Sequence record: NC_049340.1
DNA length: 64,000 bases
Reading direction: 5' to 3' (one strand)
Part shown: positions 1 through 64,000 of the stretch, piece after piece
How the letters are laid out: each line of letters opens with the position of its first letter
Position numbering within the stretch: position 1 is the first letter of the stretch
The notes under the pieces: model-generated
The model's input: the letters and a program-made list of their open reading frames with translations, nothing else
Told to the model about the DNA's origin: nothing
Databases searched by the model: none
Translations under genes and position numbers: made by a program

Positions 1-398
1 CGTGAGCATTGGATATTATCTAGAACCATGAATATACAACCAATGGTAGAGTAAATTCAAAACAAAGAGTAAGAGTATTTAGGTCATATGAAGAAGCTAT
101 TACAGAAGCAAAAGAGCGAGGTTTAGACGTTTCTGTTATCGGTGGGTCAAAAGTTTATGAAACTGCCTTAAATCTACATGAGAAAGGCAAATATAAGCTG
201 TATGAAGTTCTATTAACTGAATTAGAATCTATTGTTCTTGGTGATACTTACTTCCCACATTTTGAGAAGAAGAATTTTCATAAACATACTCTTGGAGTTG
301 AAGAAGAGTTTTGTGATATAACCAAGGTTAATTATAAAATGTCATTTACTAAGTATGTTCCAAAAACTATTGTTCGTAAATTGGGTGAAAAGTATTAG
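1..398 (+). CDS. folA: Dihydrofolate reductase, 5'-truncated by the window, with apparent 1-nt frameshift near nt 24
   Basis: Frame 1 REHWILSR then frame 3 ...VSVIGGSKVYETAL...GDTYFPHF, DHFR IGG and GDTxFP motifs; TAG at 396-398. Confidence 0.8.
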
Positions 399-517
399 GT
401 AAAAATGTTGTAGTCAAAGATAATTCACCAAAATCAATTGAGAATATTGCATTAGATTTTTATAAATTTCCATTCAAACTACATAACGAAATTAGGGTTT
501 TATGTGATGATAATTCA

Positions 518-829
518 ATGGCATTTGATTTTTGTCATAGGGTTACACAAAATGCATTTGGTGGTAAAGGTATAGTGTTGGGTCAGCAGACCAAAGATAA
601 GATTGTAAGACGTATTAATAATGACCATACAGTTACATTTAATACAAAGTTTAGGTACAACAAATCAAAACAACACTTAGAGTGTTTAACGGACATTAAT
701 AATGATGAATGGAAGCCATTTGCATTAGTTCGTGGGTGGGGTAAATTACACACTAAGATGTCAATTGAAGACTCTGCAATAGTTCAGGATACATTCGCAC
801 AAATGATAGTTAATAAACTAAACGCATAA
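518..829 (+). CDS. Hypothetical protein (frame open from 389, true start uncertain)
   Basis: ORF track 103 aa. Confidence 0.55.
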   Translation: MAFDFCHRVTQNAFGGKGIVLGQQTKDKIVRRINNDHTVTFNTKFRYNKSKQHLECLTDINNDEWKPFALVRGWGKLHTKMSIEDSAIVQDTFAQMIVNKLNA

Positions 830-869
830 ATTAAAACATACATTGTTTAATACATAAAAAGATAATATT

Positions 870-1459
870 ATGGAAATGGTAATAGATTCATTAGAGAGAA
901 GAGCAAGAGAATTTTTCTTTAAAGCACACAATGACACAAATCATACATACGGTGATAAACCATATACATTCCACTTGGAACATACTGCGGATGTTGCTAG
1001 AAAGTTCGGTTATATTTTAGAAACACCTGAACGCATTTCAAAAGCTATCGCATGTGCATATGGACATGATGCTGTATCTGATGCTAGGGTATCACGCAAT
1101 GATATTTATAAAAATCTAGGTGATATTGATGTTGCTAATATTTGTTCTGATTTGGTTGAGGATATGCATGGATATGTTCGTGATGATAGAAATAGTGATG
1201 CATATTATGCTAGAATTAAGAAGACTGTAATTGGTGTTTTCGTAAAATTGTGTGACCGAATTGCCAATTTAGAAAATGGTATTTGGGAGGGTGGTACAAT
1301 GTCAATAAAATATAAACAAGAGATTTTCAAGTTTTATGAAAATTATATCATCCACTTTTTGATGATATGTGGGAATATTTATTCTCATTAGTGGATAATG
1401 TAAATTTACCATCAATTGAAAACTCATATAAACAATTAAGAAATAATTATAAACAATAA
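870..1459 (+). CDS. HD-domain phosphohydrolase, SpoT/Mesh1-like; frameshift at ~1340 extends it to TAA 1457-1459
   Basis: YGDKPYTFHLEHTA, GHDAVSD, VKLCDRIANL; alternate frame continues YHPLFDDMWEYL. Confidence 0.7.
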
Positions 1460-1469
1460 ATTATATAGA

Positions 1470-2129
1470 ATGAAGTTACGAGTATTACAAGTTGGTAGCG
1501 AAAACCAAGTAAAAATTAAAAAAGCAACAAGTTCAGTTGTTGTTGAAACATTTAGTGGTGTTGAGAATGAAAGTGTTATTTCTGTAACAGAAGAGAACAC
1601 AACACCAAAATTAAATGATATTTTAACAGCACAAGTTGATGTTACAGGATTTTCAGATTTAATGTTGACCGATGCATTAAATGTTGTTAATGTTTATGAT
1701 GAGACAAGACAACGATTAGAGAATACATATGCTATTTTACAAACAACTGCTGATGGTACAAAACAATTATCTTTTGTTATTGGTGGTGCTACTGGTGAAG
1801 TAAAAGAAACCAAATTAAAGAAAGGTGAGTATTTTATTGACGTTGCTATGATGGTTGAAGATAAGTCAATTTCAATGGATGCATATACATTTATGGTTGC
1901 ACGTGTTCAATCTGTAGAAAAGGAATTAAGTGACATCCAAGAAGTTATTTATGGTGATTGTGTACAACGTGTTAACAATTTATTACGTGAGGGTACACCT
2001 ATCAAAGATGTTAAAAATTCCGTAAGAGAATATTTTGAACCATTAGATGGTACTAAATTAGAAGATTTATCAAATAAAGTTATTGCTGAAATTAATTTAG
2101 CTGTAGCAAAACAAGCTGAACAAATATAA
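1470..2129 (+). CDS. Hypothetical protein
   Basis: 219-aa ORF with phage-like codon usage. Confidence 0.75.
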   Translation: MKLRVLQVGSENQVKIKKATSSVVVETFSGVENESVISVTEENTTPKLNDILTAQVDVTGFSDLMLTDALNVVNVYDETRQRLENTYAILQTTADGTKQLSFVIGGATGEVKETKLKKGEYFIDVAMMVEDKSISMDAYTFMVARVQSVEKELSDIQEVIYGDCVQRVNNLLREGTPIKDVKNSVREYFEPLDGTKLEDLSNKVIAEINLAVAKQAEQI

Positions 2130-2132
2130 TAG

Positions 2133-2163
2133 AAAAAATCCGAGGCATTGCCTCGGATTTTTT
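2133..2163. terminator. Bidirectional intrinsic terminator between convergent genes
   Basis: aaaaaatccgaggc-att-gcctcggatttttt. Confidence 0.85.
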
Positions 2164-2446
2164 ATTTACTTTTAATAACACCACTTACCGGGCCGTTAGG
2201 CGCACTAAGACCACTAACATCAAAATCTTGACTAGTGATATAATCATCAATTATTGTTGCTAGTTTATTAGATAACACATCAGCAAACGTATTTGCTGTA
2301 GCCTCACTAACCTTACTGATAACTACTTCCATACTATCATTTTCATTTACGATATTTGGGTCAAATGATTTTGCGGTTGCTTGTTTCTGTGCATCTTTAA
2401 AGACACTCTTTAAATCTGAACTCAATTTATTTTTATTTCTAGCCAT
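2162..2446 (-). CDS. Small baseplate/spike-associated protein (putative)
   Basis: Directly downstream of gp5-like gene; C-terminal APNGPVSGVIK. Confidence 0.5.
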   Translation of the reverse strand: MARNKNKLSSDLKSVFKDAQKQATAKSFDPNIVNENDSMEVVISKVSEATANTFADVLSNKLATIIDDYITSQDFDVSGLSAPNGPVSGVIKSK

Positions 2447-2448
2447 GA

Positions 2449-3234
2449 TTAACTTGGTTTTGTTTTATCCACGGTAACAACTTGTGATTTAGTTTCGGGG
2501 AAAAAATTATTATTTTCTGAATGTAAACTATTTATTTTTGATTTAACCTCAGCACCAAATCCTTTAAATATTGGTTTAAGTGGTTTAAGAACTGATACGA
2601 AACTACACACGGTTGCTAATCTACTTGTCCATTTTTCAATCAATTCTGCAAGGGTTTTTATTTCATCATTAAGTTTCTGTAGTGCGGTCATATTATCATT
2701 TCCAACAACTGCTGGTTGTTGTGATTTATCCTCACGTCCTATTGAAATATTATCCTTTGCTAAGTGTACTACTTGGTTACTACCTGCATTCTTAATAAAT
2801 ATTGTATTATCAGGACGAATAATAAATGTACTATTTTTATTATTCTTTTCAAGTTCTAACACAACACCCTCACTTTCAGTAAAACTAACTCTAACTTTAC
2901 CTTTGAGGTTATAACGTTCTAGGTCTTTTTCTAGTAATATTGATGCTGTTGTATAATCATCTTTCTTAACTTTACCTTTGTATGTACTTCTCTTTCTATA
3001 CCATACAGGCATATAAGCAACATTATATGGAAATTCAACGAATACAATTTCACCTTGTGCTGGTAGGTCGTGTTCTATTATATCTTGTTTTGATTCTGCC
3101 CATGGAATTAATTCAACATCCAAATCATCAAAAACAGTTTGTACACGCACTTTAATTCGACCAGCTTGTAGTGGGTCATCCGTTTGCACAACTACACCAA
3201 AAAATACTTCACTATTATTAATTTTTTTAAACAT
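2449..3234 (-). CDS. Baseplate hub/spike protein with gp5/Vgr N-terminal OB fold
   Basis: FFGVVVQTDDPLQAGRIKVRV...IPWA signature. Confidence 0.75.
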   Translation of the reverse strand: MFKKINNSEVFFGVVVQTDDPLQAGRIKVRVQTVFDDLDVELIPWAESKQDIIEHDLPAQGEIVFVEFPYNVAYMPVWYRKRSTYKGKVKKDDYTTASILLEKDLERYNLKGKVRVSFTESEGVVLELEKNNKNSTFIIRPDNTIFIKNAGSNQVVHLAKDNISIGREDKSQQPAVVGNDNMTALQKLNDEIKTLAELIEKWTSRLATVCSFVSVLKPLKPIFKGFGAEVKSKINSLHSENNNFFPETKSQVVTVDKTKPS

Positions 3235-3242
3235 ATTGTATC

Positions 3243-4448
3243 TTAATTATAAACGTTACCAAGGTCTCCACCAGTTCTTTGGTTGTGCTTTAAACTTGGT
3301 ATATCACTCATTTGACCTAGTGTTTGTCCTGCATTTATAACATCATCAACACCAAATCCATAAACATTACCTAAATATAAACCACTAACAGCACCTCGTA
3401 TTCTTTCTATTGCATCAGATGCTGTTGCTGTACCGAAGTCTTCAACTTTAGTACGCCACTTATCAACATCAAGAAAGTCATTTACATTTACTTTGGTTCT
3501 AATAATATCCACACCACTACGACTTAATAGGTTTCTTTTAGAGAAAAATGAATCATCTGTAACAACATTATTTACATTTGTGGTAGCCATTGATGCTAAT
3601 GCTTTACTTCCAATTTGTGCGTTACCTAATAGTGATTTAAATAAACCACTTATATCATATTGTTCAAATTTAATTGCCAAGTTATTAAGGTTTGCATCCG
3701 ACCTATTATTTGAAACACTTTCAAAGAAAGCACCACCACTAGGTGCATCGAATTGACAATAACCTAAATCAAATAGTGTGTGATTTAATTGAGTGATATT
3801 CGTATTTTCAATTGTTTGTAGAAATTCTATAGATGATGCATTCAAATCACTAAATACTCTATAATCATATACGAATATTGACATTGAAAACTGCCTTAAA
3901 TTCTTTGGTAATATCCACTTTCTATTGTGGTGGTCATATGCTATAGATTTATACATTTGCGCAATACTACCAATTTTATTATCTACAGTTTCAAGGCATA
4001 AAATATTTAGTTGATGTTCTTTATAAATTTCCTCGAATGGTTCTGTATATAATTCTTGCAATCCCTCAACATCCTGAAAAATCCATGGAGTTATTGAATT
4101 TACTTTAGAAAGTACATTAATAAACCTTTTAAGTAATTCATACTTTTCTGTATATCCAATTCTTTTTAGGTATGCTAGAGCAGAATCAATATAAGTTTCA
4201 TCAGCAAGTAAACCACTTGTTGCATCAAAATGAAAGAACAATTTAAATCCTGAATATGTTGGGTCTGTAAGTACTTTAAACGTATCAAGAGAATTATCAA
4301 TATCAGATACTACATTAACAAAGTTCTCTATTCCGTAATTAGAATTGTAAAGAATATTTTTATTTTTGTAGTTTAATATTTTTGAATCGGTTAAACGTTT
4401 TATCAAAGATTTTTGACCCTCAGAAATTGGTGTTAGTAAATTAGACAT
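3243..4448 (-). CDS. Putative tail-tube-like/baseplate protein
   Basis: Context upstream of gp5-like gene; late-type motif upstream; tube-fold-like pattern judged by eye. Confidence 0.4.
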   Translation of the reverse strand: MSNLLTPISEGQKSLIKRLTDSKILNYKNKNILYNSNYGIENFVNVVSDIDNSLDTFKVLTDPTYSGFKLFFHFDATSGLLADETYIDSALAYLKRIGYTEKYELLKRFINVLSKVNSITPWIFQDVEGLQELYTEPFEEIYKEHQLNILCLETVDNKIGSIAQMYKSIAYDHHNRKWILPKNLRQFSMSIFVYDYRVFSDLNASSIEFLQTIENTNITQLNHTLFDLGYCQFDAPSGGAFFESVSNNRSDANLNNLAIKFEQYDISGLFKSLLGNAQIGSKALASMATTNVNNVVTDDSFFSKRNLLSRSGVDIIRTKVNVNDFLDVDKWRTKVEDFGTATASDAIERIRGAVSGLYLGNVYGFGVDDVINAGQTLGQMSDIPSLKHNQRTGGDLGNVYN

Positions 4449-4493
4449 AGGTTTGTTTTATACTATGTATTATATAAAACAATTATACAAAAT

Positions 4494-5987
4494 ATGCTTA
4501 TAAACGTAACACAACAAGATGCATCAGTAACATTATCATATGTTAAGAATAATCTTATAGAGGTTAAGACCTATCCAGTTTATCAATATAATGGTATAGG
4601 TACATATGATTATCGTATTGCTAGATATGATGGTGACCCTGATATCGTAAATAACTTGGTTCATTATAAAGATGATAAGAAAGTTAAGCGTGTCATGTCA
4701 TATAAATTCGATTTTGATACACTAAGAGAATTTATCACACAAGTAATACCTGAGGAAGATAGAAATGAAATATTCACACTAGAAATGCCTGGCGCATATA
4801 AATGTGATATTGAAATTGCTGTAGGTGATGGTGAGATATTCCCTGACCCATATTTAGCCGAAATGGTTATTGATAGTATTCAAATAACCGCACCTAACCT
4901 AAATACGGTAACAATTACATGTAATCCAAGAGTTAAAAAAGCTGGTACACCTGAGGGTGATAAACAAATAAATGATATTGAAGATGCCATAAATAAGCAT
5001 TTTGAACAAGTTGATTTTGTTAAAACATTAACTGATAGGATTAAGTATTCACATATTGTATATGATACGGAAACTGAAATGTTAGAACGTTGGTGGCGAT
5101 TAATTAATACAACATTACATGCTGTTGGATTTTGGAATGGTAGTGGATTTGATGTTCCATACTTATGGAATAGGTGTAAAAAATTAGGTGTTGATGTTGG
5201 TATGGGTTCACCAACTGGTGAAGTATCTAATCGTGAAATGTGGTGTAGACATAGACATATTGTTGATGATATGCAGATTGTTGAAAACTTCTCACATGAT
5301 TTGGGAACAAAACAATCACTTTCATTAGATTATATTAGTAATAGAATTTTTGGGGTTGGTAAAATACCATATGATGGTAGTTTTAGTGACTTATATAATG
5401 GTTGTATTATTAGATATATGACGTATGGTGCTGTTGATACCATATTACAACAATTAATTGAACAAAACCGAAAATACTCAGCAGGTTCTGAGGCGATGGC
5501 ATATTATTGTAAAATACCGATTGTTGATGTTGGTAAAACAACTGCATTAGTTCACGCTGTTATTTGGGATGAGTTATATAAGCAGGGTAAGATAAATGCT
5601 GAGGAATATTTCAAAAAAGAAAAAACACCGTATGGTGGTGGTTTTGTTAAACAGCCAACACGAAAGTTTTGTATGTATCCAGTTGGTGTTGATTTTTCTG
5701 CACTATATCCAAGAGTTATACAAACATGTAATATATCTTTTGAGAATTATATGGGTAGAGTTCGTGATAAAAAACATGCTGAGGAATTACGTGCGCAGGG
5801 ATATTTTGTTGCTGTAAGTGGAAACTATTACAAGAATGATAAAACATATTGTTTAAAATCGGTACAAGATAAGTTTCTATCTGAGCGATATTTGTATAAG
5901 GACTTACAGTTTGCAATATGGCAAGAGGTTGTTCCAACACTAGAGGCTGAATTAAAACGTAGGGGAATAAACCCAAAGAAATTATAA
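4494..5987 (+). CDS. gp43A: DNA polymerase family B, part A (3'-5' exonuclease, palm motif A, first fingers helix)
   Basis: DIE, FWNGSGFDVPYLWNR, YGAVDT, YGGGFVKQP, DFSALYPRVIQTCNISFE. Confidence 0.9.
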   Translation: MLINVTQQDASVTLSYVKNNLIEVKTYPVYQYNGIGTYDYRIARYDGDPDIVNNLVHYKDDKKVKRVMSYKFDFDTLREFITQVIPEEDRNEIFTLEMPGAYKCDIEIAVGDGEIFPDPYLAEMVIDSIQITAPNLNTVTITCNPRVKKAGTPEGDKQINDIEDAINKHFEQVDFVKTLTDRIKYSHIVYDTETEMLERWWRLINTTLHAVGFWNGSGFDVPYLWNRCKKLGVDVGMGSPTGEVSNREMWCRHRHIVDDMQIVENFSHDLGTKQSLSLDYISNRIFGVGKIPYDGSFSDLYNGCIIRYMTYGAVDTILQQLIEQNRKYSAGSEAMAYYCKIPIVDVGKTTALVHAVIWDELYKQGKINAEEYFKKEKTPYGGGFVKQPTRKFCMYPVGVDFSALYPRVIQTCNISFENYMGRVRDKKHAEELRAQGYFVAVSGNYYKNDKTYCLKSVQDKFLSERYLYKDLQFAIWQEVVPTLEAELKRRGINPKKL

Positions 5988-6038
5988 ATTTTTACTAACA
6001 TTGTTTAATACATTAAAACAAAAATAATTTTATTCAAA

Positions 6039-6878
6039 ATGGAAAGTACACAAATCGTAAAATTAAAAAACGTAAAGTTAAGTGAACTACAGACAGCATT
6101 CAAACGTTCTTTATCTATTGGTGGTGAAACATTAAATTTTAAAATCACACCAACATCAATAACAAATGTAGCTGAACATTCAAGTCAATCATTATATAAA
6201 AAATGGGAATTGTCTTTAGGCGATGTTTGTGATAGTGTTGATGGTCAATTCAGAGAATTAAAAGTTGCTATCTATAGTGGTAATGAATTTGTATCAAAGA
6301 TTTTAGGATTCTTTGGACAATTAGCTGACTTAGAAATTCAACACGAAAATGGTAATGTTAATAAAATTAACATCATTAAGTTAGATGAAAAAGGTAAAAG
6401 ACTTTTAAGGATTGCATTAGTTACGGCATCTGTTACATCTTCATATAAAGAAATTGATTCTGATATGGTTTCAAACATCTTTAATCCTGATATGGAAACA
6501 AAGGCTAGTTTAATTTTATCACCTGATGATTTAAAACAATTAAATAACTTAGCTAAGTTAACAACGAATCCTGAGGAACAAACAAACTATATAACTATAA
6601 AATCAGAGAATGGTCAATTAGTTGCTACTGATGGTGCATTTGATATTGCATTACGTGATAGAACAGAAGAGTTGGATGCTATTGAGATTGATAAAGAATT
6701 ATTCTCATGTATTGAGCATGAAAATTATACTGCATCTGTTTATGACCTTGGTGAGAGTGGTATGTTATTATTAAATTCTGAAAATTCAAATTCACAAATT
6801 GCTGTAGTATTATTATCTGATGCTGATGATTCGGTATCATGGGATGATTTTGAAACTGACACAAACTGGGATAATTAA
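6039..6878 (+). CDS. gp45: Sliding clamp, gp45-like
   Basis: Size, beta-rich pattern, LVATDG-like motif, position within the polymerase locus. Confidence 0.6.
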   Translation: MESTQIVKLKNVKLSELQTAFKRSLSIGGETLNFKITPTSITNVAEHSSQSLYKKWELSLGDVCDSVDGQFRELKVAIYSGNEFVSKILGFFGQLADLEIQHENGNVNKINIIKLDEKGKRLLRIALVTASVTSSYKEIDSDMVSNIFNPDMETKASLILSPDDLKQLNNLAKLTTNPEEQTNYITIKSENGQLVATDGAFDIALRDRTEELDAIEIDKELFSCIEHENYTASVYDLGESGMLLLNSENSNSQIAVVLLSDADDSVSWDDFETDTNWDN

Positions 6879-6906
6879 TTTATGTAGTTTATTCTAAATA
6901 TTATTA

Positions 6907-6925
6907 GGGCGCACTTCGTGCGCCC
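6907..6925 (+). terminator. Hairpin/terminator after clamp gene
   Basis: gggcgcac-ttc-gtgcgccc. Confidence 0.6.
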
Positions 6926-6948
6926 ATTCATTAACTAAAACTATATAA

Positions 6949-8004
6949 ATGAGAGCAGAAGATGTGAATGATAGAATACATGAATTGGAGTCTAAAATAT
7001 GCATTAATCCAATAAAATATTTTGATGATATTAACACATCATGTCTAACCGAATTTGAATTAATTTATTTCAAAAAGTATTTAACTGATTACATTTCGAA
7101 TAAGTTGAAAGATGGTGTTTTAATTGACCCAAAATCAAGAATCGGAATGAAGATGTTTAAGAATATTGAAATACTTTTGGATAAGTGTCTTTCTAGAGTT
7201 GAATTATATTCATGGAAACATTGTGACCATACAATAAAGGGGTTCTTGGTTTATAACAAAATAAAAGAAATAAGATGTCCTAATTGCGGAACACTACAAA
7301 ATCCACCAAAAAATATAAGTAGTTTTGTACATACATTTAATGATTTTAGAGTATATTTCAATGATTTATGTAATTCAAAACACACAAATATTTCAAGACA
7401 ATTAACGAATTTGAAGAAATATGGATATGCATCACATTTCTCAACAAAAGAGACTCGTGAAAAAATCCGAAAAACTAATCTTATTAAATATGGTGTTGAT
7501 AATCCAACAAAATATAAAGAAATAAATGATAGAATAATAGAAACAAAATTAAAAAGGTATGGTACATTAAGTTTTAATAAATATGTTAATGATGGAAACT
7601 TTGTTAGAAAGCAATATACATCCAAAGAATGTGAACAATTTCTATCTACATATATAACACCATTATTTAAATATTATGGCGTGGATGATAACATAATGTT
7701 TGGTGATAAAGAGTATTCTGTATTAATACCAAATACATTTAACGATGTACTAAAACACGTAACAATGTATGATTTTTATTCACCAAAATACTCTATTATT
7801 TTTGAATATCATGGTTCATATTGGCATAATAATGAAAAAGCCAAGATAAAGGATAGGGAGAAATTAGAATTTGCTAGAGATTATTTAGGGATTATGAACT
7901 ATTTCACAATATGGGATTATCAAGCAAAGGATAGTAAATTAATTAAAGAAGTACAGAACGAAATTATAAAAATAATAGATGAATATGAGAGCAGAGTTAG
8001 CTGA
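6949..8004 (+). mobile_element. Free-standing homing endonuclease, Vsr-like (EDxHD-type) C-terminal domain
   Basis: KYGVDNP/KRYG repeats; YDFYSPKYSIIFEYHGSYWH...TIWD. Confidence 0.75.
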
Positions 8005-8806
8005 ATACAAAACCATGGTAGGTTCGGAATATAATAACCTAATGCAAAAAAATGAACATGATGACTTAATGAACATTCTAATTGCTGGTGATTATACTAC
8101 AATGTCTGATGATGATTTGATAAAGACATACAAACATGCAAAAAAGATGCAAGATTTTTATAAGATGATGCAACTTTGTTGTAAGCTATTATGTAATTCT
8201 GTATACGGTGGATTTGGTACGGCATCATTACGATATTTTTTACAAGCTGTTGCATCAGATATTACTGCTGAGGGTAGAAATGTTACTCAGTTAGTTGATA
8301 AGATGGCAAATCAATATTTTCAAAAATCTTGGCAAAAGGATTCTAATTGGTTCAATGAGTTAAAAGATAAGTTTCCAAATATCATACCTGATTCATTACA
8401 AGCACCGCACCCAATCAAAAAAGACATATGTATTTATGCGGATACGGATAGTGTTGTTGGTGATTCTATACTAAGATTGTCTGATGGTAGGTCTATTAAA
8501 ATAGAAGATTTATTTAAAGAATCAAAATATACACATACAGACCATAAGGGTAATGAGTTTGCAACACCTACCGTTAATATACTAAATTATACTAAGGATA
8601 ATGAGTTATATTATGCGAAACCAAAACACATAGTTAGACATAAAGTATCCAAGGCAAAATGGAAGTTAAAGACCAAAAGTGGCAAAGAAATTATAGTCAC
8701 TAACGACCATTCTATGATTGTGTTTAGAAGTGGCGAACAACTAACAGTTAAACCAAGTGAAATACTAAAGACTGATAAAATTTTAGTTATTAAAGATGGT
8801 AGATAA
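7985..8806 (+). CDS. gp43B-N: DNA polymerase B part B, N-extein (motif B to YADTD) fused to N-intein (8450-8803)
   Basis: KLLCNSVYGGFG, ITAEGR, YADTD then SVVGDSIL...IIVTNDHSMIV (intein blocks A and B). Confidence 0.9.
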   Translation: MRAELAEYKTMVGSEYNNLMQKNEHDDLMNILIAGDYTTMSDDDLIKTYKHAKKMQDFYKMMQLCCKLLCNSVYGGFGTASLRYFLQAVASDITAEGRNVTQLVDKMANQYFQKSWQKDSNWFNELKDKFPNIIPDSLQAPHPIKKDICIYADTDSVVGDSILRLSDGRSIKIEDLFKESKYTHTDHKGNEFATPTVNILNYTKDNELYYAKPKHIVRHKVSKAKWKLKTKSGKEIIVTNDHSMIVFRSGEQLTVKPSEILKTDKILVIKDGR

Positions 8807-9839
8807 CATAAAGATTTTAATAAATAAACATAGAACAACAAAAGATACCAAATATCTTTTGTTGTTGTTTAATTTATATGAAAAATATCATAATATAATT
8901 TTACCTAGATGTAAAGTTACTGGCGGTCATATATATTGGTATGATACTCGATTCTCTTGGTATAATAACACATTAAATATAAAGGGAAAGTCCAGCTATT
9001 CAAATAAAATTGTTAATGGTAATAAGTATTATTTAACAGTATCTGAACATGGATTGTTTATTAAATTTGGTGACGATTTTAGTAGAATAAATAAACATAG
9101 GTTATTCAACACTATAAATAAATTAACTAAATTTTCTTTTGGCATAAATAACATTGATGCAAAAGCACAAAACAAAAAATGTGCAATAACATTGGATAAT
9201 ATGATTTCTAAATACGGTGTTGAAATAGGTACAGATAAATATAATGCCTATTGTGAAAAGCAAAGAATAACTTCAACTGATAAATATATTCGAAATAAGT
9301 TTGGTGAAGAATATTTAACAAAGGTTAAAGATGCTAAATCACATAATTTTAATTATTATCTTAGATTATCTAATGGTGATGTTGAGGTTGCCAAAGAATT
9401 ACATAAAAAATACCATGAGCAAAGAATTAATAATATTGGTTCAATTTCAAAAAATTCTTTACACTTATTTAATACAATAATAAATAAATTCAATATTTTA
9501 TCAGACTCATATTACGGTGAAAATGAATTTGGATTATATGATAAAGAGTTTAAGCGATATTATAAATATGACTTTACATCAACAAAATATAAATTCATTA
9601 TAGAATTTAATGGTGATGTTTTTCATGGAAATCCAAAAATTTATAATGAAACTGATAGACCAAATTTTTTTAATACTAAAAAAACATGTTCTGAAATATG
9701 GGCATATGATAAACAAAAAATAAATTTAGCTAAAGAGCATGGTTTTGATGTTTTTGTTGTATGGGAAAGTGAATTTAATAATGAATATATAGAACTAGTG
9801 AATAGATTGTTTAATACTATAAAACATAAAATAAAATAG
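8796..9839 (+). mobile_element. Free-standing Vsr-like homing endonuclease between the split-intein halves
   Basis: YDFTSTKYKFIIEFNGDVFHGNP...FVVWESE; own ATG and TAG. Confidence 0.8.
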
Positions 9840-9840
9840 G

Positions 9841-10821
9841 ATGGAATATTTATTTGATGAAATAGAATCAATTGAGTGTATAGGTGAATTTGAAAATGAA
9901 TTTGTATATGATATTGAAATGGAAGACGAATCACACACATTCATAGCAAATGATATACTTGTACATAATTCAAATTATTTAACATTTGATGAGATATTCA
10001 AATCAATTGATTGTGATTATGAAAATACGCCTACAAAAGAATGTGTTGATTTTATCGAATACTTCTTTAAGAATAAGATGAACGCAATGTATGATAAATT
10101 CCTAACAAAATACTATGATAGTAGAGGGTGTGACAACCATCATATTTTTGAATTAGAGGTTATTGGTGGGTATGGTGTATTTATTGCAAAAAAGAAGTAT
10201 ATCTTTAGTAAATTATGGGATGATGGTAACTATGTTGCTAGTAAAGGTGGATTGAAGACAACAGGTGTTGAAATTATTCAATCAAGTACATCAAATTTTG
10301 TTAGGAGTAGTATAAAAACTTTTGTAAATTTGATATTCTCTAAAAGAGGGAAAATATCTAGTGATTTATTCTTTAATATGTGTAATGCACTTAGACGTAA
10401 ATTAGAAACAGTACCGATTGATGATATATCTAAAATTAGTGGACTAAAGACATACGATAAATATGTTGTTGAGTGGAAAGATAGAATTATTCTAGAAAAG
10501 AAATGTCCAGCACCAGTTAGAGGTGCAGTTAGATACAATCATTTAATCTATCAAAAAGGTTTGCAGAATAAGTATGCATACTTAAAGAATGGTATGAAGT
10601 GTAAAATGTATTATGATAAGCAAGGGAATCCATTTGCATACCATGATGAATCATTTCCACATGAAATTGCACCACCAATATCTAGAGAAATTCAGTTAGA
10701 GAAATTAATATTTTCACCAGTAAAACGATTGGTTAGTGGTGGAATGATTGAGGGAAGTTTATCAAACATGGGAACTGGTAAGAATTTACCAAGTTTTAAG
10801 AACATGTTTAAGAAGAAATAA
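9841..10821 (+). CDS. gp43B-C: C-intein (9841-9969, 43 aa) fused to DNA polymerase B C-extein
   Basis: VYDIEMEDESHTFIANDILVHN|SNY; then FIAKKKY, LKTTGVEIIQSST. Confidence 0.9.
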   Translation: MEYLFDEIESIECIGEFENEFVYDIEMEDESHTFIANDILVHNSNYLTFDEIFKSIDCDYENTPTKECVDFIEYFFKNKMNAMYDKFLTKYYDSRGCDNHHIFELEVIGGYGVFIAKKKYIFSKLWDDGNYVASKGGLKTTGVEIIQSSTSNFVRSSIKTFVNLIFSKRGKISSDLFFNMCNALRRKLETVPIDDISKISGLKTYDKYVVEWKDRIILEKKCPAPVRGAVRYNHLIYQKGLQNKYAYLKNGMKCKMYYDKQGNPFAYHDESFPHEIAPPISREIQLEKLIFSPVKRLVSGGMIEGSLSNMGTGKNLPSFKNMFKKK

Positions 10822-10893
10822 TAAATATTTGGTGTTTTTATATTCTATACATAATATAAAGACATCAAATATTTAGAATTAAAAACAAACTAA

Positions 10894-12222
10894 ATGAAAC
10901 AATACAAGAACATAGAGGATGCTAGAGTTAGTATTCTAGAGGCTGTTAACCTTGGTTTATTAATTGAGAACATTAAACCATTAACAATGCAAGGTACTTC
11001 TACTAAGAAGCATTTAATTAAATTACAGAATGAGAATCAATTGACTTCAATGGTATCTGTTAGTACCGCAATTTTTGAGACTAAGCAAATACAAAACATT
11101 GATGAGCAATTAAAAAAATTCACCAACGAGGCTACAAATGCTATCTTAGACCAAGGTGTAAAGGCATCTATTGTTTATGCATTTGAATGTATTGAAAGAC
11201 AAAGACAAACTGAAATTACCGAAAGTGCATTAAGTACTTTAGATACTTTGGTTGCATTATCTGAGTCTGATATTAAAAATAGTGTTCGTGCTGGAAAATT
11301 AAATCCATTTAGAACATTACCATTTGTAACAAACATTATCGAATCATGTAAAATTGTTGAGGATGATGTTGTTGAAACAAATGAAACTGTTGTTAGTCAT
11401 CCAGTATCTTATATTGAAGAGTCTGAGGGCGGTGTGTTCTTTAGAAGTGGTGATAAAGTTTATTGTATTAATGAAAGTGGTATTCGTGAGACATCTGCAC
11501 CAAGTGAATCATTTTCATACTTATCATCAATTGTTGAGAGTTTAACATATGCTGACAACAAACTATCTTATGTGCATGAATCATTAGGTTCATTTGAGAT
11601 TGATAGTAAGGGATTAAGAAGAAAGAGTTCTGATGGTATTTTTGAATCATTTGATGCTTATGCATTCACAAACAAAATGAGTACTATCGTTGAGTCAATG
11701 AGTTACCGTGATGGTGTAGTTGGTAGAAGAGATAGAAAAGCTAATATTGCTGTATGTGATGCATTGGTTGCTGTTTCTGAAAACTTTTCTAATGTTGCAC
11801 AATTAGATAATGTATTTGAGGCAGTTAATAAACGTAGTGGTGATAAAGTTTTATTTGTATGTAACGAAAATAACTATCACGTATTAACTGTTCAATCAAT
11901 CAGACAAGCTAAAATAGTTGAATCATTTACTGATATTCGTGATGCGATTGCATTATTCGATAAGAAAGTAGGTGTTAACCTTAGTGAGCAATTATCTGAA
12001 TTAGTTGCTGAGGCTGTTTCTGATGATGCACAAAAAGTAAAAGACATTACAGAGTGTAAAGAGTTAATAAAAGGTCTAAATGAACAAAAGGTTGATTTAG
12101 AAAAAGAAATTTCTGAATGTAAAAATGAAGAAATTAGAGAAGAATTTGTTGATACTCTTAAATTAGTTGAACAAACTATTATTGAAACACAAACAAAAAT
12201 ACAAGAATTAACAAGTATTTAA
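10894..12222 (+). CDS. Hypothetical protein, probable internal head protein
   Basis: 442 aa; many [ILV]xE motifs; late-type motif upstream. Confidence 0.45.
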   Translation: MKQYKNIEDARVSILEAVNLGLLIENIKPLTMQGTSTKKHLIKLQNENQLTSMVSVSTAIFETKQIQNIDEQLKKFTNEATNAILDQGVKASIVYAFECIERQRQTEITESALSTLDTLVALSESDIKNSVRAGKLNPFRTLPFVTNIIESCKIVEDDVVETNETVVSHPVSYIEESEGGVFFRSGDKVYCINESGIRETSAPSESFSYLSSIVESLTYADNKLSYVHESLGSFEIDSKGLRRKSSDGIFESFDAYAFTNKMSTIVESMSYRDGVVGRRDRKANIAVCDALVAVSENFSNVAQLDNVFEAVNKRSGDKVLFVCNENNYHVLTVQSIRQAKIVESFTDIRDAIALFDKKVGVNLSEQLSELVAEAVSDDAQKVKDITECKELIKGLNEQKVDLEKEISECKNEEIREEFVDTLKLVEQTIIETQTKIQELTSI

Positions 12223-12223
12223 T

Positions 12224-12248
12224 AAAAAGCACCGATAGGTGCTTTTTT
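12224..12248. terminator. Intrinsic terminator
   Basis: aaaaagcacc-gata-ggtgcttttt. Confidence 0.8.
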
Positions 12249-12284
12249 CCAACAAAAATTAATAAATTAATAAATTATACAACG

Positions 12285-12647
12285 ATGAGTGAAGTAGTAA
12301 AAAAGAAGCGTAGAAAGAATTATTTAACAAGTGATGAAATTAGAGCCGAATTGCAGGTTTGTCATGTAAGGGATGGATTAACCAATAGGATGGTTGATAT
12401 GTTCTGTTTAATGATAGACAAAATACAAGCACCGTTTAAATATCCTAGCGATGATGTTAGGATGGATATTAGGTCATTTGCGATTGAGCAATTAGTTAAA
12501 AAATGGAAGTCATGTGATATAAACAGACCTAATTTATTTTCATTTTTCACACAAGTTATAAAGAATGATTTATATGCTGGATGGAACTCATATAAACGTG
12601 GTTGTGCTGATTTTTCATATAGCACAATATTCACGGATGATGTATAA
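12285..12647 (+). CDS. gp55: Late-transcription sigma factor, gp55-like
   Basis: KNYLT..., NLFSFFTQVIKN, matching the gp55 NPFAYFTQ region. Confidence 0.7.
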   Translation: MSEVVKKKRRKNYLTSDEIRAELQVCHVRDGLTNRMVDMFCLMIDKIQAPFKYPSDDVRMDIRSFAIEQLVKKWKSCDINRPNLFSFFTQVIKNDLYAGWNSYKRGCADFSYSTIFTDDV

Positions 12648-12662
12648 TAAAAACAATACTTT

Positions 12663-13253
12663 ATGTTTTCATTAGACCCAAGACCTGATTTATTCAGGAC
12701 ACGGTTGCCTGATAAATTCATAGAACCAAATATTTTAACTAAATATGATGCTTTTATAAAACAAAAACCTTTTGTATTTGATTCGTTTATAGATGTTATG
12801 AACGAATCAATACAATCTTTTGATATACCAGCATTTGGTTTTTCGGCAACAATACAAGATGGTAATCGAGATAATGCGCTTGGTGCTATAGAAAGAGTTC
12901 ATGTACCACATCAATCAGTACAAAAATTTATTGATAATACATTTACCATCACATTTAAACATACTGAGGCTTATATGTCTTATTGGTTTATGGTGGAGCA
13001 TTGGTTCAAGAAATATCAGTTAGGTAAGGATGGTAATAGAGTTCCAATGGATTTTTTGTTACTTGAATTACTTGATTATAAACTAAATTCTATTGTAAGA
13101 ATAAAATTTAATAAAGTTTTATTCACAGGTGTTGATGGGGTTTCATTTGCGTATAATAATATTGATAGGACATCTGATACATTTACGGCAACATTCCAGT
13201 ATGGTACATTACAACCAGTATTTGATATACCTACATTAAATATAAAAACATGA
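12663..13253 (+). CDS. Tail tube-like protein (gp19 fold)
   Basis: FTITF...W, LELLD, KF..V.FTGVDGVSFAY...FTATFQY pattern. Confidence 0.55.
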   Translation: MFSLDPRPDLFRTRLPDKFIEPNILTKYDAFIKQKPFVFDSFIDVMNESIQSFDIPAFGFSATIQDGNRDNALGAIERVHVPHQSVQKFIDNTFTITFKHTEAYMSYWFMVEHWFKKYQLGKDGNRVPMDFLLLELLDYKLNSIVRIKFNKVLFTGVDGVSFAYNNIDRTSDTFTATFQYGTLQPVFDIPTLNIKT

Positions 13254-13681
13254 CAGAATCAACCATATTAGAAAATAAAAAATTAATACACAACATATTA
13301 GATTTACAATCTGAGGTTATAAAAATAAACAGGGATGCTGTTACCATAGATAGACATGTTTTAGTTGAGAAACAATATGAAATGGATATTGATTTAATTT
13401 CTAAGGTTGCTTATGGTACTAATGAAGCGATTGATATTCTTTGTAAATTCAATGGAATATCAAATCCTTTAAGTATTAAAGCTGGTGATGTTATATTCAT
13501 TCCGAATCTAAATTCTTTATTCTCAAATATGAAGAAGTTGAACTATAAATCAATGACATTGAGTAAAAGTTCAGGTTCATTACTTAAAACAACTCTAAAG
13601 AGTTCACAAACAAATCCTAGTAAGAAACAACAACCATCAAAAAATTTCACAAAATCGAATGATGGTATAATTATATTCTAA
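13250..13681 (+). CDS. Baseplate wedge gp53-like/LysM-like protein
   Basis: IDLISKVAYG...ILCKFNGISNPLSIKAGDVIFIP. Confidence 0.7.
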   Translation: MTESTILENKKLIHNILDLQSEVIKINRDAVTIDRHVLVEKQYEMDIDLISKVAYGTNEAIDILCKFNGISNPLSIKAGDVIFIPNLNSLFSNMKKLNYKSMTLSKSSGSLLKTTLKSSQTNPSKKQQPSKNFTKSNDGIIIF

Positions 13682-14972
13682 TGATTAATAAATTCAAACA
13701 CACACTTCAAACAAATCCTATAGTTTTAAGACAGGATGATGATGAGTCTATATTTATTGAAGAACATGGTGGAGTTTATTATCCTTTAATTAGAGTAAAG
13801 GATACCGTAGTACCATTCACATCAATAGTTTCATTTAATTTAGAAGTTGGTACATCATTTTTACCTAAATTAACATTCTCTATTGATGATGATGATTTTC
13901 ATTTTAGAGAAACTGATTTTATTGGTGGTATTGACACATCAACAATATTTATAGGTTCTGCGAAGGATGATATTAATGAGCCAATAAAGAATGATTATTT
14001 AATTCTTAGTGTTACATCATCTGCTGGTAGTTCAGTATTAACATTTGAGTGTGAATTACATGTTCCTAAATTATATACATCAACAAATAGGGTTATAACT
14101 GGTAGTTCACTTGATGTTATTGAAGCTGTTAGTAAAGAATGTGGTTTAGGATTCACAAGCAACATACAATCGACATCAGATAGTATGAATTGGATTCAAT
14201 ATCAAAATAATATTGACTTTATACATGAGGTCGCATTACATTCATATATTGATAATGACTCATCAATTATGTTATTTATTGACCAATTTGCGAATTTATG
14301 TTTTCTTAATATTAAAGAAGCATTGAAAGGTTCTAGTTCACATACATTAGAGATTAATCCAGTTAATGGAAATCATCTTGAAGAGCCTATTAACTTGTTA
14401 TTAACAAACAATAAATTAGATACAGATAATCCAGCAAAAATATCATCATATACACCTATCAATAATTACGGTGTGTTAGCAAAAAAATACACATCACAAC
14501 AAAATAAAGTTGGTATTTCATACACAGATTATACACAACTAACGAATGTTACTGATACACAAAAAAAGTTCAATTAGATAATTCATCTACATTTACATTT
14601 AGTGGTTCAGAGAATGCACATCAATTTTTTATGGTTGCGCCAGCAATACACCAAAATAATAAGCAATTATTACAAGGTATTCAACATTTAATTAATATTG
14701 ATTGGTCGATTCAATCATTATTTATGTTTCAGGTGCTACCTATTGATATTTATAATATTGCTAAACGACCTTATAAAAAATCAACAAACACCACAGTTAA
14801 TTTGGATGAATTAACCGACCAAGAACCACAACAAACATCAAACTCACATACTAGAAATGAGCAGTTGAGTGGTGATTGTTTAATACTTGGTATAACATAT
14901 ACATACTTTAGAAAACTAACTAAAAGTAAGGAATCTAGACTTAGACAGAAGTTAAAAGTATTCAAAATATAA
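13681..14972 (+). CDS. Baseplate hub-like protein, two ORF-track pieces joined by a -1 frameshift at the A7 run 14561-14567
   Basis: Second frame is open from KVQLDNSSTFTFSG into the 14631 ORF. Confidence 0.5.
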
Positions 14973-14997
14973 ACGCACCAAACGGTGCGTTTTTTCC
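14971..14997. terminator. Intrinsic terminator
   Basis: aaacgcacc-aaac-ggtgcgttttt. Confidence 0.8.
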
Positions 14998-15045
14998 TTT
15001 AATACATACTTTAAAGGAGAAATAGAATTTACACATCATTGTTAT

Positions 15046-15657
15046 ATGAACTTAATAGTAAACAACCATTCTATATTAATATACAATGGTATCAATTTAG
15101 TAAGACAGATTTTAAAACAAGAAATAGTTGAGGCTACCGTATTACCAAATCAGCAGATAATTAGATTTGAATTTAATGGTACTAAATATTCTGATTTTGA
15201 TATTGATTTTAATACGGTAAAAACAATAAATGAGAAGTCATTTGATGCTAGTATTACATCATCAGCAACATATGGTAACTTAACCGTTCAACCAAGTTTG
15301 ACATTTCCAGCATTTGTAAAGGAGTTACAAACACATGTTGAGATAATGATACAGAGTGATTCGGTTTCAGCATCAACACCAACATCAACATATGCAAAAA
15401 GAGTTATTACAATAACTGGATATACTGCAAATGGTACGACATTAAACACAACTGCTGTTAGTGGTGGTACATGGACTGCAACAGGAACAGTTGATTTTGT
15501 ATCAAGTTCTAATTTCAATGATGAAAGAAGAGTTAAGGTATTAATCAACAACAGGTATGCTATGAAACCTGATGATATTGTTTATTTATCAAACACCACA
15601 TTTATAATTAACATAGATTTAGATGCAGGTGATAAAATTACAATATGGACATTATAA
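15046..15657 (+). CDS. Putative virion protein; N-terminal domain paralogous to 18103 ORF
   Basis: Late-type motif at 15001; beta-rich C-terminal half. Confidence 0.55.
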   Translation: MNLIVNNHSILIYNGINLVRQILKQEIVEATVLPNQQIIRFEFNGTKYSDFDIDFNTVKTINEKSFDASITSSATYGNLTVQPSLTFPAFVKELQTHVEIMIQSDSVSASTPTSTYAKRVITITGYTANGTTLNTTAVSGGTWTATGTVDFVSSSNFNDERRVKVLINNRYAMKPDDIVYLSNTTFIINIDLDAGDKITIWTL

Positions 15658-15701
15658 AACAAAGAACAAACATTAAAAACAATTTATAAAATAATTAATT
15701 T

Positions 15702-16673
15702 ATGATTAATAGTAGAGCAGTCGCACTAAATAGAGCAGATGCAACAAGTTTATATGTATCTTTATTCGATAAGATGCGTGCAGGGCAAGTTTATAACGTG
15801 CCTAAAGTTTCAGCAAATACGGTAACACCTGTTAATGTTGACCACATGACCCTTACAACAGCCCAATTACCTGGCGGTGTTATCGGTGTTTATGGAGGTT
15901 CATCAGCAACACTACCAGCCAATAACTCGATAGTAATGTCAAAGTTAGCTGGTGCTGTAGGTACAGGAGCAACAACAATAGTAACTGATAATTTCGGTAA
16001 CATTCTTAACCTAGTACCAATTACTGATGCGACAACAAATGATGATATTATTGTACCAAGTAATTATGCAACAACAGCGTTACGTGAAAGAAAAGTTTAT
16101 GGACTTTTACAAACAGCTAGTACGGTTACTGATGGAACAGCAGTACATGCTACAGTAGCTAATTGTCAAATTTCATTTGTTGTATTTGATGCAACAAACA
16201 CACTTCAATTGGTAACACTTAATCAAGCTATTGAATTTGGTACTACACAATTCCGTGATGGTTTACATGTACCAGCAATTGTTAGACATGGTTCAGACCA
16301 ATTAGATGATGCATTAAGTGGTGGTAATATTGAGTATATTGAAAGAACATTTACGGTTACTGCTCAGGTTGCCGTAGGTGAGCAATTAAATGTTAATACA
16401 GGAGCAACAAACGGTAATGGAACAGTAACAACTAACACAGTTGTTGATGGTGGTGTTACAGTAACAAATGTTAACATACAAACATCATCAGCTAACTTTA
16501 TAAGTTCACCAAGTTTAGAGATTTGGGATAATGGTGTACCAATGGTAAAGGGTGCATCACCACTTTCATCACCAACTGAGGTTGCTTGGGTAAGCGCAAC
16601 AGATATTTCTTTTTATAGAGTTTTAGATGTTGGTGATATTATTACATTAAAGATACCATTAAAGAATAACTAA
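15702..16673 (+). CDS. Putative virion structural protein
   Basis: Thr/Val/Gly-rich, highly expressed-type codons. Confidence 0.55.
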   Translation: MINSRAVALNRADATSLYVSLFDKMRAGQVYNVPKVSANTVTPVNVDHMTLTTAQLPGGVIGVYGGSSATLPANNSIVMSKLAGAVGTGATTIVTDNFGNILNLVPITDATTNDDIIVPSNYATTALRERKVYGLLQTASTVTDGTAVHATVANCQISFVVFDATNTLQLVTLNQAIEFGTTQFRDGLHVPAIVRHGSDQLDDALSGGNIEYIERTFTVTAQVAVGEQLNVNTGATNGNGTVTTNTVVDGGVTVTNVNIQTSSANFISSPSLEIWDNGVPMVKGASPLSSPTEVAWVSATDISFYRVLDVGDIITLKIPLKNN

Positions 16674-16675
16674 TA

Positions 16676-17248
16676 ATGATTAATAGAAAACAGATTAGAA
16701 ATGGTGCAATTCAATTTAGGATGGTATCTAATGAAACCGAAAGGTTATTATTAAAAGATGTTGAAATAGGTGATATAATATACCAAAATCAAGATAATAG
16801 ACGATATGAACTTTTATCATTACCAGCATCAAATCCTGTTAATTGGAAATTATTACTTAATACAATTTCGGGTGTTTTTAATTCAAGCGTTTCTCAAACA
16901 TTATATACTGATATTAATAGAAATTTAACAATATCATGGGATAGTGTTAATTTTCAACCAACATATACAGTAAATGGTTGGGGATGGATTGATGGTGCAA
17001 TAATAAAAGTTGATGGAAATAGTTCTACTATAAGAATTAATGCTGATGATAAAAGTTCAGTTGATGGTACTTTTTACTTTACAAATAATGGTGCATTAAA
17101 TACTGCATTTAATATGGAAAATTATGGGTCATATACATTTTGCACATTGGTTAAAGAAAGTTATGATCCAAATTATCCAGCAGTAATGATTCATATGAAT
17201 TTAGGAAATACTGGAACATGTGCATATATAATTAATATAATAAATTAA
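16676..17248 (+). CDS. Putative tail fibre/virion protein
   Basis: 190 aa, beta-rich, in structural cluster. Confidence 0.45.
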   Translation: MINRKQIRNGAIQFRMVSNETERLLLKDVEIGDIIYQNQDNRRYELLSLPASNPVNWKLLLNTISGVFNSSVSQTLYTDINRNLTISWDSVNFQPTYTVNGWGWIDGAIIKVDGNSSTIRINADDKSSVDGTFYFTNNGALNTAFNMENYGSYTFCTLVKESYDPNYPAVMIHMNLGNTGTCAYIINIIN

Positions 17249-17251
17249 TGT

Positions 17252-18045
17252 ATGAAAATTTATTTTAATAAACAGTCTATTGATAAAAATAATTTAGATA
17301 TTTCATTGGATGAATTATTTTGTATTAATCACAAATGGGATTATGGTGTTTATGAAAATATATCATTTAATATAAATGAACACCAACTTAAATTGGAAAA
17401 TGATACCATAACTATTATTAACAAAACAAAAACAAAACAAGAAAAATCACAATTATTAATAAAAAAATTTTATCAAAATATTCAAATTTTGATATACTTA
17501 ATTATGATTTTACACTTTTGACAGAATTAGAAAAAGAAAGTCCTTTATATGATAAGGGTAGAAAAGTTAAGTCATCTTATATAAAAAATGGACATGTTTA
17601 TATAGAAAAAATATTCAAAGATGTGTATTCAGATGATAATAAATTAACTGGAATACTTATGGATATAAATTGGTATAATGAAGATGGTAGTATTGGTTTA
17701 ACAAAACAACAATTAATAAAAAAGTTTAATTCTGCTGAACTAAAAACAGAATTAAGAAAAAGAAGAAATCGAATAATAGATTATTTAATAGCTAGAGCAG
17801 AAGACCTTAATATTGATTGGTTTATTAACATACTTTTAAAAGAATTAAAAACAGAAATAGAACTTTTTATTGAAAATAAAACGTCAGATTTTTATAATTC
17901 AATAATAAGTGAGCTAGATAACGAAAATAGTAAATCAATCACAAACCCAAATAATGGTTCACAAACAACAATAAGAGATTTTTTAAAAACAAATTTAGGA
18001 AATGGTCAGTTTTTATATGAAGCCATTCTAGAGGATTTGGTGTAG
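17252..18045 (+). CDS. Hypothetical (fibre-assembly-like) protein; frameshift at A-run ~17461 joins two ORFs; paralog of 19391
   Basis: Second frame reads KILSKYSNFDILNYDFTLLTELEK into the 17518 ORF. Confidence 0.5.
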
Positions 18046-18102
18046 ATTTAATTATTCAATATTAATACATAATTATTTATAATATAATTAAAAACACATT
18101 AG

Positions 18103-19389
18103 ATGAAACATTTAATAATTAATGAAAATCTTATTGTTGTATTTTGTGAAAAACAAAACCCAATAAGACAAATTTTCCAAGAAGATGTACTATATGGTAC
18201 AATAGAATTGGAATCCGAAACGATTTATTTAGAATTACAGGATAGTACCACTTATAATATTAAATTTAGTGAAATAAAAGCAATAAACACTACATCATTT
18301 GATAAGAACTTTAATAAAATTACTGTAGCTGGTAACGTTGAATTTAAATCATCAAACTTTATAGACTTTATAAAAGAGTTACAAAGTCTTTGTCAATTTA
18401 GATTACATGCTGATGCAAATTCAATGTTTAATATGCTTAATGATTTATCAAAAGCAAATGAAACTGCATTACAAACCAACAAAAAATTTGACAACTTCTT
18501 AGATGATTATAAGAAATTTCCGAGTCCTATTTTAAATAAAATTAAACTAACACAAGCGTTTAATGAAGTTAAGAAATTTAGGTTATATGGTAGTTACTTA
18601 ACACCAGTAACAAAAATAGTAATTGATGATTTAACTGTTGTTACAGATTTCATATCATCTGAGATTATTGAAGTTACAATAACAGCAAAAGATATATTAA
18701 AGAAATACAATTTGACAATTATTTCTGAATTTGGTGAAAATACATATAATGAAATGTTAGATGTAAGGGAATCAAATTGGATTGATTTACGTGAGGGTGG
18801 TTCGGCAATAAAGGCTGGTATTACTGATGATAAAGACCTTATTATTCGTAGTGGAATGGTTTATATTAGAGATAAACGAGGAATTTATTTTATGGGTATT
18901 CAACGCTGGAAAACAATCGCTAGATTTAATAAATTAAAATGGAAGCGTAGTGAAGAAACAAAGACCATAGAATTTATTATGACAGCACCCCAAGGTGCAA
19001 TGATGTTAGGTTTAGGAACTGATGAAAGAAATAATTTAAGTACTTCTCAATGGAAAGAACACGATTTAACATTATTTTTCAATAGTCCAACAAGTTATTG
19101 GGGTTTATATGGGCATAATGTTATACCAAATTCATATGTTAGGGTTGGTAGTTATGCTAAATTTGACCCTAATTCGGTATTAAAAATAAGAATCGAAAAT
19201 AACGGTAATGTTGGTGCATATGTTAAGGTTTATGTAATGCCAAATGAAACTGATTGGGATGCAGAGGGAACATTGATTGTAAATCAAAAAGTATCTAATA
19301 AATTTCCAGTTAATTCAGAAACTATAATGCCAGTATTAATGCCATTTAGTGGAGTTTCACAAAGATTTATAGCAATAAAAGTAGAGTAA
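18103..19389 (+). CDS. Putative virion protein with Ig/IPT-like and beta-sandwich domains
   Basis: PSPILNKI...FRLYGSYLTP...IIEVTIT; late-type motif at 18064. Confidence 0.5.
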   Translation: MKHLIINENLIVVFCEKQNPIRQIFQEDVLYGTIELESETIYLELQDSTTYNIKFSEIKAINTTSFDKNFNKITVAGNVEFKSSNFIDFIKELQSLCQFRLHADANSMFNMLNDLSKANETALQTNKKFDNFLDDYKKFPSPILNKIKLTQAFNEVKKFRLYGSYLTPVTKIVIDDLTVVTDFISSEIIEVTITAKDILKKYNLTIISEFGENTYNEMLDVRESNWIDLREGGSAIKAGITDDKDLIIRSGMVYIRDKRGIYFMGIQRWKTIARFNKLKWKRSEETKTIEFIMTAPQGAMMLGLGTDERNNLSTSQWKEHDLTLFFNSPTSYWGLYGHNVIPNSYVRVGSYAKFDPNSVLKIRIENNGNVGAYVKVYVMPNETDWDAEGTLIVNQKVSNKFPVNSETIMPVLMPFSGVSQRFIAIKVE

Positions 19390-19390
19390 T

Positions 19391-20140
19391 ATGAACAAGA
19401 GATACACAATATACGATTATATCGACTATACGGATGGATTTTTTACACCATCTGATGAAAGCACCGTACCAAAAAGAGTTAACCCAAAGAAAGATTTAAT
19501 AATAAGACCATACGAGGAAATTCTATTATCTGAAAGTGGTGAAGTTAATGAAATTGTACATTGGGATAGTCCTGAAAAAAATGTACCGTTATTACATGAA
19601 TTTATATCATATGAGCGTGATAAGGTCGGAACTAGAACCAAAGGATTGGCACTAACACAAACAAAAGTTTTAAAGTGGTATTACCATGATGAAGAAACCA
19701 GTTCATATTCTTTAGATGAAGATGTAAATAACCATAAAACGCTAATAAAAGATTATTCAAAGGGTGCTGTTGTTGATAGTCAAGGTAATAAGCTACCGAC
19801 AGCAGAACAGACAAGTGAATGGAAAAGAAAATCACAGAATGTTATATCATATATGTTAACAAATGAGGTTGCTGGTACATTAATAGACCAAGCAGTATTT
19901 CAATTATTTGATAACATAATGGTAGATATTCAAAAGTGGCAAAATAATCCAGTTTCAACAGCTTTTATGGATGCTGTAAATGAAAAGAAAGGTGGTTTTG
20001 AATTACAATTATCACCTACAGTAAAATTAAATATTTGGGATATAAATGTTTCTAGGAATCCTGAAAAGCAATATAGCTTACAATATTTTATGCAAGAGCG
20101 ATTAAGGGCAATAATGAATGATGTAAAATCACCAGTTTAA
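19391..20140 (+). CDS. Hypothetical protein, paralog of 17252-18045
   Basis: Shared WY..D / LIK / AE...E.RK...I.Y pattern. Confidence 0.55.
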   Translation: MNKRYTIYDYIDYTDGFFTPSDESTVPKRVNPKKDLIIRPYEEILLSESGEVNEIVHWDSPEKNVPLLHEFISYERDKVGTRTKGLALTQTKVLKWYYHDEETSSYSLDEDVNNHKTLIKDYSKGAVVDSQGNKLPTAEQTSEWKRKSQNVISYMLTNEVAGTLIDQAVFQLFDNIMVDIQKWQNNPVSTAFMDAVNEKKGGFELQLSPTVKLNIWDINVSRNPEKQYSLQYFMQERLRAIMNDVKSPV

Positions 20141-20229
20141 TATTATTCCCAATAGACCCTGAATTATTCAATCTATTGGGTTTGGTTTTACATATAACTA
20201 ATAACCCCACATCAATACTAAATTTAAAC

Positions 20230-20835
20230 ATGATAGAGAATACTAAAGGTTTATTAGAATCTTTGAGTGCGTTTATTAGAAGACTTAACCAAACTTCACT
20301 AAAACGCATTATTATATACGTCATAATCATTTACCCACTAGTTTTTGGAATCTACTATAAAAAAGAAATATTGGAACTTTTTAAGAGTCATAAAGACAAT
20401 CAAGTAAAAGTTAGAAAATTAGATGTCGCAAACAATAGATGTTTTGAACTCAGAGAAATTTATGGTGCTGAGGCTGTAATGTTGTATGTTTATCAACCAA
20501 ATAGCAGTAGAAAAACATCAAAGGAACGTATTGCAATATCGGTTGGTTCTGTATATAAACCACTAGAAGAAAATAACAGGGTTGAATTGATTACTAGAAC
20601 ACACGTTATTGAAGACCTAAGAACAGATGGTGTTGCAAAAATTACTAAGTCTAGTGGACATGTATTATCAAATGTTATATTTTCATATGGTCTAGATGTG
20701 GCATACATAGTTCCGATAAAGGATATCGGTTCTAATTCAATAATCGGTGAAGTTATTTATGTATTTAAAGAGGATAAAAACTATGATATAAATGCATTAA
20801 TAACAAGCGCACAAATGTTTTCATATGATATATAA
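20230..20835 (+). CDS. T4 T-like holin (single TM plus GAF-like domain), copy 1
   Basis: TM IIIYVIIIYPLVFGIYY; YGAEAVMLYVYQPN; YIVPI...IIGEVIYVF. Confidence 0.55.
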   Translation: MIENTKGLLESLSAFIRRLNQTSLKRIIIYVIIIYPLVFGIYYKKEILELFKSHKDNQVKVRKLDVANNRCFELREIYGAEAVMLYVYQPNSSRKTSKERIAISVGSVYKPLEENNRVELITRTHVIEDLRTDGVAKITKSSGHVLSNVIFSYGLDVAYIVPIKDIGSNSIIGEVIYVFKEDKNYDINALITSAQMFSYDI

Positions 20836-20983
20836 ATCACTTAAATTGGTAGCAGAGGGTGTATTAATGCCCAAAGATATAGGACAACAAGATTCTGAAT
20901 TACAAGAATTAATTAATAAAGATGTTGAGAGAACACGAATATCAACATTCAGACAATCTAAAAACACGGAAAGATGGAAATAA
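20825..20983 (+). CDS. Small ORF (52 aa) overlapping the holin stop
   Basis: MIYKSLKLVAEG...TERWK, translated by hand. Confidence 0.4.
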   Translation: MIYKSLKLVAEGVLMPKDIGQQDSELQELINKDVERTRISTFRQSKNTERWK

Positions 20984-20999
20984 TCTTTCCGTGTTTTTT
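20960..20999. terminator. Intrinsic terminator
   Basis: aaaaacacggaaaga...tctttccgtgttttt, 15-bp stem. Confidence 0.8.
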
Positions 21000-21033
21000 C
21001 GTCTACTTTGTTTTATACAAAAAAGTTTAAAAT

Positions 21034-21932
21034 ATGATACACACATTTTGGCACAATACGGATACAAACAAAAAATTACCATTCAATAACGTTAATTGCA
21101 TAAAATCTTGGATACACCAAGGTAAAGAAATTAATATATGGGTATATGATGATAACATATTAACATCAGAGTTCAAAACTTTTTGTAACAATAATGAATT
21201 AATATCAATAAATGATGCAGACCAAATAATACCATACGATGAATATACAACAATTGATTATGGGTCAAACGGTCATTCATTCGCATCATTTTCAGATGTA
21301 TTTAGATACAAGGTTTTAGATATTTTTGGTGGTTGGTGGTTGGATACTGATATTATATTATTGAATAGGAATTTAGATGTACTAGAAAATGATTTAGATG
21401 ATGATTCTGAGCCACTTTTTTTCATAGAACGATACTCAACCCACCAAGACCACTTAAAGTTGAATAATGCGGTTATATATGCACCAAAAAAAGGTATTAT
21501 GGATTCATTTTATAAAGAATCATTAAGTATCTTAAATGATATGATTGAAAATAAAAGATTGGTAGTGTTTGGGGTAATACTGGGCCAGACCTTATTACGG
21601 ATAGAAAAAATGATGTTAATCATGGTGATTATAGGGATTTCTATCTGATAGACTTCTATACATACACAGGAAGTTTATATAGCTATGCATATAGTCAATT
21701 AACCATGGATAACTTAGTTAGATTCTTTAAACAAAAACCATTTGGAATACACTTATGGGAATCTTATTTATATAAACATGGTAATATTAAGAGATTTTCA
21801 TTATTTGATTTATGTTTTAGACTATCACACAAAGGTAAAGAAATTACAATAGAAAATATAATTGATGAACTACCACCACATATGGTCGGTGTGTTCCCAA
21901 ATGTAACTAGACCAAATCACTTAGATGGATAA
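21034..21932 (+). CDS. DXD glycosyltransferase (GT32-like); frameshift at ~21553 joins two ORFs
   Basis: FSDVFRYKVLDIFGGWWLDTD; second frame WGNTGPDLIT...GIHLWES. Confidence 0.8.
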
Positions 21933-22554
21933 AAAAATAAGAATTTTTGATGGAGTTGATGGAGTAGGTAAAACAACATCATTATTATGGTTAAAGAAAT
22001 ATTACGAAAACAAGGGCAATAATGTTGTAGTTTTACATGAAAAAAATAGAAAACAATTACTACCATATAAATACTTTATTCAAAATAGAACAACCATAAA
22101 GGACTATCACGAAAAGCAAATACTTTCACTAGACTCATATTCATATTTCATACAAATATTATTTGAGCAAGGTGTTGATGTTATTCTTATTGATAGAATG
22201 TTTTTAACACAGAAGTTCTATGCGGATATAAATAGACCAAAATCAATAGAGCGTGTTTTTGGTTCTAGTGAAACATTTATAAAGTATATCAATGTTTTTG
22301 AAAAGCAACTACTTAGAATAACAGATGATGTTGAATTATATTGTTTTGTTAAAGAGATAAATTCAAAATTTGTTGATGATACTGATGATGTGCGGTGGAC
22401 ACAACAAGCACAAAAACTAGAATGTATAAATAAATTATTTGCAACTGATTATAATAAAATCACCAAGCATATAAAGTCTGTTAAATTTACATGTACTGAT
22501 GTTGGTGGATATTATGATGCAAAAGAACAGCTTATTAATTATATAACCAATTAA
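21925..22554 (+). CDS. P-loop nucleotide (dTMP/dNMP-like) kinase
   Basis: FDGVDGVGKTT, ILIDR. Confidence 0.7.
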   Translation: MDKKIRIFDGVDGVGKTTSLLWLKKYYENKGNNVVVLHEKNRKQLLPYKYFIQNRTTIKDYHEKQILSLDSYSYFIQILFEQGVDVILIDRMFLTQKFYADINRPKSIERVFGSSETFIKYINVFEKQLLRITDDVELYCFVKEINSKFVDDTDDVRWTQQAQKLECINKLFATDYNKITKHIKSVKFTCTDVGGYYDAKEQLINYITN

Positions 22555-22558
22555 AATT

Positions 22559-23092
22559 ATGAAAGTAGCTATAGCAACACTTAAACGTCTATCGTTACAA
22601 AAGAAACGTTTATTAAAATACAAACTAAAGCAAACAAGGATAAAATTACCAAAACATTTTGATAAGAAAATGCATACACTTGTTTATGATGCAGTAAAGA
22701 ATGAAATTTACGAATCACAAATGCATGATTTACGTGACCCTAATTCGGTAATTTTCGTTAAGTATGAACAACTTGTTCAATGGTTATTACATGGTGCTGT
22801 TCCCAATCAAGTTAAAAATGCTATACAAAGATTTGTTAAGATTAATGAAGAATCGAATATTGATAATTCTGTAGCTGTTATTGAGGATGTACATACAGCA
22901 AATAATGAAGCAATTCAAGACCATGCAAAGAACAAACCAATGCTAAGAAATAAATTGAAGCGCATGAAACGTGATGAGTTAATATCAATAGCAAACAAAC
23001 GCTCAGTTGATTTAGAACATACTGGAAGATTAACCAAGCAAGTAATAATGGATAAAATTATCAATAAAATGGTTATTGATGAAGAGTTTTAA
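22559..23092 (+). CDS. Hypothetical protein with C-terminal Rho-N/HeH-like helical domain
   Basis: LKRMKRDELISIA...LTKQVIMDKI. Confidence 0.45.
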   Translation: MKVAIATLKRLSLQKKRLLKYKLKQTRIKLPKHFDKKMHTLVYDAVKNEIYESQMHDLRDPNSVIFVKYEQLVQWLLHGAVPNQVKNAIQRFVKINEESNIDNSVAVIEDVHTANNEAIQDHAKNKPMLRNKLKRMKRDELISIANKRSVDLEHTGRLTKQVIMDKIINKMVIDEEF

Positions 23093-23175
23093 ATAAACTA
23101 TATGTATATGCATATAAAATGACATAATTAAACAATTTTATATGTATATACATATAATAAATAAATCATATTAAT

Positions 23176-23613
23176 ATGAGAAAATTCATAATCAAAAACT
23201 ACTATCTAGATGCGTATTTTAGATGTGGTTCAATAAAAAAACAATTTCCACGTTGTGTTAAATTAATAGTTCCAACATTTTGTTTATTACCATTTTTGGA
23301 ATTACTTATTGGATATAACTCTACATTCTCAATAATTGCAATTGCATTATTAGCTGTTGTTTTTAGTCCTTTATTATATCTTAGTAGATTTCCAGTAAGA
23401 TGGTTTGAAATGGATACTTTACAGAAGTTCCAATCATATTATAAGTATGTTGAAAAAAATGGTACATCAGATACCATTGACCGTGAGTATAAGGAAGCAT
23501 TAAGTTGGGTTAATAAAAATCTAAAGAACGGAACGTATTATAATGCATTTTGGTTATTCTTTTATCCAATTTTACCTTTTGTTGTTGGATTTGTTTATGT
23601 TGCATTAAAATAA
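23176..23613 (+). CDS. Membrane protein
   Basis: Three hydrophobic segments. Confidence 0.65.
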   Translation: MRKFIIKNYYLDAYFRCGSIKKQFPRCVKLIVPTFCLLPFLELLIGYNSTFSIIAIALLAVVFSPLLYLSRFPVRWFEMDTLQKFQSYYKYVEKNGTSDTIDREYKEALSWVNKNLKNGTYYNAFWLFFYPILPFVVGFVYVALK

Positions 23614-23620
23614 TTTAGTT

Positions 23621-24070
23621 ATGTTAAAGGGTAAGTTCGCAAAAGATTTTAGTATTGATGAATTGCACTATGCGTTAGATGCAATGGCAAATGATATCAA
23701 ACGAAAAGGTTTAGGATATGATGTAGAACGATTGTTTGAAATGGCATTCAATGATTTTATGAAAGGTAAATTTTCATTTGATGGAGCAACATTCTTTCCT
23801 GAAAGAGCATATGATATATGGGAATGGCAATCATTTATACATGATTGGTATAACGGTATTGGTTATGTTAGTTATTTCGTTGATTCTGTATTTAAAAAAT
23901 TAATGAGAATGTCTAATATGCACCCAATGCAATATTATGGGCGTTCATGTGTTATGTTTTTATTTACATGGGTTAATATCATAAGACATAAGTACTTCTT
24001 AAAGGACTTAAAGAAATTTGATAAGGATTCACCAATCTATAAATTATCAAAAAAGATATTAAAGAAATGA
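23621..24070 (+). CDS. DUF1353-like protein
   Basis: FDGAT...HDW...VDSVFKKLM. Confidence 0.5.
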   Translation: MLKGKFAKDFSIDELHYALDAMANDIKRKGLGYDVERLFEMAFNDFMKGKFSFDGATFFPERAYDIWEWQSFIHDWYNGIGYVSYFVDSVFKKLMRMSNMHPMQYYGRSCVMFLFTWVNIIRHKYFLKDLKKFDKDSPIYKLSKKILKK

Positions 24071-24627
24071 TTACAGTACCAAAAATATTAAAATCACTAA
24101 CACTAAAGAGTGTTGGTGATTTTATCACATTACTCATATTTATTACACTAACATATATTGTGATATTGAAATTGAATACAATAAACGATTCAATAAAATA
24201 TAAAAACCACACTAGACTTGAAGTAATAGACATTAATCAATGTGAAACAATTGTACACGATTTGACAAACCGTTGGGGTGCTAATACCTCAGCACTTTAC
24301 GTCCTACAACCAAAAAACTATAAGAAAGTTTATAAGGAGTTGGTAATACCAAGCAAAAGACACATATTACCAACTAGAGTTTCATTATCCAATGAAATTG
24401 AATTTGAATTGGAATTATATGAACAAAAATATGTAATATTTAACACACAAGACAATTTCAATATATCAAATGATGATGTATGTGTAGTTATTCCAATATA
24501 TCATCACAGGGTTATAATTGCTGAACTATATGTATTTTTTGATACATATGATAAGGCATCAACTTTTGTTGAATGTGTTGGCAATAGAACAATCGAATCA
24601 CAGATAATAGGAAAATTAATACGCTAA
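24067..24627 (+). CDS. T4 T-like holin, copy 2
   Basis: TM FITLLIFITLTYIVIL; WGANTSALYVLQPKNY, compare T4 T EADFSAVYSFRPKN as recalled. Confidence 0.55.
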   Translation: MITVPKILKSLTLKSVGDFITLLIFITLTYIVILKLNTINDSIKYKNHTRLEVIDINQCETIVHDLTNRWGANTSALYVLQPKNYKKVYKELVIPSKRHILPTRVSLSNEIEFELELYEQKYVIFNTQDNFNISNDDVCVVIPIYHHRVIIAELYVFFDTYDKASTFVECVGNRTIESQIIGKLIR

Positions 24628-24628
24628 G

Positions 24629-24727
24629 ATGACTTCATTATATGAACAAATCCAAGAGGGATTTGAAACAACACAAGCCGAAAAGGATAGACAACAAAGA
24701 ATATATTATATTAATAAATATTATTAA
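24629..24727 (+). CDS. Small ORF (32 aa) after holin 2
   Basis: MTSLYEQIQEGF...INKYY, translated by hand. Confidence 0.35.
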   Translation: MTSLYEQIQEGFETTQAEKDRQQRIYYINKYY

Positions 24728-24757
24728 AAAATCGCACCCAATGGGTGCGATTTTTTA
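24726..24757. terminator. Intrinsic terminator
   Basis: aaaaaatcgcaccc-aat-gggtgcgatttttt. Confidence 0.85.
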
Positions 24758-24764
24758 ATAATAT

Positions 24765-24794
24765 TTTGTAGTTTAAAAATAAGTGTTATATTTG
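24765..24794 (+). promoter_or_regulatory. Bacteroidota sigma70-type early promoter
   Basis: TTTG-N18-TATATTTG. Confidence 0.65.
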
Positions 24795-25199
24795 TAGTGT
24801 AATAATTTAATAACTATAGAATATGAAAACTTTAAACAACTTAACACCAACAGAAAAAAAGTATATAAATTAGAAAAAGGTTATAAAGTTTGGTATTATC
24901 TATCTCCAATGGAGAGATATAATAAAGTAATGAAAAATTTTACACCATCTGAAAGAAAAGGAGTTAACGGCTTAAGGAAAATGGCTCAATATATAATTGA
25001 TAACAATATTACTAAATAATGGAATGTAAAAATAGGTAAATAACTATTTAATTATAAAGTAACAGGTTTATAATTCCAACCTAGTGAGCGTTCTTTTTAT
25101 TTGTAGTTAACGTGATTGTATAAGGTGTGTTGCGACCTTGATTAAGCAACAAATTAATAAATATAAACAAACCTTTAGACAGGTAATAAATTAACAAAT

Positions 25200-25508
25200 A
25201 TGCACAAGCAATACACTTTATACGGTGTTATATGTAGTGCGTTTTTAAAAGACAAAATTATGACAGAATGTAAAAACCACGGGCAAAATACTTATATACC
25301 TGAATTAACAAGTAAACCTTGTTGTTCTAATTGTTTTAGGGAAATTAAAGAAGAAGTGAAGGAAATTGTAAAAGACGTTACTTCTATAAAAGAAACTGAG
25401 CAAGAGTACCTTGTATTAAAAAACAATGAAATAGTAAAAAGCTTTAATAAATACGCTGATGATTTTGCATTTACAAATGCAAGGAACTTCATGAATACAA
25501 TAACTTAA
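25200..25508 (+). CDS. Hypothetical protein (C/H zinc-binding-like motif; start may be 25260)
   Basis: CKNHG...CCSNC. Confidence 0.55.
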   Translation: MHKQYTLYGVICSAFLKDKIMTECKNHGQNTYIPELTSKPCCSNCFREIKEEVKEIVKDVTSIKETEQEYLVLKNNEIVKSFNKYADDFAFTNARNFMNTIT

Positions 25509-25518
25509 AATTAAGAAA

Positions 25519-25779
25519 ATGAACATATTAAATTACACAGATGAACCTGTTATAATTGATAAAATAACAGAAAGTGCCAAAACGGTATACGAGAATTATA
25601 ATAAACACCTTTTAGAAAACATAAAATCCGATATTAAGTTATTACATGAGGATATAATTGAAGAAACTAAGTTTATGACCACACGTTTTCAAAGACCTGA
25701 ACAGGTTAATAAGAAACGAAACAAGAATCGTAGGAAGAATAAACATTCAAGAAAACAACGTAAAAGAAATCGGAAATAA
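25519..25779 (+). CDS. Hypothetical protein, basic C-terminus
   Basis: ORF track. Confidence 0.6.
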   Translation: MNILNYTDEPVIIDKITESAKTVYENYNKHLLENIKSDIKLLHEDIIEETKFMTTRFQRPEQVNKKRNKNRRKNKHSRKQRKRNRK

Positions 25780-25868
25780 GAAACGAATTTATAGAACCAA
25801 CAGAATCTAAAATCAAAGTACATGGTGCGAGTGTTGTTGAAAATGCACGAAATGGTGGTGTAACACAA

Positions 25869-26129
25869 ATGTTAATTGATGAGAAAAATAACATTTGGAA
25901 AACCGTAAACCCACAATGGGCAACAAATATAAAATATCGTGTTAGATATGTAGAACACCATCCATGTGATTCTGTATCTTTAGTTGAAAACCCCGAATCA
26001 AATAACTTGGTTGAATTAGCAATTCCTGTTAATAATAGAGAGTATGCAGAATCTATGCTAACTTATGATAATTTAATAAAGTTGCGTGATAGTATAATTT
26101 TAATTCTTAAATCAAATAATGTAGAGTAA
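25869..26129 (+). CDS. Hypothetical protein
   Basis: ORF track. Confidence 0.5.
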   Translation: MLIDEKNNIWKTVNPQWATNIKYRVRYVEHHPCDSVSLVENPESNNLVELAIPVNNREYAESMLTYDNLIKLRDSIILILKSNNVE

Positions 26130-26185
26130 TTAGTTGCACAATATTTAAATGTGTATTATATTTACCAAACAAAATTACAAAAGAC

Positions 26186-26716
26186 ATGAACAAACGACCA
26201 ATTATATCATATGACTGTGATGGAATCATTGCAAATTTTTACAAAGCAATTTGTGATAGATACAATAAACCAATGAAGAAAATTAACGACTTCTATGTAC
26301 CTTGGATTGGTAAGGTTTATGAAGAGGTTGCGAATGACCCTGAATTTTGGCGTGAAATGCCAACCATGATTCAACCAAACGAAATGCCATATATTGATTA
26401 TTACATTTCTACTATCAGAGAATCAAACAAACTACATAGAGAGTATTGGTTAAACAAAAATGGTTATCAGAATAGACCATTGTATGTTAGTGATGATAAA
26501 CACATCTTAATAAATGAACTTGGTGTTAATATTCATGTTGATGATAAATTAGAAACTATCATAAACATCACCAACGAGTGTCCTGATTGTACGCCAATTT
26601 TACACCAGCCATGGTACTTAAAATACAAGAATGTTCCTGAGGGAATTATTGTAACAAACTCAACAAAAGAGTTAAATTCTACTATTCAAGCTATCAGCAG
26701 AAACTATAGAAAATAA
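26186..26716 (+). CDS. HAD-family 5'(3')-deoxyribonucleotidase-like protein
   Basis: YDCDGIIANF motif I, HVDDK motif IV. Confidence 0.75.
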   Translation: MNKRPIISYDCDGIIANFYKAICDRYNKPMKKINDFYVPWIGKVYEEVANDPEFWREMPTMIQPNEMPYIDYYISTIRESNKLHREYWLNKNGYQNRPLYVSDDKHILINELGVNIHVDDKLETIINITNECPDCTPILHQPWYLKYKNVPEGIIVTNSTKELNSTIQAISRNYRK

Positions 26717-26726
26717 CTCAAAAAGT

Positions 26727-26758
26727 TTTGTATATTCTTTTTCAAAAATATACATTTG
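26727..26758 (+). promoter_or_regulatory. Bacteroidota sigma70-type early promoter
   Basis: TTTG-N20-TACATTTG. Confidence 0.7.
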
Positions 26759-26799
26759 CACCATAATTAAAAACAACGTAACGTATATAATTTAAACGT

Positions 26800-27720
26800 A
26801 TGAACAAACAAGAAGTAAAAGCAGAGTTAAGAAGTATTGTAGGTATACAATTAATCGTAGGAACATATTCACTAACAGTTGATAAAGTTGCAGATAAAAG
26901 AGTTACTATCACAGAGAATATTAATGGGTTTGAATTTACACATAGTAAATTAGATATTATTTCTGCTAAAGCATATATTGAGTACAAAAAACGATTAAAC
27001 CAAGAACTAACAAATAAAGCACTTGACGTAGAAAAGCACCACGCATCAGCAGAGTATAGAACACAATTAGATTCATTAGCTGAAATTAAACAAGAATTTT
27101 TATTTAATGTTATTGATTTAATTGAATCTAATGAGAATAATACACACAATATATTATTCAATACACCATCTGAAATTGATTTTGAGTGGTCATCAGGTGA
27201 GAGAATTACAATTAAGGTTCGTGATAATGAAGACCGACCATTCATTACATTAAGTAAGATAAAGAATACACCACTTACCAAAGAAGATACATTCCCATGT
27301 ATAACATTCGGTAGTTTATTAAAATTAAATAACACCGTTGGTGAAGAATTTACAAGTTCAGATACACAAGACTTCCATGAGGTGTGTTTAAGATACAAAG
27401 AAGCTAGTAAACAATTGGTAAAATATACTAGAGTTAATAACATTGAGACTATTCCATTCGGATACACTAATTCAGATATTATTGAATGGTTTTCTGATGC
27501 AAATGATTCTGACTTTTTCTCTATACCATTATCTACATTTGAAGATAGAATCCGATTTATTCGAGTTACTAGAGTTAATAGAGTTAAGACATTAATTGAA
27601 GTAGTTTCTACAACAAACGAAAGTGAGATTATAGAATACGAAACAGGTATTAATAAGTTCTCAGGAAACTTTACGGATAATATTGACTTCCTTAGAAAAT
27701 TAAAAAACACACTAGCATAG
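26800..27720 (+). CDS. Hypothetical early protein
   Basis: 306-aa ORF. Confidence 0.7.
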   Translation: MNKQEVKAELRSIVGIQLIVGTYSLTVDKVADKRVTITENINGFEFTHSKLDIISAKAYIEYKKRLNQELTNKALDVEKHHASAEYRTQLDSLAEIKQEFLFNVIDLIESNENNTHNILFNTPSEIDFEWSSGERITIKVRDNEDRPFITLSKIKNTPLTKEDTFPCITFGSLLKLNNTVGEEFTSSDTQDFHEVCLRYKEASKQLVKYTRVNNIETIPFGYTNSDIIEWFSDANDSDFFSIPLSTFEDRIRFIRVTRVNRVKTLIEVVSTTNESEIIEYETGINKFSGNFTDNIDFLRKLKNTLA

Positions 27721-27887
27721 TCAAAATTAGTAATAGTCATTGATTTAAGGCACTTAAATTTATATAAGGTATCAACACACCAAATTATTAAAAAAGTGCC
27801 TTAAATTCGATATGGAGTGTCAAATATAGATAGTTTTATACATAATATGTAAGGGTAATATTACCTTAATCTAAAAAATTTAATTCT

Positions 27888-28586
27888 ATGTATTTGGAAA
27901 AATGCTTAACATCGGAAGAGATACTTAATGTACTTAGTACACGTATAAAAGAAGTACCATTTCCTAGTAACCAATACTACAAAGAGGTTTTTGATAAAAA
28001 TCAAATTGTATTACATCATACTGTTAGTGATGGTTCTAGTGCCAAAGGTGATATTGCAACGTGGTTACAATCTACAGCAAGAGTATCAACATCAATTATT
28101 ATTACTGAGAATGGAATTATACATCAATGTTTTGATGCCAATTATTGGGGTCATGCATTAGGACTTAAACGTGCTTATTTAAAATCAAAAGGCTTTAAGG
28201 ACTATTTATATAGAAACAAAAAATTAAACAAAGGTGCTATTCAAATTGAGTTGGATAGTTTAGGCCCGGTAAAGAGTAATGGTCATAGTGTTGCTTATGG
28301 TGGTAGATTACGAACAAATGATATCATAACATACGATAATCCATATAGAGGTTATAAGCATTTCGAAAAATATTCTGATGATGCATTAGAAACGCTATAT
28401 TACTTACTACGAAATTTAACAGAGGTTTATGAAATTCCAACCAAATATAATGAGGATATGTGGGATGTATCACATCGTGCGCTAAATGGTGCTGATGGTA
28501 TATGGACACACACTTCATATAGAGTGGATAAATCGGATTGTCACCCTGACCCAAATTTAATTGAAGTATTAAAAACCCTTAACTAA
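27888..28586 (+). CDS. N-acetylmuramoyl-L-alanine amidase (Amidase_2), probable endolysin
   Basis: IVLHHT, WGHALG, WTHTSYRVDKSDCHP; late-type motif 27837-27844. Confidence 0.85.
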   Translation: MYLEKCLTSEEILNVLSTRIKEVPFPSNQYYKEVFDKNQIVLHHTVSDGSSAKGDIATWLQSTARVSTSIIITENGIIHQCFDANYWGHALGLKRAYLKSKGFKDYLYRNKKLNKGAIQIELDSLGPVKSNGHSVAYGGRLRTNDIITYDNPYRGYKHFEKYSDDALETLYYLLRNLTEVYEIPTKYNEDMWDVSHRALNGADGIWTHTSYRVDKSDCHPDPNLIEVLKTLN

Positions 28587-28615
28587 AATGTGCGGATTCG
28601 TCCGCACATTGTTTA
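28586..28615. repeat. 30-bp hairpin, copy 1 (copy 2 at 30329-30358)
   Basis: aaaatgtgcgga-ttcg-tccgcacattgttt versus ttca loop in copy 2. Confidence 0.85.
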
Positions 28616-28638
28616 ATTACATAAAAATAATTTATACA

Positions 28639-29658
28639 ATGCAGGTATTAGACTTAAATAAAAATAAACCGAAATATACAATACTAGCTAAAGTTAGTAA
28701 ATCATACCCAAAACCAAACACTTTTGTTACAGTTGATGAAGAGTTGGTTCAGGATTTTATTGATTCAGCTAATACAATTCTAACAGAAACTGAAGATTTC
28801 TTAAAGACTGATTTAACAACAAGTCATCCTAAATTCTTAACAACTAAAACAGTTTTTGCACCATGTATTGAAGAAACAAAAACTGAACGTAAGTTTCCTT
28901 TTATATTTAAGGTAAAAAATGTATCACCATCAGGTAAGGATATTAATATTGAATTATTCGACCCATTCAATAATACACCTAAGGGAATGACATTTTCATT
29001 TAAGGATAATCAAGTGACTACTGTTGATTTATTAATTGGTTATGATACATCAACATCAACAAAATCAGATAAATTAAATTATATCGGATATGTTAATGAA
29101 AATGGCAATGAAGTGTTTTTTGAAGTTATTGGAAAAATGCCTGAGTTAATGGCTAATAACATATCAAAACAATGTATAAAAGTATTTTCTAAAATATTTG
29201 ATTTGAATGGTGAGATTGGTGAAATGCAAAAGAATTATGAGGTATTTAAAGGAAGTGCTAAAATGGATAATATAATGTCACCTTATGATATTTCTAGATT
29301 ACCCATTGAACCATTCTTAGGTAATAACATCTCACAACAAAATATTAATACCAAACCTAAGATTAAGGTATATGATTTAAGAAATGTTAATGGTGATGAA
29401 AGGAATTTTGAAGAACCAAACCAAGAATCACAAAAAATACCATTTAATCCTGAAATGGTACTTAACCACCCATTACATGACTATACGGAAGATTTAATGT
29501 TGAGTATGGTTAATAAATTACGTGATTTTGGAATTACACTATCAATTAACGAATTGACAGATTTATTTGAAGTTGGATTTGGTAAAATGAATAGGTCACA
29601 ATTTATGGTTGTTCCTGACTATGATATTAATGAAGAAAATGAAGATATAAATAAATAA
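28639..29658 (+). CDS. Hypothetical protein
   Basis: Long ORF; ATG 28639 lies after the hairpin. Confidence 0.7.
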   Translation: MQVLDLNKNKPKYTILAKVSKSYPKPNTFVTVDEELVQDFIDSANTILTETEDFLKTDLTTSHPKFLTTKTVFAPCIEETKTERKFPFIFKVKNVSPSGKDINIELFDPFNNTPKGMTFSFKDNQVTTVDLLIGYDTSTSTKSDKLNYIGYVNENGNEVFFEVIGKMPELMANNISKQCIKVFSKIFDLNGEIGEMQKNYEVFKGSAKMDNIMSPYDISRLPIEPFLGNNISQQNINTKPKIKVYDLRNVNGDERNFEEPNQESQKIPFNPEMVLNHPLHDYTEDLMLSMVNKLRDFGITLSINELTDLFEVGFGKMNRSQFMVVPDYDINEENEDINK

Positions 29659-29667
29659 TTACACAAC

Positions 29668-30330
29668 ATGAGTAAAAACACATTATTAAACCAAGAGTGG
29701 AACACACCTGAACATTGTATGTTAGATATTGAAACATTAGGTGTGGGTAAGAATGCGGTATTAACATCAATAAGTGCAGTTCAATTTAATCCATATACTG
29801 GTGAAACCCTAGCAGAGTTCGATATTTTCTTAGATATTCAATCACAGATTGATTTAGGATTTGATTTAAACGCAGATACAATTTTATTTTGGATGAAACA
29901 ACCAAATAAACAACGAATGGAACTTGTAAATAAATGTAAAGATGGTGTTCATATTACACACGCAATTCAAACATTTAGTGCATGGGTTAAGCAGAATGGT
30001 ATTAAGTATTTATATGGTAAAGGGTCATCATTTGATAATGCATTATTACAAAACGCATATGATAGAACAAAATTAAAAACACCAACAAGTTTTAGAGATG
30101 ATAGGTGTGTTAGAACATTAATTGCATTAGCACCAAAGTCAAAATCATTAGATTTTACTGGTGATTTACATAAAGGTCTTGATGATTCTAAGCACCAAAT
30201 AAAACAAGTTAGTTATGTACTTCAACAATTATTTAAAGAAGAAAAAATAAACTACACAACCACAACAGATGGTAGTGGACATTCAGTAGAGATTATTACT
30301 GATAGTACTTCAACAACAATAGAAGATTAA
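29668..30330 (+). CDS. DEDDh 3'-5' exonuclease (Exo VIII/Rv2179c-like)
   Basis: MLDIETLG, GSSFDNALL, HKGLDD. Confidence 0.85.
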   Translation: MSKNTLLNQEWNTPEHCMLDIETLGVGKNAVLTSISAVQFNPYTGETLAEFDIFLDIQSQIDLGFDLNADTILFWMKQPNKQRMELVNKCKDGVHITHAIQTFSAWVKQNGIKYLYGKGSSFDNALLQNAYDRTKLKTPTSFRDDRCVRTLIALAPKSKSLDFTGDLHKGLDDSKHQIKQVSYVLQQLFKEEKINYTTTTDGSGHSVEIITDSTSTTIED

Positions 30331-30390
30331 AATGTGCGGATTCATCCGCACATTGTTTTATTACACAAAATTATAAAAACCGTTATTCAG

Positions 30391-31359
30391 ATGTCAACAA
30401 AGAGTTTAAGAGAAATTTCATGGGTACAGAAATACCGACCAACAGAATTAAAACATATAATATTACCACAAAGGTTAAGAAAGGAATTTAAAGATGGTGA
30501 AATTGGTTCACACCAATTATTTAGTGGAACTAGTGGATTAGGTAAAACAACATTAGCAAAGATATTAGCAAAAGGTAGAAGTACATTATTTATTGAAGCT
30601 GGTGTTAATACAGGTATTGGTGAAATTCGTGACCAAATTATACCATTTGCATCAACAACATCATTAGTAAATTCAGCAAAGAAAAAGGTTGTTATTATTG
30701 ATGAGGCTAGTGAGTTATCAAAACAAGCACAAAAGGCACTTAAATCTGTTATAGAAAAGTATGAAAAGAATGTTTTCTTTATACTAACAGCAAATCATCC
30801 TGAGAATTTAGACCCTAATATGATGTCTAGATTAACTCATGTTAAGTTTAACTTTACACAAGAGGAAAGTAGAGAACAATTAATGCAATATGTTAAGAGA
30901 GTTCGACACATTCTAAATGTTGAGGGTAACTGGACAATAGAACAAAAAGCACTTCAAGCAATATTCAAAAATTGTTATCCTGATTTAAGAAATATATTAA
31001 ATGTATTGTATGGTGTAACCAAATCAATTGAAAAAGGTACTGAAATAACATCAGAACATATTAAGGATTTAACGGTTTCAAAGGATGAAGAGTTATTTAA
31101 ATTCTTGGTATCAGAATTTGACCCACACAAAATATATAAATTTGTAAAGGAAAATTATAATGGTAAAGAATTACAAGCAATTCAAGCACTACATACACCA
31201 TTCTTAGAATACTTAAATAGAAATAAACTATCACATAAAGTACTTGGATGTGCTGTTGTTAGTCAAAAGTACGGATTCGAAGCACGTACAGGTTCAATTG
31301 ATTTAATGATAACACTACTTGCATTATGCTCAACGTTATCAAATCTATTTAAATCATAA
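30391..31359 (+). CDS. gp44: Clamp loader AAA+ subunit, gp44/RFC-like
   Basis: WVQKYRP, GTSGLGKTT, VIIDEA, FILTAN, YPDLR. Confidence 0.9.
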   Translation: MSTKSLREISWVQKYRPTELKHIILPQRLRKEFKDGEIGSHQLFSGTSGLGKTTLAKILAKGRSTLFIEAGVNTGIGEIRDQIIPFASTTSLVNSAKKKVVIIDEASELSKQAQKALKSVIEKYEKNVFFILTANHPENLDPNMMSRLTHVKFNFTQEESREQLMQYVKRVRHILNVEGNWTIEQKALQAIFKNCYPDLRNILNVLYGVTKSIEKGTEITSEHIKDLTVSKDEELFKFLVSEFDPHKIYKFVKENYNGKELQAIQALHTPFLEYLNRNKLSHKVLGCAVVSQKYGFEARTGSIDLMITLLALCSTLSNLFKS

Positions 31360-31373
31360 AAAATTGGAACCCT

Positions 31374-31403
31374 TTTGGGTTTCCAATTTTTTGTTTATAT
31401 TTG
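31374..31403 (+). promoter_or_regulatory. Bacteroidota sigma70-type early promoter overlapping a terminator hairpin
   Basis: TTTG-N18-TATATTTG. Confidence 0.6.
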
Positions 31404-31743
31404 CCATATAATTAATGACAATGGAAAATAAAATAAAATAGAAACAATACCAGCAATTGACCTTTATGACTTCAAAATATTTATAAAGGTTTATGTTAAA
31501 TTTGCCGATAAGAGAACAGAACATCAACTAGAACGAATGGTAGATGAATTATCTGATGAGTATATGAATGGTAATTCAAATGTTATTTTTGAAAGAGAAG
31601 ATTTTGATTAAGACACACACTTCGATGTAAGTTCAAAATTCAGGAATTTATTCAATTGACCCTAATGGTGTTAATTTAGTTGAAGAGTTTCTAAATCACA
31701 ATGATATTAAAGAAGATAAGGTATTAATATATAATTTATAAAG

Positions 31744-32264
31744 ATGAAAGTAAAATCAAAGTACTATATAAGTTTAGAACAGTTCGAAGAAGTTTTTACT
31801 AACCTTAAAAAACTTAAAGAAACTAAATATAAAGAAAATGATGGTATCATTATAAAGTTTGACCAAAATTCAAATTCTTTATTACAATATACACCAACAG
31901 GTTTACATGTTTGGTTTCACTACGGTAGACACACATACCATGTTGAGGTATATGATTTTTCTGAATCTTTATTCAATAAAAATAACATTAAAAAATTATA
32001 TAATAAGTATAGTAAAATGTTATTGGGGTTAAATAAAGCACACTATGAGAATACGCCATTGAAGATTGACTTTACTGACACAAGTGTTAACTTAGGTGTT
32101 ACTTGTGTTGCTTTTTAGGATATAAAGAAAAGTGGTATGTTCCTTTACAGAGAGCAAAGTTTGTACAACAAATGTTTGATGATAACCTATCAAAGAAACA
32201 GATAAGTAAGTATATTAAACTAATTGAATCAATAATTCAAGAAACAAAAGATATCATTATATGA
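31744..32264 (+). CDS. Hypothetical protein; frameshift at T-run ~32112 extends the ORF
   Basis: Second frame LGYKEKWYVPLQRAK...II stops at 32262-32264. Confidence 0.55.
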
Positions 32265-32656
32265 CACTATTAAAAATACTAAAAACTGAACGAGAATTTG
32301 AACCACTATTTGAATTAGTTGAGTTCGACCCAAGAACAAACAAGCAAGTAAATAAAATACAGGAGTTCCATAAATTAGGAATCATGGTTGATTGTGATGG
32401 TGATTCTTGGATTGGATTAAAAACTGGTAAATACGATACAGTACAAACAAAATTCAATGAATATGTTTATAAGTGTAAAAATTCAGCATACCCACAAATG
32501 GCTGATAAAGTACGGTTATATGATATAACAAAAATGCCAAGTGATGATGTTGAGAAGTTATTAACACATAGCGGTATTGTAAAGAATCTATTAAATAAAA
32601 AAGAATATCCATACACACAAGGAACATCTTTTGATGAATATGAATTAGTTGAATAA
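32261..32656 (+). CDS. Hypothetical protein
   Basis: ORF track. Confidence 0.65.
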   Translation: MTLLKILKTEREFEPLFELVEFDPRTNKQVNKIQEFHKLGIMVDCDGDSWIGLKTGKYDTVQTKFNEYVYKCKNSAYPQMADKVRLYDITKMPSDDVEKLLTHSGIVKNLLNKKEYPYTQGTSFDEYELVE

Positions 32657-32669
32657 TAAATAAAAGTAA

Positions 32670-34295
32670 ATGAAAGGAATTATACAAACATGTAAGGTTG
32701 AATTAAAAATTAATGATAATAATTGGGCTATTTTAGTAACACCAATTGAAAATAAAGATGCATTAAGAAAAAATTATACAGAACCAAATGAACGTTTATT
32801 TTTGGTTCAGTTGATATTGTTAATGGAATTGTAATTGGTTTCGTTGATGAATATGGGTTAATACAACCACACAAACCAATTAAATTCAAACCAGTAGATT
32901 ATTTTTCAAGTTTATCAGATTATATTCTAAATTCTGATGGTACTGTAACACCTGAAATTGTAACCGATAAAATAATTAATTCATTACCTAAAGATGCTAT
33001 TAATGAAACGACTAAACTATTGGATATTTCGGCTAAACAAGGAGAGTTTGTATATGCTGTCTATAAGAAGTTTGGGAAAAAAGTAGCAAATAACTTTTAT
33101 TCTGTTCCTACTTCAAAAAATAGCTTATGAGTTTACTAGAAAAGTATATACACTTTTAGAATTAGATGTAAACAATATTGAAGAAAACTACACCTCATAC
33201 GATTTAATTGAAGAAAACGAATTAATTGTAGATGATAACTTATTAATAAACAACAACACTATGAAATTTGATATAATTGTCGGAAATCCACCTTATCAAC
33301 AAAAAGATGATGGTACGAATAAAAATAGTGCATCTCCTATTTATAATCAATTTGTTGATGTATCCAAATCTCTTAATCCTAAAAATATATCAATGATTAT
33401 ACCTACAAGATGGTATGCAGGTGGTAAAGGATTAGATTCATTTAGAGATGAAATGTTAGATGATATACATATTGAAGAATTACACGATTTCCTTAAGCCA
33501 GATTTAATTTTTCAAAATATTAATCTTAGAGGTGGTATTTGTTATTTTCTATGGAATGAAGATTATGATAATACAGAGAATTTAACAAAAGTATTTACAT
33601 ATCAAGATGATTTAAAACCAAAGCTAAATTCAAGACATTTAAGAACATCTGATTCTGACATACTTATTCGTCATAGTCTAGCAGTTGATATACTTAAAAA
33701 GGTAAAATCTTATTCTGGTTTTGAATCATTTGAAAGTTCTATTTCATCAAGAAAACCATTTGGCTTAGAAGGTAATATTGTTAAAAATCCAAGCGTTTTT
33801 AGACCAATTAAAAGTGGCTTGAAAAATTCTGTTATTTGTTATGGAAAAGGTATAAAAAAAGGCTATTTAGAAAGAGCAGAAATAACAAAAAATATAAATT
33901 GGATAGACAATTATAAAGTTTTTACACCAAGAGCAAACAACATTGGTACAGAATTAAATGATGATAATTTAAACACATTTATTGGTAAACCTAATACAAT
34001 TTGTACTGAATCTTATATTGTGGTAGGTGTTGATTTAAAATTAAACGAATTATCTGCATCAAACCTTTGTAAATTCTTTAAAACAAAATTTGCTAGATTT
34101 CAGCATAGTGTTGGAAAAGCAAGTCAAGATGCAACTTCCAAAACTTATAAATTTATTCCGCTTCAAGATTTTACTCCAAAATCAGACATAGATTGGACAA
34201 AAACTATAGAAGAAATAGACAGTCAATTATACAAAAAGTACAAACTAACAACCAAAGAAATAGAATTTATTGAAAGTATGATAAAACCAATGTAA
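32670..34295 (+). CDS. Chimeric N6-adenine DNA methyltransferase (Eco57I-like, gamma class): phage N-terminus fused to host MTase; two homopolymer frameshifts (~32800, ~33117)
   Basis: VTPEIVTDKII (motif X), LLDISAKQGEF (motif I), SKIAYEFTRKVY, GNPPY (motif IV), MIIPTRW. Confidence 0.75.
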
Positions 34296-34421
34296 ATATG
34301 GAGAATAGCCAACGCTAGATTAAAGCACATTTATTTTTTGCAAACGCTAAAAGCCAACGCACACAAAAAATAAAAAGAGCTTGTCCTTCCCTACCGTCAC
34401 CCATAGATAATGATAATTTTA

Positions 34422-34440
34422 ATACTCATTTGATGAGTAT
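34422..34440. promoter_or_regulatory. Palindromic operator upstream of XRE regulator
   Basis: ATACTCAT-ttg-ATGAGTAT perfect inverted repeat. Confidence 0.55.
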
Positions 34441-34488
34441 ATTTTAAAAATTTACTTAAATTAGTGGTCTGAATAAAAACAATTCAAA

Positions 34489-34689
34489 ATGAACCGAATA
34501 AAAGAGGTTTTAGAAGGAAAGGGAATAAAACAAATATGGTTAGCTGAACAGTTAGGCAAGAGCTACAATATGGTTCATTCCTATGTTCAAAATAAAAGAC
34601 AACCAAGTTTAGAAGACTTGTACAAAATAGCTAAAATATTGAATGTAGAAGTCAATGAATTATTAGTATCAATAAAAGAACTGAATTGA
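34489..34689 (+). CDS. XRE-family HTH regulator (controller-like)
   Basis: MNRIKEVL...WLAEQLGKS...RQPSLEDLYKIAKIL. Confidence 0.9.
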   Translation: MNRIKEVLEGKGIKQIWLAEQLGKSYNMVHSYVQNKRQPSLEDLYKIAKILNVEVNELLVSIKELN

Positions 34690-35693
34690 GTATACAAATA
34701 GACATATTAGAAAATGAAATATTAGAACAATATCCAAATGTTCTTGATATTCTACTACGTGATTATACCACAAAAAAAAATATAATTTGGGCAACTGAAA
34801 ACTACGAATATTTAGGGCAAACATACGAACAAACTAAACAAATTTTACCTGAACTTATTACAGGAGAAAACGGTAATTTAATAATTCCGAGAGTACAGAA
34901 AGATATAGTATTACAACTATCAAGAGTTAAAAATATGGCCGAAGTATTTACGCCATCTTGGGTTTGTAATGCTCAAAATAATTTAATAGACAATGCCTGG
35001 TTTCAAAAAGAAAACATTTTCAATACAGAAATTCAATTAACAAATGGTAATCCTTATTGGAAGGTAAATTCAAATAAAATCATCTTTCCTAAAGACAAAA
35101 CTTGGCAAGATTATATAAGTGATAAACGTTTAGAAATTACTTGCGGAGAAGCACCATATATTACAAGTCGTTATGATACTACTACGGGAATATTTATTCC
35201 AATAAATGAAAGAATTGGACTTTTAGACCGAAAACTTAGAGTAATCAATGAAAATGTTGATTCAGAAAATAATTGGTTAAAAGCTGTAAAGATAGCTTTT
35301 GAAAGCACATATGCTTTTGAGTGGCAAGGTGATAGTTTATTGTTAGCTCGTGAAGCTATGCTATTCACGTTTATAGAAAACTTCAAACTAAAATTCAACA
35401 AAGAACCTTTATTGAAATCTATTCAAGATATAGCATATATCATTTCTTGGAATGTTTGGCAAATGGACGGTTTAAAAGGTGTCGTTCCAAATTCGTGTGC
35501 TTCTGAAAGTACTATAACAACAAATCTTTTTGGAGAAATTGTAACAAAAAATTCCATTTGCTTAGGTTGTAACAAAAATGAAATCACAAAACATAATGGT
35601 TCTTATTGCATAATAAAAGATTGGACTAAAAAAGACAGTACTTCAAATAAAATGGGAAAAACAATTAAATATATAGACCTACTTCAACAATAA
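34686..35693 (+). CDS. R-M-associated SAM-binding protein ('restriction endonuclease subunit M' type)
   Basis: AEVFTPSWVC, LEITCGEAPY, YAFEWQGD, SWNVWQMDG. Confidence 0.75.
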   Translation: MSIQIDILENEILEQYPNVLDILLRDYTTKKNIIWATENYEYLGQTYEQTKQILPELITGENGNLIIPRVQKDIVLQLSRVKNMAEVFTPSWVCNAQNNLIDNAWFQKENIFNTEIQLTNGNPYWKVNSNKIIFPKDKTWQDYISDKRLEITCGEAPYITSRYDTTTGIFIPINERIGLLDRKLRVINENVDSENNWLKAVKIAFESTYAFEWQGDSLLLAREAMLFTFIENFKLKFNKEPLLKSIQDIAYIISWNVWQMDGLKGVVPNSCASESTITTNLFGEIVTKNSICLGCNKNEITKHNGSYCIIKDWTKKDSTSNKMGKTIKYIDLLQQ

Positions 35694-35697
35694 AATT

Positions 35698-35757
35698 ATG
35701 TCAAATAACAAAATAGATATAGATGTACTAAATGATATGATTGTTGGTAGAGTGTAA
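35698..35757 (+). pseudogene. First 19 codons of a large R-M nuclease/helicase subunit (truncated)
   Basis: MSNNKIDIDVLNDMIVGRV*, resembling the IIVGRVEPHIY N-terminus that follows subunit M, as recalled. Confidence 0.5.
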
Positions 35758-35854
35758 GTAATGAAATTTTTTGACTGCAATAAACATAAATGGCAAGACT
35801 GTGAATGTACCACAGAATGTCGAAGAGGAAATAAAGAATTAAAAACAGAAGAAC

Positions 35855-36421
35855 ATGAAAAAAGTAACGTATTATTTTGCGACACAATTAAAGGACGTAG
35901 ATAATAAATTCCAAGAAGCACAAGTATCCATTCCATCAACATCATTACATTTTGATGATATTGATACACATGCACGAGGATTAGAAACAGAAAGACACGT
36001 AACCTTATATTTTAGTGTTACAGAGAATGACCATATATCATTGGTTAACCTTGAAGCTGGATTAAGACATGTAGTACCACAAGTTGATTTAGATACAGAG
36101 GTTGAAATAACCGATGTTTTTGTATTCAAGACAGATAAGTATGAGGCTATTGTTGCTAAGACAAACAATGAATCACTTAATGAGGTGAACGCAAAGTTGG
36201 TTAGTCATATGATGTTATATGGTATTGAACCAATGAGGAAAGAATTTAAACAACACGTAACATTAGGTTATGTTAAAGTTGGTGAATCTGATAAATTAAT
36301 ACCACAATTAAAAGATAAATTAGTTGGAACTAAATTTATTGTTGATGTTTTTAAGACCGCTAGAACCGACAAAGCGGAAACATATAAAACAAAGGTTGAA
36401 ACTGAATTAAAATTTGTGTAA
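35855..36421 (+). CDS. 2H phosphoesterase, T4 gp57B/Acb1-like
   Basis: GLETERHVTL and FKQHVTLGYVKVG, two HxT motifs. Confidence 0.75.
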   Translation: MKKVTYYFATQLKDVDNKFQEAQVSIPSTSLHFDDIDTHARGLETERHVTLYFSVTENDHISLVNLEAGLRHVVPQVDLDTEVEITDVFVFKTDKYEAIVAKTNNESLNEVNAKLVSHMMLYGIEPMRKEFKQHVTLGYVKVGESDKLIPQLKDKLVGTKFIVDVFKTARTDKAETYKTKVETELKFV

Positions 36422-36501
36422 TATGTTTAAGTGGAATCAAGAGGCTGATACATTCGCATAATATTATTTATTCAACAGACGTATCCAAAGATTATAATTA
36501 C

Positions 36502-36936
36502 ATGTGTTCTGCATTAACTTCACAAATTAATTATAACGAATCACAAGTTGAAATTGACGAACAGGAAGAGTTTATTGATTATGAAGATAGTGAAAATTAT
36601 TACCACTTTAAAGATATTATAAAGGAAGTGGAGATTGAACACTCAAAAATTTCATACTCACAACCAATAACCAATAATAAAAATCAATCAGATTATTTAA
36701 CATCGGTTGCCATATTCTTTACACAAGCACCATCTAAGTATGATATTGAGGTTATTATACAAAGTCTTAGAAAGTTTATAGACCATCCAACAGTTAAGGT
36801 TCTTGGTTTGCGTGTAGCATCATTAAAAGAAACTGGATTTATTGAACCATTCTATGATTTAGTATTACAGGAATATGATGTTGATTCATCTATGTTAAGT
36901 ACAACACATGCAAAATATTTAAACGAATTACAATAA
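36502..36936 (+). CDS. Hypothetical protein
   Basis: ORF track. Confidence 0.6.
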   Translation: MCSALTSQINYNESQVEIDEQEEFIDYEDSENYYHFKDIIKEVEIEHSKISYSQPITNNKNQSDYLTSVAIFFTQAPSKYDIEVIIQSLRKFIDHPTVKVLGLRVASLKETGFIEPFYDLVLQEYDVDSSMLSTTHAKYLNELQ

Positions 36937-36939
36937 ATA

Positions 36940-37125
36940 GGGTATTAGACAGTCGAAAGTCAATGCTTAAATTATCGTGAAGAGTCGAAGCCTAGTAACA
37001 TGTTATATGGCAGGGAAGTCACCTAGTGGAAATGCATGAAAGTAGAAATACAAAGTCGAGTACGAATGGTGAACTATGTACGAGGTAAAGGCGTAGCGTA
37101 AGTTCAAATCTTACATAACATGTTA
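36940..37125 (+). ncRNA. Candidate structured RNA with tRNA-like T-arm
   Basis: GC-richer intergenic tract; 11-bp stem 36996-37006/37115-37125 next to GTAAG-TTCAAAT-CTTAC. Confidence 0.45.
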
Positions 37126-37128
37126 TAT

Positions 37129-37159
37129 AAAACACCACCCAAATTTGGTGGTGTTTGTT
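37129..37159 (+). terminator. Intrinsic terminator
   Basis: aaacaccacc-caaattt-ggtggtgttt. Confidence 0.75.
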
Positions 37160-37188
37160 TTATACATTAAAATAAAAACTTATACAAT

Positions 37189-38631
37189 ATGAATACATTA
37201 ATTATTGATGGTACATTCATGGCGCAACGTAACCGTAATGCAGGTGGATTTACTTTCTTAGATAACCCAAACCGTGACCGAGCCGAGTTATTAGAGGGGT
37301 TAGCAAACACAATTGTTGCTGAAATGAATCAATTTAAAGGTTTAATTTCACGTGTTGTTTGGTGTTTGGATTACTCTTCATGGAGAAAAAATATATCACC
37401 AGTTTTACCATTAGGTATGGATAATATAGGTGGTGATGCAGACTATAAAGCAAACCGTGACCATTCAGATTACGACTCAGCTAAATTTTGGGATGCTGTT
37501 AACGAATTTACTGAAATGTTATCAAAGGCTGGTGTTTGTGTAATTAAACAATATGGTGCTGAGGCTGATGATTCATCATATATAGCATCTAGAATATTAT
37601 CTAATAAAGGATTGAAGTCTATTCTATGGTCATCAGATGGTGATTATAAATCATTCGTAGAACCAAATGTTTTATTATTTAAAATGCCTAAGAGGGAACT
37701 ATATAAGATACCAACAGAAAAGAAAAACTTAATGGAGTCTGTGTTTGGTGGTGGTGTTGACCCAACAAATCAAATAATTGAATCAGCAGGTGGTCAAAGT
37801 TTGGTACATGAAGTGCATCCATTATACTTTGTTTTAGAGCAGATTGTTAGAGGTCAGAAAAAAGATAATATACCACCATTAATTCAATGGTTATCATCAA
37901 CTGGAACAAGACAATACAGACCATCAGAAACACACGTCAAAAAGACATTAAGTGAGTTAAATTTAACACAAAAAGATTTAACCGAGGATATGTTATATGA
38001 TGAATCATTTATTAGTTCATTTGTGCGTAAATTATTACCAATAACAAAAGTTGATGGTTCTCTTAAAATTAAAAAAATAACTAAGAAGTCGTTAGTTGAT
38101 TATAACATAATTTTAAAGAAAGGTATTGATACTTACGAAAGTCCTGTTGATGAAAATGCTTATGACTTTAATGTGTTATCACACTTAATGCATGTACTTA
38201 CCGAAGAATTAAACTTAGTAATGACCAATACAACATTAAGTAATGCATATGATAAAATCATTAACCAACAACCAACAAATGAAAATGTTAATGATGCATT
38301 AAAATCTATTGGTGTTGATAACTTCAACTACACACTATTATTTGACCCAGCATTTTTATCTGAGTTACATAGAATTTGTTACACTAATAAAGTTGTTGAA
38401 CATAGCTTAGGTGTTTGGGCATCTTCTAGAAAATTAGCATATGTTTCTAAAAAAGAAATACCAAGTGATTTGTGGGAATCTTGTACAAAAACTTTAATAA
38501 GTGAGTTCAAAACAAAGAAGTTAGATAAATCAAAATTTAAAAGTGGTCAGTCATTAATGGCAACAGTTGCACCAAAACAAAATGATGGTTCATTCTTTGG
38601 TAACTTCAATTTAGAAGATGTTGACTTATGA
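37189..38631 (+). CDS. rnh: 5'-3' exonuclease/RNase H (T4 rnh, FEN-like)
   Basis: LIIDG, WCLD..SWRK, YKANR, EADD, SSDGD, GQKKDNIP. Confidence 0.8.
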   Translation: MNTLIIDGTFMAQRNRNAGGFTFLDNPNRDRAELLEGLANTIVAEMNQFKGLISRVVWCLDYSSWRKNISPVLPLGMDNIGGDADYKANRDHSDYDSAKFWDAVNEFTEMLSKAGVCVIKQYGAEADDSSYIASRILSNKGLKSILWSSDGDYKSFVEPNVLLFKMPKRELYKIPTEKKNLMESVFGGGVDPTNQIIESAGGQSLVHEVHPLYFVLEQIVRGQKKDNIPPLIQWLSSTGTRQYRPSETHVKKTLSELNLTQKDLTEDMLYDESFISSFVRKLLPITKVDGSLKIKKITKKSLVDYNIILKKGIDTYESPVDENAYDFNVLSHLMHVLTEELNLVMTNTTLSNAYDKIINQQPTNENVNDALKSIGVDNFNYTLLFDPAFLSELHRICYTNKVVEHSLGVWASSRKLAYVSKKEIPSDLWESCTKTLISEFKTKKLDKSKFKSGQSLMATVAPKQNDGSFFGNFNLEDVDL

Positions 38632-38882
38632 TGATGGAAATGTTTTATGCGATAGGATTGTTAATAACAACAGTCCTTTCGTTCTTAGCTGGTAAGAGGG
38701 TAGAAGATAAATTAATGGATATTTATGATGAAATTGGTCAAGTAGATATTGAAGATTTATCAGATGAAATGCAAGAAAAAATTGGATATATGGGGATGCT
38801 TGTTTCCGCATTATATATTTGTGGTTCAATTTCCTTTGTTATATTAATGTTAAAAATAATAATTAAAATTTATAGTAATTAA
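38628..38882 (+). CDS. Small two-TM membrane protein
   Basis: Two hydrophobic segments. Confidence 0.6.
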   Translation: MMMEMFYAIGLLITTVLSFLAGKRVEDKLMDIYDEIGQVDIEDLSDEMQEKIGYMGMLVSALYICGSISFVILMLKIIIKIYSN

Positions 38883-40466
38883 ATGAAACAAAATTTAGAT
38901 ATACTAAGATATATTTTAGAGAATGGTGATGAAAAATCTGATAGAACTGGTGTAGGAACTATATCATGTTTTGGATTACAAATGCAACCAATTGACCTTA
39001 GAAAAGGTTTTCCGATAGAAACAACAAAGAAGATATTTTTTGATTCTGTAATACATGAAAATCTTTGGTTTTTAATGGGTACTGATAGGATAGATTATTT
39101 AGAGGAAAATGGTGTATCAATATGGAGGGATTGGTGTCCTATAAGTGGTAAGTATTTTAGAGATAAAAGAGTAATCGGATTAGTTGGTAAGAAAAAAGAT
39201 AAAACATTCAAACTAGTTAAAGATTTTAAATACCCTACAGAATTTAGGAAAGATGAATCTAGTATAGATTATCATTTGGCTGGTATTTGGCATAAAATGA
39301 TGAATAGGTGTTATAATAAAAAATCACATAATTATAGATTTTATGGTGGTAAGGGTGTTACTGTACATAATGATTGGCAAGATTGTGAAACATTTATCAG
39401 AGAATCTAAAGAAATTTTCAACTGGGATAACAAACTTGAAGATTGGAATGATTATCAATTAGATAAAGATTATTATAGTTCAAATTACTATTCTAAAGAA
39501 ACTTGTATTTGGTTACATAGATTAGAAAATTCAATTTACACTACAGAATTTAAACCATTTAAGTTAATAATAAACGGTAAATCTATTACTTGTTTAACAA
39601 CAAAAGAAGCTGAAATAAAAAGTGGAATACCTTGGACTAATTTAAATAGATGGTCTAATAATGGTATTTCTGACAGATGTGATTTGAAATATAGGTGGAT
39701 TAAAAATATAAAAATAGAATATTTACCTAAATATAAAACTAGAAATTATAGATTACTCTTTAGAATTGGTTCAGTAGGTGCAATGTATGGTGTTCAATGG
39801 AATAAATGGAAAACATCAGATGGTAAAGAAATCAATCAAATACAAAATATGATTGATAGACTAAAGAATAATCCTGATTGTAGAAGAAATATTGTAACTT
39901 CTTGGAATCCTGAAACTGTTCCAGTAGATGGATTATCATTTGAAGAGAATATCGCTAATGGTAAGGGTGCATTAGCTAATTGTCATGGATTCTTTCAAGT
40001 GTATACAGCAAAAGTTTTTGGTAGTGAGCGAATGGAGTTATTCAAAAAAGAATATCCTGATAAGTATATGAAAGAAGTCTATGAAGATGTACCACAATCA
40101 AAATTCGATGAATATTTAGATAGTGTTGGATTCCCATCAAGATATTTAGATATGAAAATGTATCAAAGAAGTTGTGATGCTTTCATTGGTAAATTCTTTA
40201 ATACAGCAGGTTACTCACTTTTAATGCATATGATTGGTCAAGTTGTTAATATGATTCCTAGATACTTTATACATTCTTTTGGTGATGTTCATATTTATAA
40301 GAATCACATAGAACAAGTAAAGTTACAGTTAAGTAGGGATGAAAGACCGATACCAACTTTAAAACTTAATAAGGATATAAAAAATATTTATGACTTCAAA
40401 TTTGAAGATATTGAACTAATTGGATATGACCCACACCCATGGATTAAAGCACCAATTGCAATATAA
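38883..40466 (+). CDS. thyA: Thymidylate synthase with in-frame HNH-type endonuclease insertion
   Basis: DRTGVGT, IWRDW, ALANCH, YQRSCD, GDVHIY..H; ~209-aa insert between IWRDW and GSVGAMYG. Confidence 0.9.
   Translation: MKQNLDILRYILENGDEKSDRTGVGTISCFGLQMQPIDLRKGFPIETTKKIFFDSVIHENLWFLMGTDRIDYLEENGVSIWRDWCPISGKYFRDKRVIGLVGKKKDKTFKLVKDFKYPTEFRKDESSIDYHLAGIWHKMMNRCYNKKSHNYRFYGGKGVTVHNDWQDCETFIRESKEIFNWDNKLEDWNDYQLDKDYYSSNYYSKETCIWLHRLENSIYTTEFKPFKLIINGKSITCLTTKEAEIKSGIPWTNLNRWSNNGISDRCDLKYRWIKNIKIEYLPKYKTRNYRLLFRIGSVGAMYGVQWNKWKTSDGKEINQIQNMIDRLKNNPDCRRNIVTSWNPETVPVDGLSFEENIANGKGALANCHGFFQVYTAKVFGSERMELFKKEYPDKYMKEVYEDVPQSKFDEYLDSVGFPSRYLDMKMYQRSCDAFIGKFFNTAGYSLLMHMIGQVVNMIPRYFIHSFGDVHIYKNHIEQVKLQLSRDERPIPTLKLNKDIKNIYDFKFEDIELIGYDPHPWIKAPIAI
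39138..39764 (+). mobile_element. In-frame HNH-type endonuclease domain within ThyA (boundaries approximate)
   Basis: WHKMMNRCY...YGGKGVTV...W, LDKDYYSSNYYSKETCIW...N, NUMOD1/HTH-like tail. Confidence 0.75.
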
Positions 40467-40500
40467 AAACAAGGCACTTAATGTGCCTTGTTTTTTGTTT
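40466..40500. terminator. Intrinsic terminator
   Basis: aaaaacaaggcac-ttaat-gtgccttgttttt. Confidence 0.8.
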
Positions 40501-40550
40501 TTATACATATTTGACAATACATTGTTTTATTACACAAAATTAAACAATAT

Positions 40551-41012
40551 ATGAATAACCAAAATGAATTAATAGACCAAATAGATTATTTCCCATTCTT
40601 ACGTGCATTTTGGTCAACTGATGGTACATATGAAAGGTTAACTAATAGAGCCAAGCAAGCACATATACGCAATCTATGGCAATTACTTTCACGTGACCAA
40701 CCTCAGATTATGCAGATGTTAAATAAGGAATACAATGTGGCTGTTATGGATGCAATTCACGAAGCATCAAAACACGCTAACCGACAACCACAGTATTGTT
40801 ATATTAAGGCTAGACCAAAAAACTCAAAGACTTTAGATAGGATTAAAAAATTCTCACCATGGGTTGTAAATGAATTTAGAACATCCAACAATTTAGATTT
40901 AAAGGATTATGAGTTCTTTTGTGATATCGAACCTGATTTAGTGATTGCATCTATGGATGCCATAGAAAAAACACTACAACAAGTTAAGAAACCTAAAAAG
41001 ACAAAGAGATAA
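40551..41012 (+). CDS. Hypothetical protein, possibly gp62-like clamp-loader small subunit
   Basis: Size and helical pattern only. Confidence 0.35.
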   Translation: MNNQNELIDQIDYFPFLRAFWSTDGTYERLTNRAKQAHIRNLWQLLSRDQPQIMQMLNKEYNVAVMDAIHEASKHANRQPQYCYIKARPKNSKTLDRIKKFSPWVVNEFRTSNNLDLKDYEFFCDIEPDLVIASMDAIEKTLQQVKKPKKTKR

Positions 41013-41027
41013 ATAACCATACATAAT

Positions 41028-42757
41028 ATGAGTAATGACAAAAAGACCCCTAATATAGATTCGAAAAAGTCCAAAAATAAAAAGGATGAAAAGTATGTTG
41101 GTGTTTTGCTTGACAATGGTATTGAGATACCAAAGAAATCCAAAAAAGCATTTAAAGCACTTTGCGAGTCAGATATTGAATATATCACATTAATTTACCA
41201 TGATGAATACTTATCACATGATGAGAAAATGGATAAGTTAACAAAAAATATGGTGTTGTTGGTCGAACTATTCGTGATTGGTGGGTAAAACTTGGGTTAT
41301 CTAATCCACCAAGTAAGTTACCACCTCAATTACAAAGAGCAATGATGCGCTCAATTGATGATGATACAGATATATTACTTGTGACATCAGCACAAAATAC
41401 AACTAGTATTAACTACAATCAATGGAATGGTATGTTAGAATATTCCAAGTTTATTGAGAAAAAATATAAAAAGAAAGTACAAATAGTTGTAATTCCTGTT
41501 AGGTATAGAAACCCAACATCACCAACCGAGGATATTTCTGTTAAGAATAAAAAACAACAATGGTGGGTTGATGAAGTTGATGAATACCTATACCATAATA
41601 AAATAGAATTTGGTGATAGTGTTATTGATTGTAATTTACCAATTAGAGTAACAACACAAAATCCTTTAAATGGATTGGATTCTATTGCAGGTGACCACCA
41701 TTATATTGTAGGTTCACTTAGACATCACTTCAAAATTATGCCTAGATTCCGTGGTGAGGAACTTAGAGCAATGGCAACAACAGGTTCATTAACTGTTAAA
41801 AACTATTCACGCAGTTTAAGTGGTTCAAAAGGATTCTTTAACCACTCATATGGGTTTACAATTATTGAGAAAAAGAAAGATGGAACATGTCATGTACCTA
41901 GATGTGTATCTGTAGAAGATAATGGAAACTTCACCGACTTAATACACAGACATAAAAATGGTAAATTAAAAATTATCAAGAAGGTTGATGCTATGGTAAT
42001 GGGTGATATTCACCGTGAAGTACTTGATGAAAAGTTAATGAAAGCAACAATTAAATTAACTAATGCATTAAGACCTAAAGCAGTTGTAGTACATGATGTT
42101 CTCGATGGATACAGATTCAATCATCACGAGAAGAAAGATATGTTCATTCTAAGACAAAAAATTGTTGAGGGTAAGTATCTAATTAAAGAAGAAATTAATC
42201 AAGCGGTTGAATTTCCTCAGGAAGTTCTAGACTCTATTAAATGTGAAAAGGTTTATGTAATTGAATCTAACCACGATGTATTCCTAGACAGATATATCAA
42301 TGAGGGTAACTGGAAAAATGATTTACATAACTCACCAGCATATTTAGAGTATGCGTTGATACAACAAACAATTAACTTAAAAGAACATGGTAACATTTTC
42401 GGATATTTAGTTAATACTAGATATAAAGATGATGATAGAATACAATATGTTAAGTATGGTGATGTTGTTAAGATTAATAGAATTAACGTATCTAACCATG
42501 GTGATGCAGGTGTAAATGGTTCAAGAGGGAATGTACAAACATTCAAGAAATTAAATGTTAGGACAATCACCGCACATACACACTCTCCAAGTATTCAAGA
42601 TGGTAACATTTGTGTAGGTTTAAGTGCAGTATTAGACCAATATTACACAAGACGTGGAGCAAGTACACACACACAAGCACACGCATTAATACATAAAACA
42701 GGAAAACGACAATTAGTTGTTTTCTGTGATGATTATAAAATATCACACTTCATTTAA
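41028..42757 (+). CDS. HTH plus calcineurin-like metallophosphoesterase; frameshift at A-run ~41247 joins two ORFs
   Basis: KYGVVGRTIRDWW (HTH); GDIH, HDVLDG, SNHD, NHGD, AHTH. Confidence 0.7.
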
Positions 42758-42775
42758 TAAAAAATCGGAAATACT

Positions 42776-42805
42776 TTTGTGTTTCCGATTTTTTATTTAT
42801 ATTTG
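42776..42805 (+). promoter_or_regulatory. Bacteroidota sigma70-type early promoter
   Basis: TTTG-N18-TATATTTG. Confidence 0.65.
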
Positions 42806-42827
42806 TAATATATTTAAAATTCGAAAG

Positions 42828-43496
42828 ATGCAATCATATTATAGAATTAACAAAGGTGAAAAAGTAAAGATTAAAGGTTTAACTCATTTGAATTTATCGT
42901 TCAAAAATATTAGAGAACTAGAAATTGTTAGTAATGTTTTAGAAAAACTTAATTTACACAACAATCAATTAACATCATTTGATGGAAGTGGGTTAAGTAA
43001 TTTAAAAACACTTTATTTAAGCAACAATCAATTAACATCATTTGATGGAAGTTGGTTAAGTAATTTAAAAACACTTGATTTATACAACAATCAATTAACC
43101 TTTATTTATACAACAATCAATTAACTAATATTAATATAGATTTATCACGATTAATAAAATTAACATCTTCACAAATTGTTGAAGATATTACTAATACTAA
43201 ATGGTTTGGTGTTAATTTTATACCAACAAAAATAATAAGTACTAAACAGCTTGGTGAATATATTATTTATTCAAGTGTTGATTGTTATGTAGCATCAAAA
43301 TATAATTATTATACACACGGTAAAACAATTAAAGATGCTATTAAAGATTTAAACTTTAAAATTCTTCAATAATAGCATCTTTAATTGTTTATGAATTAGT
43401 TAACGAAATTAAAGAACTTAATAATGTTGATGTATTACCTCTTGATGAAGTATTAAACATTACAAAAGTTATTATGGTAATGAAAAATTAAAATAA
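42828..43496 (+). pseudogene. Leucine-rich-repeat protein, disrupted
   Basis: LxLxNNQLTSFDGSxLSNLKTL 21-aa repeats (63-bp units from 42960, 43023, truncated at 43086); downstream frames broken. Confidence 0.7.
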
Positions 43497-43509
43497 TTAT
43501 TTAATTAAC

Positions 43510-43541
43510 AAAAAAAGGAACTAGATTGAGTTCCTTTTTTT
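43510..43541. terminator. Intrinsic terminator
   Basis: aaaaaaaggaact-agattg-agttccttttttt. Confidence 0.8.
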
Positions 43542-43584
43542 GTTTTTCAATACATATACAAAAGGATTCTAATATACAATAAAC

Positions 43585-45474
43585 ATGGATTACGGAAATG
43601 ACATTAATATAGATGGTAAAGTAACTGCCACCGAAAATATACAAGCAAATGCAGTAACTATTCCAATAACTGTTGGTTTTACAAACTTACCTAATACTGT
43701 AATAGATTGGTCAAAATCTAACACATATATTTTGGATATGACTCAAATGAATTTAAGTGGTGGTAATGCTACTACCGATTTAATATTCATTGAGGGTAAT
43801 ACACAAAATGTTAAGAATAGATTAATAATTAAACAACCATCGGCACATGCACCGAATCATGTTGTATTAACTTTAAAGGCATTTGCAACATCAACACAAA
43901 CAACGGCACATACTATTGATGGTGCAACCACAATTCAAGGGCAAATAAATGTTGCTGGTAGAACATCTGTATTAGAATTTAATTTCTTCAATAACACATA
44001 CAGAAACATTGGTTCTGAATACACAGAGAATACAAATTATAGTTCAAATACTGTTATTGTTGATGGTGAAACATATAACCAATCATTATCTAAATTAGAT
44101 GAGGTTTTTGGTAAGATTGCACCATTACCACCGTTAATTACAGAGACAGCTAAATTAACACAAACATGGGATGCATCAACACCAGTTCAAACAGGTTGGA
44201 AATTACTTTCTAATGCTGGTAACATAACAAACATGACATTTGTTGACCCTATAATTCACATAAAATCATTTAGAGTTGCAACAACAGGAAACACATCAGC
44301 TACAGTTGATGCTGTTAATAAAGGTTCTGTAGCAAATAATAGTTTTGGTGCAACGTTACCTAGTTCACAAACAAACTTAGGTTTAACTATTAATAAAGTA
44401 CAATATAATGCATTACATCCAGCATTTGAAGCATCTTTAAATATTAGTGGTGCTAGTGCAGTACCAGCAGGTAGTGCAGAAAAAGTTTTAATTATAACAG
44501 TTGATTCAATTAGTGATAACTTTAGATTTAGACGATACACAAAACCAAGTCAATTAACTGCACCAACCGCATCTGTTTTTAGTTGTGATGTAATACCATC
44601 AACGGATTATGTTTGTGGTATTCCTGTAGTTAGACAAGGTAAAAACCTTAAACCTACAATACAATTCAAAAACATATCATATAAAGATGGTTCTGATGGT
44701 TGTTATGGAACAACAGTTGGTAAGATTATTGGAAATTCTATTAATGAAATCATAATTAATTCTGATACTAATACTAATATGTTGGCATCCGCACCACATT
44801 CACCAGCAATGCCATTAACTATTCCAGTAAATGCAAATGTTTTTGAACAAAATGCGACATTAACTGCATATAATTATGTTGCTCAGATAGGTTCTAATGG
44901 TGATAGTGCAACACTTTCAAATAGTACAAATCCTATAATAATTGATAGTAAAACAAATCAATCATTATTTGGAATTGACCACACAAAACCATTAACGGAT
45001 GCAGTAAATAATACAAAACCATTAATATTAGGTGGATTAGTACAGTATCCAAATACAGATTATTCAAATACGTGGAATGGTTCAGCACCTCATGGTGGAC
45101 TAAACTATACTACTATATCAAATGATAGATATATTGAATTATCAATATCATTGGCTGGACACTCTAGAGTTAGGGTTAACTTCTCTAATCAAAGTGGATT
45201 TAGTAATAGTGCGATTGAATATTCAAGTGCATATGCAGTAGAAGTTAGAAGAGCAGATAAGAGTGGTGAAGTTTATAATGGTAATAGTGCATATGATGGT
45301 GTTGGTGTCGTTGCAAACGGTGATGGTGCATTAGATGTTGCACAGAGTACACAAAGTACCAAGATGTTAACTTTAGGTGAGGTTGTAACAACAACGGTAA
45401 CTGTTAGAATAATATTAAAAAGTGGTTCGGTTCATAAATTTGACCAATCAGTAAGTTTAACCGCATTACAATAA
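43585..45474 (+). CDS. Putative virion (tail/baseplate) protein
   Basis: 629 aa, Thr/Ser/Asn beta-rich; late-type motif 43549-43556. Confidence 0.6.
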   Translation: MDYGNDINIDGKVTATENIQANAVTIPITVGFTNLPNTVIDWSKSNTYILDMTQMNLSGGNATTDLIFIEGNTQNVKNRLIIKQPSAHAPNHVVLTLKAFATSTQTTAHTIDGATTIQGQINVAGRTSVLEFNFFNNTYRNIGSEYTENTNYSSNTVIVDGETYNQSLSKLDEVFGKIAPLPPLITETAKLTQTWDASTPVQTGWKLLSNAGNITNMTFVDPIIHIKSFRVATTGNTSATVDAVNKGSVANNSFGATLPSSQTNLGLTINKVQYNALHPAFEASLNISGASAVPAGSAEKVLIITVDSISDNFRFRRYTKPSQLTAPTASVFSCDVIPSTDYVCGIPVVRQGKNLKPTIQFKNISYKDGSDGCYGTTVGKIIGNSINEIIINSDTNTNMLASAPHSPAMPLTIPVNANVFEQNATLTAYNYVAQIGSNGDSATLSNSTNPIIIDSKTNQSLFGIDHTKPLTDAVNNTKPLILGGLVQYPNTDYSNTWNGSAPHGGLNYTTISNDRYIELSISLAGHSRVRVNFSNQSGFSNSAIEYSSAYAVEVRRADKSGEVYNGNSAYDGVGVVANGDGALDVAQSTQSTKMLTLGEVVTTTVTVRIILKSGSVHKFDQSVSLTALQ

Positions 45475-45484
45475 AATAATAAAG

Positions 45485-46258
45485 ATGCCAATATCGAATA
45501 ATCAAAAAGCAGAAAAAGCATATAAAAAGACTGTTTTTGGTGTATCCATGACAGCCGATGATAAATCATACTACACCGAACCTCAGAGTCCAAATTCAGT
45601 TAGGTCAAAATATATTTGGTTGGATGATGGATTAGTACCAAATACTGCACCAGCATCACCAGTAATTGATAAAATATATGATAAGAATGGTGTTGATGTT
45701 GTAACAAGTGGATTACAAGGTGTTATACAATATAAAGAGGTTGTTATGACCCAAGTTGTTGGGTCACCTAACGCTTTTAGCATACCTGATAACTTTGCAA
45801 TACCATTTAATGAATTTGATGGTAAATATGCACCTGTATTTGTGAATAATACAACTAGTGTAGTAATACCATTTGGTTTAAATTCTATGGAATTTGATGC
45901 ATCAGCAGGTGTTTTATATTTTGTTGATGGTAAACCAACAAACATAACTAGTGTTAAAATAAAGTACTGGAAGTATGTTGGTAGAACTCTAAATAGTGTT
46001 GCAACAAATTTAGGTGTATTATCTGTTACCGAATTTCCACTACATGCTAGTGCGCCAAATTGTAGTGTAACTGGTAATGTATTAACATTAACACACAACC
46101 TAAAAACAACAACAACATATTGGAAAATATTAAAGGGTAAGCAAGTTATATTTCCTAGTACTGTTGAAGAAACTGATTTAAATACATTCAAGATAACATT
46201 TGATCCAATGGTTACTGCTGGTGATAATGTTAAGATACAAATAAGTAAATTAGCATAA
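45485..46258 (+). CDS. Putative virion protein
   Basis: Beta-rich, structural cluster. Confidence 0.55.
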   Translation: MPISNNQKAEKAYKKTVFGVSMTADDKSYYTEPQSPNSVRSKYIWLDDGLVPNTAPASPVIDKIYDKNGVDVVTSGLQGVIQYKEVVMTQVVGSPNAFSIPDNFAIPFNEFDGKYAPVFVNNTTSVVIPFGLNSMEFDASAGVLYFVDGKPTNITSVKIKYWKYVGRTLNSVATNLGVLSVTEFPLHASAPNCSVTGNVLTLTHNLKTTTTYWKILKGKQVIFPSTVEETDLNTFKITFDPMVTAGDNVKIQISKLA

Positions 46259-46259
46259 A

Positions 46260-48119
46260 ATGATAGTACAAGCAAATTCAAACATATCATACATCATTTA
46301 TTTTGATAAGGTGTCCGCAATAGCAAATATTGTACCATACCACGAACAATCAAATTTTGATGAAATTACATACCGATTTGCTTATTCTTTTGATAATAGT
46401 ACATGGTCTGAATGGTTTATTACTAGTGGTGAATTAACTACACATTTAAACCAAAATCCAACAAACTTTGGAAACATATATACAAAGGTTGAGGTAAAAG
46501 CAAACAAAGGTTATACATTACATTATGCATTCTATAAACTTAAATGTGTTCAAGTTGATGGTAAGGATTTAAAAGTCCTTAATATGCAATTTGGTTCAAA
46601 GAATAACATATTACAACGAACAAATACAAAGAATCTTTATAGACCCTACAGAGATACCAACAAGGCGCAAGAGTTGAATAAAACTCTTGCACGTGGTATT
46701 TCTGATGTATTTTCACATGAATGTATTTATTTCAGAACTGAACCATCACAAGCAGATAGATTAACAACATTCAAAACATTTCCGTTAGTAAATGTAAAGG
46801 AAAAGAAACCACTAAAAATTCTAATCAATAGAAATGAATTACCATCAAACAGGTATCAATATAGTGAGTTCGATTATGACTTTCAAGATGAGTTGGAAAT
46901 ACACATAGTTATTGATGTTTGGCGTGAAGTTTTTAGTAATGCAGAACCAAATGGTAATGATTACTTATTCCTACCATTGACTAATAGAATGTATCAAATT
47001 AATACGGTATATGACCACAAAACATTCATGCATAAAGCAACATTCTACAGGGCAATGTTAGTTGAGTTTGAAGACCGTGCAGATGTTATTGAACCTGATG
47101 AAATTAAAAAGGAATTAGAGCAGTATGTTGAATATGTTGATTCTTTTGATTTAGATAAATTAGAGGATGAGAAAAAGGATGCAGAGAGAACTGAATTACA
47201 TGAACCAACACAAATAGATATGGTAACTGATATTAAGAAATCGGAAGTTGTTTATAATGGTGTTAGTGTTGTTGACTACATGTATGATTGGTCAACAAAA
47301 AATAATTCAATATTAGCTAACACATACAATGTAACACAAAAGGATGATGAATTTAGTATTTCCTTTTGGTTCAAGCCACATAAAGCAACACACTCAACTG
47401 ATGAGCATGAAATATTATCAGCAGTTAGTGATACCAACAATAGGTTACTAAGGTTATATGAGACTAATTTAGACACTTTAACAACCGAGATAGAGGTAAA
47501 ACCCCAACAAAGGTTTAAAGTTGTTTTAAATACCGTTAAAATGGATTCTACTAAGTTATATGGCGTAGTTATTAATTACGCATATAATAAAACAGGAACA
47601 TTTATTACAATGTCTGTTTTAGATCCAACATTCACTATTATTGGTGAGATTGTAGACCAAAGTATACCTAAATTACCTAAGAGAATAAGTAAATTATCAA
47701 TACATGGTGGTATACAAATTGGTAATATAAGAATGAAGAAGACAATAACACCAAAATCTAAGATTTTGGCTGAGTTGACTCATCAAATACCTGAACCATC
47801 AAAATATTATGTTGCTGATAATGCAGTTCCTGAATTAGTTTCTAATAATTCAAAAACTGCTGATTGTATTACAACTGGTAAACCAATAACAACACCAAGT
47901 ATAACAAGTAACGAAACATTACAAAGAATACTTGCTGAATGTGCAGACCCTAACAATACTGTTGAAGAGTTAACAACTGCTGAAAGGAATGCAATAACAT
48001 TCGAACATAATTCTATTATATACAACACGGATGTAAAGCAATACGAAAGATACGAAGTTAATAAATGGGTAACATACCCAATAGGAAAACAAGATATACA
48101 AAGTCAACAAGGCTGGTAA
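46260..48119 (+). CDS. Neck/head-tail adaptor gp14-like domain with added LamG-like domain
   Basis: EPNGNDYLFLPLTNRMYQINTV; FSISFWFKP. Confidence 0.5.
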   Translation: MIVQANSNISYIIYFDKVSAIANIVPYHEQSNFDEITYRFAYSFDNSTWSEWFITSGELTTHLNQNPTNFGNIYTKVEVKANKGYTLHYAFYKLKCVQVDGKDLKVLNMQFGSKNNILQRTNTKNLYRPYRDTNKAQELNKTLARGISDVFSHECIYFRTEPSQADRLTTFKTFPLVNVKEKKPLKILINRNELPSNRYQYSEFDYDFQDELEIHIVIDVWREVFSNAEPNGNDYLFLPLTNRMYQINTVYDHKTFMHKATFYRAMLVEFEDRADVIEPDEIKKELEQYVEYVDSFDLDKLEDEKKDAERTELHEPTQIDMVTDIKKSEVVYNGVSVVDYMYDWSTKNNSILANTYNVTQKDDEFSISFWFKPHKATHSTDEHEILSAVSDTNNRLLRLYETNLDTLTTEIEVKPQQRFKVVLNTVKMDSTKLYGVVINYAYNKTGTFITMSVLDPTFTIIGEIVDQSIPKLPKRISKLSIHGGIQIGNIRMKKTITPKSKILAELTHQIPEPSKYYVADNAVPELVSNNSKTADCITTGKPITTPSITSNETLQRILAECADPNNTVEELTTAERNAITFEHNSIIYNTDVKQYERYEVNKWVTYPIGKQDIQSQQGW

Positions 48120-48151
48120 AAAAATTGCACCCATTTGGGTGCAATTTTTAT
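48118..48151. terminator. Bidirectional terminator
   Basis: aaaaattgcaccc-attt-gggtgcaattttt. Confidence 0.85.
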
Positions 48152-48837
48152 TTTAGATATTTATCTAAATTCTTTTTATCTTTTACAATATAACCTTTTT
48201 TGTACAATTCAACAAATTTTGATATTTTCATATCTGATGTTGTTGATTCACCCATTTCATATTCAAGATAAACCGAACCATCTAGATTTCTATAATCATT
48301 GGGTGATTTAATATACCGCTTCTTAATGGTAATATCATATACTCTATTTCTTTCACCAGTACCAATTTTCATATCATACCCAGTACCACTAAAAAGTGCA
48401 AAGAATTTCGTATTTTCTTCAACAATTTTATCAAACTCAACATTACGTTCAATTAATGATATATAAACCTCATCATTTAATTGTTCTACTCGATTATGAC
48501 CTTTTTCAAAATATGAATCTTCTAACTTACCTGATGGTCTTTTTGGTTTTGCTACAACAGAAATATTAATAGGCACATCATCAACAATAACCTTATGTAT
48601 ATATGATTTATTACCTTTTTTTAGAATGTTTATAATCTTTTTAATTATCGACAACTCATCTTTATCAATAACTTCTTTTTTATCACCATTCAAAGTTTCT
48701 AAAATAATTTTTTTGCCTGCAATATACACTTTATTATAATTGTATAAATCTTGCACAAACTTAAAAATTTTATTAACATCAACAACTTTTGTCTCAACAA
48801 TAAAATTTTCACTTATAACACTATAAAGTTTTCTCAA
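48148..48837 (-). CDS. Hypothetical protein
   Basis: ORF track; late-type motif upstream on minus strand. Confidence 0.7.
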   Translation of the reverse strand: MRKLYSVISENFIVETKVVDVNKIFKFVQDLYNYNKVYIAGKKIILETLNGDKKEVIDKDELSIIKKIINILKKGNKSYIHKVIVDDVPINISVVAKPKRPSGKLEDSYFEKGHNRVEQLNDEVYISLIERNVEFDKIVEENTKFFALFSGTGYDMKIGTGERNRVYDITIKKRYIKSPNDYRNLDGSVYLEYEMGESTTSDMKISKFVELYKKGYIVKDKKNLDKYLK

Positions 48838-48928
48838 TATATATATATATTGTTTATACTATGTATTATCATTTTAAAAACAAAGATACATAATTAAAAG
48901 GATAATAAACCCCAAAAACAAAAATAAT

Positions 48929-49621
48929 ATGAGTGATTGGAATGATGAAACACCTGATGACTTTACTGGTGGTGATTTACAGTATTTGGAATCATATAAG
49001 GAAATGGAAGTTGATAATACTTTCATAAATATTGGGATAGATGCTACTAACTTGGTTACAGAGTTATGTAACATGTATTTAAAGAATGATTTAATAAGTA
49101 ATGAAGACCATGTAAAGGCAATTGCATCAATTGAGATAACACAATTAACAAGTGCTATGATGGCTGTTCGTTCTGTTGAACACGCATTACAAACATTGAT
49201 GAGACAATTAGATGCTGGTGGGTATGTTAATGAAAATATATTTGAACAGATAAACACACTGTCTAAAACATCAATGGACTTAACCATAAAGGCTACGCAT
49301 TATGTAAGGTCATTACCTGAGTATTTAAAATTTACGGCAACAGAAATGAAAGAACAGGGATTAATGAAAGCTGTTGAGATTGTTCAAGATGCATCCGATA
49401 TTAGTTCACTATCTGCTAGTGATGAAGATTCAGGAACATACGGAAACAACACATCCGGGCCGATAGTCGGAACACGTGCATTAATGCTTCAAATACGTGA
49501 TGAAGAAAACAACTTACCTGAGTTAATCGCAAACGCTGAGGAAGAACAAAAAGAACTCGAAAGAGAGAACCTAAAAATGGATGATGAATCTGATTTTGGG
49601 CATATAGAAACTGATGAATAA
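48929..49621 (+). CDS. Hypothetical protein, possibly terminase small subunit (gp16-like)
   Basis: Helical core and PIVGTRALML resembling the gp16 C-terminal FVGST.EL motif. Confidence 0.35.
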   Translation: MSDWNDETPDDFTGGDLQYLESYKEMEVDNTFINIGIDATNLVTELCNMYLKNDLISNEDHVKAIASIEITQLTSAMMAVRSVEHALQTLMRQLDAGGYVNENIFEQINTLSKTSMDLTIKATHYVRSLPEYLKFTATEMKEQGLMKAVEIVQDASDISSLSASDEDSGTYGNNTSGPIVGTRALMLQIRDEENNLPELIANAEEEQKELERENLKMDDESDFGHIETDE

Positions 49622-49648
49622 AAACAGCACCGTGTGGTGCTGTTTTTC
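49620..49648. terminator. Intrinsic terminator
   Basis: aaaacagcacc-gtgt-ggtgctgtttt. Confidence 0.8.
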
Positions 49649-49697
49649 TTTTATATGATACATATACAAAAGGGATTAACACTCTAAAAACAAAATA

Positions 49698-52600
49698 ATG
49701 ATATTTTCACTACAAAGAACAAATCCACGATTAGCAACAAACATAAAACTTATTATTGATGATAAGGATAATATGTTTTTGGAAACAATAAACTCAACAG
49801 AGTTGTTGGAGCGTTCGGTATATAAGGCATATCCGTATAATAAATCATTATCATATGGTACTAATATAAAGAACTTCGCAAACCAGTTTCCAAATAAAGA
49901 TGTGTTGTATGATATAGTTGATGAAACTAAATTTAATGTAACGGATAGAACTAGTTTACAGTATCACCAAATATATGATTATGGAGTGTATTCTGATGCA
50001 TCAAAATTAATTGATGCTAATTATAGATTCTTTGCACCAATTCATATAAATAAAAAGGATACAAAAACACCAAGTGCATTTGTTATATTCAAAATACCAG
50101 CCAAGAATAAACAAGTTGATAAATCATTCAATAAGTTATCAGATTTTATAAATTATGGAACACTTGTAAATGTATTTGATTTATCAAAAATAAAATCTAT
50201 ATTTGATGGTATAGAGGATAGTTCAGTTAATATGCAATATGAACAAGGAACTATAACAACTGGGTTATCTTTAGATAGTGGATTGATGGTATCAAAAACC
50301 GAATCTGTTATTGATGCATTACTAGCCAATGAAACAACTATAACTGAATTTGAAAATAATATTACAAATAAATTTAGAGAGCATCACCTAATGTATTCCA
50401 ATGTAATAAACATGGAGTTTGCATTTAATGATAGTTCTGATGATAAATTTGTTAGATACTTTGGAATGTATGTTGACTTTAATGAAGTTACTGAAACAAT
50501 TGCAAAGGAATATGATAACATGGGTGTTATTAGATTACTTAGACAACAAAATGGATACAAACTATACAACAATACATTATCATTAAATAAATATGATGTT
50601 ATTAGACAAAGTAGATTGGCTAATGGTTTTGGATTAGAAAAGGCTGGTGAAGTTAGATTAAAGATAGTACTTAGACCAACGGCTGGTGAAAAGTTAGTTC
50701 TAAAATATGGTAATGAAGTTGAGCATACAATACAATGGAACTCTACCAACATACAATCTAATATTATCACAACAGCAACATGGATTGCTAATGAACTTAC
50801 AACAAAATATAAAGGAAACTTCACAACAATTAGAGCATTTGTTGAGAATAATAATGAGGTTGTAATACGTTCTAATAACACATCACTATCTGCTGAAAAT
50901 TTAAAGATTGAAGTTCCAAATAGTATACAAGTTATTCAACCATTATACACAAAAGAAACATACAATAATAATCTTATTGGTAGTGGTAGTAATACTATAA
51001 GTGTTAACACATACTTTAATCCAAAAAAATACAATAAATTACAGTATATTGATAATGCTGGTGTAAAAAAATCATCAGATATTACAATGGTTACCAAATA
51101 TGCTGGTGACTATTTATATAGATTAAAAGACCCTATTTTAAATAAAGATACAACACCTAATACTGTATGGTTTCTAGAAACACTAACAGAGCAACCTATT
51201 ATATGTTCTGTTATTCAACATAGGGATTTTAGTTTTGACACTACTGAAACAATGTATAATGATGTTTTGGATTTTGATATAGTTAAGTATAAAGAATACC
51301 TTTTATCAATAGTTAATGACTCTAATTTTAGAGGTCGTGTTGATGAATTATATAATGACAGACACCCTAATTTACCAGCATCAGAAACAGAATTATCTGA
51401 ATATAAAACAAATTTAATTAATAATATCAATAGTTATTTTGATAATATTGACCTTAATAGAAGTTATTTATATAAAGATATTGATGTTTTTACAGAAGAG
51501 GCAACAACAATCAACAATGAGTATGATAGATTATCTGAAAACACATTACCATCATTATCAACCATAAATAAATTATATCCATTTATTAATAAGTGGAGTT
51601 ATAAGGATGGTACTGATGTCTATGGAAATGATTATAGACTTAACATTTCATTACCATTTAGGTATGAATCATTCACACCATCATTGGAAAGTGTTGAACG
51701 TGATATAAGATACCATACACACTCATGGTTAATTATTGGTGAGGGTAGGAATCCATATCTATATGTTAATGAACAAAATATTAGAAAGTGTTTATCATAC
51801 TCTAGATTACCTTTGACTCGTGATTTGTTATTATCTAAAACCGTAGATGCATACACATATCTAAAATATAAAACATCTGTTAGGGAACACACTTCATATT
51901 CAAAATTAGTTTGGAATAAGGAACAGAGTGCATGTTATACTTATTTTAGAGGTGTTTTGCTTAGGTTTGATGATAGGACATTGGATGACTATAAATTTTC
52001 AGCAATATTATTTAGTCAAAAACCTGTAAAGGAAGATGTATTAACAACTGAATGGTTAAGAAACGACACACACAAAACATTAACATTAATAGTTAATTTT
52101 TATATACCTGACCCAATATTAACGAGTTTAGAACGTGGTGAGCAGTATTATTTTTTAGACCGTTCGTTATTATACTTTTCTGAGAATATTTATTCTACAG
52201 GATTGAATACGATTGATTTTGGTACTGACCAAATATCATTAACACTATATGATAATACAAGTCCAAAAACATACTTAGGTAATGTTGTTACAAATAAGTG
52301 GCATTATACTGATGGTGGACAAACTTTATTATACGTTAGTAGAGGTAATGTTAATAGATTCAATACACCATTAAATGAGTTGCTAAATATTGGTCAAGAT
52401 TTTACAATTGATTTTACAAGTACTGAGGATTTAACAAATCCTAATTATGGTATGCAGATAACTTTCAAGAACATTCAGGAAGTTAAAACAGACCATTTTT
52501 GGTGTACCGATATACTTGTTAAGAACATATTGACACGTGACCCTGATGGAGTTGATGACACAAACCCAAATGATAATGTTATTGAATCCACAGAAGATCA

Positions 52601-53590
52601 TAATGTATATCAATTATTCAAATCAGACCCAAAAACATTTGATACAAACAACATAGTTATATTTCAAAGGCAATTGCATATGAGAACGCAACATATAAAA
52701 AGATTGTATCAGCAAGTAGTAACAACGCAAGATATAGAGAACTATCAACAGCTAATATAGTTACTTTAATAAAGTCTAGAGACATTAAACAAACAACAGA
52801 TGGTAATAAGCAAACATATATAAGATGTGGAGTTATTGACCCATCAAAAACTGCTATAGCGGTATCATTAACATCTAGTGGTAATACATTAAGCAAATTA
52901 TCAAATTCTTATATATTTCCTATAATTAGATATGATGGAGATTATCAACCACAAACGGAAGTGTTGTTAGAGTTTGGTTCTGATGATAGATATAGTAGAA
53001 TATTTTCAAGGGAGTTGGTACAAACCAATAGAAACCGATTAAGTATTTCTAGATTATCAACAACATTAGATAGGACTAATAAATACAAAGAAACGTATCT
53101 AAGGGATATTATGTTTTCTAATTTTTATCAATACTCATCACCATCAAACAATAATGATTTACAATCAAGAAAGGGTTTACCATGGATTTCAAATTGTATG
53201 GAATTTAGGTCATACACTTCAATTGTTTTAAATTCAAGTGAGGTTTTGAATTTAAACATAACAAAGAGTGATGAAAATGATTTAGCGACAGATTTAATTG
53301 AGCAATTAAAAATATATTGTCCATTATCTGAGTTTACATTAACTAGTGAAATTAAAAGAGACATTTTAAACCTTAAATACGATGTATCTAATTTAACCGA
53401 ACCTAACTACAATATACAGAATGAAATTGTATCAAATTTCATTAAGAATACTTTTTTATCTGTATATGAATTGGAAAGTGTTCAACTTGTTGATGAAATT
53501 TTCGTAAACTTTGTTGTATATGATTCTATACTAAACATATTAGATTCTGTTCCTAATGGAACTAATTTAAACTTAACATTTAGAAGATAA
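49698..53590 (+). CDS. Large virion/baseplate protein (~1300 aa); frameshift at ~52660 joins the ORF-track pieces
   Basis: Second frame SKAIAYENATYKK...IIRYDGDY runs into the 52961 ORF. Confidence 0.6.
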
Positions 53591-53593
53591 CAT

Positions 53594-54324
53594 ATGGCAA
53601 GAATAAAACTTGGTGGAAAGTCAAGGTTCGACAGCATTGTAAATGCTGTTCGAACCGCACTTTCTCAAAGAATAAAGAAAATTGGTTATGATTTTTGGGA
53701 TGAAATGATGACCAATGAAATAGCAACTTCCCCACGACCAGCAGATAGTGCTGTTAAGTGGTATAAAAAAGATATTCGATATAATAGAGAATATTGGTTG
53801 AAGAAAGGCTTAATGAAAGCTGGTAGGTTGTATATTTTTAATTACACGCATCCTAAGTATGAAGACACTTTGGAGTTTTTTGATAAAAATCCTTTGGTAT
53901 TAAGTCTAGGTACTTTTAGAACCAAAGAGGGAAAATTAAGAAACATAGGAATTAATATGCATTTACTACCACCTAAAGTCAGGAGGCTTGTAATGTTTAC
54001 TATATTCACATCATTCAAAACACAATATAAAAAGAATTTATATGCTGATGACCCAAGAGACATACCAGCAATAAAATGGAATACCATTCATAAAATTGTT
54101 GAGAAGTATGGTACTGCATTTGCTGTTAGAATGTATATACCTGAATTACAGAAAAACATTATCGAATTTAAAGTTGAAGATATGCCTAAGGCTATATGGA
54201 TACCAAGTGCTGGATTTGTTCGAACTAATCCATATAATTAGATAAGGCTTGGAGGGCGTTTATATCAAAACGTGGAAAAATAGCAAAATTAGTTGGAAGT
54301 GAAACACATAAAAAAAGTGTTTAG
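53594..54324 (+). CDS. gp2: DNA end protector protein, gp2-like; probable frameshift at ~54237
   Basis: GRLYIFNY..PK...FFDKNPLV...GINMHLLPP. Confidence 0.8.
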
Positions 54325-54373
54325 AAAAATTCTAAACTTCTATACATAAAATATACTAAAATAGTATCTGATA

Positions 54374-56107
54374 ATGGCAAAGAAACAAAATAATGATTTA
54401 AAACTAATCCAAATACCTGGCGTAACAAACTACGACAAACTTCGTTCAAATTCTGAGAAGAAAGATAACTTTATGAAGTTTAATCCATTTGTTGCCCAAA
54501 AGTATAATGAGTTAGTTAAAAAGAATCACGAGGGAGAATCAATTCAACAAGAATATCTTGATGAACAAATATACCAACAATTTTTATTACAAAGTGGTGT
54601 ATTCAATAATTCTCGTTTTGGTAACCGTGGTAAACGAACATCCTTTTTTAATCTTGACCCAAAATCGAAACGTTCTGAACTTATACGTTTAAGTTCACAT
54701 GACCAGCTTGATGAAATTTTAACAAAATTAACGGATGAATTAGTAGTTACCGACCAACATAACACACAAGCATTAAGTGTTGAAATTGATAAAAATAAAC
54801 TAGAGGCATCTAAAATAAGTCCATCCATTATTAAGAAAATTGAAGATAGTGCATCAAGGGCATTAGATGATATTTACTACTTATATGGATTTGGTGCATT
54901 GGGTACAAAAACATCATTGTGGAATAAGGTATATTTATTTCTTATTGAGGGTAGTCAAGCATATGAAATTGTTTATGATGATATAAACAACCCAAGTAAG
55001 ATTATCGGTGTTTTGGAAATTGATAGTTTATCACTAGAAGAATTTACACATAATGGTATAAAGTACTACAGACATTATAGAGAATTAGCACAAAAAGATA
55101 AATATGTTATTTTACATGATAATCAAATAGTGCGCATTGATTGGTCTGATGGTTCACCTAATAATAGATTCTCGTATCTAGAACAATTAATAAAAGCATT
55201 CAATAATGCACGTATCATTAATGAAAGTTCTATTAGATGGACTGTAATGAACTCAATGTTCAGAATGATATTTCGTGTGCCTACACGTGGAAAGTCACGT
55301 ATAGCGAGTGCGCAAACATTAGCAACGGAAATGAATAGATTTCGTGATGATGTTGAATATGATTCTGATACTGGTGAATTGGTAGTAAATGGTAAAACTT
55401 CACCACAATTCTCAAAAGAATATTGGATGGCTGAGGGTGATAGTGGTTCACCACAAATTGATACAATTGAAAATAGTGGTACGGCATTCACAAATCCTGA
55501 AATGAATGAGCATTTTGACCGTAAACTATATAGAAATGCTAAATTACCATTCTCTAGATTTGATGCAAATTCATCTGAGGCATGGAATTTAGATACACGT
55601 AGTATGTTACGTGAAGAAATTGCATTTGGTAGTTTCTGTAACAGAATACGAGCAATATTACAAATGTTAGTTTTAAAGCCACTATACTTACAACTTGCAT
55701 TGGAAATACCTGAACTAAGGGATGACCAAAATATATTGAGTTGTATTAAAATTAGATTCAATTCATATAATGTGTTTGAAGAACTTATGAAAATGGATAT
55801 ACTACGTGAAAAGGCTGAGGGTATCCAAGCATTAAGAGAAGCATTCACCATTGAAACACCTGATGGTGCAGAAAAACCATTTTTCGCCCTAGAGTTTTTA
55901 ATACGTGAACATTTACCTGATATTGATGAAGAAAAATTAAAAATTAATAATAAGCTATTAGAAAAGGAACAAAAAGACCTTTTAGAATGGCAATCAACCA
56001 TCAACAAAATACAAGAAGAGCATCAAAGAGCATTAGCCGAAATAGCAGGTGATAATGAACTTGATGAGGATGGATTAACGTTAGGTGATGATGATGGTAT
56101 AAAATAG
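54374..56107 (+). CDS. gp20: Portal protein, gp20-like
   Basis: YLEQLIKAFN, EYWMAEG...IDTI, LYRNAKLPFSR, REEIAFGSFCNRIR. Confidence 0.9.
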   Translation: MAKKQNNDLKLIQIPGVTNYDKLRSNSEKKDNFMKFNPFVAQKYNELVKKNHEGESIQQEYLDEQIYQQFLLQSGVFNNSRFGNRGKRTSFFNLDPKSKRSELIRLSSHDQLDEILTKLTDELVVTDQHNTQALSVEIDKNKLEASKISPSIIKKIEDSASRALDDIYYLYGFGALGTKTSLWNKVYLFLIEGSQAYEIVYDDINNPSKIIGVLEIDSLSLEEFTHNGIKYYRHYRELAQKDKYVILHDNQIVRIDWSDGSPNNRFSYLEQLIKAFNNARIINESSIRWTVMNSMFRMIFRVPTRGKSRIASAQTLATEMNRFRDDVEYDSDTGELVVNGKTSPQFSKEYWMAEGDSGSPQIDTIENSGTAFTNPEMNEHFDRKLYRNAKLPFSRFDANSSEAWNLDTRSMLREEIAFGSFCNRIRAILQMLVLKPLYLQLALEIPELRDDQNILSCIKIRFNSYNVFEELMKMDILREKAEGIQALREAFTIETPDGAEKPFFALEFLIREHLPDIDEEKLKINNKLLEKEQKDLLEWQSTINKIQEEHQRALAEIAGDNELDEDGLTLGDDDGIK

Positions 56108-56113
56108 AATAAA

Positions 56114-56947
56114 ATGAACTTAGTAGATTACGCAAAAAAGAACATAAAAGCATATCACACATATAAAGGGTCAAGTAAGACAATGACCCTTTATTTTGAT
56201 GTTGAAAAATATACTGATGAAAGTTTGGGTATACCACGTACAGAAATGCCACAAATAAACTGGGAAGATTTTTTATATGCATTAACACCATTGAAAAACA
56301 AAACAAAATTATCAATGGGTGTATCGTTAGCAAAAGATTTAAAACCAACCCAAGGTGAAATAAACATCAGTAAGGTAATTCGAAATATTATAAAAGGTAA
56401 AGAATTTAACCAAGGATATACTTTTATAGTTGATAAAGATTATAGAATTATAGATGGACACCACAAACATGTTCAATTATTAATTCAAGAACCAAGCTGT
56501 GTAGTTAATTACGTTAGATTTGAAGAACTTTCAGCACCGAAAGTAATAGATTTACTTAATAACATATTATATTGTCCTAAAGTTGACCTAAATGATAATA
56601 TAATTGAATCGCTTTTAGAATCTTATGGGCAACAACCACCATCAGCTAGTGTTGGTATGGGTGCTGTAGAATTACCTAAAGTATCAACATCAACCGCACA
56701 AGCAATGAATCCTGATAATCGTGGTAGTGGTGATGTTCCATCACCACAAAAGAACAAGAAATATGCTGAACATAAACCAGCAAATGAATCACGTGGTGTT
56801 AATAGATTTTACACTAGTGAATACTTAAAGAAATTATCAAAAGATACTAAAAAAGCTATAACACAACACAAACAAAATATAAATGTTTTGAACCTGCCTT
56901 TAGATGAAAATCACCCATTAGCATCAATAATGGACTTACATTTATAA
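56114..56947 (+). CDS. Protein with ParB/Srx-like domain
   Basis: FIVDKDYRIIDGHH. Confidence 0.55.
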   Translation: MNLVDYAKKNIKAYHTYKGSSKTMTLYFDVEKYTDESLGIPRTEMPQINWEDFLYALTPLKNKTKLSMGVSLAKDLKPTQGEINISKVIRNIIKGKEFNQGYTFIVDKDYRIIDGHHKHVQLLIQEPSCVVNYVRFEELSAPKVIDLLNNILYCPKVDLNDNIIESLLESYGQQPPSASVGMGAVELPKVSTSTAQAMNPDNRGSGDVPSPQKNKKYAEHKPANESRGVNRFYTSEYLKKLSKDTKKAITQHKQNINVLNLPLDENHPLASIMDLHL

Positions 56948-57097
56948 AAAATTCAAAATATTTTTAACTTTTTCTAAAATTTTATTTTAGATTTTCCATA
57001 TATCAGATTATTTTAAAATCCACTCTTATTTTTAAGGGTGGATTTTTTTGTGTTCTATACATATTATCAATAAAAAAATAACTTAACATATAACGAT

Positions 57098-58867
57098 ATG
57101 AAAAAACTAATTGTAGAAGTTTGGAAAAATAGCGGACTGAAACAAGTACAGACCAATAACGTTCCTGAGGGAATGATGATGGTTGAGGGTGTTATGGGTC
57201 GTGTTGATACCATGAACAGAAACAATCGTTTTTATCCGAAAGGTGAATATCGCAGACATGTTGAGGATATGACACGAAGAATCAACGAGCAAAACGGAAT
57301 CTTAGGTGAAATGGAGCATCCTAAGTCAATGAATATCAATCTTAACAATGTATCACACAAGGTTATGGATGTTCGTATTGATGAGGATGGATTCGTAAGA
57401 GGTAATATTTTATTACTTGATACACCAAAAGGTAAAATTGCTCAATCTATCGTTCGTAGCGGTTCACCATTACCTATTTCAAGTAGAGGTATTGGAATGA
57501 CTTCTAAGGATGGTGCAGTAACATTAGAGTACATGGCAACTTATGATTTAGTTGGTACTGCTGGTTTTGCTGAAACTGGACTTAAAGCAATTAGTGAATC
57601 TGCTGACGAAAATGGAAATGTTGTTTCTGAGTTCTACGAATATAATGTAGATGGTAATGGTGATGTAATTACCGAAAGTGCTTTACAATTTGTTGTAGAA
57701 TCTGTAGAGGCTAAATTAGTAGCTAAATACGATAATATTTTAGGTGCTAAATCTACATTAAGTGAAGAGCGTGTACAAGAAATTGTAAGTGAGCAATTCA
57801 CCAAAAACGTAGACCAAGTTAAGTCATTTGTTTCTGAAAATGTTAACGAAAATGCAGAACAAACGGTGACATTAACTGAAAGTCAAATCCAAGAAATCAT
57901 TGACCAAAGGTTCTTGAATATTCAAGTTCCTATCATTGAAAAATGGGCGGTTACTCATATGCTGCCAAAGTCTGCCGAAATTCAAGAAAACTGGATACGA
58001 ACCACGTTCACAAAAGAATTATCTGAGGGTATTGAAAAATGGATATTAGAATCTATTTTACCAAAACAAGCAGAAATTACTGAAAGCTGGATTAAATATG
58101 ATTTCACAAAAGAATTATCTGAGGGTATTGAAAAATGGATTAAAACCGACTACACTAAGCAACTTAGTGAAAGTATGGAAAACTGGTTAAAATCTGACTT
58201 TACTGTATCACTTTGTGAGGGTGTTGAATCATACATTAATGAGTCTAGCAAAGAGGTTAAATCATTAATTAGTGAAATGAAACACGACAAAGAAGATAAA
58301 GAAGATAAGAAAGACAAAGATAAGAAAGACATCAAAGAGGGTGAAGAAATTCATAAAAGACCTGCTGGTGTTAAAGATGGTGAAGAGGGTGATGAATTAA
58401 CAAACGAAAATGTTAATGAAGCTGTTAACGAAACACCAAATAAATCTGTAGTATCAACTCTCTTAGAAAGTTTACAAGCTAAAATTAACGAGGCTAAAGC
58501 TAAGAGAGTTGAAGCAGAAAAGGCAAACGATGATAAAGATAAGGAGGACGATAATAAAGATAAGGAATTAAACGAATCTTTCGCTGGTCAACCTAAATAT
58601 ATCACGGCAATGCCTCACCGTTATCACCACATTTGGAAATGTTTAAATGAATCACAAAAATCAACAATCCACAGAAGAGCATCTATTAGAATGATGAATA
58701 CAAATGAGGATATTGAAGTATTTTGGGATAGTTTACAACTAACAAATGAAACTTTAAATATTAAAGAGGGTACTAAAGCATATTTCAGAACAGTAAATGA
58801 GGCTGTAGGTGAAGTACCAAACAAAACTAGAGCATCATTAGCTAGTATGGCTAAAGAAATGCGCTAA
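57098..58867 (+). CDS. gp21: Prohead protease (gp21-like) fused to scaffolding (gp22-like) region
   Basis: NRNNRFYP, GEMEHP, LLDTPKGKI, ISSRGIG, YDLV; acidic helical repeats downstream. Confidence 0.85.
   Translation: MKKLIVEVWKNSGLKQVQTNNVPEGMMMVEGVMGRVDTMNRNNRFYPKGEYRRHVEDMTRRINEQNGILGEMEHPKSMNINLNNVSHKVMDVRIDEDGFVRGNILLLDTPKGKIAQSIVRSGSPLPISSRGIGMTSKDGAVTLEYMATYDLVGTAGFAETGLKAISESADENGNVVSEFYEYNVDGNGDVITESALQFVVESVEAKLVAKYDNILGAKSTLSEERVQEIVSEQFTKNVDQVKSFVSENVNENAEQTVTLTESQIQEIIDQRFLNIQVPIIEKWAVTHMLPKSAEIQENWIRTTFTKELSEGIEKWILESILPKQAEITESWIKYDFTKELSEGIEKWIKTDYTKQLSESMENWLKSDFTVSLCEGVESYINESSKEVKSLISEMKHDKEDKEDKKDKDKKDIKEGEEIHKRPAGVKDGEEGDELTNENVNEAVNETPNKSVVSTLLESLQAKINEAKAKRVEAEKANDDKDKEDDNKDKELNESFAGQPKYITAMPHRYHHIWKCLNESQKSTIHRRASIRMMNTNEDIEVFWDSLQLTNETLNIKEGTKAYFRTVNEAVGEVPNKTRASLASMAKEMR
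58007..58140 (+). repeat. 38-bp exact direct repeat in the scaffold region (58007-58044, 58103-58140)
   Basis: ttcacaaaagaattatctgagggtattgaaaaatggat twice, 96 bp apart. Confidence 0.9.
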
Positions 58868-58936
58868 TTTTTAACGCTGATACATAAATTATAATAATCA
58901 GTACATAAACAATTTTAATCGAAAAATAACACGAAA

Positions 58937-60787
58937 ATGCAATATCGTACAATTAACAAAAAGAATGCACGTCAAAACTGGGGTGCGCAAATTACAGAAT
59001 CTACTGGAATTAAATCTGACGAAAAATTACAATGGATGTCTGAAATGTTAACTATTAACGAAAATATGTTAACATTAGAGGGTGGAATTATTAATGAATC
59101 TTATGGTTCACAAGGCCCGGAAGCTGTACCTGGGATGGGTGCTGTAAAATTACCCTCTGTTTCTCAAAATGCTAGTGGTATTTTAAACCAAACTGGTAGA
59201 GGTTCAGGAGATTTCGCACAAAGAGCATTAGCAATGAGTTTAAATGTTGCTGCTTATACTATCGGTTTAGAACTACTTCCTATAATTCCAATGGAGTTCC
59301 CATCTATCATGTTCGGATACTTAGACCACGTATATGCTTCAAGATTTGATACTAACAAAGCTAGTCAAGGTTCAACTGAAATATTTATCCAATTAGAGGG
59401 TGATTTAGCTGGATATGCTAAAGGTGCTTACTCTAAATTACAAGCTGGTGATAAAGTATTCTTAGGTCATATTCCTACTGCTGGTGCAACTGCCTTAGCT
59501 GGACATAATGTATCTAACGTACCTTACGGAACTTTCTTAGGTAAACATAGAGTAAATGGCGAGCCAATTATCCGTTGGGAGGGTGCTGTATCATTAACTG
59601 GTGTTGGTGCTACTGGTGCTGTAAGAACTTATACTTTATCTTCTATTTCTGATATCGCACCTAATACTGCTTTAAAGGTTGCAAGTGGTGCTGGATATGA
59701 GTGGGCATTAATTAAAGGAACTGCTGGTGGTACTTCTGAAACTGTAATTGATGCATCTAATGCAATCCAATTAACTGACCAATATGTTGCTGGTGATAAC
59801 AAATCTGTAAGTGGTGATTTAGTATCAGCTGTAGATATGCATATCCCTGAATTTAGTAAGCCAGGTGCTAGTTATGATGGTAAAGAAGACTTAAAAGCAA
59901 CTCGTGAAAGAGGTGAAAAAGGAACTCAAAACATCATTTCATTAAGATTATTCAGTACTTCGGTAGAGGCTGGAACAATCGAAGTATTGGCTGAAATTAC
60001 TAAGACTCAACTAAGAGACTTAATGGCTTACGGTCAAGATGGTATGGGTCAACTTTACAAGTCAGCCCAGAATGAGCTTAGTCAGACACTCAATGATGAT
60101 ATTTTAAGAACTATGTTCAAATTAGGTGTAACTTCTCACGTTAAGTTAAAGAATGCACAAGGATTGAACTTAAACTTATTATTTTCTGACCCAGGTACTA
60201 CTGCAAACAAAGCATTAACTGCATTTGGTACTAAGAAGTTTGTTGATATCAATGATGTTGATAGAACTGCCGAGTTTGGAAATATCCCAACTGTTGATGC
60301 AAACACTTCAAGTGAGAACTATGGTTCTAGAGCAAGACGTTTAGCAACTCGTATCTTATATGCATCTAACGTAATTAATACTGTTGGTCGTCATGGTGGT
60401 GGAAACTTCATCGTAACTAACACAACTGTTGCAACTGCTTTACAAGAGGCTAAAGGATATAGAGAATTAGCATTAGATAACGATTTATTTGTTAACAACG
60501 TTAACTTATATCAAGTTGGTACATTACATGGTGGTATCCGTGTTTATGTTGACCCAAAAATGAGTTTCACAGATAATAGAATCTTAGTTGGTAGAAAGGG
60601 TACTGAGCAAGATCCTGGTCTTAAATTATTTGTTTACGCATTAGCTGAGAGCATCGAAACTATTTCTGAGAGTTCTATGAGTCCTAAAATTTGTATTACT
60701 TCTCGTTACGCATTAGTTCCTGCTGGAATGCACGCTGAGGCGCAATACTTAACTTTCGCAGTTAACAACGAATTTGGAATGGCTTAA
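58937..60787 (+). CDS. gp23: Major capsid protein, gp23-like
   Basis: DLMAYG, ELSQTLNDDIL, GGNFIVT, VGTLHGGIRVYVDP, SRYALV; optimal codons. Confidence 0.9.
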   Translation: MQYRTINKKNARQNWGAQITESTGIKSDEKLQWMSEMLTINENMLTLEGGIINESYGSQGPEAVPGMGAVKLPSVSQNASGILNQTGRGSGDFAQRALAMSLNVAAYTIGLELLPIIPMEFPSIMFGYLDHVYASRFDTNKASQGSTEIFIQLEGDLAGYAKGAYSKLQAGDKVFLGHIPTAGATALAGHNVSNVPYGTFLGKHRVNGEPIIRWEGAVSLTGVGATGAVRTYTLSSISDIAPNTALKVASGAGYEWALIKGTAGGTSETVIDASNAIQLTDQYVAGDNKSVSGDLVSAVDMHIPEFSKPGASYDGKEDLKATRERGEKGTQNIISLRLFSTSVEAGTIEVLAEITKTQLRDLMAYGQDGMGQLYKSAQNELSQTLNDDILRTMFKLGVTSHVKLKNAQGLNLNLLFSDPGTTANKALTAFGTKKFVDINDVDRTAEFGNIPTVDANTSSENYGSRARRLATRILYASNVINTVGRHGGGNFIVTNTTVATALQEAKGYRELALDNDLFVNNVNLYQVGTLHGGIRVYVDPKMSFTDNRILVGRKGTEQDPGLKLFVYALAESIETISESSMSPKICITSRYALVPAGMHAEAQYLTFAVNNEFGMA

Positions 60788-60807
60788 TAGCAATTTAAAT
60801 TTAATAT

Positions 60808-60839
60808 AAAAAACACCACGCAAATTGCGTGGTGTTTTT
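60808..60839. terminator. Intrinsic terminator after capsid gene
   Basis: aaaaacaccacgc-aaatt-gcgtggtgttttt. Confidence 0.85.
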
Positions 60840-60855
60840 CTTTTTATTATATTTG
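60825..60855 (+). promoter_or_regulatory. Bacteroidota sigma70-type promoter for the endonuclease gene
   Basis: TTG-N20-TATATTTG. Confidence 0.6.
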
Positions 60856-60876
60856 TACATAATTAAAAGAATATAA

Positions 60877-62507
60877 ATGACCAATAAAGAATATATAGAT
60901 AAACTACAAAATAGATATGGTGATAAATATGATTACTCTAAAGTTGATTTTACATCATTTAGAAAGAGTGTAGTATTGGTATGTAATGATACTAGTGAAG
61001 AAATAGTAGTTAATTCTAGAACAATTCTTACAGGTGGTGATAAGAATAATACAAAAAACACAACAACAATAATAAAATTCCAAGTGATTTTTCATTAAGG
61101 TTAGAACTTATGCATGATGATAAGTATGAAATTATTAGTGAATATATATCATTTAATAAACCTGTTGATGTTATGTGTAAAAATCATGGAATATTCAATT
61201 CAACACCAAGAAAGTTATTGAATAATGTACATCCATGTAAAGCATGTAAAGTTGATAAAATAACAAAAGATTTTATTGAATTAATTGAACCTAAATTTGG
61301 TTATAAGTATGACCTATCTAAAGTTGTGTATACAAAAAAGAATTGTGATATTATACTAGGTTGTAAAGAGCATGGTGATTTTACAATAAATTCTAGAAAG
61401 GTTAGAGTAAATAAATCAACTACTGAATTATGTCCAACATGCTTAAATTCTAATGAAATAAAAACAACAAAATACAAAGAACGGTTTTCAAAATTATATC
61501 CTGATTATGATTTTTCTTTATTTGAATTTAAAGATACCAATAAAAATAAAGGTACTGTTATCTGTAAAGAACATGGGAAGTTTGAAAAAAGAATAGATAA
61601 ACTACATTATCAAGGATGTCCACAATGTTCAATGGAATCAATGGTTTCAAAATCCGAATTAGAAATATTAGAGTTCATTAAAGAAAATTATACAGGAAAT
61701 ATAATCCATAGTGATAGAAGTATTATACCGCCACTAGAGTTGGATATTTACTTACCTGAAATTAATCTTGCTATTGAATTTGATGGTTTATATTGGCATT
61801 CCACCGCAGTACAACAGGATAAAAAATATCATTCAAATAAAACCAAACAATGTTCTGAATTAGGTGTTCAGTTAATACACATATTCGAGGATGAATGGTT
61901 ACATAAAGAAGCCATAGTAAAGTCTAGAATAATCAATGCAATTAAACAAACACCTGAGCGAATATATGCACGTAAATGTGTTATTAAAGAGGTTACATCC
62001 ACAGAATCTATGAAGTTCCAAAAGGATAATCACATTCAAGGTGGTGTTGGTTCTAAATATAAACTTGGGTTGTATTATAACGATGAGTTGGTATCATTAA
62101 TGACTTTTGGTAACCTTAGAGTAGTTAATGGAAGTAAATCAACACCAAACACATTTGAGTTGTTGAGATTCTGTAATAAACTAAACACAACAGTTATAGG
62201 TGGTGCATCACGTTTATTAAAACACTTTATAAAAATCATAAAACCAACTACGATAATTAGTTATTCAGACCGTAGGTGGTCGAATGGAAACTTATACAAA
62301 CAATTAGGTTTTGAATATGTACATACAAGTGAACCTAGTTATAGTTATGTAATAAATGATACACGTGAGCATAGGTTCAAATACAGGAAGAGTAATTTAG
62401 TTAAACAAGGTCACGACCCAAAATTAACGGAAAAACAAATAACAGAATCATTGGGATTATATAGAATATATGATTGTGGAACTGATAAGTGGATTTTAAA
62501 TTTATAA
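60877..62507 (+). mobile_element. Free-standing putative homing endonuclease (Zn-finger-like repeats plus Vsr-like domain); frameshift ~61050
   Basis: KYDYSKV..., CKEHGxF repeats, ELDIYLPEINLAIEFDGLYWHS, RIYDCG. Confidence 0.75.
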
Positions 62508-62526
62508 TACATATTTATAAATATAT

Positions 62527-62630
62527 AATATTAATGTGATTACTCTACAGTCCATATCAAGATGAGAGAACATCCGAAATAACACAGAGGGTAAGCGGTA
62601 GAGGCACTTACAAAAAATCACATTAATATT
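62527..62630 (+). ncRNA. Candidate small structured RNA with pseudoknot potential
   Basis: 15-bp terminal inverted repeat, two internal hairpins; late-type motif 62506-62513 upstream. Confidence 0.45.
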
Positions 62631-62665
62631 TTCAATAAATATTTTTTTATTTAAAAAATGTTTTA

Positions 62666-62673
62666 TATATTTG
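62666..62673 (+). promoter_or_regulatory. Bacteroidota -7 promoter element
   Basis: TATATTTG ~40 nt before ATG 62714. Confidence 0.5.
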
Positions 62674-62713
62674 TCAAGTAATTATTCCGATAGGGATTTA
62701 AATAACTTAAAAA

Positions 62714-63358
62714 ATGAAAAAATTTGATATAAAAGTATTAGTTGTGTTTATTGCATGTCTTGTTAGTTTAGCATTTATGAACCACGATGCAGAACCAATT
62801 AACAGGTATCAAAAGCAGGTAGTTAAAGAGGTTGTAAAACCTGTACCAGCAGATTTGGTTGATATATGTCCGAAATGAAGAGTTGAACCACTAATGTTAG
62901 TGGATGACTCTTTTGAACGATTTAAGTTTATGGTTGGTTATAGAGAATCATCAAATAACTACAAAGCTGAAAATCAATATGGGTATATCGGCAAGTACCA
63001 ATTTGGTAAAAGTGCTTTAAGAGAACTAGGTATTAAATGTTCAAAAGAAGAATTTAAAAATAATCCTAGACTTCAAGAGAAAGCATTTGAATCATTATTA
63101 TCTATAAATAAATATAGATTACGAAAATATATGCATTATGTTGGTAAAACAATTAATGGTATTAAAGTAACCGAAAGTGGTTTATTAGCATCAGCACATT
63201 TGGTTGGTGTTGGTAATGTAAAAAAATGGTTACGTTCACATGGTCGTGATGTTAAACGTGATGGAAATGGTACATCGTTAGAAGAATATATGGATTTATT
63301 TGGTGGGTTTAGAACATACAAGATTATTCCCAAGAGAAAGATAAAATTTAATCGTTAA
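62714..63358 (+). CDS. Lysozyme-like/transglycosylase protein with N-terminal signal/TM; in-frame TGA at 62876-62878
   Basis: YRESSNNY..N..GYIGKYQFG, SGLLASAHLVG, DGNGTS; 62714 and 62894 are in the same frame. Confidence 0.7.
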
Positions 63359-63385
63359 TACATATAATAAATAAATTATACACTT

Positions 63386-63529
63386 ATGACAACAGGAAAA
63401 CAAGTTTATCACTCATCATTTGGTATGGGTCAAATAATTTCAGAAAACGGTAGTATAGCCAAAGTATCATTTGGTGGTAATGTTATCGAAGTTTCTAAAA
63501 ACGAATTAAGAGAATCAATCAATTCATAG
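63386..63529 (+). CDS. Small protein (47 aa), SH3/tudor-like
   Basis: VYHSSFGMGQII...VSF, translated by hand; late-type motif 63357-63364. Confidence 0.5.
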   Translation: MTTGKQVYHSSFGMGQIISENGSIAKVSFGGNVIEVSKNELRESINS

Positions 63530-63530
63530 T

Positions 63531-63752
63531 ATGAAGAAATTGTATGACCATATTTCAGAGAATTTAGTAACTGAAAAGAAACAATCTTTCGTAGAATGGG
63601 AAGATGAAGTAACCAATTTAGTTTCTAAAGGTTTAGGGGTATCTAGAGGTGATGCACAGGGAATTATCGAAGCAGAAAGTTCATTAATTGATGATGCTTG
63701 GGGTGATGGTCTATCACCAAAAGAAACAGCGAATAAAATTTTAAACAAATAA
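63531..63752 (+). CDS. Small probable head protein
   Basis: ORF track; IxE motifs. Confidence 0.55.
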   Translation: MKKLYDHISENLVTEKKQSFVEWEDEVTNLVSKGLGVSRGDAQGIIEAESSLIDDAWGDGLSPKETANKILNK

Positions 63753-63770
63753 TAATTAAAATCAATACAC

Positions 63771-63965
63771 ATGAAAAAAAGAACATTAGCAGAAGCAATC
63801 GTAGAGGGATTCCAAAATGAATCCGTAGAACAAGAGATTGTTGAGAATTTAGAAGATGTTAACGAAGCGAAAGCTAAGAACGAAGAAGAGGACAAAGAAG
63901 ATAAGTCCGACAAAGAGGACAAAGAGGATAAAGAGGACAAAGAGGATAAAGAAGACAAAGAATAG
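63771..63965 (+). CDS. Small acidic protein with (EDK)n tail, prohead-core gp67-like
   Basis: 9-nt tandem repeats gaggacaaa/gaggataaa. Confidence 0.55.
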   Translation: MKKRTLAEAIVEGFQNESVEQEIVENLEDVNEAKAKNEEEDKEDKSDKEDKEDKEDKEDKEDKE

Positions 63966-64000
63966 TCAATAAAACAATATCATCTTAAATAAAAAATTAA

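Follow-up and report, generated by a model that had tools for sequence, protein, structure and literature searches.

Polymerase pieces and intein halves in motif C

The window analysed here, a stretch of 64,000 nucleotides, corresponds to the final 64 kb of the Tenacibaculum phage PTm1 sequence (AP019524.1), and a comparison of window positions 2979..13803 with this record revealed identical sequences. The family B DNA polymerase (PolB) is distributed over three ORFs, with an intein in two segments and several further genes and elements between them (Table 1). All polymerase and intein pieces were searched and aligned separately and were never read through the stop codons. Piece A matches phrog_2062, a split-polymerase family of 502 positions (E 4e-72), and covers positions 89-488 of the full-length profile phrog_262. 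The longest ORF of piece B1 starts at 7979 (7979..8806), and the GenBank start at 8015 is the better fit to the relatives.

Table 1. Features of the PTm1 polymerase locus in window coordinates
Feature	Position	Strand	Basis and remarks
PolB piece A (gp43A-like), exonuclease domain and motif A, 497 aa	4494..5987	+	Pfam DNA_pol_B_exo1, DNA_pol_B
ORF-237, predicted PCNA-like sliding clamp	6039..6878	+	between polymerase pieces A and B; outside the intein element
GC-rich hairpin, 8-bp stem, 3-nt loop	6907..6925	+	between clamp gene and HEG1
HEG1 (ORF-238), second free-standing homing-endonuclease-like gene	6949..8004	+	immediately upstream of piece B
PolB piece B1 extein, motif B KLLCNSVYG to motif C YADTD	8015..8449	+	phrog_262 positions 497-583
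N-intein, 118 aa + TAA	8450..8806	+	Ser1 codon at 8450, stop 8804-8806; TIGR01445
HEG2 (ORF-240), free-standing, predicted Vsr-like, 347 aa if start at 8796	8796..9839	+	phrog_22677, predicted fold; ATG 8796, TAG 9837-9839
Near-perfect hairpin, 14-15 bp	8834..8866	+	28 nt after N-intein stop, inside 5' end of longest HEG2 ORF
21-nt motif ATTGTTTAATACNNTAAAACA	9806..9826	+	3' end of HEG2, 15 nt upstream of C-intein ATG
C-intein, 43 aa	9841..9969	+	ends ...ILVHN; TIGR01443
PolB piece B2 extein, 283 aa + stop	9970..10821	+	Ser+1 first (SNYLTFD...), codon 9970-9972; phrog_262 positions 580-834

The ORF of piece B1 reads ...ICIYADTD and continues from the Ser residue at 8450 through the N-intein to ...ILVIKDGR. 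The ATG of HEG2 lies 8 nt upstream of the TAA of this ORF and the two ORFs overlap by 11 nt; at the other end a single spacer base separates the TAG of HEG2 from the ATG of the C-intein. The three ORFs B1-IntN, HEG2 and IntC-B2 are located in frames 2, 0 and 1, each step being +1. The sequence and the ORF list thus confirmed the geometry of the initial annotation, which had described an N-intein of 118 aa, a C-intein of 43 aa and +1 shifts. It had also described an overlap of the TAA with the nuclease ATG; the ORFs indeed overlap, but the two codons themselves do not.

The element sits in PolB motif C between the codons for Asp and Ser (YADTD/S). Intein-less relatives (43B of contigs L014 and L015) read YCDTDSNYLTFD unbroken across this site, and the PTm1 exteins can be aligned with them gap-free on either side of it. 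The uninterrupted 43B of L014 shares 61% identity with piece B1, in an alignment that stops precisely at ...DTDS, and about 66% with piece B2, counted from residue S148 of the L014 protein. The uninterrupted 43B genes in L013-L015 cross the insertion site with no residue gained or lost.

Both segments were recognized by the intein models of NCBIfam, the N-intein by TIGR01445 intein_Nterm (43.8 bits, cut-off 24.5) and the C-intein by TIGR01443 intein_Cterm (23.8 bits, cut-off 15.6). In the Pfam model Intein_splicing they match the complementary parts 4-94 and 118-155. Against PF14890 the scores were 32.1 and 22 bits; neither half alone can be expected to reach the whole-domain cut-off of 35.8, and neither did. 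The best PDB match of the N-intein was 9hth (DNA-directed DNA polymerase chain, E 1.4e-9), which was also matched by the C-intein; the best matches of the latter were the entries 8cpo and 8cpn of the PolB16 intein (E 1e-5).

The N- and C-inteins of PTm1 were aligned with those of phages Aes508, CP21 and Lak-A1, and all class-1 catalytic positions are conserved across these four phages. The first-residue nucleophile of class 1 is present as the Ser directly after YADTD, and Ser occupies both splice junctions (Ser1, Ser+1). The block A sequence SVVGDS is common to the N-inteins of PTm1, Aes508 and CP21. Block B reads TNDH (T84-N-D-H87; TxxH), with T, D and H invariant in the four phages. An NX-like RH is found at intein residues 63-64; Lys or Arg followed by His is invariant in the four phages, and its equivalence to His68 of PolB16 is assigned by pattern. 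The C-intein contains block F VYDIEMEDESHTF and block G NDILVHN, and the positions VYDIE...H.F...NDILVHN/S are invariant in the four phages as well as in L016 and L019. Taken together, these sequence comparisons support the two segments as complementary halves of one class-1 intein.

The N-intein is devoid of cysteine and the C-intein has one non-catalytic Cys at position 13, which places the PTm1 intein outside the cysteine-less inteins in the sense of no Cys anywhere in the intein. Judged from the alignment, Cys13 of IntC is probably dispensable, since L019 has Gln and L016 has Glu there. The net charge is -14 for IntC and +9 for residues 51-118 of IntN. We dropped this charge segregation as an indication of a natural split since the cis mini-intein relatives have the same pattern.

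Nuclease gene and neighbouring elements

The product of HEG2 matches phrog_22677 over residues 66-345 (E 3e-32) and has 49 homologues, mostly of about 350 aa. A phmmer search against the PDB sequences yielded nothing at E values up to 1 and there was no match in Pfam, so a link to Vsr had to be drawn from a profile comparison and the predicted fold. The model of the nuclease domain (residues 220-347) has a pLDDT above 90. The Foldseek top PDB matches were the Vsr structures 1cw0 and 1vsr (probability 1.00, target-normalised TM 0.54), and I-Bth0305I (3r3p) was found with a probability of 0.99 and a TM of 0.68; the E-values for these three entries were only 0.03-0.15. In the profile alignment (E about 0.2) D259, E270, H277 and D305 of HEG2 align with D51, F62, H69 and D97 of Vsr with identical spacings of 11, 7 and 28, and the four residues are invariant in 30 HEG2 homologues. 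By the criterion of PMC2677866, Vsr-like nucleases carry equivalents of Asp51, His69 and Asp97 together with an invariant Glu at the position of Phe62. Predicted fold and catalytic residues therefore support the assignment of HEG2 as Vsr-like, in line with the initial annotation, at weak sequence-level statistics. With 15 bits HEG2 is far below the cut-off of 98 of the Vsr model TIGR00632 and thus is not a Vsr repair enzyme.

The nuclease domain of HEG2 is predicted to share the fold and the D, H and D catalytic positions with I-Bth0305I and E. coli Vsr, and it has the invariant Glu of the homing branch (PMC2677866, PMC3239194). HEG2 differs from both in its N-terminal and middle parts, which are long and helical and contain KYG-type repeats, and it is free-standing, whereas I-Bth0305I is intron-encoded. 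Candidates for the start codon are the ATG at 8796 (longest ORF) and the TTG at 9054 (GenBank). Neither a second intein nor a close HEG2 paralogue was found within the window.

The second nuclease gene, HEG1, matches Pfam DUF7487 (29.9 bits, cut-off 27) and the 'homing endonuclease' families phrog_3339 and phrog_12131. Its core has a D-11-E-7-H spacing, with a weak BLASTP similarity to HEG2 (E 3e-4). The gene is absent in the relatives, where 20-60 nt are found instead. The predicted PCNA-like clamp gene between the polymerase pieces, ORF-237, is an addition of the present analysis. Its AlphaFold2 model has a pTM of 0.75, the Foldseek top matches were PCNA, 9-1-1 and viral sliding clamps (E 5e-10, probability 1.00), and the ORF is located at the same position in the relatives L013-L016, L019 and L006.

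The hairpin behind the N-intein stop is terminator-like on both strands. The fold of 8800-8900 has a free energy of -19.3 kcal/mol (z -5.4), and none of 200 shuffled sequences was as stable. This hairpin would be a 5' UTR element only if HEG2 starts downstream, for example at TTG codons in the 3' arm. The region 6879-6960 with the GC-rich palindrome, which occurs once in the window, folds with -22.1 kcal/mol (z -3.9). RNA folds over the two junctions (8740-8840 and 9790-9890) were not more stable than shuffled sequences; the junction folds of Aes508, L006, L010 and Lak-A1 were not significant either, and L008 alone was mildly so. The 21-nt motif at the end of HEG2 has four matches in the window (842, 6000, 9806 and 37154) at 0.44 expected, all of them on the plus strand and 8-19 nt upstream of an ATG start; it is absent from the other loci compared. 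It is possibly an expression signal for the downstream cistron. A sigma-70 promoter scan was uninformative (44 sites at 55 expected).

Relatives of the locus and alternative explanations

Six other loci show the three-cistron layout, in Aeromonas phage Aes508 (where the same three-piece polymerase is annotated), Campylobacter phage CP21, Lak megaphages and several metagenome contigs, and HEG2 homologues are located at the same position between the halves in L002, L004-L006, L008 and L010. Among the contigs related to PTm1 we found, in addition to the empty site (L013-L015), a contiguous cis mini-intein in L016-L018, which is 69-71% identical to the PTm1 halves. L019 is fractured with a decayed nuclease gene, and PTm1 itself is fractured with an intact one. 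This allele series is new here. The IntN of L019 is 62% identical to that of PTm1; the PTm1 IntC is 80% identical to the one of L019 and 71% identical to the cis intein of L016. The L019 halves are 283 nt apart, and because the gap holds only a 77-aa nuclease remnant (2472-2705) without catalytic residues, L019 cannot encode a contiguous intein. L019:2695-3027 was rejected as a candidate for the nuclease N-terminus, as BLASTP identified it as IntC and extein.

These data bear on the question whether the breaks in PTm1 are real. A contiguous intein with an in-frame nuclease could appear broken if two homopolymer insertions had created the stops and starts by sequencing or assembly error. If the A3 run (8791-8793) and the A4 run (9833-9836) were each one A shorter, the three ORFs would become one; the in-frame stops that close the frames lie at 8784 and 9832 and leave open only the windows 8787-8803 and 9835-9836. 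Since two single-base losses would do, the sequence of the locus by itself does not dispose of such an artefact; it is the comparative data that argue strongly against it. The isolate PTm5, a separate deposit, is identical to PTm1 over 8450-9972 and shows a 1-nt homopolymer difference nearby, at window position 10188; both isolates come from the same site and presumably from one laboratory pipeline. Two independent errors would have to fall exactly at both domain borders and be identical in PTm1 and PTm5. None of the seven three-cistron loci, PTm1 included, is fused, and their junction sequences are unrelated: in the six loci other than PTm1 overlaps range from -8 to -35 nt and spacers from 41 to 45 nt, the frame combinations differ and some spacers have stops in several frames. 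IntN ends with a stop of its own and IntC begins with its own start, on separate cistrons, in all seven loci and also in L019, which is split with nothing but a nuclease remnant in between. Most of the best IntN homologues end right after the N-intein (about 107 of the best 150 within 8 residues of the protein C-terminus, by table count), and PMC2677866 knows Vsr-like homing endonucleases as free-standing genes or as passengers of introns rather than as domains of inteins. We consider an artefact extremely improbable.

A truly split gene could also have lost splicing, with the intein halves retained as a non-covalent dimerisation module or the break simply tolerated by the polymerase. Non-covalent assembly has precedents in the split NrdA of phage Aeh1 (PMC3045599) and in the gp43A/gp43B split of the Aeromonas phages 25 and 44RR (PMC2988022), and wild-type Aes intein precursors splice only to about 30% in vitro (PMC11923092). 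However, Ser1, the NX-like RH, the TxxH of block B, the Asp of block F, the penultimate His, the terminal Asn and Ser+1 have all been kept, without variation even in distant relatives, and a 161-aa insertion inside the catalytic motif C hairpin would hardly be tolerated. A loss of splicing is thus very unlikely in our view. Some more weight, at a still clearly minor probability, is due to an explanation that concerns homing only: the intein would splice, and HEG2, inactive or silenced, would be a relic heading for the decay seen in L019. That decay occurs in this lineage, the very stable hairpin at the 5' end of the HEG2 ORF and the GC content of the gene (22.9%, the lowest of the locus) would fit to such a relic. 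On the other hand, HEG2 has full length compared with its family of about 350 aa, it keeps all invariant family residues (D259, E270, G273, H277, P280, D305 and W323), and hairpins upstream of nuclease genes are a normal regulatory feature of fractured genes (PMC2677866).

Intein models, intein-less relatives, the recurring three-cistron layout and L019 all bear out the initial reading of a fractured gene, an architecture defined by Dassa et al. 2009 (PMC2677866). We conclude that polB of PTm1 is very probably a genuine fractured gene, with a probably mobile element in motif C that combines a class-1 intein of the Ser1/Ser+1 type with a free-standing gene for a Vsr-like homing endonuclease.

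Known systems and proposed function

The closest parallel are the Aes123 PolB1 and Aes508 inteins of T4-like Aeromonas salmonicida phages. They share with PTm1 the host protein, the insertion point Y-x-DTD/S, Ser1 and Ser+1 and a canonical split (120 + 39 aa, compared with 118 + 43 aa in PTm1), and the crystal structure 9hth belongs to this system. The Aes508 locus has a similar order (gp43B-1, VSR-like ORF, gp43B-2), with a nuclease ORF of about 350 aa and a Vsr-like C-terminus between the halves, and its polymerase likewise comes as 43A and 43B, separated by a break that contains another homing endonuclease gene (PMC11923092). The identity between Aes508 and PTm1 is 33% for IntN plus five extein residues and 56% for IntC plus ten; for the former region PTm1 is 33-41% identical to Aes508, CP21 and Lak-A1. 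PTm1 belongs to another phage lineage (Shirahamavirus, with a host of the Bacteroidota), and its IntC has a non-catalytic Cys, unlike Aes. The first break holds the clamp gene and a nuclease with a Vsr-like core in PTm1 and a GIY-YIG Seg-like gene in Aes508, where 43B-1 additionally has a group I intron. For the Aes123 PolB1 fragments trans-splicing was demonstrated experimentally (PMC11923092), whereas the PTm1 intein is known here from its sequence.

CP21 PolB1, LCGC14 PolB2 and GOM-OPS-1 PolB2, from T4-like phages and marine sediment metagenomes, are cysteine-less, PolB-borne and Ser-dependent canonical split inteins of a class similar to PTm1 (PMC12707363); the PolB2 inteins are set apart from PTm1 by their allele name. 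CP21 has the same site and three-cistron layout as PTm1 (39% identity in the IntN and 46% in the IntC region), and it was chosen from this family as a split-intein candidate and characterised (PMC12707363); trans-splicing assays in the literature thus cover relatives from both Aeromonas and Campylobacter phages. The atypically split PolB16 OarG intein shares the PolB host and the Ser1 chemistry, and its NX-motif histidine follows Arg or Lys (PMC10189870), comparable in pattern to the RH of PTm1. It is split after only 15 residues, whereas the PTm1 split is at the canonical endonuclease-insertion loop. The first break of PTm1 resembles gene 43 of the Aeromonas phages 25 and 44RR, which is interrupted between motifs A and B without an intein and encodes two polymerase subunits (43A and 43B); one of these breaks harbours a free-standing homing endonuclease gene (PMC2988022). 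Halves of this kind make up the families phrog_2062 and phrog_1918. The corresponding gap in the PTm1 lineage contains the conserved clamp-like gene in addition, and that of relatives a dUTPase gene as well.

The loci of Dassa et al. 2009 (gp41-1 to -8, NrdJ-1, IMPDH-1 and DnaE from GOS metagenomes) contain N-intein, nuclease and C-intein cistrons on one strand as in PTm1 (PMC2677866). The nucleases are free-standing and Vsr-like or GIY-YIG; there, too, packing is tight and a stable hairpin lies near the nuclease start, with an RNA hairpin in the nuclease 5' UTR at 15 of 16 loci; it is clearly 5' UTR in these loci and inside the longest nuclease ORF in PTm1. The host genes named in the passages considered are gp41, IMPDH, DnaE, NrdJ, NrdA, terminase and DNA ligase, with PolB not among them. 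PTm1 differs from these loci also in the catalytic Ser1 and in the 3' end of the nuclease gene, which does not overlap the downstream cistron.

We infer that the intein splices, that replication depends on splicing and that the nuclease is active on a target of its own. The nuclease gene fills the loop usual for nested endonuclease domains, so that the intein is encoded as two cistrons. B1-IntN, HEG2 and IntC-B2 would each be translated on their own, from closely spaced cistrons. The second half of IntN, which is basic, and the strongly acidic IntC may then come together and fold as the HINT domain. Oxyester chemistry, consisting of an N-O shift at Ser1, transesterification to Ser+1, cyclisation of Asn43 and an O-N shift, would ligate the exteins and restore YADTDSNY in a gp43B-like polypeptide of about 430-440 aa. 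This polypeptide would work with the separate gp43A-like piece and probably with the clamp encoded in between. HEG2 would cut the intein-less alleles of co-infecting relatives, and repair would then copy the nuclease gene along with both intein halves.

The novelty implied by the initial annotation was overestimated. The split PolB intein of PTm1 is already known, as the depositors annotated the element in the public record; the GenBank labels of the polymerase and nuclease ORFs are "intein-containing split DNA polymerase precursor" and "VSR endonuclease". It also falls into a well-studied family of such phage inteins, and PolB split inteins with Ser1 and Ser+1 had earlier been characterised and engineered as ligation tools (CL, CLm and LCGC14; PMC11923092, PMC12707363, PMC10189870). 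Our literature search found no paper describing the PTm1 intein: PMC2993671 mentions neither inteins nor a split polymerase, and a jumbo-phage review names PTm1 for morphology and grouping only. For engineering, the PTm1 intein is a fairly divergent, uncharacterised member of the small Ser1/Ser+1 split class, in which reducing agents are unnecessary. Given how few members of this class have been tried so far, it merits consideration as a candidate, without being conceptually new.

In genome annotation, the PolB ORFs of PTm1, three in number, belong together as one enzyme and are neither pseudogenes nor frameshift errors. The chances appear evenly balanced that a single lineage of marine phages similar to PTm1 holds, at one and the same site, four stages of the route to gene fracturing that was proposed in 2009. 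This would supply a natural cis/split pair in which to study how an intein adapts to the split state, and also a mesophilic split intein of the Ser1/Ser+1 type, possibly efficient and orthogonal to the LCGC14 tools and those derived from Aes. For the evolution of mobile elements, the allele series illustrates how a free-standing nuclease gene may break a gene at its intein.

Identity of the element and its insertion site

Tblastn searches of phage records with the polymerase fragment and the nuclease ORF gave 100% matches to Tenacibaculum phages PTm1 (AP019524.1 / NC_049340.1) and PTm5. PTm1 163659-174483 corresponds to window 2979-13803 without a base difference, and, starting at record position 160681, the PTm1 features coincide with the ORFs of the window. 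In the depositors' annotation ORF-239 is called "intein-containing split DNA polymerase precursor", ORF-240 "VSR endonuclease" and ORF-241 "DNA polymerase". The initial annotation, which read this region as a split intein in PolB motif C flanking a free-standing Vsr-like endonuclease, is therefore a rediscovery of existing annotation. Its coordinates proved exact when sequence and ORFs were checked. The three ORFs lie in frames 2, 0 and 1, and the frames of the nuclease and the C-intein (IntC) are closed by in-frame stops at 8784 and 9832, shortly 5' of the respective ATGs.

Features of the split polymerase locus and its surroundings (window positions)
Feature	Position	Remarks
Motif ATTGTTTAATACNNTAAAACA (21 nt)	842-862, 6000-6020, 9806-9826, 37154-37174	+ strand
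Polymerase piece A	4494-5987	
ORF-237	6039-6878	between pieces A and B1; annotated hypothetical; AlphaFold2 pTM 0.75
GC-rich hairpin GGGCGCAC-TTC-GTGCGCCC	6907-6925	between ORF-237 and HEG1; single occurrence in window; genome 29% GC
HEG1 (ORF-238)	6949-8004	just 5' of piece B; DUF7487 and PHROG homing-endonuclease matches
Ser1	8450	directly after ...ICIYADTD
N-intein (IntN)	TAA at 8804-8806	118 aa, end ...ILVIKDGR
HEG2 nuclease ORF (ORF-240)	8796-9839	347 aa, TAG stop
Hairpin, near-perfect, 33 nt	8834-8866	14-15 bp stem; 28 nt past N-intein stop; -19.3 kcal/mol, z -5.4
C-intein (IntC)	ATG at 9841	one spacer base after nuclease stop; 43 aa, end ...ILVHN
Ser+1	9970	

The NCBIfam model TIGR01445 (intein N-terminal region) matched residues 159-248 of the first ORF with 43.8 bits (cut-off 24.5 bits), and TIGR01443 (intein C-terminal region) matched residues 21-44 of the third with 23.8 bits (cut-off 15.6 bits). 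On the Pfam Intein_splicing model (155 positions) the two pieces are complementary, the N piece at 4-94 and the C piece at 118-155. Among solved structures the N piece was best matched by 9hth, a DNA polymerase chain of 173 residues (E 1.4e-9), which is presumably the Aes PolB intein. For the C piece the best match was the PolB16 intein (8cpo, 8cpn; E 1e-5), and 9hth matched as well. A crystal structure of the Aes PolB intein has been reported (PMC11923092). Alignment with the counterparts from Aeromonas phage Aes508, Campylobacter phage CP21 and Prevotella phage Lak-A1 revealed as invariant Ser1, the block A Gly, a [KR]H pair and block B T-x-D-H on the N side, and block F VYDIE..D..H.F, block G NDIL.HN and Ser+1 on the C side. 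Assuming positional equivalence, the [KR]H pair seems to fit the NX motif described for Ser1 inteins (PMC10189870). Due to the one non-catalytic cysteine, IntC Cys13, which is not conserved in the related contigs L019 and L016, the PTm1 intein is Ser-dependent yet not strictly cysteine-free.

The full-length profile phrog_262 is tiled without loss by the three PolB pieces (89-488, 497-583 and 580-834). Syntenic metagenome contigs of PTm1-like phages (L013, L014 and L015), reached via the polymerase neighbour ORF-237, contain the second polymerase part as a single uninterrupted gene of 430-464 aa. Across the site L014 reads ...VIYCDTDSNYLTFD...; the PTm1 upstream extein is 61% identical to L014 in an alignment that runs up to DTDS, and the downstream extein is about 66% identical from SNYLTFD on. 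Since the exteins align to the uninterrupted gene on both sides, 8450-9969 is a clean 1520-nt insertion in motif C between the Asp and Ser codons. The intein profiles, the restored host sequence and the same split in relatives thus support the proposed fractured-gene architecture.

Evidence for the split state

Several lines of evidence indicate that the split state of the PTm1 PolB intein is real. The geometry would also permit a contiguous intein with an embedded nuclease whose apparent breaks arise from base-count errors, because one A fewer in the A3 run 8791-8793 plus one fewer in the A4 run 9833-9836 fuses all three ORFs, but such an artefact is very improbable. PTm5, which was deposited separately and differs from PTm1 at 6 sites in 10.8 kb, is identical over 8450-9972. 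The order PolB-IntN, nuclease ORF of about 350 aa, IntC-PolB recurs in Aes508, CP21, Lak-A1 and the contigs L006, L008 and L010, and in the Aes508 record the whole locus is annotated, including intein mat_peptides and a "VSR endonuclease domain". At every locus with this order the junctions are dissimilar: the nuclease starts -16, -11, -8, -8, +41 or +45 nt from the IntN stop, and IntC starts -35, -25, -17, -1, +1 or +42 nt from the nuclease stop. The frame combinations vary as well, and some spacers have stops in two frames. In L019 (region 2413-2694), whose IntN and IntC are 62% and 80% identical to those of PTm1, the halves are just 283 nt apart. This gap encodes only a 77-aa C-terminal nuclease remnant without the catalytic segment, matching HEG2 residues 285-342 (40% identity, E 7e-12), which rules out a contiguous intein at this locus.

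When the N-intein was used in an exhaustive HMMER search, 749 representatives reached E 1e-3 or better. Among the best 150 of these, about 107 end within 8 residues of the match end (manual count), 39 extend past the match and 4 are ambiguous. Of those that extend, many run on for about 320-340 residues, the size of IntC plus C-extein, and therefore look like cis mini-inteins. Experiments on related PolB inteins also speak against the artefact. In vitro, trans-splicing has been observed for fragments (120 + 39 aa) of the Aes123 PolB1 intein, a relative of that of PTm1 (PMC11923092); CP21 PolB1 and two metagenomic PolB inteins were picked as naturally split candidates, and LCGC14 was efficient (PMC12707363). 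With the PTm1 split intein annotated in its record and the family experimentally characterized and already in use as a tool, the novelty is low. The PTm1 intein itself is a fairly divergent family member with predicted splicing activity.

One of the six differences in PTm5 is a missing A in the A6 run at window position 10188. This deletion disrupts the last polymerase piece, which is thus annotated as two ORFs, and reflects a sequencing error in PTm5 or else a genuine inactivating mutation.

The nuclease, expression signals and the polymerase locus

Searches of HEG2 against Pfam gave no match, but residues 66-345 match phrog_22677 positions 73-351 of 353 (E 3e-32), and a word-indexed search found 49 homologues, mostly of about 350 aa, a few of them named very-short-patch-repair endonuclease by JGI. 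An AlphaFold2 model (30-sequence input) reached pLDDT above 90 at residues 220-347. The relevant Foldseek matches, although with weak E-values, are led by E. coli Vsr (1cw0, 1vsr; probability 1.00) and the I-Bth0305I catalytic domain (3r3p; 0.99). In the family profile D259, E270, H277 and D305 align with Vsr D51, F62, H69 and D97. These residues correspond exactly to the hallmark that Dassa et al. give for Vsr-like homing enzymes, down to the extra invariant Glu (PMC2677866). The predicted fold and the aligned residues are in line with the Vsr-like assignment made initially.

The deposited nuclease starts disagree (TTG at 9054 in the PTm1 GenBank record, the equivalent of 9201 in PTm5), and compared with the family of about 350 aa both look too short. 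The N-terminal 115 residues can be aligned solely with P0002, the closest homologue, whose alignment begins at residue 1 of the long ORF; the P0002 gene likewise sits between PolB intein halves. Both this alignment and the coverage of the phrog profile point to a start near 8796 rather than to the TTG at 9054. Three in-frame TTG codons lie within the 3' arm of the 8834-8866 hairpin. A hairpin before the nuclease start is typical of fractured genes (PMC2677866). The hairpin at 8834-8866 might attenuate the nuclease gene at the transcriptional or translational level.

From the anatomy and established class-1 intein chemistry we infer that the three cistrons would be translated separately and the intein halves would then associate. 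B1 would be ligated to B2 by Ser1/Ser+1 oxyester chemistry and Asn43 cyclization, restoring YADTDSNY, and the product would act with piece A. HEG2 presumably cleaves intein-less alleles, and repair would copy it along with both intein halves. The motif ATTGTTTAATACNNTAAAACA has 4 matches in the window (0.44 expected), all 8-19 nt 5' of an ATG start, and could be a promoter or leader element; it was not found in the other loci retrieved. ORF-237 and the C-intein cistron are two of the four genes preceded by it. The copy at 9806-9826 falls in the final codons of HEG2 and may be a separate expression signal for the last cistron.

As in Aes508, the polymerase is in three pieces, A being followed by B1 and B2. 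An intein-less split gene 43 is known in Aeromonas phages 25 and 44RR (PMC2988022). The ORF-237 model matches PCNA, 9-1-1 and viral sliding clamps (Foldseek E 5e-10, probability 1.00), which predicts a PCNA-like sliding clamp, and its position between the polymerase parts is kept in all PTm1-like contigs found. In L013-L015, piece A is separated from the clamp gene by a dUTPase gene and a small ORF; PTm1 has only a 51-nt spacer at this place. According to its profile matches, HEG1 is a second free-standing homing-endonuclease-like gene. It is missing from these relatives, which have 20-60 nt at that place. Its C-terminal core shows the D-11-E-7-H spacing of the Vsr-like family, while the match to HEG2 is only weak.

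Alleles and related interruptions

Some further genes were observed. In CP21 (L004:1515-5623) the polymerase is annotated as numerous small overlapping CDS and the ORF 5' of the N-intein stops a few bases inside the intein ORF, a sign that the record may contain frameshift errors or additional interruptions. The near-identical contigs L010 (6204-7850) and L011 (6204-7268) differ in a RecA/UvsX-like gene, intact with 354 aa in L011; L010 has a 307-aa ORF with intein matches followed by a 223-aa ORF, possibly a further case of intein insertion or gene fracture. In L008 (7511-9053), a contig that also bears a PolB fractured gene, a T5orf172/MUG113-domain gene adjoins a terminase large-subunit gene with intein matches. 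Window 61110-62507 encodes a 465-aa ORF with weak PD-(D/E)xK restriction-endonuclease-like matches (211-282) and a Mom-family domain (291-427).

The intein most closely related to that of PTm1 is found in P0059 (616 aa), present in three samples (L016-L018) in syntenic PTm1-like context. P0059 is a 43B gene (B1 and B2 in one) with a contiguous 169-aa mini-intein at the PolB site of PTm1 (L016:3836-5686), 69% identical to the N-intein and 71% over the C-intein region, and has a short linker in place of the nuclease gene. The PTm1 lineage thus contains four states: empty (L013-L015), contiguous mini-intein (L016-L018), fractured (PTm1) and fractured with a decayed nuclease (L019). The cis forms already show the same basic-N/acidic-C charge pattern as the split form, and could therefore be ancestors or re-fused descendants. 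The four states fit the model of Dassa et al.

What the first reader, a model, noticed from the sequence alone, without database searches (positions are those of the whole stretch)
32900..35757. Captured host R-M cassette in apparently permuted order with the nuclease removed
Order here: [C-terminal MTase part of the large subunit] - HTH - subunit M - [first 19 codons of the large subunit]. From memory, bacterial loci run HTH, subunit M, large nuclease/helicase, MTase, so both ends of the insert would lie in the same gene. That implies capture from a circular or tandem donor with loss of the restriction part, leaving a protective methylation module for anti-restriction.
Basis: partly seen in the sequence, partly recalled or inferred. 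Interest (0 to 1): 0.7.

Follow-up and report, generated by a model that had tools for sequence, protein, structure and literature searches.

The report
Permuted host restriction-modification cassette in phage
A jumbo phage of a fish pathogen carries a 2.8-kb piece of a bacterial restriction-modification cassette whose gene order shows it was copied from a head-to-tail (circular or tandem) form, losing the DNA-cutting motor but keeping the parts that can make a protective DNA methylase.

Summary
The window is Tenacibaculum phage PTm1. Window 32944-35753 is a fragment of a Bacteroidota cassette whose native order in 257 other loci is always [HTH]-M-Large. Large is about 1,319 aa: T5orf172 nuclease-like domain, SF2 helicase, Eco57I-type methylase, specificity domain.

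The phage has Large codons ~870-1319, then HTH, then M, then Large codons 1-19. Codons 20-869, the nuclease and helicase, are missing.

Two metagenome loci match the two arms at about 97%. One (L262) matches the methylase arm through the stop codon into its own downstream flanking repeat. The other (L003) matches from the upstream flanking repeat through HTH, M and the stub. The phage spacer is therefore a hybrid downstream/upstream repeat. That is the joint expected of a circle or head-to-tail tandem.

The fragment replaced about 177 codons of a phage gene, which PTm5 keeps intact as a paralogue, through short microhomologies.

M and ORF-277 are intact. Together they tile, end to end, single-chain adenine methylases found elsewhere, so a two-piece protective methylase is likely but untested. 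The anti-restriction function remains an inference.

The parts
32670..32949 (+). Remnant of phage gene 'B' (RefSeq ORF-276 and its continuation). It holds the N-terminal ~94 codons, is broken by one frameshift, and is truncated by the insertion.
   Evidence: 78%-identical paralogous copy in PTm5 continues as an intact 273-aa gene (L093 5323-6144).
32944..32949 (+). Left junction. GTAACA microhomology is shared by phage gene B and the donor large gene.
   Evidence: Three-way comparison of PTm1, PTm5 B and L003/L262.
32944..34295 (+). C-terminal fragment of the cassette's large gene (codons ~870-1319: Eco57I-type methylase plus specificity domain). It has one frameshift relative to intact homologues.
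   Evidence: 97.5% nt identity to L262 3993-5343. The phage part is 1 nt longer than L262's intact ORF. tblastn gives two frames. PADLOC PDLC03626 is hit from ~867 to 1359.
33261..34295 (+). ORF-277, 344 aa, intact. It is the 'module': catalytic motif IV (NPPY at residue 9) plus the target-recognition domain. Its bounds match free-standing 341-344-aa module genes in other loci.
   Evidence: Pfam Eco57I 4e-21. Aligns to residues 325-668 of the single-chain methylase P0258. Natural separate module genes occur in L260/L261/L259. dN/dS 0.20 against L262.
34296..34360 (+). Spacer, first part. It derives from the cassette's downstream flanking repeat (DR-R) and holds both window copies of GCCAACGC (34308-34315, 34353-34360).
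   Evidence: Colinear with the sequence that follows the large-gene stop in L262/L263. The motif occurs twice in 64 kb against 0.08 expected.
34361..34382 (+). Block shared by the downstream and upstream repeats. This is the interval in which the DR-R x DR-L crossover lies.
   Evidence: The module-arm alignment to L262 ends at 34382, and the HTH-arm alignments overlap it.
34383..34488 (+). Spacer, second part. It derives from the upstream flanking repeat (DR-L) and the HTH promoter region, with the palindrome ATACTCAT-TTG-ATGAGTAT at 34422-34440 (probable controller-protein operator).
   Evidence: 93-99% identical to L003 upstream of HTH. The palindrome is conserved in L003, L009, L052, L061, L074 and L262.
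34489..34689 (+). HTH_3 (Xre/C-protein type) regulator, 66 aa, intact. It overlaps M by 4 nt, as in bacterial loci.
   Evidence: Pfam HTH_3 5.7e-11. The protein is identical to L003's. The arrangement is the same in L003, L009 and L262.
34686..35693 (+). 'Subunit M', 335 aa, intact. It is inferred to be the AdoMet-binding N-terminal half of a gamma-class adenine methylase (EVFTPSW at 86-92; LEITCGEAPY at 149-158). It has no NPPY motif of its own.
   Evidence: PADLOC PDLC03390 6e-113. 51% identity to residues 7-315 of the fused methylase P0258. The P0258 model matches CamA, BrxX and M.TaqI. dN/dS 0.25 against L003.
35698..35757 (+). Stub. It is the first 19 codons of the large gene and stands 4 nt after the M stop, as in donors. 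Donor homology ends at 35753, and the stop codon is supplied by phage sequence.
   Evidence: 100% identical to L003 1487-1542.
35754..35761 (+). Right flank. These are the last 8 nt of phage gene B. The window then continues colinear with PTm5 downstream of its intact B.
   Evidence: Window 35754-38500 = L093 6137-8872 at 99.2%.

Best explanation
Window 32944-35753 is a circularly permuted fragment of a Bacteroidota restriction-modification cassette that has lost its nuclease.

The cassette's native form is upstream repeat (DR-L), HTH, M, Large, downstream repeat (DR-R). Large is one protein of about 1,319 aa: T5orf172 nuclease-like domain, SF2 helicase, Eco57I-type adenine methylase, specificity domain.

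Shown: the phage holds Large codons ~870-1319 with its stop codon, then a single hybrid repeat that begins as DR-R and ends as DR-L, then HTH, M and Large codons 1-19.

Inferred: such a joint is made when the two roughly 100-bp imperfect direct repeats that flank the cassette recombine. The template was therefore an excised circle or a head-to-tail tandem copy. Two microhomology joins (GTAACA on the left, about 3 nt on the right) put the segment in place of about 177 codons of a phage gene and left out codons 20-869.

Inferred function: the HTH regulator, M and ORF-277 are intact. M supplies the AdoMet-binding half, and ORF-277 supplies the catalytic NPPY motif plus the specificity half. The two would act as a two-piece adenine methylase that marks phage DNA at the site recognised by the cognate restriction enzyme of hosts carrying this cassette.
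For: Identity of the window.

Domain content of Large.

Both ends of the insert lie in one gene.

Native order is always [HTH]-M-Large. No module lies upstream of M in 257 loci, 136 of which have at least 2 kb upstream.

Flanking repeats are conserved in six genera or MAGs.

Near-donor loci:
- Window 32944-34382 = L262 at 97.5%, running through the stop codon and 87 nt of DR-R.
- Window 34383-35753 = L003 at 97.2%.
- The crossover lies in the shared block 34361-34382.

GCCAACGC occurs only in the spacer: 2 copies against 0.08 expected.

Empty-site evidence and microhomologies come from the intact PTm5 paralogue.

Function:
- ORF-279 and ORF-277 tile P0258 residues 7-315 and 325-668.
- The P0258 model has pLDDT 85.8 and matches CamA at E 3.6e-15 over about 690 columns, and also BrxX, M.BseCI and M.TaqI.
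- 38 of the 150 best cluster representatives are such fusions.
- Natural loci have M and the module as separate neighbouring genes: L260/L261, and the phage-like contig L259.
- dN/dS is 0.20-0.25, and the HTH protein is identical to L003's.
- Both frameshifts fall in the roughly 200 codons outside HTH, M and ORF-277.
Against: - No circle or tandem copy was seen directly in any of the 257 loci.
- The two arms have different closest relatives (L262 and L003). The donor was therefore a mosaic not yet sampled, or two cassette variants were involved.
- Methylation of phage DNA is untested.
- M alone gives a mediocre model (pLDDT 64) with no fold match. It has no Pfam or PDB sequence match, and hhalign to the Eco57I-type domain gives 1%.
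- Some records name M homologues 'restriction endonuclease'.
- The large subunit's own AdoMet-binding stretch is cut off from ORF-277 by a frameshift.
- No Tenacibaculum genome was among the 80 best genome loci, though only 80 of 394 were kept.
Confidence: 0.72

Rival explanations
1. The head-to-tail form arose inside the phage. A whole linear cassette was first inserted in gene B. It was then duplicated in tandem by unequal exchange between its flanking repeats during concatemeric replication. Two deletions then removed the nuclease/helicase parts and the extra HTH-M copy.
For: This gives the same hybrid repeat joint. The locus is demonstrably prone to duplication and illegitimate exchange in this phage lineage: PTm5 has a 211-bp duplication flanking a foreign 930-bp segment joined at an 11-nt microhomology.
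Against: It needs at least four events against one or two. No intermediate was found: only PTm1 and PTm5 exist in the phage collections, and both carry the final form.
Confidence: 0.2
2. There were two separate captures. A fragment with the module and its downstream repeat came from an L262-like cassette. A fragment with the upstream repeat, HTH, M and stub came from an L003-like cassette. The two were joined in the phage through the block the two repeats share.
For: The two arms have different closest relatives. The module arm is 97.5% identical to L262. The HTH-M arm is 97.2% identical to L003 but only 91.6% to L262.
Against: L003 and L262 are themselves mosaics of each other: 98-100% identical in the middle of the large gene and 78-92% elsewhere. 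A single donor combining both arms is therefore expected. Two independent illegitimate captures landing side by side, in the same orientation, with ends in the same gene, is improbable.
Confidence: 0.08
3. The donor has this linear order natively, and the two ends come from different genes.
For: Free-standing or spare 341-351-aa module ORFs do exist in bacteria.
Against: In every locus examined they lie downstream of M or of Large, never upstream of HTH/M. The phage fragment also carries about 105 codons of the large subunit upstream of the module, and it runs through the stop codon into L262's downstream repeat.
Confidence: 0.02
4. The insert is decaying cargo without function. M and ORF-277 are intact only because the capture is recent.
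For: There are two frameshifts in the composite reading frame. The phage M differs at 2 of 123 columns that are invariant in 26 homologues. Divergence from the nearest bacterial copies is about 2.5%, and it may all predate capture.
Against: 745 codons (ORF-277, HTH, M) remain open in a 27-29% G+C genome where random frames close quickly. Both frameshifts lie in the roughly 199 of 944 codons outside them; a rough chance of about 0.04 if placed at random. PTm1 and PTm5 both keep the ORFs. The same pair, M plus module without the nuclease, recurs in L006-8, L095 and phage-like L259.
Confidence: 0.25
5. The permuted order is an assembly artefact.
For: None specific.
Against: Two separately deposited genomes (PTm1, PTm5) share the arrangement at 99.96% identity, although they differ just downstream of it. 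The junctions show clean microhomologies.
Confidence: 0.02

Closest known systems
Restriction-modification units flanked by long direct repeats that can amplify (Furuta, Abe and Kobayashi, NAR 2010, PMC2853133)
   Same: The cassette has no transposase or integrase of its own. It is bounded by roughly 100-bp imperfect direct repeats that travel with it into different genomic contexts. The paper proposes insertion, amplification through the repeats and release, and notes that there is no evidence for release.
   Different: Here the repeats are only about 60-65% alike. They are conserved across genera as part of the unit rather than being a duplicated target. The evidence for a head-to-tail form is a fossil joint inside a phage, not an observed amplification.
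Phage capture of a methylase domain from a host R-M system (lactococcal phage phi50 and the LlaI methylase of pTR2030; recalled from my own knowledge, not retrieved here)
   Same: A lytic phage acquires only the protective methylase part of a host restriction system.
   Different: The PTm1 fragment is permuted. It carries the regulator, and its methylase is in two pieces. No phenotype is known.
Type ISP / Type IIG single-polypeptide enzymes (LlaGI-like order nuclease-helicase-methylase-TRD, from my own knowledge; PADLOC REase_MTase_IIG PDLC03626)
   Same: The donor large subunit has the same domain order, and it hits the IIG profile end to end.
   Different: The nuclease is T5orf172-like rather than Mrr. 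The system has an extra conserved partner (M) and an HTH regulator. The phage keeps only codons 1-19 and ~870-1319.
DnmA-YeeB-YeeC (MmeI-like methylase + helicase + T5orf172 protein; PMC9973331)
   Same: The same three activities occur. In B. subtilis the methylase survives as an orphan from a relic system.
   Different: Those are separate genes in a different order, and there is no M partner. No sequence relationship was tested here.
Gamma-class N6-adenine methylases CamA, M.TaqI, M.BseCI and BrxX/PglX (PDB 7lni, 2np6, 7qw6, 9ewz)
   Same: The model of the fused M+module homologue P0258 matches them at E 1e-8 to 4e-15. The NPPY motif is present in ORF-277.
   Different: In the phage the fold would have to be assembled from two polypeptides encoded in reverse order. 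Sequence identity to the solved structures is 10-13%.
Heterodimeric (split) DNA methylases such as M.AquI and M.EcoHK31I (from my own knowledge)
   Same: The catalytic domain is divided between two polypeptides.
   Different: Those are cytosine-5 methylases. No split of this adenine-methylase family has been described, to my knowledge, and assembly was not tested here.

Membership tests
Complete Type IIG/ISP-like R-M system (PADLOC PDLC03626 + PDLC03390) | Large subunit with nuclease and helicase/translocase domains | tested here: not met
   The phage retains only profile positions ~867-1359 and 19 N-terminal codons. T5orf172 and ResIII are absent.
Complete Type IIG/ISP-like R-M system (PADLOC PDLC03626 + PDLC03390) | Gene order [HTH]-M-Large | tested here: not met
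   The phage order is Large C-terminal part, HTH, M, Large N-terminal stub. All 257 other loci have the native order.
Gamma-class N6-adenine DNA methylase (Pfam Eco57I PF07669) | Catalytic motif IV (NPPY) followed by a target-recognition domain | tested here: met
   ORF-277 has NPPY at residue 9, Pfam Eco57I at 4e-21, and a full-length match to PADLOC PDLC03375.
Gamma-class N6-adenine DNA methylase (Pfam Eco57I PF07669) | AdoMet-binding motifs X and I-III in the same polypeptide as motif IV | tested here: not met
   ORF-277 starts 7 residues before NPPY. The large subunit's own upstream stretch is in another frame. These motifs could only be supplied in trans by ORF-279.
Two-piece (split) methylase M + module | The two ORFs together cover a single-chain homologue with a complete methylase fold | tested here: met
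   ORF-279 matches P0258 7-315 and ORF-277 matches P0258 325-668. The P0258 model matches CamA, M.TaqI and BrxX.
Two-piece (split) methylase M + module | Natural loci with M and module as separate adjacent genes | tested here: met
   L260/L261 have M 316 aa, module 341 aa and helicase subunit 1107 aa. L259 has M 327 aa and module 344 aa.
Two-piece (split) methylase M + module | Physical assembly and methyl transfer | not testable with these tools
Controller (C) protein regulated R-M unit | Small HTH protein upstream of and overlapping the next gene, with a palindromic operator upstream | tested here: met
   HTH_3, 66 aa, with a 4-nt overlap with M. An 8+3+8 palindrome lies at 34422-34440 and is conserved in bacterial loci. 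Binding was not tested.
R-M unit with long flanking direct repeats (PMC2853133) | Direct repeats longer than 30 bp on both sides of the unit | tested here: met
   Upstream and downstream elements of about 100 nt align with each other in L009, L052, L061, L074, L078, L083 and L262. The local-alignment z scores alone are modest. The shared blocks are clear in the multiple alignment.
R-M unit with long flanking direct repeats (PMC2853133) | Tandem or circular copies joined through one repeat | tested here: inconclusive
   The phage joint has exactly this structure. No such copy was found in 257 bacterial, metagenomic or viral loci.
Phase-variable specificity shufflon | Inverted silent module next to the expressed gene | tested here: not met
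   This is seen in L126, L127 and L129. It is not in the phage: there is a single module and no long inverted repeat.
Phage orphan methylase used against restriction | Methylase without cognate nuclease on a phage genome | tested here: met
Phage orphan methylase used against restriction | Phage DNA modified at the site of a host restriction enzyme | not testable with these tools
   There is no methylome. No Tenacibaculum locus was among the 80 best genome hits.

The most novel reading that the evidence does not exclude
The hybrid repeat in PTm1 may be a molecular fossil of the free circular (or amplified tandem) form of a self-mobile restriction-modification unit. That is the 'release' stage which the virus-like life-cycle model of R-M units predicts but for which the cited paper says evidence is lacking.

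The same locus also suggests what the very widespread, highly conserved 'restriction endonuclease subunit M' of this family is. It may be the AdoMet-binding half of a split adenine methylase that borrows the catalytic/specificity module of the restriction subunit, for example as a separately made 344-aa product. Modification and restriction would then share one specificity domain.
Probability: 0.3. Interest if true: 0.75.

Novelty: new variant of a known kind. Interest (0 to 1): 0.6.

Why it matters
Phages that carry methylases taken from host restriction systems are known. This case is different because the fragment records how it was taken.

The gene order and the hybrid flanking repeat show that the template was a head-to-tail form of the cassette. 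The intact paralogue in the sister phage gives both junctions at base resolution. That is rare sequence-level evidence for a circular or amplified intermediate of an R-M unit that has no recombinase of its own.

The comparison also gives a testable role to a protein family with thousands of members and no Pfam domain ('subunit M'). It would be one half of a two-piece adenine methylase.

For phage-host biology, the fragment predicts which hosts PTm1 is pre-adapted to: those carrying a cassette with the L262-type specificity domain.

Tried and rejected
**Tested and rejected**
- Native linear order in donors. No case was found in 257 loci.
- The 461-aa homologues P0121 and P0124 as in-frame stub-module fusions. 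They start at an internal Met of the large protein, so they are fragments.
- The Bifidobacterium plasmid as a natural three-gene system. Its fused M-module gene is simply split by IS256.
- The apparent protein similarity just left of 32944 as cassette-derived. It is phage sequence, as the PTm5 paralogue shows.
- The lower identity of the module arm to L003 as a sign of a different donor lineage. The drop is confined to the specificity region, and L262 matches the whole arm at 97.5%.

**Led nowhere**
- M alone: no Pfam, NCBIfam or PDB sequence match, a poor AF2 model, no Foldseek hit, and hhalign probability 1%.
- Relatives of PTm1 lacking the insert: none in the phage collection or IMG/VR.
- Sigma-70 promoter and terminator scan, and Rfam: nothing above chance.
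- No flanking repeats at the insert ends beyond the microhomologies.
- The PTm1 description paper is not in the library. I could not check whether its authors noticed the permutation, or which sequencing platform they used.

- my first notebook entry;
- the references I sent;
- one line printed.

Full report
**Identity and anatomy**

The window is Tenacibaculum phage PTm1, a 224,680-bp jumbo phage. Window 32600-35900 equals record positions 193280-196580 at 100%, and PTm5 carries the same stretch.

On the + strand lie:
- ORF-277 (33261-34295, 344 aa);
- an HTH_3 regulator (34489-34689);
- ORF-279 (34686-35693, 335 aa), named 'restriction endonuclease subunit M' in RefSeq and 'type II restriction endonuclease' in the original record;
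- an unannotated 19-codon ORF (35698-35757).

ORF-277 starts seven residues before an NPPY motif. It matches the last 349 positions of PADLOC's 1,359-position REase_MTase_IIG profile. Sequence upstream of it matches earlier positions of the same profile, from about 867, but in another frame. G+C content shows no step, because the donors are equally A+T-rich (29-30%).

**What the cassette looks like in bacteria**

Homologues of ORF-279 number in the thousands and are about 65-70% identical across Bacteroidota. I fetched 257 loci that carry one, from metagenome look-ups, one genome per species, IMG/VR, JGI metagenomes and plasmids. I classified them with tblastn probes.

The native order is always [HTH]-M-Large. 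Large is a protein of about 1,315-1,320 aa with:
- T5orf172 at residues 24-124;
- ResIII helicase from residue 157;
- an N6-adenine methylase (N6_Mtase/Eco57I) at 868-1058;
- a C-terminal specificity region.

This is the domain order of Type ISP enzymes (my own knowledge). PADLOC labels the family Type IIG.

None of the 136 loci with at least 2 kb upstream of M has a methylase module there.

**Both ends lie in one gene**

blastn against the closest loci shows this directly.
- The stub and everything back to the region upstream of HTH are colinear with L003 (window 34364-35753 = L003 153-1542, 97.1%).
- The left arm begins at codon ~870 of the same gene (window 32944 onward = L003 4096 onward).

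L003's identity on the left arm drops to 64-89% only in the specificity region and is 92-100% on either side of it.

A search with L003's large protein found P0391 and its loci L262/L263. These match window 32944-34382 at 97.5% without any drop, including the specificity region. The right arm is 97.2% identical to L003 and 91.6% to L262. L003 and L262 are mosaics of each other, 98-100% identical in the middle of the large gene and 78-92% elsewhere. An unsampled donor combining both arms is therefore plausible.

**The joint**

In bacterial loci the cassette is bounded by two related elements of about 100 nt. One lies about 60-190 nt upstream of HTH (DR-L). The other starts at or just after the large-gene stop (DR-R). 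Both contain GCCAAC(C)GC-type motifs, an ACATTT block and an AAAAGAG block.

They are conserved in Nonlabens, Polaribacter, Altibacter, Maribacter, Mesonia and an Ichthyobacteriaceae MAG, although the surrounding genes differ. Pairwise local scores between the two elements are only modestly above shuffles. The multiple alignment shows the shared blocks.

In L262 the match to the phage runs through the stop codon and 87 nt into L262's DR-R, ending at window 34382. From 34383 on, the phage follows DR-L of L003. The 22 nt at 34361-34382 are common to both repeats.

The phage spacer is thus one hybrid repeat, DR-R on the left and DR-L on the right. That is what recombination between the two flanking repeats produces in an excised circle or at the junction of a head-to-tail duplication. 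GCCAACGC occurs twice in the 64-kb window, both times in this spacer, against 0.08 expected.

Whether the head-to-tail form existed in the donor cell or arose after a whole cassette had entered the phage cannot be decided. The first needs fewer events.

**Insertion site**

PTm5 differs from PTm1 just to the right of the cassette.
- It has an extra segment of about 930 bp, flanked by a duplicated 211 bp (window 35754-35964).
- The segment is 78% identical to window 32542-32959.
- It continues as an intact 273-aa gene (L093 5323-6144).

This paralogue shows that the sequence left of the insert (window 32670-32949) is the N-terminal ~94 codons of a phage gene, here called B. It also shows that the 8 nt right of the stub are the end of B.

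The cassette fragment therefore replaced about 177 codons of B.
- The left join lies in a GTAACA shared by B and the donor.
- The right join shows about 3 nt of possible microhomology.

Counting breaks:
- Gene B is truncated by the replacement and carries one frameshift.
- The large gene lacks codons 20-869, is permuted, and its retained part carries one frameshift. That part is 1 nt longer than L262's intact ORF.
- HTH, M and ORF-277 have no breaks.
- PTm1 and PTm5 share all of this.

**What is left, and what it may do**

M has no Pfam, NCBIfam or PDB sequence match. Its own AF2 model is mediocre and finds no fold match, and hhalign against the Eco57I-type domain gives only the E-V-F-T-P motif.

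An exhaustive profile search found 2,149 relatives. 38 of the 150 best representatives carry an M-like N-terminal part followed in the same chain by a GNPPY-type motif. In five tested fusions, Pfam places Eco57I directly after the M part.

The two phage ORFs tile such a chain end to end.
- ORF-279 residues 5-318 align to P0258 7-315 (51% identity).
- ORF-277 residues 1-344 align to P0258 325-668 (36% identity).

The AF2 model of P0258 has pLDDT 85.8 and pTM 0.84. It matches the adenine methylases CamA (E 3.6e-15, about 690 alignment columns), BrxX/PglX, M.BseCI and M.TaqI.

I infer that M is the AdoMet-binding half (EVFTPSW and LEITCGEAPY motifs). ORF-277 would be the catalytic and recognition half of one methylase.

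M and a 341-344-aa module also occur as separate adjacent genes:
- in L260/L261, followed by a 1,107-aa helicase subunit;
- in a phage-like 125-kb contig, L259, without any helicase subunit.

Derivatives without the helicase occur in linear order in L006-8 and L095. ORF-277 has the same bounds as these natural module genes.

dN/dS is 0.20 for ORF-277 against L262 and 0.25 for M against L003, and the HTH protein is identical to L003's. These values may reflect history before capture.

Both frameshifts fall in the roughly 199 of 944 codons outside the three intact ORFs. That has a chance of about 0.04 if placed at random. This is my rough estimate and is not corrected for anything.

The likely function is self-methylation of phage DNA against the cognate restriction enzyme. 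This is inferred, not shown.

**Unexplained**

In L006-8 the large gene has an internal deletion that joins codon ~15 to a point within about 3 nt of the phage's left junction, in linear order and out of frame. That lineage is only 73% identical to the phage, so the events are independent.

The site lies in a short tandem repeat (GAAATTGTAAC twice, encoding EIVTP-EIVT) that resembles the N-terminal codons. It may be a microhomology hot spot, or selection may favour these domain boundaries. I could not decide between the two.

It is also unclear what M does in canonical loci, where Large has its own AdoMet-binding stretch.

**Comparison and novelty**

Capture of host methylases by phages is known, and so are R-M units with long flanking repeats that amplify (PMC2853133). 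The new elements here are:
- the permuted fragment with a hybrid repeat joint;
- the base-level junctions;
- the reading of 'subunit M' as half of a split methylase.

The PTm1 genome is public and annotates the three genes separately. I could not read its description paper.

An early note, the references sent, and one line printed used sub-piece coordinates that bracket the frameshift in the retained methylase part.

Noticed in passing
L093 5196-6136 (PTm5, AP019525 about 197695-198635); window 35754-35964 is the duplicated stretch: PTm5 has an extra segment of about 930 bp right of the cassette. It is a 78%-identical copy of window 32542-32959 that continues as an intact 273-aa gene, flanked by a duplicated 211 bp. 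It is joined at an 11-nt microhomology that creates a chimeric ORF (PTm5_ORF-278). It looks like exchange with a diverged relative that lacked the cassette.
   Followed up: partly
L006 9677-9760 (also L007, L008): A bacterial locus has an internal deletion of the large gene whose two endpoints lie within about 3 and about 12 nt of the two ends of the phage insert. It is in linear order and out of frame, in a lineage only 73% identical to the phage.
   Followed up: partly
L126 13250-14218, L127 4999-6024, L129 12984-14018 (IMG/VR contigs): An inverted second copy of the 344-aa module lies directly after the large gene. This resembles a shufflon-like arrangement for switching specificity. L009/L010/L054 have a direct spare copy that is 99-100% identical at its start and 65-74% identical in the middle.
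   Followed up: partly
L259 5951-8035 (Logan SRR20632228 contig, 125 kb): A phage-like contig (NrdD, SSB, dUTPase, RNA ligase genes) carries M (327 aa) directly followed by a 344-aa module and no helicase subunit. This is a second phage-borne M+module pair, in the native order.
   Followed up: partly
L134-L173 (IMG/VR, mostly sample 3300045988, contigs of about 55-60 kb): About 40 viral contigs carry a shorter relative of M (matching residues 20-270 at 40-43%) with no detectable large gene or module next to it.
   Followed up: no
window 38883-40466: The thymidylate synthase ORF has 527 aa, yet its Pfam match spans the whole 266-position profile from residue 3 to 527. It therefore holds an insertion of about 260 aa. 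RefSeq names the gene 'HNH endonuclease'.
   Followed up: partly
window 35855-36421: The ORF right of the insert gives weak hits to 2'-5' RNA ligase / LigT-like phosphoesterase families, below Pfam's cut-off.
   Followed up: no
L257 4080-9735: In one metagenome locus a GmrSD-type (Type IV restriction) gene sits between M and the module gene, and the helicase subunit is split in two ORFs.
   Followed up: no
L256 5917-9391 (Bifidobacterium longum plasmid NZ_CP065398): An IS256 insertion splits a fused M-module methylase gene. The pieces are annotated as 'restriction endonuclease subunit M' and 'Eco57I ... domain-containing protein'.
   Followed up: partly
L262 5682-9741: The near-donor contig carries, next to the cassette, an AAA_15/DUF4276 gene pair and a tyrosine integrase. 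The cassette therefore sits in what looks like a defence island or integrative element.
   Followed up: no

Follow-up and report, generated by a model that had tools for sequence, protein, structure and literature searches.

An in-frame homing-endonuclease-like cassette within the thymidylate synthase of Tenacibaculum phage PTm1

The thyA gene of Tenacibaculum phage PTm1 (PTm1_ORF-285) lies at positions 38883..40466 of the 64,000-nucleotide stretch of NC_049340.1 that we analyzed (the window; all coordinates below refer to it, and all features described are on its plus strand) and is a 100% match to positions 199563-201146 of AP019524/NC_049340. The same gene is annotated as an "HNH endonuclease" in RefSeq and as a thymidylate synthase in GenBank. 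In the list of open reading frames it appears as a single ORF of 527 amino acids, of which residues 3-527 are spanned by PF00303 (E = 3.8e-82, 275.9 bits against a cut-off of 24.3), and TIGR03284 scores 278.8 bits against a cut-off of 108.35. Alignment to Escherichia coli ThyA falls into three blocks, residues 1-89, 296-376, and 422-527, leaving residues ~90-295 unmatched. The ThyA of phage pT24, an insert-free protein of 319 residues that is 66% identical to PTm1 ThyA, has only three residues where PTm1 carries residues 85-295, a segment of 211 amino acids (39135..39767) that we refer to as the cassette. The initial annotation had proposed one uninterrupted ORF with an in-frame insert in ThyA, and this is what the comparison with pT24 bears out. 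The open frame of the 633-nt cassette was retained in none of 20,000 shuffles, stops interrupt the other two plus-strand frames 18 and 45 times, and the longest alternative ORF in the cassette region, on either strand, is 44 amino acids.

The N-terminal ThyA segment (residues 1-84, 38883..39134) ends in the conserved Ile-Trp-x-x-Trp element and aligns with residues 1-84 of E. coli ThyA and with pT24 ThyA. The cassette, collinear with free-standing homing-endonuclease-like proteins, opens with an N-terminal linker (39135..39263) containing a beta-strand element at residues 97-101, which is conserved at the N termini of stand-alone copies and is a strand in the model of the full-length protein. 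The conserved core (residues 128-220, 39264..39542), modeled with pLDDT >90, is made up of a helical part and a beta-beta-alpha unit, and is a putative catalytic module of unproven class; the first strand of its beta-beta-alpha unit ends in an invariant Asp-Lys-Asp (residues 194-196, 39462..39470). The DNA-binding tail follows (residues 224-280, 39552..39722), with two strands and a helix-turn-helix, and then a C-terminal linker (39723..39767) whose strand at residues 287-291, again conserved at the C termini of stand-alone copies and present in the model, precedes the return of the chain to ThyA. The C-terminal ThyA segment, assigned by alignment to E. coli ThyA, covers residues 296-527 and the stop codon (39768..40466). 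Within it lies a second, lineage-specific insertion of 45 residues (377-421, 40011..40145) that is unmatched in E. coli ThyA, is modeled as helices at residues 380-414, and is also found in the insert-free pT24 ThyA and in P0002 and P0004; it is outside the mobile cassette.

Alignment to E. coli ThyA places the catalytic Cys367 together with Arg334/335, Arg429, Asn440, His470, and Tyr472 in the C-terminal segment, and Arg21, Glu59, Trp81/84, Tyr302, Ser430, and Asp432 also match. The full-length fusion was modeled with a pLDDT of 90.4 and the cassette alone (AF2) with a pLDDT of 82, indicating a folded insert, and the modeled ThyA core superposes on E. coli ThyA with TM scores of 0.95-0.97. 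The catalytic residues and the predicted fold of ThyA are thus intact, in line with the earlier view that the insert forms a domain of its own which ThyA tolerates in one of its surface loops, and the ThyA of the fusion is probably still active. ThyA appears to tolerate the cassette because its two ends are neighboring strands, one leading out of the ThyA loop and the other back into it. A regular expression for the catalytic motifs of the host enzyme matched in 43 of 58 cases and was too crude for use. The initial annotation had also considered an inactive fusion accompanied by a second thyA elsewhere. PTm1 does carry a second thymidylate-synthase-superfamily gene, ORF-167, but this is a very divergent paralogue that we rejected as a second canonical thyA, and the fused thyA itself is not degenerate. 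Because of this paralogue, the phage may be able to do without ThyA activity from the fusion. No ThyX is annotated in the part of the record whose annotation was covered, positions 1-205146 of 224680.

Neither the protein nor the RNA showed signs of splicing. No Hint or intein Pfam family was found in PTm1 ThyA at E ≤ 1, and no intein was present among the PDB fold matches of the insert model, which consists of a helical part, a beta-beta-alpha unit, and a helix-turn-helix. The cassette starts with Cys85 in PTm1, and R, S, Q, A, K, H, I, or C is found at this position in 27 same-site relatives. It ends with Ile295, followed by Gly296 at the +1 position; the last residue is variable in the same-site relatives and never a conserved Asn, while 23 of the 28 proteins listed have Gly at +1 and the remainder N, L, R, or D, never Cys, Ser, or Thr. 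An intein was therefore rejected, given the lack of a Hint profile, of conserved junction residues, and of an intein-like fold. The Rfam scan of positions 38000-41200 gave no intron RNA match at E ≤ 10, and the identical scan detected, as a positive control, a group I intron (RF00028, 56.2 bits) in a related thyA, the metagenomic L004. A group I or II intron was also rejected, as there is no ribozyme core and all 633 nt are open, in frame, and encode a conserved folded domain. These results uphold the absence of splicing hallmarks that had been noted initially. It might still be argued that a novel type of intein or a fully open in-frame intron is removed after all, since the PTm1 cassette begins with Cys, and the authors who described the ShiLan domain were likewise unable to exclude unknown splicing fully (PMC11855218). 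We regard such cryptic splicing as extremely improbable, as the first residue is not conserved, the junction lacks the Asn and carries Gly at +1, neither a Hint profile nor a Hint fold is present, the intron search was negative under conditions in which the control intron scored 56 bits, and the full length of the cassette is taken up by a folded, conserved protein domain.

The tail and the core of the cassette differ in what can be said of their relationships. The tail aligns with residues 121-170 of I-HmuI with a probability of 95.9% and an E value of 6.5e-9 (hhalign of A6), the family profile matches PDB 1u3e_M in the tail region (E = 5.7e-6), and PF22083 was found in 30 of 90 relatives. 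By these profile comparisons, the tail is homologous to the NUMOD-like DNA-binding domain of I-HmuI, and the helix-turn-helix-like tail of the initial annotation is thereby confirmed. The label "HNH-type" fared differently, resting only on the names of the PHROG families matched by the cassette (2081, 374, 953, and 3377). No Pfam HNH family (e.g., PF13392, PF01844) matched PTm1 or the 90 relatives, and I-HmuI itself scored 1.8e-10 on PF13392. In the hhalign comparison of the cassette family with I-HmuI only the tail was aligned and the HNH motif was not. A PDB sequence search with the insert alone gave no match at E ≤ 10, the core domain had no Pfam or PDB sequence match, and a Foldseek search of the insert model against the PDB returned nothing significant, the best hit being a weak one to I-HmuI (1U3E, E = 0.21).

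The core is nevertheless strongly conserved. Residues W136, R142, C143, Y144, W165, D194, K195, D196, and Y203 are present in 98-100% of 156 proteins, and the shares for Asp-Lys-Asp are 100/99/100% in embedded and 100/100/100% in stand-alone copies. In the model, the beta-beta-alpha unit comprises strands 107-110 and 125-128 and helix 129-137 (insert numbering), and candidate metal-ligand positions are Asp194 (100%) and Asn/Gln216 (97-98%). Where HNH enzymes have their catalytic His, 154 of 155 proteins have Lys. The counterpart of Asp-Lys-Asp in I-HmuI (SPO1 sequence) is Asp-His-Lys-Asp, a correspondence drawn by eye only, such that the His is either replaced by, or deleted next to, the invariant Lys. 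With Lys at the catalytic His position and no match to a nuclease profile, activity as a nuclease is unproven; the embedded domain may itself cut DNA. No characterized member of the cassette family was found in the literature searched. I-HmuI, encoded in the SPO1 DNA polymerase intron (PDB 1U3E), belongs with I-HmuII and I-BasI to the modular monomeric phage homing enzymes. Its catalytic part lies at the N terminus with a NUMOD-like helix-turn-helix behind it, a layout shared by the PTm1 cassette with its putative catalytic core. I-HmuI differs in having NUMOD4 and an HNH_3 motif, whereas the core of the PTm1 family matches neither and has no catalytic His, and in being intron encoded and separately translated, whereas the PTm1 cassette is in the host frame.

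The cassette has 5,065 cluster representatives as relatives at E ≤ 1e-3, forming a large uncharacterized nuclease-like family with a conserved core that does not have the canonical HNH histidine. We classified 156 proteins (155 retrieved plus PTm1), of which 107 are ThyA proteins with the cassette in frame, a count from a protein-database search that favors in-frame single-ORF cases, with 17 partial proteins that could be split genes or contig ends. The insertions occur at two different loops, with ~33 cases sharing the PTm1 site and at least 51 lying after a Tyr-Gly-x-Gln element. The cassette is also collinear, from end to end, with free-standing phage proteins of ~200 amino acids annotated as HNH or HTH homing endonucleases, which lie between complete, unrelated genes and retain the same invariant residues as the embedded copies. 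These were considered as pieces of split thyA genes and rejected as such, as they have no ThyA flanks and their neighbors start at their own N termini. Other contexts were observed as well. A relative in Bacillus phage BSP10 lies between two DNA polymerase pieces, an intron context with weak Rfam support (17 bits, E = 0.24).

Two further contexts bear on the possibility that fusion leaves the cassette inactive or hindered, so that it depends for the break on another nuclease, either a free-standing paralogue or a thyA-targeting enzyme such as a GIY-YIG intron endonuclease. The L004 thyA carries the cassette together with a GIY-YIG group I intron, Bacillus phage Chotacabras has a free-standing copy just upstream of thyA, and T4 offers a documented case of a defunct endonuclease homing in trans, I-TevIII with MobE (PMC2790892). 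We consider this dependence very unlikely, as no other member of the cassette family is present in PTm1 to act in trans and the embedded copies hold all invariant residues at 98-100%, which is not expected of passive cargo.

The distribution of the cassette among close relatives is patchy. PTm1 and PTm5, 99.9% identical, both have it, and it is missing from pT24; the nearest insert-free relative of this pair is only 71% identical in DNA. The mobility signature described here rests on relatives in Enterococcus phages and not on PTm1. Among 30 near-identical thyA alleles of these phages (Schiekvirus), only two, those of A2 and 163, contain the cassette, in agreement with the phylogenetic patchiness anticipated initially. 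The two alleles have a near-identical cassette and ~245 nt of downstream thyA within different thyA backgrounds. Between them, dS drops from 0.58 upstream to 0.008 in the cassette and is 0.13 downstream. The tract common to both extends from nt ~271 to 1160, is sharply bounded and asymmetric, and begins at most 18 nt from the insertion point. The upstream flanks of A2 and 163 match different insert-free phages at 97.5-98.6%, and the identity of A2 to the insert-free PEF1 runs from 97.5% to 79.4% and back to 99.1%, the latter step with Fisher p = 1.3e-14. A bounded, asymmetric tract so close to the insertion point speaks for an event at a specific site and against random recombination. Read at the sequence level, the shared cassette and flank are a gene-conversion (homing-like) signature and demonstrate recent horizontal transfer of the cassette between phages in these relatives. 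The patchy distribution, the near-identical copy in two diverged backgrounds, and the co-converted flank all speak for the selfish, mobile nature that had been suggested from the PTm1 sequence; the PTm1 copy itself may still be mobile.

These data can also be read as the exaptation of a DNA-binding domain that descends from a homing endonuclease, has lost cutting, and now works for ThyA, be it by anchoring dTMP synthesis at the DNA, by regulating the gene, or in some other way, with exchange only through ordinary homologous recombination of coinfecting phages. The missing HNH catalytic His and nuclease profile match, the well-conserved DNA-binding tail, and the retention of the domain in more than 100 ThyA lineages would fit this reading. 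We find it unlikely, as the His-less core is equally invariant in free-standing and intron-located copies, for which mobility is the only plausible role, and the 2 of 30 distribution among near-identical phages and the site-specific event indicated by the tract also speak against it.

What the observations above show is the anatomy of the fusion, its lack of splicing hallmarks, a family-wide arrangement in frame at two ThyA loops, and the conservation of the domain. The explanation that we consider probable as a whole is that a homing-endonuclease-like gene, minus its start and stop, was set in frame into a surface loop of thyA and is an unspliced, permanent part of the protein. The cassette would be translated as an extra domain of thymidylate synthase and would not be removed at the RNA or protein level. 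Its family also lives as free-standing genes and probably within introns. Spread between phage thyA alleles would take place at coinfection by break-induced gene conversion, with a stretch of the donor thyA dragged along. We further put forward, with more doubt than conviction, that the His-less Asp-Lys-Asp core may represent a new catalytic variant of beta-beta-alpha-metal nucleases, that living in frame and unspliced in surface loops of an essential enzyme may be a separate, widespread way of life for homing endonuclease genes beside introns, inteins, and free-standing genes, and that the obligate ThyA dimer could pair two monomeric nickase-like modules such that both strands of an empty thyA are broken.

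To our knowledge, homing endonuclease genes have been thought to survive in essential genes only inside self-splicing introns or inteins. PTm1 and at least 107 related cases at two ThyA loops represent a whole endonuclease-like protein that is carried permanently and, in the reading preferred here, still moves between genomes. No description of a ThyA cassette was found in the literature outside subscription journals. The closest precedent is the ShiLan domain, which with related insertions was described in DNA methylases of actinobacteriophages (Arsenault, Gosselin & Gogarten 2025, PMC11855218). It occupies a conserved site, leaves the host frame free of stops, has no intein or intron features, and shows a disjunct, homing-like distribution, and it is predicted to stay in the protein as a protruding element (PMC11855218). 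The two systems are alike in that the insertion is stop-free in the host frame and has no splicing features. However, the HNH endonuclease of ShiLan is encoded in another frame, whereas the endonuclease-like domain of PTm1 is in the host frame; a hidden out-of-frame endonuclease of the ShiLan type was rejected for PTm1, where no alternative ORF exceeds 44 residues. The in-frame product of ShiLan is an unstructured loop in a non-essential methylase, whereas that of PTm1 is a confidently folded domain in an enzyme of core nucleotide metabolism. The PTm1 family thus extends a single precedent from 2025 to an in-frame domain in core nucleotide metabolism, with a bearing on the possible origins of inteins and on the rise of new multidomain enzymes. 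Inteins whose HNH endonuclease lies in frame likewise place an endonuclease domain inside a host protein at a conserved site (10.1101/2025.01.02.630785). Unlike the PTm1 cassette, which has none of these properties, they contain Hint splicing blocks as well as junction nucleophiles, and they are removed from the host protein.

The thyA and td genes are also the targets of I-TevI and I-BmoI, the GIY-YIG endonucleases of group I introns. The target gene family is the same as for the PTm1 cassette, but the nuclease family and the site are different and those elements are removed by RNA splicing. In the genes-in-pieces produced by free-standing endonucleases, as with Aeh1 mobE in nrdA, and in organelle in-frame fusions with host genes, an endonuclease gene resides in a coding sequence without a splicing element; there the host gene is broken up or added onto at its end, whereas PTm1 ThyA is one chain with an internal extra domain. 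Fusions of the PTm1 type mislead both phage annotation and the metabolic inferences drawn from it.

The ThyA proteins of Lactobacillus casei and Enterococcus faecalis contain a natural insert of ~50 amino acids in the small domain, a region that tolerates extra residues. The PTm1 cassette site may correspond to the L. casei small-domain loop, a placement with which the model is only loosely consistent. The L. casei and E. faecalis insert is a short structural elaboration unrelated to mobile-element proteins, unlike the PTm1 cassette, and the 315-316-residue ThyA structures of these two species are among the fold matches of the fusion model.

The thyA gene of Tenacibaculum phage PTm1 (window 38883-40466, plus strand; 199563-201146 of the 224,680-bp record AP019524/NC_049340, whose final 64 kb is the window) is a single unbroken ORF of 527 aa. 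Thymidylate synthase is its sole Pfam match (residues 3-527, 3.8e-82), and its NCBIfam TIGR03284 score exceeds the cut-off. The databases name the gene differently, GenBank AP019524 as "thymidylate synthase and pyrimidine hydroxymethylase" and RefSeq NC_049340 as "HNH endonuclease". Alignment with Escherichia coli ThyA gives three blocks, leaving ∼206 residues (90-295) and ∼45 residues (377-421) unmatched. ThyA of Tenacibaculum phage pT24 (319 aa, 66% identity) has three residues in place of PTm1 residues 85-295, and the position initially annotated for an insert in one continuous thyA ORF, 39135-39767, is therefore exact. The 633 nt of this cassette are open to an extent well beyond that expected by chance: of 20,000 shuffles, none kept the frame open, 18 and 45 stops occur in the other two forward frames, and alternative ORFs within the cassette reach at most 44 aa. 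The GC content is 0.25, compared to 0.29 to 0.31 in the flanks.

The ∼45-residue segment (window 40011-40145, plus strand), predicted to be helical and lying directly past the catalytic-Cys strand, is also present in pT24 and is therefore a feature of the ThyA lineage, outside the cassette. With a longer version found in the metagenomic ThyA proteins P0002 and P0004, it characterizes this ThyA clade and is unrelated to the mobile element. Another ∼13 residues lacking an E. coli counterpart (window 39918-39962, ThyA residues about 346 to 360) are likewise shared with pT24.

The initial annotation had reported no hallmarks of protein or RNA splicing, which our searches bear out. No Hint or intein family matched the PTm1 ORF in Pfam at an E value of ≤1. 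The cassette begins with Cys and ends with Ile, followed by Gly; in 27 relatives with the same insertion place the first residue is Arg, Ser, Gln, Ala, Lys, His, Ile, or Cys, no terminal Asn is conserved, and none of the 28 cassettes at this site has Cys, Ser, or Thr at position +1, which is Gly in 23. An Rfam scan of the thyA region (38000-41200) found no intron at an E value of ≤10, while in a related thyA on a JGI metagenome contig (L004:6001-8777) the same scan detected a group I intron (RF00028, 56 bits). In that gene, an in-frame cassette of the PTm1 family is accompanied, ∼60 codons past the active-site region, by this intron with its I-TevI-like GIY-YIG ORF, and the gene serves as an internal control for the scan because the cassette and a classical GIY-YIG intron occur together in it.

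The cassette is matched by PHROG families labeled "HNH endonuclease" (E values down to 3.8e-26) and belongs to a family with 5,065 cluster representatives at an E value of ≤1e-3 in an exhaustive search. Stand-alone proteins of ∼200 aa, flanked by complete, unrelated genes, are collinear with the entire cassette from the first conserved strand to the last. In Bacillus phage BSP10, two pieces of DNA polymerase flank a family member, an arrangement like that of I-HmuI in SPO1, with weak Rfam support for an intron context. Directly upstream of its intact thyA, which lacks a cassette, Bacillus phage Chotacabras has a free-standing copy (L008:2267-3286), annotated as two adjacent ORFs (core and then helix-turn-helix).

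The helix-turn-helix-like tail noticed initially (residues 224-280) shares homology with the NUMOD-like domain through which I-HmuI binds DNA, as shown by hhalign (probability of 95.9%, E value of 6.5e-9), a profile search in which the cassette family matched I-HmuI (PDB 1U3E; 5.7e-6), and PF22083 matches in relatives. The designation "HNH-type" fared less well. The core (residues 128-220) is modeled with a pLDDT of >90 as helices followed by a beta-beta-alpha unit, and I-HmuI is its lone fold match, a weak one (E value of 0.21). No Pfam nuclease family was found in the core of PTm1 or 90 relatives, and hhalign gave no alignment with the I-HmuI HNH motif. Trp136, Arg142, Cys143, Tyr144, Trp165, Asp194, Lys195, Asp196, and Tyr203 are invariant. 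I-HmuI, in its SPO1 sequence, has Asp-His-Lys-Asp and then Trp and Asn, whereas the cassette has, at similar spacing, Asp-Lys-Asp, then Trp, and then Asn. The core thus looks by eye like an HNH unit minus the catalytic His, but the HNH-type label is not established because this resemblance is visual rather than statistical. We accordingly refer to an endonuclease-like domain with putative nuclease activity.

The host enzyme appears intact. All canonical ThyA residues align between PTm1 and E. coli, the full-length model has a pLDDT of 90.4 and a pTM of 0.83, and the TM score of its ThyA core against E. coli ThyA is 0.95 to 0.97. Both conserved end segments of the cassette are predicted strands in this model, consistent with a compact stalk that exits and re-enters the ThyA loop. 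The possibility, raised initially, of a second thyA elsewhere is answered in part: a divergent relative exists, but no second canonical thyA. No ThyX is annotated in record positions 1-205146, and the cassette has no second copy in PTm1. ORF-167, outside the window (record 123174-123851; L023:23174-23851), encodes a very divergent 225-aa protein of the thymidylate synthase superfamily (PF00303, 35 bits), best matched by the short solved structures 9IQU/9IQC (E value of 3e-42). A role in pyrimidine modification is possible, and some functional overlap with the fused gene, the only canonical thyA of PTm1, is conceivable. PTm1 also has a glucosyltransferase annotation for hydroxymethylcytosine (record 152402-153817). 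A 75-aa ORF annotated as dihydrofolate reductase (DHFR; window 1-54, record 160507-160734), far below the normal DHFR length, may be a fragment of relevance to folate and dTMP metabolism in PTm1.

We classified 156 proteins (the best 150 of the 5,065 representatives, five from another search, and PTm1), of which 107 have ThyA flanks, 89 of them on both sides. The cassettes occupy two sites in ThyA. The PTm1 site, between a Trp-rich element and a Gly-x-x-Gly-x-x-Tyr-Gly element, is used in ∼33 proteins, with cassettes of 199 to 224 aa and one exception; the second, some 15 to 20 residues downstream, is used in at least 51, whose cassettes carry an extra N-terminal module. ThyA is the main host of embedded copies; one copy fused to an RNase T-type exonuclease, and perhaps another fused to DHFR, were also seen. 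In-frame residence in ThyA is a habit of the family and not an isolated case. Isolated phages with cassette-bearing thyA include Enterococcus phages vB_EfaM_A2 (A2) and 163 and Bacillus phage 015DV002, and Bacillus phage Kioshi may be another, given a DNA match within the insert region. The invariant residues are kept at 98 to 100% in embedded and stand-alone copies alike; embedded copies are therefore under the same constraint and show no decay.

Recent movement is seen in the Enterococcus phages. Among 30 Schiekvirus-type thyA alleles (81 to 97% DNA identity to that of A2), the cassette is confined to those of A2 and 163. Synonymous divergence between the two is 0.58 in upstream thyA, 0.008 in the cassette (3 differences in 209 codons), and 0.13 in downstream thyA. 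The near-identical tract (nucleotides about 271 to 1160) starts within 18 nt of the 5′ cassette junction and includes ∼245 nt of downstream thyA. Upstream, A2 is 97.5 to 97.9% identical to the insert-free PEF1 and Bill, and 163 is 98.3 to 98.6% identical to the insert-free 113 and iF6. A2 matches PEF1 at 97.5% over nucleotides 1 to 282, 79.4% over 981 to 1160, and 99.1% over 1161 to 1476 (Fisher P = 1.3e-14), while A2 and 163 are 100% identical over 981 to 1160. A single cassette, together with part of the donor thyA, has therefore entered two different thyA backgrounds. Such a mosaic is the pattern expected of break-induced gene conversion, as read from the alleles of these relatives, PTm1 itself having no close insert-free relative. 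The cassette-free PEF1 ThyA (L019:301-1263) has its own ∼35-aa segment at the second insertion loop, after the Tyr-Gly-x-Gln element; this segment is missing from cassette-bearing alleles and was hence replaced by the donor tract that came in.

We consider it likely that the PTm1 insert is a mobile, endonuclease-like cassette, read in frame and not spliced out, that ThyA tolerates as an additional domain. The selfish passenger domain initially proposed is partly supported: it stands as regards the frame, the lack of splicing, and, in relatives, transfer (A2 and 163), but not as regards the HNH class. The closest known case, the ShiLan domain, is inserted in a phage methylase without stops or splicing and has a homing-like distribution, but its HNH lies in another frame and its in-frame product is an unstructured loop (PMC11855218); in PTm1, by contrast, the endonuclease-like domain is part of the ThyA chain. 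Some features of the cassette are shared by inteins with in-frame HNH domains and by I-HmuI-type intron enzymes, and thyA-targeting GIY-YIG intron enzymes resemble it in part, but it departs from each on a defining point. We found no description of a ThyA cassette in the literature searched, which comprised journals other than subscription titles.

The PTm1 genome also houses selfish elements of other kinds. For DNA polymerase, the annotation shows several pieces (window 4494-10821, record 165174-171501), separated by a VSR endonuclease ORF and an "intein-containing split DNA polymerase precursor". Outside the window, a ribonucleotide reductase alpha subunit annotated with an intein splicing domain (record 42342-43991) is followed by a second ribonucleotide reductase piece. 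Finally, a 98-aa ORF annotated as "E3 ubiquitin-protein ligase SlrP" (window 42828-43124, record 203508-203804) is probably a short repeat protein with an overreaching name.
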